Shown here in pieces: positions 1 through 64,000 of a DNA stretch of 64,000 nt (its first letter is position 1; each line of letters opens with the position of its first letter). This DNA is from an uncultured Clostridium sp. (GTDB lineage Bacteria > Bacillota > Clostridia > TANB77 > CAG-508): contig CAKNRV010000001.1 in NCBI GenBank assembly GCA_930991035.1, forward strand, positions 124,719 through 188,718. The letters run 5' to 3'. Below the pieces are notes generated by a model. It did not search any database, was not told the DNA's origin, and worked only from the letters and a program-made list of their open reading frames with translations. Made by a program: the position numbers and the translations under genes.

Positions 1-29918: not shown

Positions 29919-31469
29919 TTATTCCTCCATAACTTCGTCTATTTGCTCTTTTGCATCTGCTACTGACGAACTATCAGGAATCATTATATACGAATTTAGA
30001 TTTCCTAATGAATATGTTGGTCCAGAAGAACCTGTTCCAGTTAAAGCATTAGTCTTTATTGTCCAAGAAGACATATTACTTAATTGGTCTTTTACTATAT
30101 TACTTATTTCGTCTTGGCTTATATTGGTTTGGAAACAGCCTTCAAGTGAACTTAGTATATCTGTATATCTAGTTAAAAGTGTAGTACTATTTAATACTTT
30201 CTTTATAATAGCCTCAATTACAGCTTGTTGGTTTTTAACTCTTTGATTATCTCCTGATGCAAATGAATGTCTCTCACGGCTAAATGCTAAAGCTTTTTCA
30301 CCGTCCATATAGTTGTAACCTTGACTAAAGCTATATCCTTGAGATGTAAATGAGTAATCAGAATATACTTCTATTCCCCCCAATGTATCGACCAAATTAA
30401 TTACTGTTGTAAAGTTAACTCTTACATAATAATTAATATCAACATCTAATAAATCTTCAACAGTTGTAATGGTTTCATTTATTCCATATATTCCAGAATG
30501 AGTTAACTTGTCTTTAGCACCTTTACTGTGTAGTGTTACATAATAATCTCTTGGAATAGATGTAAGTAATACTTCGTGTGTTTTAGTATTAACAGTAGCT
30601 AATATGTTGGCATCACTTCTTGAAACATTACTAATACTTCCAGATGTATCAATACCACTTATATATACATTAAATATACCATTTCCTATTGTATATTCAG
30701 AACCTTCTGTACTAACCTCTGCTGTTTTTTCTACTTCGTGGTTAGCTGTATGCAAAATCTTTGTATTATCTTTAAAATTAGAAATTTCTTCACCTAGCAT
30801 ACTGTATTGTGAAGAGCTAATATATATTACATTAATTTCTCCATTTAGTAAGCTTGTACCAATTGCAGTCAAGTTTTCACCTGTCTGAAATGTTACATCA
30901 ACTTGATTCTCTAGTTCTGCTGTTACATCTTCGCCTATTTGGAAGGTATATACTTCTTCGCCTTCTATATCTGCTAAATCTTCATAAGTATTATTATTTC
31001 TTACTACAACATAATACTCTTCAGTTTCTGTAACTTGGGTAAACATTGAACCTAAAAAGTCATTTGTAGCATTAGCAAAATTTGTGACATAAATGTATAC
31101 ACAAGATACTAGTATTGCAATAATCAAACAAAAAATATTTAATTTATATGTTTTATGTCTCTTTCCTAAACCAATTGCAACAAGCAAAGTAAAGATAATT
31201 TCTGCAATTGTAAATGCAACAATATATCCACTTGGTAATAGGTTTAGTCTAAGGATTGAGCTGTAAAATACAATTGTAATAATTATATATGCAAGTGTTA
31301 ATATTCTAAACACTACAACTCCCTTTCCAGATTTGTTTTTTGCTGGTTTACTGCTTTTATTTGATTTGGTATAGTTTTTATTACTACTATACCCCATATT
31401 AGAAGAGCCTTTAGTACTCTTTCTATATGGATTTTCATCATTTCTCATTCTTCTTGGTTGATAACTCAT
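29919..31469 (-). CDS. LCP family ligase with an extended N-terminal region (basic tail, TM segments, extra domain)
   Basis: ISGIDTSG...RSDANILATVN...LTSIPRDYYV...KLTHSGIYG...ALAFSRERH is the LCP core. The N-terminus is basic, followed by about 3 TM helices. Confidence 0.85.
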   Translation of the reverse strand: MSYQPRRMRNDENPYRKSTKGSSNMGYSSNKNYTKSNKSSKPAKNKSGKGVVVFRILTLAYIIITIVFYSSILRLNLLPSGYIVAFTIAEIIFTLLVAIGLGKRHKTYKLNIFCLIIAILVSCVYIYVTNFANATNDFLGSMFTQVTETEEYYVVVRNNNTYEDLADIEGEEVYTFQIGEDVTAELENQVDVTFQTGENLTAIGTSLLNGEINVIYISSSQYSMLGEEISNFKDNTKILHTANHEVEKTAEVSTEGSEYTIGNGIFNVYISGIDTSGSISNVSRSDANILATVNTKTHEVLLTSIPRDYYVTLHSKGAKDKLTHSGIYGINETITTVEDLLDVDINYYVRVNFTTVINLVDTLGGIEVYSDYSFTSQGYSFSQGYNYMDGEKALAFSRERHSFASGDNQRVKNQQAVIEAIIKKVLNSTTLLTRYTDILSSLEGCFQTNISQDEISNIVKDQLSNMSSWTIKTNALTGTGSSGPTYSLGNLNSYIMIPDSSSVADAKEQIDEVMEE

Positions 31470-31661
31470 TTGTTTTCTCCTTTTTTAAATATACTCAATC
31501 AAATTTCCATTAATAAACTTCATTTTTTTACTTTTGTAATTATATACGATATAATCACAAAAGTAAAGAGCATTTAAAATGTTATAATATTTATGGCACA
31601 TATTTCATTGCAATACAGTTACTTTTTTTCGGCAAGGCAAGATATTTTTTATTGTAAAACA

Positions 31662-32582
31662 CTATTTTCTCAAATTTTCTTTTATTGTTTCATAAATGCT
31701 TTGAGCATCTAATGAATTCATTTTTTTTATTTCACTATATGTTCCATAGCCTTCTGCAAATTTATCGTTTATGCCTATTTTTACTAACTTTGCATTAATT
31801 CCATAAGTTGCTATTACATCTGCTATGCTACTTCCTATTCCTCCTATAACAGAGTGTTCTTCCAATGAAAAAATTTTGTTTTGTATGGTACATTCTTGTT
31901 TTATATTCTCTACATCTAGTGGTTTTATTGTATGAATATTTATAATTCTTAAGTCTATTCCATCTTTTAATAACATTTCTTGTGTCTCTAATAATTCTGA
32001 AATAATACTACCAGTAAAAAATATGGTGGCAGATTTTCCATCTTTTATAACAATATTTTTGCCTGTTTCAAATATATAATCATTTTCATATATTTCTTTT
32101 TCATTACTCATTCCCATTCTAATATAAGTTGGTCCTTTTATTTCATAAGACTTTTTTACAACCTTTTCTAACTCTAATGGACTCGCCGGTGAAAATATAG
32201 TAAGATTTGGAAGTACCTTAAGTGCCGCAATATCTTCGGTTGTATGGTGTGTAGATCCTAGTGTAGACCAAGATAAGCCACACCCCATCCCAACCAATTT
32301 TACATTTCTATTTTGCAAGCAAATATCATCTCTAATGAACTCATAAGATCGATATGCCAAAAAAGCGTTTGTAGTATAAACAAAAGGTATTTTACCACAA
32401 GCTGCTAAACCTGATGCAGCAGCCACTTTATTATTTTCACTAATGCCAAAATTTATACATTGGTCTGGAAATTCTCTTGCAATTAATTCATCATAATCTG
32501 TTCCACTATCAGATAAGCAAGATATTACGTTTTTGTCTTGTTTAATTAACTCATATAAAGCATTTATATATGCTCTTTGCAT
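31662..32582 (-). CDS. Transketolase, C-terminal (pyrimidine-binding) subunit
   Basis: 306 aa, paired with the N-terminal subunit. This is the typical split-transketolase architecture, with a 19-nt overlap with its partner. Confidence 0.8.
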   Translation of the reverse strand: MQRAYINALYELIKQDKNVISCLSDSGTDYDELIAREFPDQCINFGISENNKVAAASGLAACGKIPFVYTTNAFLAYRSYEFIRDDICLQNRNVKLVGMGCGLSWSTLGSTHHTTEDIAALKVLPNLTIFSPASPLELEKVVKKSYEIKGPTYIRMGMSNEKEIYENDYIFETGKNIVIKDGKSATIFFTGSIISELLETQEMLLKDGIDLRIINIHTIKPLDVENIKQECTIQNKIFSLEEHSVIGGIGSSIADVIATYGINAKLVKIGINDKFAEGYGTYSEIKKMNSLDAQSIYETIKENLRK

Positions 32583-33397
32583 AACTTAATTTCCTCCTCA
32601 CTTATATTTAGTTCTTGCATAAATACTTTTAATTCTTTTTTGTTTGGTAATTTCCAGTGCCATCTAGGGTTATTCTCAACTATTGATACTCCCTTTCCTT
32701 TTACTGTATTTGCTATAATTAATAATGGTTTTTCAGAATTATTTGGTTCAGCTAATACTTCTTCCAATTGTTCAACATTATGTCCATCTACTTCTCTTAT
32801 TTCCCAGTTTAAACTTGCAAATACATTTTTCCATGAATTAATTCCCATAACTTTTTCTAATGTATCCATCTTTTGCAACTTATTATTGTCTATAATTGCA
32901 ACTAAATTATTCAAATTATAATGTGAAGCAAACATAGCAGCTTCCCATACTGTTCCTTCTTCACACTCACCATCACCTAATAAGACATAAACTTTATTAT
33001 CTTTTTTGTCTAATTTTTTGGCTAATGCCATACCAGTCCCAATTGATAGTCCATGACCTAATGAACCTGTTGATGCTTCTACTCCAGGTATATTTGGTAT
33101 ACAAGGTTCCCCTCCCAAATATGACCCTGGTTTAGAAAATCCCTTTAGTATTTGTTCATCAAAGAATCCCGCTTCACACAAAGTTACATAAAGTGCTAAG
33201 CTTCCGTGTCCTTTGCTCAATATGAACAAATCCCTATCTTCTTGCTTTGGATTTTTAGGATTATATCTTAGAATATGCTTTAAATATAATACATACAAGA
33301 TTTCTACTATTGAAAATGCAGAAGCTAAATGAGCAATGCTTGCACTATATCCAGTTAGAAATATCTTTTTTCTTAAATTTAATAATTCATTATCCAT
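32564..33397 (-). CDS. Transketolase, N-terminal (TPP-binding) subunit
   Basis: SKGHGSLALY, GSLGHGLSIGTGMA and LLGDGECEEG are TPP-binding motifs. Confidence 0.85.
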   Translation of the reverse strand: MDNELLNLRKKIFLTGYSASIAHLASAFSIVEILYVLYLKHILRYNPKNPKQEDRDLFILSKGHGSLALYVTLCEAGFFDEQILKGFSKPGSYLGGEPCIPNIPGVEASTGSLGHGLSIGTGMALAKKLDKKDNKVYVLLGDGECEEGTVWEAAMFASHYNLNNLVAIIDNNKLQKMDTLEKVMGINSWKNVFASLNWEIREVDGHNVEQLEEVLAEPNNSEKPLLIIANTVKGKGVSIVENNPRWHWKLPNKKELKVFMQELNISEEEIKLCKEHI

Positions 33398-33537
33398 TAA
33401 ATATTCGGTTCCTTTCTTAATTTTATTGATATTTTCATATTAGAATCCAAAATTTATGTATATATTAATAATTGTTAATTATGCTCTCTGGACTTTTTCT
33501 CAACTACATTTAGTTATTAAATATGGTAATTGTTACT

Positions 33538-34380
33538 TTAATTAAAAATTGTAATTGTTTCTGAGTCCAATCCAGAACCAGCCATATATGGCAAATTACT
33601 TAAATAATCCATATCCTCTTTGCTAATTTCAAAATCAAAAACATTTAAGTTAGATTTCATTCTTTCTTTTTCACTTGTTTTTGGTATTGGTAGTACTCCA
33701 TTTTGTAGACACCACCTTATACAAATTTGAGCCACATCTTTATTATATTTTTTAGCAATTTCCTTCAATTGCTCTTTTTTTAACAATCTGCCTGAACCTA
33801 AAGGACTCCAAGCTTCAACTAAAATATTTTCTTTTTTGCAAAATTCAATAATCTCTTGTTGCATAAATCCAGGATGGCATTCTATTTGATTAATCATTGG
33901 TTTTATTTTGGCACTTTTCAATAATGCTTCTAATTGATTGACTTTAAAATTACAAACTCCTATCGCCTTTACAATCCCTGAATTATATAAATATTCCATA
34001 GCCTTCCAAGTTTCAGCATTTATTTCTTTCCAATCTTCGTGTACTGCTTGAGATGCAGGCCAATGCACAAGATATATATCAAGATAATCACAATCTATCG
34101 TTTCTATTGTTTTATGGCAAGCCTTAATAATATTGTCATAACCTCTATCATCATTCCATAGCTTCCCGCCAATTATAATATCGTCTCTTTTTATATTAGA
34201 ATCTTTTATTCCTTTGCCAACAGCTAATTCATTTCCATATGATTTAGCTGTATCAATATATCTATATCCACTTTCTATTGCATTAGTTATAATTTGACTT
34301 GTTTCTTCTTTATTTGGAAACTTCCAAGTTCCAAATGCAATACTTGGTATTTCTAAGCCATTATTTAATTTATAGTTCAT
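33538..34380 (-). CDS. Aldo/keto reductase
   Basis: FGTWK...YRYIDTAKSYGNE...LDIYLVHWP...AWSPLG are AKR signatures. Confidence 0.85.
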   Translation of the reverse strand: MNYKLNNGLEIPSIAFGTWKFPNKEETSQIITNAIESGYRYIDTAKSYGNELAVGKGIKDSNIKRDDIIIGGKLWNDDRGYDNIIKACHKTIETIDCDYLDIYLVHWPASQAVHEDWKEINAETWKAMEYLYNSGIVKAIGVCNFKVNQLEALLKSAKIKPMINQIECHPGFMQQEIIEFCKKENILVEAWSPLGSGRLLKKEQLKEIAKKYNKDVAQICIRWCLQNGVLPIPKTSEKERMKSNLNVFDFEISKEDMDYLSNLPYMAGSGLDSETITIFN

Positions 34381-34492
34381 AATTATCTTTACCCTTTCTT
34401 TTATTACTTTTTAAATAAATTAAATATAACTATTTAAAACATAATAAATTTTTATTCTTTAGTCTAAATTCATAATAAACATCCTATATTTA

Positions 34493-35557
34493 TTAAGTGC
34501 TTTCTCCAATTAATTTATTTATCTCAACTTTAGTATTATCTACTTGCTTATGCCAGTTATCTAATAAATCAAACCAGTCCTTATAATTTTCATCTTCTCT
34601 TCTATCTGGTAAGTTATAATTTTCTTTTAAGTATTCACATAGGAAATCAGTATATTTCTCTGAGCCAAAAATATTCACATGGTTTTCATCATATAAATCC
34701 TTAGCAAAATCAATCTTCATTTCTTCATAATAATCATTAGCATCCAAGAAATTGTAACTATATTGATTAATTATTTCACTTATGTAATTAAAATTTTCTT
34801 TATGTTCTTCTTGTTCAACATAAGGTGAAACAACAAATAAATAATTACATTCTGTTGTTTTACAATACTCTAATAAATCTATTAATATTTCTTCTGTTTC
34901 TTTCGCAACAGGCTTCTTGCTGTCCGTCTCATTTTTCGCTTTTGTCTGCTTATCTACTTTTGGTACAAAGTAAAAACCTTTTAATGGATTTTTATATATA
35001 TTAAAAGCCATTTTTATTTGATTATTAATGCTTGCTCCTTTTAAATCTCTATGATATTTTATAATATCAAAACAATATGATGCTTTACCTTCTTTTAAAT
35101 ATTTTTCAACATTTTCATAAATAAATTCTAATTTATTTAAAGAAAATGGCATACCTGTAAGTACATTTCTATATGCTACTTCAGTTGGTGGTTGATCTTT
35201 TTCTCGATATTGAAAAGATCTTGCATCAATTATTATCAATTCTGGTTTTTGATTTTTTAATATCTCCTTTATCATTGTTTTATATAACTCTGGTTGAATG
35301 GTATTGGCACCATAATTATATGAGGCAATCCCTTCTTGTTCAAATGCTCGTAATGGCTCATAATATACAAATGCTGCACTACCTCCAATATAAACCATAT
35401 CCAACGTATTCTTTTCTTCACCATAAAATCCAGCTATATTATTTAAATCTACGGACGTTGGTTTCATTATATATGTCATTACTCTAATAAAAAGTAAAGA
35501 TATTAGCATAAATATAATTATTAAAATACTCCATTTTATTATTTTCTTTGCTTTCAA
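34493..35557 (-). CDS. Membrane-anchored extracytoplasmic DltD-like/SGNH-like acyltransfer partner protein
   Basis: Start placed at TTG 35557 (GGAGG upstream), 2 nt after the stop of the MBOAT gene. It has an N-terminal TM segment. Its position immediately downstream of an MBOAT mirrors dltB-dltD and algI-algJ. Confidence 0.5.
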   Translation of the reverse strand: MKAKKIIKWSILIIIFMLISLLFIRVMTYIMKPTSVDLNNIAGFYGEEKNTLDMVYIGGSAAFVYYEPLRAFEQEGIASYNYGANTIQPELYKTMIKEILKNQKPELIIIDARSFQYREKDQPPTEVAYRNVLTGMPFSLNKLEFIYENVEKYLKEGKASYCFDIIKYHRDLKGASINNQIKMAFNIYKNPLKGFYFVPKVDKQTKAKNETDSKKPVAKETEEILIDLLEYCKTTECNYLFVVSPYVEQEEHKENFNYISEIINQYSYNFLDANDYYEEMKIDFAKDLYDENHVNIFGSEKYTDFLCEYLKENYNLPDRREDENYKDWFDLLDNWHKQVDNTKVEINKLIGEST

Positions 35558-35558
35558 T

Positions 35559-37070
35559 TTAAAAACCTCCATATATAAATTCTGCCGGATTATAACCAGG
35601 TCCATAAATGCCATAAGTTAAAATTAAATATAGCATAAAGAATATAACAATATATCTAAAAATAATTCCTTGTTTATTAAATAATTCTAAAACATCTTTG
35701 TCCTTGTATTGCAAATAATCCACTACAAAAACAATTATTCCTGCTATCAATATAATCATGTATGGTATTTGAGGTAACGCAAGTCTTAAATCAAAATTAC
35801 TAATTTTAAATACATTAGAAACAACAGAAAAGCCTAACCAAAAGTTTGGTGCTAATACAAATAACCAAATTAAACACATTAGAGCAACTGTTCTTATTGA
35901 TTCAAATAGTCTATAACTAAATCTTTCTGTATTGATATGTAATATATCCTTTAATTTTTTGAATAACGGCTCACATAACTGGCTAATTGTAAGATATAGC
36001 CATGGTAAAATACCCGCTGCAAATATGTATTTATATGATGCTCCATGCCAAATTCCAATTATTAGCCATAATATAAATATTGCAATGATCATAGGTATTT
36101 TTTTACCTATTTTTTTGCCAAATTTTTTCTTACATTTCTCTGCCAAGTTTTGGAATGGTTTTGAAATTAATAATGGATACATTATATAATCTTTTGCCCA
36201 AGTTCCTAAAGTTATATGCCATCTTCTCCAAAATTCCGAAAGATTTCTTGAAAAAAATGGACTTTTAAAGTTTTCTGGCAAGGTTACGCCATACATTTTA
36301 CTTGCTCCTATAACAATATCCATACATCCTGAAAAATCAGTATAAATTTGAATAGCATAGAATATTACTCCTATTACTAAATATATTCCAGAATATATAT
36401 TATATTGGCTAAATATGGCATTTACAACAATTCCTAATTGGTCTGCTATTACCATTTTCTTTAGAAGTCCATATACTATCCTCTCCGCACCAAAAAGAAC
36501 ATTTTTGAAGTTGTATTCTTTTGGTGTAAATAGCTCTTCTTTCATTTCATTATATCTTACAATTGGTCCAGAAATCATAACTGGATAATAGCAAGTAAAT
36601 AGAGTATGCTTTAAAATATTCTTTTGAGGTTCAGAAGTCCCTCTATACACATCTAATGTATATCCTATTAAAGATAGAGCATAATAAGAAATACCAAGTG
36701 GTGCCAATAAATTAAAAGTTGCAAAGTGAAAATTTACATTAAACACACTAGCTATACCATTTAATGTAGTAGGTATAATATTAATATATTTTAAAATTAC
36801 TAATTGTCCAACTATACATAATAATGTTATAAAAAGTGCTATTTTTTTAGATTTGTCTGTTTTTAAATTTTCAGCTATTAACCTTGCTCCAATATAAGTT
36901 GCAACTATGCCAAATAATAATACAATTAATAGTTGCCATGAACAGGCAGACATAAAAAATATTAAACTAGCTATTAATAAAACTATCCATCTATGCTTCT
37001 TAGGAAAAATATAATATACTATGACACTTGCTACTAAGAATACAAAAAACTTTAATGTTGTTATTCCCAT
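35559..37070 (-). CDS. MBOAT-family membrane O-acyltransferase (DltB/AlgI-like)
   Basis: 503 aa polytopic protein. The FWRRWHITL and IWHGASY histidine motifs are characteristic of MBOAT. Confidence 0.8.
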   Translation of the reverse strand: MGITTLKFFVFLVASVIVYYIFPKKHRWIVLLIASLIFFMSACSWQLLIVLLFGIVATYIGARLIAENLKTDKSKKIALFITLLCIVGQLVILKYINIIPTTLNGIASVFNVNFHFATFNLLAPLGISYYALSLIGYTLDVYRGTSEPQKNILKHTLFTCYYPVMISGPIVRYNEMKEELFTPKEYNFKNVLFGAERIVYGLLKKMVIADQLGIVVNAIFSQYNIYSGIYLVIGVIFYAIQIYTDFSGCMDIVIGASKMYGVTLPENFKSPFFSRNLSEFWRRWHITLGTWAKDYIMYPLLISKPFQNLAEKCKKKFGKKIGKKIPMIIAIFILWLIIGIWHGASYKYIFAAGILPWLYLTISQLCEPLFKKLKDILHINTERFSYRLFESIRTVALMCLIWLFVLAPNFWLGFSVVSNVFKISNFDLRLALPQIPYMIILIAGIIVFVVDYLQYKDKDVLELFNKQGIIFRYIVIFFMLYLILTYGIYGPGYNPAEFIYGGF

Positions 37071-37132
37071 AATTGCTAAATTCCTTTCAATTCTTCTAAA
37101 ATCATTTTTATTATTTTCTTATAAATATTATT

Positions 37133-37552
37133 TTAACAAATAACTCCTATTTGCATTTTTCCTCTACATACTTTAGCTCCATTTTTATCAGATATAGTAA
37201 CTTTTATTGTAATTCTTGAAAATCTATCATCTTTTTCAATTACTTCTCCTTTTACTTTTAACGGAGATGAAGATAAAAATACTGGCTTTGCATAGCTTAT
37301 TTCAACACTATGAATAAGACTATATTTTCCTGGTAAATATACACCTGCTAAAGTAGACAATGCAGAAGTAGTAAGTAATCCATAAACTACTACTTCATCA
37401 TACCCTTTGGATTTGGCATAATTTGCATCAGTGTGCAAAGGATTTTTATCTCCACTAATGGAATAAAATTGTTTCATTTTTTCTTGTGTTATTTCAAAAG
37501 TAAACTCCTCTACTTGTCCTTTATAAATATCTTCATACTTGTATTCATTCAT
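37133..37552 (-). CDS. MaoC-like hot-dog fold (de)hydratase
   Basis: 139 aa. GDKNPLHTD matches the MaoC dehydratase motif. Confidence 0.7.
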   Translation of the reverse strand: MNEYKYEDIYKGQVEEFTFEITQEKMKQFYSISGDKNPLHTDANYAKSKGYDEVVVYGLLTTSALSTLAGVYLPGKYSLIHSVEISYAKPVFLSSSPLKVKGEVIEKDDRFSRITIKVTISDKNGAKVCRGKMQIGVIC

Positions 37553-37553
37553 T

Positions 37554-37796
37554 TTATTTTACTCTTTCCATAATAATATCAACCATTTCTCCAACATTTT
37601 TTAATGAAGTAATTTCACCCATCTTAAACTTTATATTGAATTTATGCTCAATCGCAACAATTAAATTAATATGCTCCAAGCTATCCCAATCTTCAATATC
37701 ATTTGCTGTGGTGTTATCATTTACATGAATACTCTCATCATCAAATACATCTTGAAATACCTCATCTAAATTTTTATAAATTTCTTCTCTACTCAT
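37554..37796 (-). CDS. Acyl/peptidyl carrier protein
   Basis: 80 aa. DWDSLEHINLI contains the DSL phosphopantetheine attachment serine. Confidence 0.75.
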   Translation of the reverse strand: MSREEIYKNLDEVFQDVFDDESIHVNDNTTANDIEDWDSLEHINLIVAIEHKFNIKFKMGEITSLKNVGEMVDIIMERVK

Positions 37797-37799
37797 TTT

Positions 37800-39584
37800 T
37801 TATTCCTCCACTTTTATAAATTTATTTTTATTTTTATATTCTTTTCTCAAGTCTAGCTCCCATATTGTATTTCCTTGCTCGTCCTCGCTAATTTTAGTAA
37901 AACCTTGCTCAGCATAAAAATCTTTTACCATTCCGTTTTTCACAGTAGGATAGTAAAAACCTTTTATCGTTTCAATTCCAGTTTCTTTTGCTTTTTTTAC
38001 TAAAACATCCATCATTGCAAATTCCATATCTCGCTTTAATACACGACAGCTCATAATCCAGAGATCAATTTCTAATATTTTTCCTAGAATATGGCCTATT
38101 ACAACTGAAACCACACCATTATCTCCAAATATATCAGATAATTTACCATACAATGTAATATAATTTTTATCTTCTGCAACTTCTTCTATTTCTGATTGAC
38201 TATACCTTCTTGTTGTCAAATTAAATTGATTACTTTTATTTGTTAATTGTGCTATTCGCGCCATATATAATGGTATAAATTCTTCAATTTTAGCGTGCAT
38301 ATCAAGTGATTTTAAGTAGTCTCCATAATTATCAAAAGACGCCATAACTTTATTTCTTTCTATATTTTCTTTATACATCTCACTCTTTTTTAAATCATCC
38401 TTTGATAAATTTATTACTTCAAAGAATCCTGACCTGTCAATTGTCTCAATATATCTTTCTGGTTTTTCAATGATTGGTGTAAAAACATTTGGAATCTGTT
38501 GATTTATAATAGCTCTTTCTGCTGGATTATCATCTACAAATACTAAACTATCTACTCCGAGGTTTAGTTCTTGTGCAATCTCTAGCATATTTTTTGATTT
38601 TGGCTCCCAATTTGCTTTTATTATAATAAAGTCTTCTGGCTTTAAAGATCCATCTGGATGGTTAAGACCCGCAATTGCATTTTTTTCGTCATTCTTGCTA
38701 TTTATGTTTAGAATTACACCTATGTTTTTTAATTGCTTCAAATATTCTTGAAATTCACTATATGCTTCTCCTTCACTTGTTTCTTCACCAATAACGATAT
38801 TTTCTACACCATCGTCTCCAACAACTCCACCCCATAATGTATTATCTAAATCAAGTACTAATCCTTTTTTGTTCTTACCATAAATTGCTTTTATTATATT
38901 TGCAACATTAAATGCAAGGTATGGAATTGCCGGAACTGCTAATGCATATTTATACATATACCAATAAAATTGATCAGACCATTTTTCCAATCCATACATA
39001 GCAGATTGATAATTAATATCATTTATATAGAAATTTGCATTCGTTTCCGCAAACTCTGCAAATTTAAGATTAAGTTTTGTAATAAAATTTACTTTTCCGT
39101 AGTTTGCTGTTGCATCTTTATTTCCCAATATTCTATAAAATGGATATTCAAAATTATTTTGAATAATTGGACAATTGTATTTTTGAAATAACGATAACCA
39201 CATATTTTTATATTTTTCAAATTCTTTATTTAGCAATTTTTCTGTTTCTTCATTACTTTCGCCAACTGCAGGATAATTTGTAATATTTCTATTGCTTGTA
39301 TGAATAAAAATAATATCTGGTTTAAATTCTTCTAGTTCTTTATTTTCAAACATTGCATCCTGCCAAAACTGATTATACTCTGATTCATAAAACTTTGGTT
39401 TTATTCCATTATTTAGTAAAAATAATTCTAAAACGAGTTTTATATCATTAGTAGTTGAGCCACCTAAAATTGCTATATTTTTTTCTATAAACCCGCAAGA
39501 GCTTTCTAGTAATTTTTTCTTCAATGATTTTTTCTTTTTTAAAATATACTCTGGGTCAAATGGATATTCTAGTTCTTGTAACAT
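37800..39584 (-). CDS. FkbH-like HAD-IIIC family protein
   Basis: LVLDLDNTLWGGVVGDDG is the HAD-IIIC/FkbH signature. The C-terminal GNAT-like domain is typical of FkbH proteins. Confidence 0.75.
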   Translation of the reverse strand: MLQELEYPFDPEYILKKKKSLKKKLLESSCGFIEKNIAILGGSTTNDIKLVLELFLLNNGIKPKFYESEYNQFWQDAMFENKELEEFKPDIIFIHTSNRNITNYPAVGESNEETEKLLNKEFEKYKNMWLSLFQKYNCPIIQNNFEYPFYRILGNKDATANYGKVNFITKLNLKFAEFAETNANFYINDINYQSAMYGLEKWSDQFYWYMYKYALAVPAIPYLAFNVANIIKAIYGKNKKGLVLDLDNTLWGGVVGDDGVENIVIGEETSEGEAYSEFQEYLKQLKNIGVILNINSKNDEKNAIAGLNHPDGSLKPEDFIIIKANWEPKSKNMLEIAQELNLGVDSLVFVDDNPAERAIINQQIPNVFTPIIEKPERYIETIDRSGFFEVINLSKDDLKKSEMYKENIERNKVMASFDNYGDYLKSLDMHAKIEEFIPLYMARIAQLTNKSNQFNLTTRRYSQSEIEEVAEDKNYITLYGKLSDIFGDNGVVSVVIGHILGKILEIDLWIMSCRVLKRDMEFAMMDVLVKKAKETGIETIKGFYYPTVKNGMVKDFYAEQGFTKISEDEQGNTIWELDLRKEYKNKNKFIKVEE

Positions 39585-41125
39585 TTTCTCCTCCTTGCAT
39601 TTATTTTTCTAAAAATTTGTTTTATTATATCAAAAAAATATATAAAATTATCTGATTTTCTATAAATAATAAATAAAATTATGTTTGGAACCAAAATACA
39701 GATTAGTAAGTTTACAATGATTTGCAGCATTATATTTTCTAAATTTATAGCTTGAACTATTAATGTAGTAATGATTAATAGCAACAACATTATAACCAAA
39801 TATTTTAAATTATTCAATATATATATACTTTTCTTTTGTTTTAACAATTTACTGTAAATATACTTAGGATAACTATAACAGTGTAAAACCAGTGAGCTAA
39901 GAATAGTTCCAATAAATACACCCGGTAAGCCTATAAGTTTTACCAGTATAATTGAAGCAACTATATTTACAACAGCTTCTGCTATTGGTACATATCTATT
40001 TTCATAACAAATTCCAGCTGCATCAGCAAACAATTGCATATTTCTTCTCATTCCTTGAAAATAGAAATTCATTGATAGCACAAAAACTGTTAAAGTATCA
40101 AATAAATAATCTTTTCCTAACCACACACTGATAAAAGGATTTATTATTTCAAAAATACATATTGTAGCAAATGTATATATCCAGAAGTTAGCAAACATAC
40201 ATTTTCGAGAAAATTCATATGCTAGCTCAGTATTTTTTTCTACTAATAAGTTTCCTAAACTTGCTGTTATACTAGTAAAAAATTGTGCCAGTAAGTTATT
40301 TACTGTATTTATTATAAGATAATAGTTAGAATATAAACCAACTGTTGCTATTCCTATAAATTTTGAGATTATTATATTGTCTGTTCCTAATACTAAAAAC
40401 CCACCTACATTATGAAAAATTGATGCTTTTAATCTTCTACTAATATCTATTTTAGTCTCTGCATCCAATTTTTCATTGATTTTTCCTTTTAGGTATTCAT
40501 ATTTTTTATTTACAATGCAAGTTATAATAATATTTTCTATAATCCTACAAACTATTTTTATCATTAAATATAAATAATAGTTATGTGTCGTTATTAAGAT
40601 TATAATTTGTAATATATTCATTACTAATACATATCCAATATGTACTAAATTTATAATATAATTTTTTTGATTTGCATAAAGCATTGACCTCTTATACGTT
40701 AGCAAATATGAGCATACTGTATCAACTAAAAATAGCGCAAATATAATATAAATATTGGATTCTACCAATGCTACATCATTAGCACTTACGATTGTTGTTA
40801 AAAAAGGCATTATTGCCAATCCTAGTAGCAAAATTATTAATGCAATTATCCTATAACTTTTTTTATAAAAATTCATTAAAATAGATATTTTTTTCCTATT
40901 ATCTTCTGCAATTGGTTTATATAGATTATATATAATTGCGGTTCCGAGACCTAAGTCGGCAATCGAAAGCATAGAAATTATATTACTAAATAAGCCATTT
41001 ATTCCTAAGTATATTTGTCCTAATATTTCAACAAATATTTTTTGTGAAATAAAACCGACTAAGATATTTATTACATTTAGTAATATTGCAACAATTATAT
41101 TGCGTATTGCATTTTGTTTTCTCAT
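39569..41125 (-). CDS. Wzx-type polysaccharide flippase (MOP superfamily)
   Basis: 518 aa with about 14 TM segments, located in a glycan locus alongside a Wzy-like gene. Confidence 0.7.
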   Translation of the reverse strand: MRKQNAIRNIIVAILLNVINILVGFISQKIFVEILGQIYLGINGLFSNIISMLSIADLGLGTAIIYNLYKPIAEDNRKKISILMNFYKKSYRIIALIILLLGLAIMPFLTTIVSANDVALVESNIYIIFALFLVDTVCSYLLTYKRSMLYANQKNYIINLVHIGYVLVMNILQIIILITTHNYYLYLMIKIVCRIIENIIITCIVNKKYEYLKGKINEKLDAETKIDISRRLKASIFHNVGGFLVLGTDNIIISKFIGIATVGLYSNYYLIINTVNNLLAQFFTSITASLGNLLVEKNTELAYEFSRKCMFANFWIYTFATICIFEIINPFISVWLGKDYLFDTLTVFVLSMNFYFQGMRRNMQLFADAAGICYENRYVPIAEAVVNIVASIILVKLIGLPGVFIGTILSSLVLHCYSYPKYIYSKLLKQKKSIYILNNLKYLVIMLLLLIITTLIVQAINLENIMLQIIVNLLICILVPNIILFIIYRKSDNFIYFFDIIKQIFRKINARRRKCYKN

Positions 41126-41133
41126 TTTTCTCC

Positions 41134-42312
41134 CTACTCTATATTTAAAATATTAATAAAATTTTTGTAATATTGATCTTTATGGTAATTTTTGTTTTCA
41201 ATAAATTCAATTCTTGCTTTTTCTCCGAATCCTTTCCTTAGACTTTCATTCTCTACTAATTTTTTTATTGATTTAGACATATTCTCTACTAACTTATGGT
41301 CTTTATTTATAATAAATCCAAAATTTTCTTTTACTATTTCTGGTAAGGCACCAGACTTTGTTACAACTAATGGTTTGCCCATTGCCATTCCTTCTATTGC
41401 TACACAACCAAAAGCTTCCTCAATAATCGTTGGTATTACCAATATATCCATTGTATTATAAATACTAGGCATATTTTCATACTGAATGTATCCCGTAAAA
41501 ATAACTTTATCTTTAATTGTCTCCATTTCTTGTTCAATTTTTTTAATATAATTGTCTCTTTTTAATTCGGAATACCATTGTGTACCTACTATTAATAGTT
41601 TAATGCTCTTTTTTGTATTAATTGACTTTATTGCTTTTACTAATTCTAAAATTCCTTTTTCTTCTGTTATTCTACCACTATATCCTATTACTATGTCATC
41701 TTTATTTATATTGTATCTGTCTCTAAATGTAGATGCGCATTCAGGAATATATAATTTATCATCAATCGCATTATACAGTACATCTATCTTATTTGTTTTT
41801 ATAACATTATTGCATCTATTTTTTATATAGTTACTTACAGTAATAATTCTCGAAGCAGAATTTACTATTCCAATATAGTTTTCCGATGTTTTGTCAGACT
41901 CATTAAAATCATTATGCATATGATAAATCATTTCTGTATTCGTTTTATCTTTAATTAGATTATAAATAAACATATTGTTTTCAACAACAATTTTATCATA
42001 TTTTTGCTTTAATAACAGTTTAGCTGCCTTTTGATATAAAATATTATAAACTGGCCTTTTACCAATTATTCTATTAAGCAAATTTCTTACTTTTTGGTAT
42101 AACCTTTCTATAAAATTTACTCTTATTGGTATGATTTTTGTGTTTTTATATTGATTTTCATTAATACGTTCATCATACATCGTATATACATCAAATTTTA
42201 TATTAGATTTTTTTTCATTTTCATCCAATAAGTTAGTCGTTAACATTTCTACGGCTCCTCCTGCTACTGCCGGAGTCGGTAAGTTCATTGTAGATAAAAT
42301 TGCAATTTCCAT
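41134..42312 (-). CDS. Family 4 (GT-B) glycosyltransferase
   Basis: The C-terminal EEAFGCVAIEGMAMGKPLV motif matches the GT4 E-x7-E region. Confidence 0.75.
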   Translation of the reverse strand: MEIAILSTMNLPTPAVAGGAVEMLTTNLLDENEKKSNIKFDVYTMYDERINENQYKNTKIIPIRVNFIERLYQKVRNLLNRIIGKRPVYNILYQKAAKLLLKQKYDKIVVENNMFIYNLIKDKTNTEMIYHMHNDFNESDKTSENYIGIVNSASRIITVSNYIKNRCNNVIKTNKIDVLYNAIDDKLYIPECASTFRDRYNINKDDIVIGYSGRITEEKGILELVKAIKSINTKKSIKLLIVGTQWYSELKRDNYIKKIEQEMETIKDKVIFTGYIQYENMPSIYNTMDILVIPTIIEEAFGCVAIEGMAMGKPLVVTKSGALPEIVKENFGFIINKDHKLVENMSKSIKKLVENESLRKGFGEKARIEFIENKNYHKDQYYKNFINILNIE

Positions 42313-42382
42313 TTTTACATTTTAATTCCCTTCTAATTAATTTCTTCAGTTTTTTTGAAATCATTTCATAATATAATGAACT

Positions 42383-43456
42383 TTAATATTTTCCTAACAA
42401 GTGTTTAATTTTACCTTTTAAATTTTCAAATTTTAGTTCTCTATTATAATTCTTTATGATTTTTACAAAATCTTCTTTCTTCCATAATTTAATGTAGTAA
42501 TCTCCTTTTTTTGCATAATTTGAATTTTTTAAACAATTAAAATCCACATTCAAACATATCTCATTCCAATATTTTTTTATGTCACCATAAATTTCAAATA
42601 ATTTATCTTTACCATCAGCTTTGTATATATTAAATAAATTTCTCTCAATAAAATATAACGTCATTGTATTATTGATTATTTGAAGTTCTATATCGTTATT
42701 ATAAAATTCTTTTATAATGTTATTAATTTTATTATGTAACGTTATGTCTTGTTTTAAATAATACTCAAAAGTGTGTTTATGCATTATACCATTTTCATTA
42801 ATATAATAGTGATATAAGTTTTTTGAATAGAAAAATATAGTTTTTACATTACTTAAGATTTTTATAAGGAATATCTTATCCTCTTGATGATAATCTTCAA
42901 ATAAAAAATTAGTTGTTATTATATTCTTTCTAATCAGCATAGTACATATATATGAAACTATATTACCATATATTATGTCTTTTGTAATATTATTTTCGTC
43001 TTGATTTATTTTTATCAATTTGTTTTTGTACTTACTGTATAGTTTTGCTTCTACAGATTTATTTTCATTATAATCATAAGAATAATTCATTTTTACTATA
43101 TCGCAATTATACTTACATTGTAATTCTACTAATTTTTCTATTGCATCATTTTCTAACCAATCATCAGAATCTATAAAATATATAAACTCACAAGTAGATT
43201 TGTTTATAATATAATTACGAGTTTTTGAAACCCCTTCATTATTTTTTGAAAATATTTTAATTTTTTTATTTCCAGTATAATTTTTATTTAAAGTATTAGC
43301 AATACTCATACTATCATCTGTAGAACCATCATTAACTATAATAATTTCAATATTTTGATAGGTTTGATTTATTATTGAATTTATACATCGTTCTATATAT
43401 TTCTCTGAATTATACATTGGCACTCCGACTGTAATCCAATACGGTTCATTTTTCAT
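42383..43456 (-). CDS. Family 2 glycosyltransferase
   Basis: ITVGVPMYNSEKYI...IIIVNDGSTDDS...DSDDW are GT2 motifs. Confidence 0.75.
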   Translation of the reverse strand: MKNEPYWITVGVPMYNSEKYIERCINSIINQTYQNIEIIIVNDGSTDDSMSIANTLNKNYTGNKKIKIFSKNNEGVSKTRNYIINKSTCEFIYFIDSDDWLENDAIEKLVELQCKYNCDIVKMNYSYDYNENKSVEAKLYSKYKNKLIKINQDENNITKDIIYGNIVSYICTMLIRKNIITTNFLFEDYHQEDKIFLIKILSNVKTIFFYSKNLYHYYINENGIMHKHTFEYYLKQDITLHNKINNIIKEFYNNDIELQIINNTMTLYFIERNLFNIYKADGKDKLFEIYGDIKKYWNEICLNVDFNCLKNSNYAKKGDYYIKLWKKEDFVKIIKNYNRELKFENLKGKIKHLLGKY

Positions 43457-43491
43457 AACTTTCTATTCCTTCTTCCTTCACATTATTTTCT

Positions 43492-44373
43492 CTATTTTTT
43501 TATTAAGTTTACTATTTTTCTTAGTAAAATTCCAATCTGTATATACATTTTTTTTACATTTAAATCTTGTGCTGCTTTATTTATATTTTTATTATCATAT
43601 ATAGCACGGCTATAAAATTCATATTGTAAGCATTTTCTTAAGAAGTTTAAATTAAAATCATTTATATATTCTCTAATATATAAACACAATCCACTAGGAC
43701 TATTTTTGTATATACTACTTCCTTTTTTAGTTAAGCCATCATCCCTATATTGGCAAATATAAATTATATCTTGAAACCATCTTAATTTATAACCCTGTCT
43801 AGCAATTCTATTCCATACCAAAGCCTCTGTTACAAAGTTTTCACCTTTAAACTCAGGAAACTTATTTTTTCTTAAAATCTCTGTATAGAAGATTTCAGCT
43901 TTATCTCCATTAATATTAAATTTTTTCCTTTCAATTGAAGTAGCATCTAAATAATTTCCATTGAAAGTTGTTCCTATCATTTTAGTACTACTATACCCTC
44001 TAGCCATAGCAATACCAGCATATTTTTCTTTATTATTACTAATAGTTTGTTCTGCTTTGATTACTTTCTCAATTGCATCTTCTGTAAGATAATCATCCGA
44101 ATCTACTATAAAGAAAAGATAACCCTGGGCTAAATCTACAGCTTTATTGATAGCTCTATGTTTTCCACCATTTTCTGTTTTAAAATATCTAATATTAAAT
44201 TTATTATCTTCACATATCCATTTTTTCACTATTTCCTCGGTATTATCTGTCGATCCATCATCTATTACAATCCATTCAAAATCTGTATTTGTTTGTTTTC
44301 TTAAACTTTCATAACATTTGTTTAATATATAACCTCTATTATAAGTAGGTGTAAATACTGTAACTTTACTCAT
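43492..44373 (-). CDS. Family 2 glycosyltransferase
   Basis: VTVFTPTYNRGY...WIVIDDGSTDNT...VDSDDY are GT2 motifs. Confidence 0.75.
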   Translation of the reverse strand: MSKVTVFTPTYNRGYILNKCYESLRKQTNTDFEWIVIDDGSTDNTEEIVKKWICEDNKFNIRYFKTENGGKHRAINKAVDLAQGYLFFIVDSDDYLTEDAIEKVIKAEQTISNNKEKYAGIAMARGYSSTKMIGTTFNGNYLDATSIERKKFNINGDKAEIFYTEILRKNKFPEFKGENFVTEALVWNRIARQGYKLRWFQDIIYICQYRDDGLTKKGSSIYKNSPSGLCLYIREYINDFNLNFLRKCLQYEFYSRAIYDNKNINKAAQDLNVKKMYIQIGILLRKIVNLIKK

Positions 44374-44416
44374 TTGTCTTTCCTTTCCTTTTATAAAATA
44401 GCAAAATAATTAATTC

Positions 44417-45547
44417 TTATTTTAACACAATATTCATATCTGCAAATATTGGAATTTGTATCCTTATTCCACCAATTATAAGTACTGTTAATATAGTTAT
44501 TAAAACTATGTACTCTTTATTTTTTTTATCCTTATAACTTGTAAGTAGATTCGCTATTATTGGTAATTCTAAAAATAATATAAAGTCAAGATATCTTATC
44601 CAAATATCATAATAAATAAATGCTATTAAACAAATTATAGTTAGGATTTGTAAAAATTTATAATATTTTTGCATATCTTCTGTATATACATTATCATATA
44701 TCTTATTTTTCCATACTAAGAATAGAATACCTGCAAATAAAAACAACTGTAAACTTCTAAATATAGATTGCAATGATATAATTGGTTTTATGTTAATATA
44801 GCTGATGATTTTTTCTTTTATAAAAGCTAAAAATTCTATTTTGTCACTAAATAATATTAAAAGTAGTATCGATATTACAATTATTGTTATTATTGTAAAA
44901 ATTAATCTTATTGTTTTCATTTTTAATATTTTATTAATATTAAGCAAGATCCTAACAAAGATAATAGCTATAACTCCATTATGTATTCCTAATGCAATTA
45001 CATATAATAATTTTATATACCATTTTTTATTACTTTTTATAAACTCTTCATATAAGGCTAATGTACATAATATCATCGCAAACGTTGATCTTATGCCACT
45101 AACTAAAAATATATATTTAAATAATGAAATAAATAGTAATATTAAAAATATTGTCATCTTGTTACTATATTTATTAATTTGACAATAATCTATTATAATA
45201 TAAAACATTATAAAGTAACTTATTAAAGTTGGAAAAAAAGGTAATAATGAATAGTTATCTATTAAAGAAATTATATAAAAATAAACCATTGTAATAGGTT
45301 CTCCTCTTTCAAAAAACAAATAGTTTATTAATATATCACCTTTAAATACTTGCATATTATTCATCCAAGTATAATATCTACTTAAATCATATTCTTCACT
45401 AGGCACCCAATAATATGCTAAAACTGCTAATGCAAATGAAAAATCAAAAGCCAAAATTAAACACATTATTTTTTTATAATTCTTTTTATAGCAAATAATC
45501 GCTGGCGCTATACTCAAAAGCAAAACGGCAATCAAAACATATATCAT
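44417..45547 (-). CDS. Wzy/EpsG-like polysaccharide polymerase
   Basis: 376 aa, about 11 TM segments, no soluble domains. It sits among GT genes together with a Wzx. Confidence 0.55.
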   Translation of the reverse strand: MIYVLIAVLLLSIAPAIICYKKNYKKIMCLILAFDFSFALAVLAYYWVPSEEYDLSRYYTWMNNMQVFKGDILINYLFFERGEPITMVYFYIISLIDNYSLLPFFPTLISYFIMFYIIIDYCQINKYSNKMTIFLILLFISLFKYIFLVSGIRSTFAMILCTLALYEEFIKSNKKWYIKLLYVIALGIHNGVIAIIFVRILLNINKILKMKTIRLIFTIITIIVISILLLILFSDKIEFLAFIKEKIISYINIKPIISLQSIFRSLQLFLFAGILFLVWKNKIYDNVYTEDMQKYYKFLQILTIICLIAFIYYDIWIRYLDFILFLELPIIANLLTSYKDKKNKEYIVLITILTVLIIGGIRIQIPIFADMNIVLK

Positions 45548-45563
45548 TTTCTAGCTCCTTTTA

Positions 45564-46679
45564 TTAGTTATATAGTTTCTCTAATTCTTTAATTACACTC
45601 TGTATGTCAAATTTCAAGTCTTTAATTTTATTTATTATTGTTTGCTTATCCAGTCTCTCTATTTTGCCCATTTTTAGTATTTGGTTTATCCAATCTTCTA
45701 TGTTATCTAAGCTCAAAAATTTTACAATTCCTAATTGTAAATCACTTTCTTTTGAAATATTATTTGATAATATACAATTAACTCCTGAAGCTTGTGCTTC
45801 AATTACTGTAAGGGGTAACCCTTCATATAGTGATGGCATTACGAACACGTCCATAAAACTCATATAATCATAAACATTCGTTACATTTCCAGTCATTATT
45901 ATATTATTTTGAAGGTTATTTTGATTAATTATTTTTTTTATCTCTCCAAAATTTTCTCCATCCCCTAAAAGGAAAAGCCTAAAATCAATTTTCATATTAC
46001 TTAATTTTTTAGCAATTTCAATTAAAAATTTATGATTTTTAATTGGTATAAATCTTCCAACATGTCCTAATATAATTTGTTTAGTATTGGATAAAATTCC
46101 ATATCTTTTTTTTATTTCATTTACTTTTTCTGTATCGACATTATCAAGTTTATTTAAATCTACCGGATTATGTAATATAATACCATTTTTTTCAAATTTT
46201 TTTCCAAACAAACTTATTCCTGCTTCTTTTGAACAAGCCACCAATTTATTAGCATATTTCAATATTAATCTTTGTAGAAATAATTTCTTAATTTTATAAC
46301 TTATTGTAAGTTTAACAGTATTCATATTACTGTGTGAATGTGCTATTCTATTTTTTATTTCTGCTTTTTTTGCAGCATACATTACAATTCCACTATGTAA
46401 ATATGTATGTGAGTGTACAACATCATAATTGTTTGTTCTAAATAGCTTTATTAAACTTTTTGTATAAGCAAAAATATTGCCCTTTTTTTCTTTTACTTTT
46501 ATAATTTTTCCACCTAATTTAATTATTTCATCATCATACCAGCATTTTTCATTTACAGTTTCTATGAAATGTATTTCATATTTTTCTCTGTCTATGTTTC
46601 TAAAGACATTCATAAGCATTGTCTCAGTTCCACCGCAATTCATACTTCCAACAAATTCAGCAATCTTTATTTTTTTCAT
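45564..46679 (-). CDS. Family 4 glycosyltransferase
   Basis: N-terminal GSMNCGGTE and C-terminal PSLYEGLPLTVIEAQASG are GT4 motifs. Confidence 0.75.
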   Translation of the reverse strand: MKKIKIAEFVGSMNCGGTETMLMNVFRNIDREKYEIHFIETVNEKCWYDDEIIKLGGKIIKVKEKKGNIFAYTKSLIKLFRTNNYDVVHSHTYLHSGIVMYAAKKAEIKNRIAHSHSNMNTVKLTISYKIKKLFLQRLILKYANKLVACSKEAGISLFGKKFEKNGIILHNPVDLNKLDNVDTEKVNEIKKRYGILSNTKQIILGHVGRFIPIKNHKFLIEIAKKLSNMKIDFRLFLLGDGENFGEIKKIINQNNLQNNIIMTGNVTNVYDYMSFMDVFVMPSLYEGLPLTVIEAQASGVNCILSNNISKESDLQLGIVKFLSLDNIEDWINQILKMGKIERLDKQTIINKIKDLKFDIQSVIKELEKLYN

Positions 46680-46691
46680 ATCAATTCTCCG

Positions 46692-47501
46692 TTAGTTAAT
46701 TTTTAGTCTATTTTTATGTAGAATATCATATATTTTCATTGGCAATAATCCAATAATCAATGGTCTTAATATATATATATAATATTTGATTGGTACATTC
46801 AACATTCTAAAGCCGATAAATTTAACTCTCGCTTCATTAATTCGATTTTTATAATTTCTTCTTTTATATGCATCTCTATCGTCCCTAGCTTTATATAAAG
46901 TTTCTTGTATATTATATCCTATATAACCTTTTGAATAAATTTTAAACCATAAATGATAGTCTTCTACTCTTAGTAATTTTCTATTTACTGTATATCCTTC
47001 TACTTCATCAAATATTTCTTTTTTTATTAAACACGGAGCGTGGCAAAATGGACTTCCTTTAATAAAATCTAATTTATTTGGAATTTCTTTATTGTTAGTT
47101 TTACCCCAGTCCCCATTTTCATCAAAGAGAATCATATTAGAGCTGACAAAAGCAAATTCTTTATGTTTTGTTATAAAAGCAATTTCTTTTTCAAATCTAG
47201 AAGAAATTGATACGTCGTCTCCATCTTGTCTTGCAATGTATTTACCAGTAGCTTCTTTTAAGCATTTATTTAATGTATAATTTAAACCTTTATTGCTTTC
47301 GTTTTTTAAAAGAATAATCTTATTAGGATATTTTTCTTCAAATTTTTTAGCAATATTATATGTTGAATCTGTTGAACCATCATCGCACATAATTAGTTCC
47401 CAATTTTGATATGTCTGCTTTAATATGGAATTTATACTATCTTCTAAATATCTGTCGCAATTATAAATACCCATTATAATTGAAATCTTTTCATTTTCCA
47501 T
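46692..47501 (-). CDS. Family 2 glycosyltransferase
   Basis: ISIIMGIYNCDRYL...LIMCDDGSTD...QDGDDVS are GT2 motifs. Confidence 0.75.
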   Translation of the reverse strand: MENEKISIIMGIYNCDRYLEDSINSILKQTYQNWELIMCDDGSTDSTYNIAKKFEEKYPNKIILLKNESNKGLNYTLNKCLKEATGKYIARQDGDDVSISSRFEKEIAFITKHKEFAFVSSNMILFDENGDWGKTNNKEIPNKLDFIKGSPFCHAPCLIKKEIFDEVEGYTVNRKLLRVEDYHLWFKIYSKGYIGYNIQETLYKARDDRDAYKRRNYKNRINEARVKFIGFRMLNVPIKYYIYILRPLIIGLLPMKIYDILHKNRLKIN

Positions 47502-47510
47502 ATTGATTAT

Positions 47511-48617
47511 CTATCCTTTCGTATAAATATTTACCATTTCCTTCATTACATTTTCAAGACTAAATTTTTCTATTTCTGTATGATTTTTGTTGATATTATA
47601 TATTTCTTCATAATTTTCTTTTGCTTGTATTATTTTTTCTGTAAGCTGTTCCACATTTTCTACAACAAATCCATTTTTTTCATTTTGGATTATATCTCGA
47701 TTACCTCTACAATTAGTCACAATCACTGGCAAACCTGACATTAGTCCCTCCATCACATTGACTGGCAATCCTTCCTGTCTTGATGTTGATACCAATAAAT
47801 TGGATATTTTTAATAACTCTGGTATATCATTTCTATATCCTAGAAAAAAGACATTGTTTTCCAATTTATTTTTCTTAACAATTCTTTGTAACTTTCCATT
47901 TAATGAATCTTTACCTACTAATAATAATTTTATAGTTTTATCTTTTTTAATAAGTCGTTTCATTGCATTTAATAACATTTCTTGATTTTTTCTTTTACTA
48001 AGTTCAGCTACATATATCATAACAAAATCATTAGTTTTCAAGCCAATACTTTGCCTTAACTTATATTTTTCGCTTTCTGACATTTCAAAGTCAAATTTAT
48101 TAATATCTACTCCTACTCCATGAACTAATTCTATATCTTTAGTTTTAAATTTTTTCTTAGCAATATTGAAATCTTCTTCATTAATGGTAATTAAAGTATC
48201 CGTGTATTTTGATAACCATTTTTCAATTGGATAAAATATTAACCAATTAAAGAGTGGCGCTCCTTTATAAAAATGGAAGCCATGTGCTGTATAAATGACT
48301 TTAGTATTATATCTTTCTCTAGCTTTTTTAGCAGCCAGTCTAGTTACTACACCTCCCATTGGAGTGTGGCAATGTATTATTTCAAATTTTTCTTCTTCTA
48401 TAATCTTTTTTAACTGTTCTATGGCTTTTAAATTATTTATTTTGATTGGGCTTCTTTCAAAATTTATTTTATGCTTTTTATCACAGTATGGTATTTTATC
48501 GTTTCCATTTGTTGCCACATGCACCTCATAACCTTGCTCTTTAAAATATTTTAGGTATGGCAAATGAAATTGTAGAATATGAATATCCACAGTCGCAGTA
48601 AATAATACTTTTTTCAA
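47511..48617 (-). CDS. Family 4 glycosyltransferase
   Basis: STSRQEGLPVNVMEGLMSGLPV is the GT4 motif. Confidence 0.75.
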   Translation of the reverse strand: MKKVLFTATVDIHILQFHLPYLKYFKEQGYEVHVATNGNDKIPYCDKKHKINFERSPIKINNLKAIEQLKKIIEEEKFEIIHCHTPMGGVVTRLAAKKARERYNTKVIYTAHGFHFYKGAPLFNWLIFYPIEKWLSKYTDTLITINEEDFNIAKKKFKTKDIELVHGVGVDINKFDFEMSESEKYKLRQSIGLKTNDFVMIYVAELSKRKNQEMLLNAMKRLIKKDKTIKLLLVGKDSLNGKLQRIVKKNKLENNVFFLGYRNDIPELLKISNLLVSTSRQEGLPVNVMEGLMSGLPVIVTNCRGNRDIIQNEKNGFVVENVEQLTEKIIQAKENYEEIYNINKNHTEIEKFSLENVMKEMVNIYTKG

Positions 48618-48628
48618 AAACGTTCCTC

Positions 48629-49639
48629 CTATAATTTATTAATTTTTTCAATATATTTCCAAGAATCTCTACACATATCCTCTAGACTTTTTGTTGCTTT
48701 CCAGCCTAATTCTTTTTCTGCTTTTGTCGGATCCGAATAGCAAACATCTATATCTCCTTCTCTTCTAGGTGCTATCTTATATGGTACTTTTTTTCCTGTT
48801 ACTTTTTCAAAAGCTTCTATCATTTCTAAAACGCTGTAACCTTTTCCAGTTCCAAGATTATAAATAAATAATCCACTGCCTTCTTTTTCCAGTTTTTTTA
48901 ATGCATTAATATGTCCTTTAGCTAAATCAACAACATGAATATAATCTCTTACTCCTGTTCCGTCTTTTGTTGAATAATCATTACCAAACACAGATAACTC
49001 TGGTAACTGTCCAGCTGCAACCCTTACAATATAAGGCATCAAATTGTTTGGAATACCATTGGGTTCTTCCCCTAGTTTTCCACTTCCATGAGAGCCAACT
49101 GGATTAAAGTATCTCAATATGCAAATATCCCACGTTTTATCTGAAGAATATAAATCCTCCAAAATTTGTTCAACAAATAACTTTGAAGTCCCATATGGAT
49201 TAGTTGTTCCCCCAACCTTACAGTCTTCGGTTATTGGTATCTTTTCTGGTTTTCCATATACTGTAGCTGACGAACTAAAAATAAATTTTTTACAATTGAA
49301 TCTCTGCATAGTTTGCAGTAATATAATTGCCCCTGAAACATTATTATAATAATATTTTAAAGGCTCCTTAACAGACTCTCCAACTGCCTTAAATCCTGCG
49401 AAATTCATAACAGCATCAATATCGTTCTCTTGAAAAATTTCTTCTAATTTTTCTTTATTTGTATAGTCTGCTTGATAAAATTTAAATTTTTTTCCTGTTA
49501 TTTCTTTTATTTTTTCTAGTGCTTTTGGTCGACTGTTTGAAAAGTCATCTAAAACTACTACTTCTTTTCCTAAATTTAATAATTCTACAACTGTATGACT
49601 TCCTATATATCCAGCTCCTCCTGTTACTAAGATAGACAT
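48629..49639 (-). CDS. galE: UDP-glucose/UDP-GlcNAc 4-epimerase
   Basis: ILVTGGAGYIGSH, SSSATVYG, YGTSKLF and RYFNPVG are GalE/SDR motifs. Confidence 0.9.
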   Translation of the reverse strand: MSILVTGGAGYIGSHTVVELLNLGKEVVVLDDFSNSRPKALEKIKEITGKKFKFYQADYTNKEKLEEIFQENDIDAVMNFAGFKAVGESVKEPLKYYYNNVSGAIILLQTMQRFNCKKFIFSSSATVYGKPEKIPITEDCKVGGTTNPYGTSKLFVEQILEDLYSSDKTWDICILRYFNPVGSHGSGKLGEEPNGIPNNLMPYIVRVAAGQLPELSVFGNDYSTKDGTGVRDYIHVVDLAKGHINALKKLEKEGSGLFIYNLGTGKGYSVLEMIEAFEKVTGKKVPYKIAPRREGDIDVCYSDPTKAEKELGWKATKSLEDMCRDSWKYIEKINKL

Positions 49640-49691
49640 ATTCTTTATTCCTTTCTTTATATATATTTTTTATACTTTCATAAATATTTAT

Positions 49692-50336
49692 CTATATTTC
49701 TTTATTCTTGGCTGGCACTCCTACATAAGTTCCAGGCTCTTTTATATCTTTTACCACAACTGCTCCTGCTCCTATTACAACATCAGTTCCAATTTTTATA
49801 TTGTTTCGTACTGTTGCACTGGCACCAATGTGTGTATAACTTCCTATTTCAACAGTTCCAGCTAATGTAGCATTTGGTGATATATGTGTAAAATCACCAA
49901 TTTTATTGTCGTGCTCAATTATTGCTCCAGTGTTTATAATACAATGTTTACCTATCTTTGTATTTGGGTTAATAGCAGCATTTGCCATTACAACTGTTCC
50001 GTCCTGTATTGACACATCAATTGCAATAGTTGCATTTGGATGTACTGCAGTATAATATAATAAATTATATTTTTTTGAGATTTCACTTCTTTTTTTATTA
50101 TCACCTATTGCTATAACAAATTTTATTTCTGGATCTGCTTTTTGTATTTTTACACAGTCACAAATTTTTCCTATAACTTTATAATTTGATATTATCATTG
50201 TATCTTTTGCTTTATTATCGTCTAAAAATCCAAGTAGAATATCGTTGTTATTTACTACTATATCAGCAATAACTTTTGCGTGACCTCCAGCCCCTATAAT
50301 TACCACTTTATTATTCACTGCTATTCCTCTTTTCAT
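49692..50336 (-). CDS. NeuD/PglD-family hexapeptide N-acetyltransferase
   Basis: N-terminal [10 protein letters not shown] Rossmann-like region followed by left-handed beta-helix repeats. Confidence 0.75.
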
Positions 50337-50946
50337 TTAATTCTTTATTTCCCTTAAAGTACTCCATAGTAGCATTTCCTTCTTGAGATATTCCTTCTCG
50401 TTTTAACACTTTACCAACTGTTTTTAAAATTATTTTTATATCTTCCCACAAACTAATATGGTCTACATAATAAACATCGTCTTTAAATTTTTCCTCCCAA
50501 GATAAATTATTTCTGCCACTTACTTGTGCTAGCCCTGTCAGTCCTGGTCTTACATTATGCCTTCTTTTTTGTTCTTCATTATATAACGGTAAATATTCAA
50601 CTAAAAGCGGTCTAGGTCCTACTATGCTCATATCGCCTTTTAGTATGTTGACTAATTCTGGAAGTTCGTCTAAACTTGTACTTCTTAAAACGTTTCCAAA
50701 CTTCGTTAACCTTTTTTCATCTGGTAACAAATTTCCATCTTTATCTTTTTCGTCAGTCATTGTTCTAAATTTATATAAGGTAAATATTTTTTCATTCTTA
50801 CCAGGTCTTTCCTGTTTAAAAATCGCAGGCTTTCCTAATTTTATTCTAACTAGTATATATATAATTAATAGTATTGGGCTTAATATAATCAATGCCATTA
50901 AGCTTAATATAAAGTCTAAAAATCTTTTAATAAATTTTCTATACAT
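50311..50946 (-). CDS. Small monotopic phosphoglycosyl transferase (PglC/WbaP-C type bacterial sugar transferase)
   Basis: [19 protein letters not shown]...[11 protein letters not shown]...FTLYKFRTM...[21 protein letters not shown] are canonical motifs. Confidence 0.85.
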
Positions 50947-51039
50947 TATGTTCTCCTACTATTTTTTGATAATATTCTTATATATTAATTTTGTTATTTC
51001 TTTATTTTTTTATACGTTTTATATAGAAAATAAATATAT

Positions 51040-52179
51040 CTAGTTATTTTTAAATAAATCTTTAACAACCTTTATTACAACATTTTGCTCTTCTTCTGTC
51101 ATTTTTGTATCACTAGGTAAACATACTCCATTTTCAAATAATTTTTGTCCAACAGATTTTTTGCCATCGCATACAGTAATAAAATCATATTTTTCAAATA
51201 CTGGTTGTAAGTTCATTGGCTTCCATACTGGTCTAGATTCTATATTTTCTTTATCTAATGCATCCATTATATCATTTGGTTTTACTTTTGAATTTTCGTC
51301 TAAAACAAATGCTGATAACCAGTGATTTGGCACAGTATTTACTGGTACTGGTTGCATTTTTATTTCTGGTATATCTTTAAAGGCCTCTTTATATCTATTG
51401 TATATATCTGTTTTTTGTTTAATTCTCTCATCTAAAACTTTTAATTGTCCTCTACCAATTCCTGCTACAATATTACTCATTCTATAATTATATCCTATTT
51501 CAGAGTGTTGATAATGACGAGCCTTATCTCTTGCTTGTGTTGACCAAAAACGTACTTTTTGTATTCTTTCTTCGTTCTCAGAAACCAACATTCCTCCACC
51601 ACTTGTCGTAATTATCTTGTTGCCATTGAACGAATAAATTCCATATTTTCCAAATGTTCCTGTTTGTTTTCCTTTATATGTTGAACCTAGGCTTTCCGCT
51701 GCATCTTCTATTAATGTTACATTATGTTTTTTGCAGATTTCTACGATTTCATCCATTTTAGCAGGTGTTCCATATAAATGAACAACTACCACAGCTTTTG
51801 GATTAGGATATTTTTCAAAAGCTTTTTCTAGTGCTTTTGGATCCATATTCCAAGTTTCTTCTTCACTATCTATAAATATTGGTGTAGCATTTTGATATAT
51901 TATTGGATTAGCTGTTGCAGAAAATGTAAGTGAAGAACAAAAGACTATATCTCCTTTTCCAACACCTGCTGCCATTAAGCCCAAATGAATAGCTGCTGTA
52001 CCAGCAGATAAGGCAGCTGCATATCCTGTTCCTACATATTGTGCTAATTCTTCTTCAAATTTATTTACATTTTCTCCTAAAGGTGCTATCCAGTTTTTGT
52101 CAAACGCATCTTTAACATATTCTTGTTCATATCCTTCCTTTGACATATGTGGTGATGATAAAAAAATTCTTTTTTCCAT
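51040..52179 (-). CDS. DegT/DnrJ/EryC1 (PglE-like) sugar aminotransferase
   Basis: The sequence around SFNGNKIITTSGGGML (PLP-lysine region) is typical of the family. Start chosen at ATG 52179, which has AAAGAGGG upstream. Confidence 0.85.
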   Translation of the reverse strand: MEKRIFLSSPHMSKEGYEQEYVKDAFDKNWIAPLGENVNKFEEELAQYVGTGYAAALSAGTAAIHLGLMAAGVGKGDIVFCSSLTFSATANPIIYQNATPIFIDSEEETWNMDPKALEKAFEKYPNPKAVVVVHLYGTPAKMDEIVEICKKHNVTLIEDAAESLGSTYKGKQTGTFGKYGIYSFNGNKIITTSGGGMLVSENEERIQKVRFWSTQARDKARHYQHSEIGYNYRMSNIVAGIGRGQLKVLDERIKQKTDIYNRYKEAFKDIPEIKMQPVPVNTVPNHWLSAFVLDENSKVKPNDIMDALDKENIESRPVWKPMNLQPVFEKYDFITVCDGKKSVGQKLFENGVCLPSDTKMTEEEQNVVIKVVKDLFKNN

Positions 52180-52203
52180 AAAATAACCCTCTTTCATTTA
52201 TTT

Positions 52204-54201
52204 TTATATATTATTTTCTATTACCTTAACTTTGTCTTTATGTTTTTCTTTGGTGTGCTCGTCCACCTTGTCGCTTGATTTTTCACTTTCTTCTGTTTCT
52301 TTTTTATTTTTCGTTTCTTCAACTGCTTTAGTATTTTCCTGTTCCTCTTCTTTTCTTTCTTTATACGTTGGAACAACTTTTTTCATATTTACTTTAATTT
52401 GTTTTATAGAAATATCCTCGTTTTTTATTGTATCCTTTAATATATCCAACTTTTTCTCTACATCTTCCATAGTTATTTTTGATGGTTTTGCAATAAATAT
52501 TTTGCTATGGTCAGTACTTTTTAATCCTTCCTCAGACATTAGTATTTCCTCATATAACTTTTCTCCAGGTCTTAGTCCTGTTATTTCTATTGGAATATCT
52601 ACATATGGTTGTAATCCAGAAAGTTTTATTAAGCTTACTGCTAAATCATATATTTTTACTGGCTCTCCCATATCTAGTACAAATATTTCTCCACCTTTTG
52701 CATATGTTGACGCTTGTAATACAAGTTGTACTGCTTCTGGTATTGTCATAAAGAATCTAGTTATGTCTTTATGTGTTACTGTTACAGGTCCACCTTTTGC
52801 TATTTGTTTTTTAAATAGTGGTACAACTGAGCCATTGCTTCCTAATACATTTCCAAATCTTACTGCAACAAATTCTGTTTTGCTAACTTTGTCTTTTGCT
52901 TGTATTATCATTTCGCACATTCTTTTTGTTGCCCCCATTATATTTGTAGGGTTTACAGCTTTATCTGTTGAGATTAATACAAACCTTTTTACATTAAATT
53001 TATCACAGCAATTTACTACGTTATATGTACCAAACACGTTATTTTTTATTGCTTCTAGTGGACTTGCTTCCATTAATGGCACGTGCTTATGTGCTGCTGC
53101 GTGGAATACTACATACGGTTTTGTTTTTTCAAATATACTTTCCATTCTTGCTTTATCTCTAACACTTGCAACAATAGCATCAATTTTAATATTTTTGTAG
53201 TTTGCTTTTAATTCTAATTCTATATCATATAAATTGTTTTCGTATATGTCTATTAAAACCATTTCTTTTGGTTCGTATTTAGCTATTTGCCTGCAAAGTT
53301 CTGAACCTATTGAGCCTCCAGCACCTGTTATTAGTACTGTTTTTTCTTTAAGCAGTTCCTCTATGTTGTTATTATCTAATACAATTGGCTCTCTACCTAA
53401 TACATCTTCAATTTCTACATCTCTTAGATTTTGCATTATATTTTTTTCTGTAATAAAGTCTTGAATTCCTGGCAATATTCTTAATTTTGCTCCAGTTTCT
53501 TGACAGATTGCTAAAATTTCTTTTCTATCTTTTGAGGATATGTTTGAAATTGTAAAGAAAATTGTATCTACTTTTCTTTCCTTACAAACTTTTATTATAT
53601 CATTTCTATTTCCTAAAATTTGTACTCCTCTAATTTTACAGCTGTGTTTTTTTACATTATCGTCTATTAAACCTACTATGTTGTATTGATTTATTAAGCT
53701 CGTTTTTATTTCTCTTACTACTTCTGTTGCAGCATCTCCAGCGCCTATTATAAGTAGTCTTTTTCTTTGTCCCTCTGGCTTTACAGTTATTGTATTTGTC
53801 AATAAAAATTGAATAACAACTCTATAGAACACAAGCAATATTGCTGTAAATACTCCTGCAAGTAGATTTTCTCTTGGTGACACAATGTTCCAGTCAAAAA
53901 TCATTCCTAGTAAAGTAACAACATTGCTAGACACTATACAAGCTAATGCATATCCAAAATATTCTTTTGCACTTTCATAAACTGTAATGTTTCTATACAC
54001 ATCATATAAATTTAAGAAAATTTCATAAACGACTATTGCAACAATTATTGAATTTGCCAGAGTTATTGTAGGTATTTGCTCAAGTACTGTATAATTGTTC
54101 AAAAATAATTCTGTTAAAATATAAGAAAATCCAATAATTAAAATATCAATTATGAATAAAATTATTTTTGTAAATTTTATTGATTTCTTTAACTTTTGCA
54201 T
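52204..54201 (-). CDS. Membrane-anchored UDP-GlcNAc 4,6-dehydratase (CapD/PglF-like) with a charged C-terminal tail
   Basis: 4 N-terminal TM segments, two Rossmann motifs (IIGAGDAA and ITGAGGSIGSEL), a YGATKRMCE catalytic region, and a roughly 50-aa K/E-rich tail. Confidence 0.85.
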   Translation of the reverse strand: MQKLKKSIKFTKIILFIIDILIIGFSYILTELFLNNYTVLEQIPTITLANSIIVAIVVYEIFLNLYDVYRNITVYESAKEYFGYALACIVSSNVVTLLGMIFDWNIVSPRENLLAGVFTAILLVFYRVVIQFLLTNTITVKPEGQRKRLLIIGAGDAATEVVREIKTSLINQYNIVGLIDDNVKKHSCKIRGVQILGNRNDIIKVCKERKVDTIFFTISNISSKDRKEILAICQETGAKLRILPGIQDFITEKNIMQNLRDVEIEDVLGREPIVLDNNNIEELLKEKTVLITGAGGSIGSELCRQIAKYEPKEMVLIDIYENNLYDIELELKANYKNIKIDAIVASVRDKARMESIFEKTKPYVVFHAAAHKHVPLMEASPLEAIKNNVFGTYNVVNCCDKFNVKRFVLISTDKAVNPTNIMGATKRMCEMIIQAKDKVSKTEFVAVRFGNVLGSNGSVVPLFKKQIAKGGPVTVTHKDITRFFMTIPEAVQLVLQASTYAKGGEIFVLDMGEPVKIYDLAVSLIKLSGLQPYVDIPIEITGLRPGEKLYEEILMSEEGLKSTDHSKIFIAKPSKITMEDVEKKLDILKDTIKNEDISIKQIKVNMKKVVPTYKERKEEEQENTKAVEETKNKKETEESEKSSDKVDEHTKEKHKDKVKVIENNI

Positions 54202-54253
54202 TTTTTGTTCCTCATTATTTTTTCATTATTTCAATTTTTCAAATTCATTTGCC

Positions 54254-54282
54254 ATTATATATCATATAGCAACAAATTTCAA
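54254..54282 (-). promoter_or_regulatory. Near-consensus sigma-A promoter of the polysaccharide operon
   Basis: The minus strand reads TTGAAA-17 nt-TATAAT (-35 at 54277-54282, -10 at 54254-54259), about 50 nt upstream of the CapD-like start. Confidence 0.6.
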
Positions 54283-54326
54283 CACTAAATAGCAAATTAA
54301 TTGAAAAAGGTTAAAAAATATTCCAA

Positions 54327-54512
54327 TTCACAGTTTATTCTAAAATGTCGTAGCAATGTATGTTTTAATTTTCTGTTTCCGTCCCCCAACTGCGTACAAA
54401 CTGTAAATGTTCATTTCATTCACATAACAGTTTGTAAACTTGTCATTCCACACCTTAAACACTCCAACAGAAAATTAAAACATACATTGCTACGACAAAA
54501 AGCAACTGTGAA
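54327..54512. repeat. Nested interrupted inverted repeat (9 + 32 + 10 bp matched blocks), either a MITE-like or a structured-RNA element
   Basis: Three matched blocks:
- 54327-54335 pairs with 54504-54512;
- 54346-54377 pairs perfectly with 54466-54497;
- 54395-54404 pairs with 54428-54437.
The blocks are separated by asymmetric internal loops. Confidence 0.7.
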
Positions 54513-54517
54513 CTATA

Positions 54518-54549
54518 CAAAAAAGATACTGCACTTACGAACAGTATCT
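54518..54549 (-). terminator. Rho-independent terminator of holA
   Basis: The minus strand reads AGATACTG-(10 nt)-CAGTATCT followed by TTTTTT. The holA stop codon lies in the loop. Confidence 0.7.
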
Positions 54550-55518
54550 ACACAATATAGTCTCTAGTCCTACATTAATGTCTATTAATCCTACTTTATA
54601 GTTTGCATCAAGATTAATAAATTCTTCCATAATATTTTCTATTTCTTTTTTAGAAAAATATCTTGCCTGGTTTTTATATTTTGTTGTTAAAAATAGTTGA
54701 TTTGGTTTCAAATTCATTGCAGTCGCTAAATCTTTTCTATTCTCTTCTGCTACTTTAACAATATATAGCTTTTTAAAATGGTTATACAGCGTTATTAATA
54801 TTTTTTGTATTGGTTCTTTTTGATATATTAAATTATTTAAAACATCCATAGCAGTTTTTGTATCTTTTTTGCCTAAATTATCTGTTAAGTCAAATATTAC
54901 ACTGTCCATCTGTTTATTTGCAAGTAGATCTATTTCCTTGTTTGTAATTACGCCACCTTGTCCAACATACTCAATTAATTTTCTAATTTCGTTAATCAAA
55001 TCTTGCATAGATGTTCCACAGCTTTCCACAAAATATTTGGCACTTGCAGTATCTATTTTTACTTTATATGCTGCACATATTTTCTGTATATTTTCTATTA
55101 AGCCTGGAAGCTTTAATAGTGGGAATTCTTGCACTTCTCCATATTTTTCTATTGCTTTGTATAGCTCATTCTTTTCTGCCTCTTCCTCTACAAAAATTAA
55201 TTCCACAGCATCTTCAATTAATGTATGATTTTCTTCAATGTATTCTGCTATCTTCTTGGAAAGATTTATCAAAGCCAGTTCTTGCCCCTTGGCAGTTTTT
55301 TTAGCTTTTTTAAACAAACCTGTATTTCTGGCTATAATAAGCTTTTTTTCATACCCAAATGCAGGAGTCTCTATATCAGAAATTAGCTCTGAGACATTTG
55401 TGTCATCAATTTGTATGTAGTTAATTCCTTTTATAAGTTCTCCAAAGCTTTTCTTTAACTTTTTTAATTTAGTTTCCAACAAATACGTTTCTTCTCCAAA
55501 CAACAACTTAACTGACAT
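54535..55518 (-). CDS. holA: DNA polymerase III delta subunit
   Basis: 327 aa. The N-terminus LLFGEETYLLE and the overall architecture are typical of HolA. Confidence 0.8.
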   Translation of the reverse strand: MSVKLLFGEETYLLETKLKKLKKSFGELIKGINYIQIDDTNVSELISDIETPAFGYEKKLIIARNTGLFKKAKKTAKGQELALINLSKKIAEYIEENHTLIEDAVELIFVEEEAEKNELYKAIEKYGEVQEFPLLKLPGLIENIQKICAAYKVKIDTASAKYFVESCGTSMQDLINEIRKLIEYVGQGGVITNKEIDLLANKQMDSVIFDLTDNLGKKDTKTAMDVLNNLIYQKEPIQKILITLYNHFKKLYIVKVAEENRKDLATAMNLKPNQLFLTTKYKNQARYFSKKEIENIMEEFINLDANYKVGLIDINVGLETILCRYCS

Positions 55519-55539
55519 TTTTCTCTCCTTCTTGTTTAT

Positions 55540-56067
55540 TTAAAGCTTAACAGAAAATTTTGACGAATGTGCGTGACATATAGCAGCTGCCATACTATCT
55601 GTTGTATCATCCAATTTAGGAAGTTTATCAACTCCTAAAATCATTTTTACCATTTTTTGTACTTGTATTTTGTCTGCTCTACCGTATCCAACAACAGATT
55701 GCTTTATTTGAAGTGGTGTATACTCATAAGTAGGCACATTTTTTCTGCAACCTACCACAAGTATAACCCCTCTTGCTTGTGCAACATTAATAGCCGTTTT
55801 TGCATTGTTGTTAAAAAATAATTCTTCAACAGAAATCGCATCTGGCTTATATGTATCAATTATGTTTTCCAAGTCATTGTTAAGCTTTAGCAATCTTAGC
55901 GGAAACGACTCTCCCGCTTCTGTAAGCACTGCTCCCGATGTAATAAGTTTAAATTTATTTCCAATATAATCTATTATACTATATCCAGTTATTGCAAAAC
56001 CTGGGTCAATTCCTAAAATTCTCATTTTGTTCTTTTGTTTTGCCTCCGTTTCTAAATTATTGTTCAT
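55540..56067 (-). CDS. ruvC: Holliday junction resolvase RuvC (start may be ATG 56025)
   Basis: MRILGIDPGFAITGYSII, VEELFF and DDTTDSMAAAICHA are RuvC catalytic motifs. Confidence 0.9.
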   Translation of the reverse strand: MNNNLETEAKQKNKMRILGIDPGFAITGYSIIDYIGNKFKLITSGAVLTEAGESFPLRLLKLNNDLENIIDTYKPDAISVEELFFNNNAKTAINVAQARGVILVVGCRKNVPTYEYTPLQIKQSVVGYGRADKIQVQKMVKMILGVDKLPKLDDTTDSMAAAICHAHSSKFSVKL

Positions 56068-56112
56068 TAATTTTACAAATATTTTTGTATTATCTGCTAA
56101 AGAAATGCAACT

Positions 56113-58143
56113 CTACAATATTATTCTAAATACTTCCGCCACACTCCAAGCTTGAGCAATTGTTCCTTGTGGCATATATTTCTTACTCTCTATATCATAT
56201 AATTCGCATATACTGCCAACTGTTCCTCCGCTACTTATTTCATTTGAGAAAGTTGTTTTTACATCTGCTTTAAATTTGTCTAGCTTATCTTTTAACTCCT
56301 TTTTTGTGTGTCTGTTTTTTTCAGCCTTTAACATATTTCTTAAAGTGTCGTAGTATAATCCTAATAACCAAGGCCATATTACTCCCTGATGGTAGCTCAT
56401 ATCTCTTTTTATCATATCGCCTTCATATCTTTCTCTATATCCTGGTTCTCCTTTTGCCAATGTTCGTAATCCATATGGTGTAAGCAATTTTTTCTCTACT
56501 GTGTTTAATATTTCTTTTGCTTCTTCAGAAGCAGGGTCAACAACAGGATATGACAACGACAAAGCAAATAATTGGTTTGGTCTTATCTTTGAGTCTCCCA
56601 AAACATCATATAGGCATTTTCTTTTTTTGTTATAGAATTTTTCATTAAATGATTTTTTACATTTCTTTGCCAAATTTGCATATCTTACAGATTCTTCTTT
56701 ACTACGCATTAATGTTGTAAGTTCTTCCATTATTTTTAGTGCATTATACCACATACTATTTATTTCTACTGCTTTACCATTTCTTGGTGTTACTACAAAA
56801 TCTCCTATTTTAGCATCCATCCACGTGTTTTGTATATTTTCTGTTCCAGAAGAGATTAAGAAGTCCTTATCCATATATATATTGTTTCCATCTATATCTA
56901 TTCTGTTTTGATATGCATTCATTATTTTTACCAAAGATGGATATATGTTTTTGTTTACCCATTCATATTCATGTGTGTATTCTAAGAATTTCTTTACTTC
57001 TTCAAATAGTAAAAGTGATGCATCTGCACTATTGTATAGTGGTCTTGAGTCATATCCAGAATATCCATTTGGCACTAGACCATATTTTATATCTCTTATG
57101 CAAGTAAGTAATACTTCTTTGGCTTCTGCAAATCTTCTTGTTTTTAGTAAAATTCCTTCAAAAGCAATTAGTGTGTCTCTTCCCCAATCCAAAAACCAAG
57201 GATATCCAGCAATTAGTGTATATAGTGCAAAAGAAGGTCTATATACAACAAAATTATCTGTTGCTATAATAAAGTTTTTAACCAAACTGCTATATTCTTC
57301 GTCTTTTGCTTCTTTATTTTTTTCATTTAAAATATCTGTGTTATATATAATTGAGCTTAATCTAACTATTTCTTTATTAATTAAGTCTTTAGCATCAATT
57401 TCTTCAATGTTTTGTTCAAGTGAGCATACAAATGTTACATATTTACTTTCATTAGGTTCAATTTCTATTTCATATACACCTGGCACCACGTGATTCTCTG
57501 TTGCGCCTTGTCCTCTTTTTTCTTCTTCTACATAGTACATATCTCTAAAAATGTCATTATGGTGCTCTATATATTTGCCCTCTGAGGCATATGTGTATAT
57601 TGGATTTTGAGAGTTATTATTTACAATTAGTCTAACTTTATTATTCTCAACATTCTGTTGTAATTGAAAATCTTCAGATGTATTTGTTGTATGGAATCCT
57701 CTAAAATTTATTATTGGTGCTAACGTTAATGTTGCTTTATTTTCGCTATCATTTTTTATGTAATAATATAATCCAACTGTATTTTTACCATTTTCTAAGC
57801 ATACAAATTTCTTTATTTGTATGTATTCTACTTTGTATGTGAAGATAGGTACATAGTCTTTTTCAAATTGTACTAAATTCTTGTATCCATCAGATATAAA
57901 GTTTTTACATACATTTGTATATAGATTGTATTGCCTTCCTTCTATATTAACACTTTCGTCTACTTTTGATAGAATTAATTGTCTGTTACCAGGTGGCATC
58001 ATCGGAGCGACTAGCAACCCGTGGTATTTTCTAGTATTAGCTCCTATTATTGTTGAGCTACTGTACCCCCCAATTCCATTAGTAATAATCCACTCTTTTT
58101 TTAATCCATTTTCTAATGATAGTTCATCTTTTTCGTATTTCAT
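56113..58143 (-). CDS. Glycogen debranching enzyme / amylo-alpha-1,6-glucosidase family protein
   Basis: 676 aa. TRKYHGLL, GYPWFLDWGRDT and YHQGVIWPWLLG are GDE-family motifs. Confidence 0.8.
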   Translation of the reverse strand: MKYEKDELSLENGLKKEWIITNGIGGYSSSTIIGANTRKYHGLLVAPMMPPGNRQLILSKVDESVNIEGRQYNLYTNVCKNFISDGYKNLVQFEKDYVPIFTYKVEYIQIKKFVCLENGKNTVGLYYYIKNDSENKATLTLAPIINFRGFHTTNTSEDFQLQQNVENNKVRLIVNNNSQNPIYTYASEGKYIEHHNDIFRDMYYVEEEKRGQGATENHVVPGVYEIEIEPNESKYVTFVCSLEQNIEEIDAKDLINKEIVRLSSIIYNTDILNEKNKEAKDEEYSSLVKNFIIATDNFVVYRPSFALYTLIAGYPWFLDWGRDTLIAFEGILLKTRRFAEAKEVLLTCIRDIKYGLVPNGYSGYDSRPLYNSADASLLLFEEVKKFLEYTHEYEWVNKNIYPSLVKIMNAYQNRIDIDGNNIYMDKDFLISSGTENIQNTWMDAKIGDFVVTPRNGKAVEINSMWYNALKIMEELTTLMRSKEESVRYANLAKKCKKSFNEKFYNKKRKCLYDVLGDSKIRPNQLFALSLSYPVVDPASEEAKEILNTVEKKLLTPYGLRTLAKGEPGYRERYEGDMIKRDMSYHQGVIWPWLLGLYYDTLRNMLKAEKNRHTKKELKDKLDKFKADVKTTFSNEISSGGTVGSICELYDIESKKYMPQGTIAQAWSVAEVFRIIL

Positions 58144-58160
58144 TTGTATCCTCCATAAAT

Positions 58161-59666
58161 TTATTTTTTATTCTTTTGCATTTTTGCTTTTTCCTTTTGC
58201 TTTAAGTCAGATTCTTTTATTGATTGAATTCTGTCACTATATTTTTCAAAAAACTTACTTTGATTCTTTTTGTCGTGCTTACTTTTCTTTTTCTTTGTTT
58301 GTTTTTTGTCTTCCTTGTCTTTTTTCTTTAAAGTTTTTTTAGTATCTTTTAATTTATTATTAAGCATTACATATTGAGTATTATTTTCCATATTGTTAAA
58401 TTTCAAGTCATCGCATATTAGCTGAATTATTGATGCTGCAATTGCGTCTGGATTATGTCTAATATATCCATTTTCTATTTGTGATAGATTTCTTTGTATT
58501 AATGATACCCCTTCAACCTTTACTTTAGAAGTATCTTGTTCAACCAATTCTGAACCCTGTAAATTGTATTTTCTAATATATTCTGGAATAATTTCACCTG
58601 TATCATATATACAGTATTCTATTACCCCTTTGCCAGCGTGATCATTTATTGCTTTTATATGTTCTGATAAAGAATAATTATCTGTTTGACCCGGCTCTGT
58701 CATTATGTTACTTACATATATTTTAAATGCTTTTGATTCTTTTATAGCTTTTGCAACACCTTTTACAAGTAAGTTTGGTATTACATTTGTGTATAGACTT
58801 CCTGGTCCTATGACAATTGCATCCGCCTCTTCTATTGCTTCTATAACACCTGATGCAGGTTTGCAATTTGATGGATTAATAAATATTCTGCTAATTTTGC
58901 AAGCCTTATTATTAATCACTTCTGGAATTTTGTCTTTACTTTCTATCACAGTTCCATCTTCTAGTTCAGCACATATTTTTATTTCTTCTATTGTAACAGG
59001 TAGAACTTTGCCTGTTATTTTAAAAACATTTTGTGATTGTTTAACAGCTTCTGTAAAATCTTTGTATAAATCTTGCATTGCTGTAAAATACAAGTCATTA
59101 AAGTTTAAATTAGCAAGCCTTCCATTTTTAAATTTATAGTTTAATAATTTTTCTGTCACTTCTTCATTCTCTGAAAGCGCTACAAGGCTTTCTTTTATAT
59201 CGTCAAGTGGTAATGTATCTAGCACTTGTCTTGACTCTGTTTTTTGGCTTCCATAATCTGATACAGTTACAATTGCCGTAATATTGTCCGTATATTTTTT
59301 TAATCCTCTTAAAACAGAATTTAAACCTGTTCCACCACCTATTACAACAACCTTTGGGCCTTGATTATATACTTTCTTATTAAATATAAGTGATTTTACA
59401 TTAGCCTTGTTATCTTGAAGCCTCTTATCAGTATCCTCTACTAGTATTTCCAGAGTTCTTTTTTGAATTGCAACAATGCTATATATTATACACACAAAGC
59501 CCACAATGAATATCAAAATTATTTTTGCTAAATCAGCAAATTCAATTTGTGTGCTTGTAAGTACATCTGCCATCCCATAACAGCATAATATAATTCCAAC
59601 TAATATTAATAATATCCATCTTTTTATTTTAGTTTTTGATTTAAACCATCTAAAAAAACCTTTCAT
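58161..59666 (-). CDS. yvcK: YvcK/CofD-family protein (gluconeogenesis factor-like) with N-terminal TM helices and a Lys-rich C-terminal tail
   Basis: VVVIGGGTGLNSVLRGLK, VTVSDYG and VIGPGSLYTNVIPNLLV are YvcK motifs. The protein also has 2 N-terminal TM helices and a roughly 85-aa K-rich tail. Confidence 0.8.
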   Translation of the reverse strand: MKGFFRWFKSKTKIKRWILLILVGIILCCYGMADVLTSTQIEFADLAKIILIFIVGFVCIIYSIVAIQKRTLEILVEDTDKRLQDNKANVKSLIFNKKVYNQGPKVVVIGGGTGLNSVLRGLKKYTDNITAIVTVSDYGSQKTESRQVLDTLPLDDIKESLVALSENEEVTEKLLNYKFKNGRLANLNFNDLYFTAMQDLYKDFTEAVKQSQNVFKITGKVLPVTIEEIKICAELEDGTVIESKDKIPEVINNKACKISRIFINPSNCKPASGVIEAIEEADAIVIGPGSLYTNVIPNLLVKGVAKAIKESKAFKIYVSNIMTEPGQTDNYSLSEHIKAINDHAGKGVIEYCIYDTGEIIPEYIRKYNLQGSELVEQDTSKVKVEGVSLIQRNLSQIENGYIRHNPDAIAASIIQLICDDLKFNNMENNTQYVMLNNKLKDTKKTLKKKDKEDKKQTKKKKSKHDKKNQSKFFEKYSDRIQSIKESDLKQKEKAKMQKNKK

Positions 59667-59688
59667 TTATGTACACTCCTAATCATTA

Positions 59689-59758
59689 CTTGAACGATTG
59701 GGACACTCCTTTTTGTTCAAGTTCTTGAACTTCTGGGACACTCCTTTTTGTTCAAGTT
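59689..59758 (-). repeat. Two tandem 35-nt units in the yvcK leader. Each is a 7-bp hairpin presenting an AAGGAGTGT Shine-Dalgarno mimic.
   Basis: Units 59689-59723 and 59724-59758 are identical except for a 3-nt spacer. Each minus-strand unit reads CTTGAAC-AAAAAGGAGTGTCCCA-NNN-GTTCAAG. The real SD, AGGAGTGT, lies at 59673-59680. Confidence 0.75.
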
Positions 59759-59872
59759 TTTTATTTTTCTTCATATTTTTCATTTGGGTTATTATTTGAA
59801 ACAACTATTTTTAGTATTAGTTTCATTTTAATTTTAATATGTTTTTTTATTTGATTGTTTCTTCTTTGATAA

Positions 59873-59901
59873 TAAATAAACACATCAATTTTATATGTCA
59901 A
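59873..59901 (-). promoter_or_regulatory. Candidate sigma-A promoter for yvcK
   Basis: The minus strand reads TTGACA-17 nt-TATTTA. Confidence 0.4.
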
Positions 59902-59923
59902 TATATAATAATTGATTTATCTC

Positions 59924-64000: not shown

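Follow-up and report, generated by a model that had tools for sequence, protein, structure and literature searches.

Gene content and layout of the cassette

The window, i.e., the whole stretch of DNA that was analysed (64 kb), carries on its minus strand a cassette of eight genes inside a Wzx/Wzy polysaccharide locus. The cassette genes and the context genes are as follows.

28926..31469, minus: two LCP ligases at the end of the locus (context; PF03816 twice)
31662..32582, minus: split transketolase-like enzyme, C subunit (TK-C), 306 aa (PF02779/PF02780)
32564..33397, minus: split transketolase-like ThDP enzyme, N subunit (TK-N), 277 aa (PF00456; top PDB match 6yak)
33538..34380, minus: aldo-keto reductase (AKR), 280 aa, putatively reducing the ketone from the TK step (PF00248)
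34493..35557, minus: putative membrane-anchored SGNH-fold O-acyltransferase (DltD/PatB/AlgJ-like), about 354 aa, one N-terminal TM (AF2 and Foldseek)
35559..37070, minus: MBOAT acyltransferase, 503 aa, with the fused C-terminal acyl-shuttle hexapeptide FIYGGF (Y500) (PF03062)
37133..37552, minus: MaoC/PhaJ-type hot-dog (de)hydratase, 139 aa, putatively converting glyceryl- to pyruvoyl-ACP (PF01575)
37554..37796, minus: dedicated acyl carrier protein (ACP), 80 aa, phosphopantetheine site S39 (PF00550; D38-S39-L40)
37800..39584, minus: long-form FkbH (FkbH_N, HAD-IIIC and C-terminal Cys domain), 594 aa, putative glyceryl-ACP synthase (TIGR01686, PF21211)
39569..41125, minus: Wzx-like flippase, multi-TM (context; PF01943 weak, E 1e-5)
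44417..45547, minus: EpsG/Wzy-like polymerase (context; PF14897)

An earlier note had described five tightly packed, co-directional genes (FkbH to SGNH) in a Wzx/Wzy locus. This is borne out by the ORF list of the window: all five ORFs are intact and lie on the minus strand where the note placed them, the intergenic gaps measure 1 to 62 nt, and the FkbH gene overlaps that of the Wzx-like flippase. The cassette does not end there, as the AKR gene and both TK genes, which had been missed, extend it downstream to eight genes. The AKR gene is flanked by gaps of 112 and 140 nt, which shrink to overlaps in the cassettes of relatives. Chance clustering is ruled out because the same gene set is repeated in dozens of genomes.

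The ORF finder extends the SGNH gene to 35614 (34493-35614); its start is probably the TTG at 35557, which gives 354 aa and whose Shine-Dalgarno sequence is formed by the Gly-Gly codons of the last MBOAT motif. Hidden CGG frameshifts were rejected, since none of the eight genes contains an in-frame CGG. A promoter and terminator scan stayed at shuffle level, and the only RNA run contained just 5% of words.

Besides the EpsG/Wzy-like gene, the host locus encodes six glycosyltransferases and the two LCP ligases, whose position at the locus end suggests a wall-anchored polymer. It also carries a PglF-like dehydratase gene, which indicates that the locus can make a UDP-4-keto sugar.

Catalytic residues, folds and family assignment

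The FkbH protein scores 277 bits against TIGR01686 (cut-off 146.65) and also matches PF21211. The HAD DxD motif, the C-terminal Cys and an adjoining ACP, which further mark the family, are all found, and 95% or more of 81 homologues keep each of D245, D247, T249, S296, K329, D351, D352 and C513. The sole PDB relative is the uncharacterised BF1531 (3slr), and the long form has no characterised PDB member. W37-D38-S39-L40 of the ACP is invariant; the housekeeping ACP is a different protein, encoded on contig C26, and AcpS is encoded in the same genome and adjoins several homologous cassettes. No AMP-binding gene that could represent DltA occurs in the cassette or its flanks. This is in line with the earlier proposal that FkbH replaces the adenylating enzyme and feeds the carrier protein.

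The top PDB match of the MaoC protein is an (R)-specific enoyl-CoA hydratase (E 3e-15), and the hydratase-2 Asp/His motif (D35 and H40) is kept in 27/27 copies shown. The AKR has its complete tetrad D43, Y48, K73 and H106.

The histidines of DltB are matched in the MBOAT by H342 and H285, and FxYxxF forms the C-terminal end of 64/66 full-length MBOATs in related loci; an acyl-shuttle role has been assigned to this C-terminal motif (PMC12148441). The SGNH protein has no Pfam or NCBIfam match, PF04914 (DltD) included, and its profile retrieved no significant sequence match from the PDB. Its AF2 model reaches a pLDDT of 94 with alignment (51 in a single-sequence run), and the top Foldseek matches, with weak E-values of about 1e-3, are all SGNH hydrolases, including DltD (6pfx) and PatB (7tjb). 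A Ser-His-Asp triad is formed by S79, H312 and D309; G77, S79 and H312 are conserved in homologues, and D309 is present.

The likeness to DltC-DltB-DltD drawn in the earlier note holds for the architecture, namely a carrier thioester donor, an MBOAT with the catalytic His, a Tyr acyl-shuttle hexapeptide and an extracytoplasmic SGNH transferase, as in the DltA-DltC-DltB-DltX-DltD system (PMC12148441). It does not extend to the export proteins, which are not DltB and DltD proper: the MBOAT scores 141 bits against the DltB equivalog TIGR04091 (cut-off 375), NF003464 gives 18 against 68, and the cut-offs of DltB, DltC and DltD are all missed. There is no separate DltX microprotein gene, the hexapeptide being the MBOAT's own C-terminus. 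A true dlt operon was rejected. In contrast to Dlt, the cassette further adds three tailoring activities before export, and its acceptor is probably the Wzy polysaccharide. An MBOAT of about 500 aa ending in FxYxxF, next to a membrane-anchored SGNH partner, is instead the arrangement of PatA/PatB and AlgI/AlgJ; those systems use acyl-CoA and have no carrier protein (PMC12148441), whereas the cassette has its own ACP and loader. From the MBOAT terminus and the fold of its partner, we consider it very probable that the pair exports in the manner of PatAB/AlgIJ and receives its acyl group from a carrier, as happens in Dlt.

The split TK has retained its ThDP machinery (G141-D-G-E...N172, H23, H64 and H247 in the N subunit, E49 in the C subunit). 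The sugar-binding side is remodelled. TK-N has E97 where E. coli has H100, within a GGEP motif found in 17/17 cassette copies versus GHP in housekeeping copies. Compared with human TK, TK-C shows R318 to Q2, H416 to G100, D424 to L108 and R474 to M158, and L108 and G100 are kept in 119/120 homologues. In E. coli numbering, transferred through the human TK alignment, the equivalents of H100, R358, H461, D469 and R520 are E, Q, G, L and M in the cassette copies. H100, R358, D469 and R520 are known specificity residues (PMC7661550). A separate housekeeping TK on contig C19 retains the canonical sugar-phosphate and hydroxyl-binding residues. With these binding residues lost and a housekeeping paralogue present, an ordinary pentose-phosphate enzyme supplying substrate was rejected.

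Most of these changes are shared by a sister TK subfamily, which occurs in nucleotide-sugar clusters that lack FkbH (L149, L150), so that remodelling alone is no proof of an ACP-bound substrate. These sisters share L108, G100 and the loss of R520 but keep the His and Arg; E97 and Q2 are restricted to FkbH-linked copies. The predicted complex of TK (2 N and 2 truncated C) with ACP scored 0.20 against a mark of 0.32.

Co-occurrence across related loci

The survey of FkbH, ACP and MBOAT suggested in the earlier note was carried out on 80 related loci, which are best matches with 61-78% identity and not independent, so that Fisher p-values on them overstate the linkage. Among these, an ACP adjoins FkbH in 73/80 and an MBOAT is present in 58/80. 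MaoC accompanies all TK (13/13) and all SDR (15/15) genes, and neither TK nor SDR occurs in the 50 loci without MaoC. One MaoC subfamily is paired with SDR or with TK/AKR but never with both, and in complete loci MaoC always has a downstream partner, namely an SDR or a TK, the latter not always accompanied by AKR. AKR is found in 11/13 TK loci and, without TK, only in one truncated locus; two loci (L001, L060) combine TK and MaoC without AKR. A glyoxalase-fold (VOC) gene occurs in 19 of these 80 loci, never with MaoC. Loci with the core genes only also exist.

The TK type changes at least four times on the FkbH tree, and linkage is retained in L043, L060 and L066 despite a shuffled gene order. 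In the reciprocal search from TK, 5/5 homologues belong to intact cassettes of eight genes whose surroundings are unrelated and in some cases free of nucleotide-sugar genes. Three TK representatives were on contigs too short for gene context. Close metagenome TK matches follow SGNH-AKR in 4/4 cases, and among 201 family genomes a cassette-type TK occurs in only two, both times adjoining FkbH. One locus (L154) carries FkbH-TKn-TKc-MaoC-ACP-SDR within an NRPS/PKS cluster, without MBOAT or glycan genes, which points to a carrier-bound substrate.

A proposed acyl pathway and its alternatives

We propose, with a probability of about 0.48, that the eight genes form a mobile unit which builds a branched C5 hydroxy-acyl group on ACP and exports it as an ester to a polymer. 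FkbH would place D-glycerate from 1,3-bisphosphoglycerate on the dedicated ACP, judging from family biochemistry; formation of glyceryl-ACP by polyketide FkbH systems is established (PMC7489565), and glyceryl-ACP is quite likely the starting unit. MaoC would then take off the 3-hydroxyl, giving an enol and hence pyruvoyl-ACP, a likely intermediate by analogy to the FR901464 and bryostatin starters. These are lactyl units made by DH-KR-FkbH-ACP. The split TK would join a ThDP-bound C2 unit, from pyruvate or from a ketose/hydroxypyruvate, to the pyruvoyl ketone and so yield a tertiary alcohol; that it works on an ACP-bound ketone is slightly favoured. Reduction of the new ketone by the AKR would give 2,3-dihydroxy-2-methylbutanoyl (+116.047) or 2-C-methyl-tetronoyl (+132.042), the latter isobaric with a pentose. 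Finally, as demonstrated for PatAB and Dlt and suggested here by motif and residues, the MBOAT would shift the acyl group from ACP onto Y500 of its FIYGGF tail, and the SGNH protein would relay it via S79 to a polymer of the envelope. In this locus, the Wzx/Wzy polysaccharide is the most likely acceptor.

The polyketide FkbH systems (FK520, tetronates and the lactyl starters of FR901464 and bryostatin) resemble the cassette in the HAD motifs and Cys and in having a standalone ACP together with a reductase and a dehydratase of the hot-dog fold; the cassette differs in its FkbH_N-bearing long form, in passing the product to an MBOAT instead of a PKS, and in the added ThDP enzyme. YerE/YerF of yersiniose A biosynthesis add a C2 unit to a ketone in a ThDP-dependent step and then reduce the product. 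This chemistry resembles the proposed one, but YerE/YerF and the sugar-cluster split TKs act on NDP-keto sugars, whereas the proposed acceptor here is an ACP thioester. The flagellar glycan locus of C. jejuni contains the fkbH gene cj1302 and the epimerase gene cj1301, the glycan bears dimethylglyceric acid, and the two strains missing either gene lack this acid (PMC7099621), which makes a circumstantial case for FkbH as the source of glyceroyl on glycans. The dimethylglyceroyl-pseudaminic acid locus (cj1295, cj1301, cj1302) thus parallels the cassette in its FkbH-domain gene and glycerate-derived acyl group (PMC7099621, PMC3068675); its modification is, however, cytoplasmic and on the nucleotide sugar, with no MBOAT-SGNH export and no known MaoC or TK.

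The mutually exclusive use of SDR and TK/AKR with one MaoC subfamily would also fit the export of lactyl, with the AKR substituting for SDR in reducing pyruvoyl-ACP and the TK separately C2-branching an NDP-4-keto sugar as for yersiniose. The sister TKs in nucleotide-sugar clusters and the PglF-like dehydratase agree with this. We nevertheless regard it as unlikely, given that the TK moves with the cassette into sugar-gene-free surroundings and an NRPS/PKS cluster, that MaoC is linked more tightly to TK than to AKR (L001, L060), and that E97 and Q2 set the FkbH-linked copies apart from the sugar-cluster sisters. The export of a C3 hydroxy-acyl group, possibly dehydrated, as the earlier note assumed, would leave AKR and TK as mere neighbours of a glyceryl or pyruvoyl pathway. 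Core-only loci, the gaps around the AKR gene and the glyceroyl groups known on glycans (PMC3068675) speak for it, yet it appears very improbable: TK/AKR linkage to FkbH-MaoC is near-perfect in both search directions, the gaps become overlaps in relatives, and the TK lacks the pentose-phosphate residues. A merely dehydrated C3 end product is unlikely since MaoC is accompanied by a downstream partner in all complete loci; in the present variant, the evidence points to further elaboration by TK.

Another branched or extended acid, built on an acceptor other than pyruvoyl-ACP (e.g., glyceryl-ACP to hydroxypyruvoyl-ACP, then TK extension, with MaoC acting later or optionally), would account for the distant locus L153, where FkbH-ACP-MBOAT-SGNH-AKR-TK lie on a 9.4-kb contig that has no MaoC. 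AKRs and MaoC hydratases also catalyse reversible reactions. Transposase remnants flank the L153 cassette, though, and its contig ends 310 nt past TK-C; MaoC is present in all the other complete FkbH loci with a TK that were examined, and the same subfamily is present in SDR loci without TK, which makes such a route rather improbable. Independently of all these readings, the same acyl group could be destined for a teichoic-acid-like polymer, a lipid-linked glycan or peptidoglycan. The cassette is often found outside glycan loci, so that the acceptor is uncertain; its neighbours are housekeeping genes in L138 and L139, and glycerophosphate transferases and ABC exporters in L140 and L142. Here, its position between Wzx and two LCP genes, with FkbH overlapping wzx, argues against this somewhat unlikely destination, as do the SGNH proteins, which are the most variable cassette part (13-62% identity), a pattern that would follow if every one were adapted to the polymer of its own locus.

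Taken beyond this locus, the branched C5 reading tentatively suggests a modular FkbH-primed acyl-ACP toolkit for surface polymers, in which the core alone or with an epimerase would give glyceryl, MaoC and SDR lactyl, and MaoC, TK and AKR the branched C5 group. A pyruvoyl thioester on a carrier would thereby be the site of C-C bond formation by a transketolase-family enzyme, and an NRPS/PKS cluster would have taken up the module as well. The module may yield a +132 Da ester, which could readily pass for a pentose.

The earlier note held that the chemistry of such cassettes had not been defined experimentally. We agree, as the open-access literature yielded no paper describing the cassette and no account of FkbH with MaoC, FkbH with lactyl or a gellan glyceryl transferase; FkbH and MBOAT appear together only for cyanobacterial peptides, each enzyme acting on a different part of the molecule. 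Nor did we find a bacterial polysaccharide for which an ester of this branched C5 kind has been reported. The sole characterised carrier-fed MBOAT-SGNH pathway is D-alanylation (PMC12148441). If our proposal is true, the cassette would add a second type, in which the acyl group is tailored in a polyketide-like way before it is exported, and the branching of an ACP-bound keto-acyl group by a ThDP enzyme would be a new enzymatic reaction. Gene content would then predict non-acetyl esters on the polysaccharides of gut bacteria, groups that alter antigenicity as well as phage and enzyme recognition and that routine alkaline work-up removes.

Composition and surroundings of the cassette

The earlier note had described a Dlt-like block of five genes, in which FkbH plus a MaoC dehydratase replace the adenylating enzyme and a C3 hydroxy-acyl group, possibly dehydrated, would be exported. 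The five reading frames are present on the minus strand as described, but the unit extends to eight genes, including an aldo-keto reductase (AKR) and both parts of a split transketolase-like ThDP enzyme (TK):

37800-39584, minus strand: FkbH (TIGR01686, 277 bits versus a cut-off of 146.65; PF21211)
37554-37796, minus strand: ACP
37133-37552, minus strand: MaoC
35559-37070, minus strand: MBOAT
likely TTG start at 35557, end at 34493, minus strand: single-TM protein (SGNH gene)
33538-34380, minus strand: AKR
32564-33397, minus strand: TK-N
31662-32582, minus strand: TK-C

On the 5' side lies a gene for a Wzx-like flippase, the end of which overlaps fkbH; six glycosyltransferases, an EpsG/Wzy-like polymerase and PglF/E/C/D-like genes are also located upstream. 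Two LCP ligases follow on the 3' side, and just beyond them (window 26842-28805) an AAA_21 ATPase and an RloB-like gene form a pair that is likely a defence module. The source genome is a member of the Bacillota (1.6 Mb, GC 29%, completeness 89.75%) and is closest to uncultured Clostridia from the gut.

The export half

The MBOAT retains H342 and H285, aligned to the DltB histidines, and its profile score lies far under the DltB family cut-off. It ends in FIYGGF, and FxYxxF forms the C-terminus of 64 out of 66 full-length MBOATs of related loci. The tyrosine of FxYxxF ferries the acyl group from the MBOAT to the SGNH protein; the motif is located on DltX in Dlt and is fused to the MBOAT in PatA, and a carrier protein is absent from MBOAT/SGNH pathways except Dlt (PMC12148441). 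Profile searches gave no family match for the single-TM protein. Its structural model (pLDDT 94, built from a 30-sequence alignment) is matched best by SGNH hydrolases, DltD and PatB among them; G77, S79 and H312 are conserved, with D309 ahead of H312. With FIYGGF fused to the MBOAT, an SGNH fold and a carrier protein, export thus resembles PatAB/AlgIJ in its layout and Dlt in its donor. The cassette would work like Dlt, yet three tests of Dlt membership came out negative. All features of MBOAT-SGNH acyltransferases, and in the case of FkbH all features of its family, that can be checked computationally were found.

In the DNA, the Gly-Gly codons of FIYGGF read GGAGG (window 35557-35575), which is likely the Shine-Dalgarno sequence of the SGNH gene. 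Elsewhere in the source genome are another MBOAT-SGNH pair and, besides it, a third MBOAT that is related (G000 C3:16076-18354 and C24:13062-14576); these could draw on acetyl-CoA or on the same ACP as the cassette. Some cassettes (L001, L019, L084) combine one MBOAT with two SGNH genes, which suggests two acceptor positions.

Partner genes in FkbH loci

The earlier note had also proposed a survey of FkbH, ACP and MBOAT co-occurrence. It was run by HMM searches in all six frames on 80 loci from other genomes, the best matches, with FkbH 61-78% identical: 73 of the 80 hold an ACP and 58 an MBOAT. Further partners are MaoC (30), the glyoxalase-fold gene VOC (19), the reductase SDR (15), split TK (13) and AKR (12). 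MaoC is present in all SDR loci and all TK loci and in none of the 19 VOC loci of this set; its 30 loci comprise 15 with SDR, 13 with TK and two cut by contig ends. As the 80 loci are related to each other, co-occurrence p-values are overstated. The FkbH tree requires at least four changes for the TK type, and a minimum of six each for SDR and VOC. Gene order is shuffled in L043, L060 and L066, with linkage intact.

Of 401 Bacillota genomes drawn without bias, 15 carry FkbH above the cut-off; the long form, which carries FkbH_N, occurs mostly in flagellar or surface-glycan loci, again with VOC or MaoC plus SDR patterns. Among 201 family genomes, nine hold FkbH and two a cassette-type TK, each beside FkbH. 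An apparent frameshift splits TK-N in one MAG (L002:13858-14722). The first two domains of long-form FkbH have a solved structure (PDB 3slr, uncharacterised Bacteroides protein BF1531).

In a Lachnospiraceae clade (L025, L032, L042, L049, L053, L058, L069, L075, L078), FkbH-ACP lies directly 5' of a phosphofructokinase-like and dnaX-like housekeeping block; no MBOAT was found within 8 kb, and the acceptor system must sit elsewhere. A locus on Sinorhizobium meliloti pSymB (L143:2684-8689), matched by about 40 Sinorhizobium plasmid records, holds a VOC-like gene, an MBOAT ending in FLYQGF, an ACP and a long FkbH, with capsule ABC export genes nearby; its SGNH position is filled by a gene annotated as 'TonB-dependent receptor'. 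As a VOC-type locus it would be predicted to supply a glyceryl group, whereas lactyl would be predicted for Acetivibrio ethanolgignens ACET-33324, which has MaoC and SDR together with an MBOAT.

The transketolase and the acyl group

The cassette TK retains the ThDP motif and the catalytic H23, H64, H247 and E49. Aligned to human TK, it carries R318Q, H416G, D424L, R474M and H110E, corresponding to R358, H461, D469, R520 and H100 in E. coli; all cassette copies have these five substitutions. The housekeeping split TK (contig C19) is canonical at these positions, and an ordinary pentose-phosphate role of the cassette enzyme is rejected in view of the lost residues. The donor is determined by H100, a position held by Phe in DXPS, which uses pyruvate, and the acceptor by R358, D469 and R520 (PMC7661550). 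At the H100 position, 150 library TK representatives have His in 127 cases and Glu in seven, the four best matches included; context is readable for two of these four (L153, L154), and both have FkbH.

Loading modules of the DH-KR-FkbH-ACP type convert glyceryl-ACP to pyruvoyl-ACP and on to lactyl-ACP, a route that fits the MaoC plus SDR variant. The cassette MaoC belongs to the same subfamily as that of SDR loci. Here, its pyruvoyl-ACP would pass to the ThDP enzyme, which may add C2 to the pyruvoyl ketone; the Glu at the H100 position could hold a hydroxyl of the donor. The AKR, with its catalytic tetrad intact, would then reduce the product to 2,3-dihydroxy-2-methylbutanoyl or 2-C-methyl-tetronoyl, and MBOAT and SGNH protein would finally esterify the polymer. 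To this branched C5 route as a whole, from FkbH via MaoC, TK and AKR to export, we assign a probability of about 0.48.

The cassette might instead export lactyl, with TK separately branching a sugar, which we consider rather unlikely. Sister TKs do occur in nucleotide-sugar clusters without FkbH (L149, L150); they have L, G and the loss of R520 in common with the cassette TK and keep H100 and R358. A carrier-bound TK substrate is hinted at most strongly by L154:1-13228 (CAYCGE010000008.1), where FkbH-TKn-TKc-MaoC-ACP-SDR lie within an NRPS/PKS cluster that has no MBOAT and no glycan genes. A different order of steps is improbable; here L153 (FkbH-ACP-MBOAT-SGNH-AKR-TK) has no adjacent MaoC and is the main counter-example to TK dependence on MaoC. 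Less probable still is the plain C3 group of the earlier note, in which case AKR and TK would be unrelated neighbours: in a reverse search from TK, all five homologues lie within intact FkbH-ACP-MaoC-MBOAT-SGNH-AKR-TKn-TKc cassettes, and four of four close metagenome matches come after SGNH-AKR. Independently of these readings, there is perhaps a one-in-four prospect of an acceptor other than the Wzy polysaccharide; the surroundings of the five cassettes are capsule-like, teichoic-acid-like or housekeeping, with AcpS alongside two.

The L149 and L150 clusters (L149:8835-16598, L150:1072-14199) also hold two radical SAM genes, an HldE-like gene, a SIS isomerase and a methyltransferase. The L154 cluster may direct the synthesis of a natural product whose starter or ester is a branched C5 unit.

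The Campylobacter jejuni flagellar locus carries the fkbH gene cj1302 and the epimerase gene cj1301, and its glycan bears dimethylglyceric acid, which strains 12664 and 12661, each without cj1302 or cj1301 and differing in further genes as well, do not have (PMC7099621). This correlation is indirect support for FkbH serving glycans. Within the open-access literature, no description of the cassette was found; the present analysis contributes the mutual exclusivity of the tailoring sets, a residue signature for the TK and the example from an NRPS/PKS cluster. Long FkbH and ACP also occur without MBOAT in flagellar or cytoplasmic sugar-acylation clusters (L121, L126, L123, L124), some with FabH-like and VOC genes, and glyceryl-ACP thus appears to supply several transferase types.
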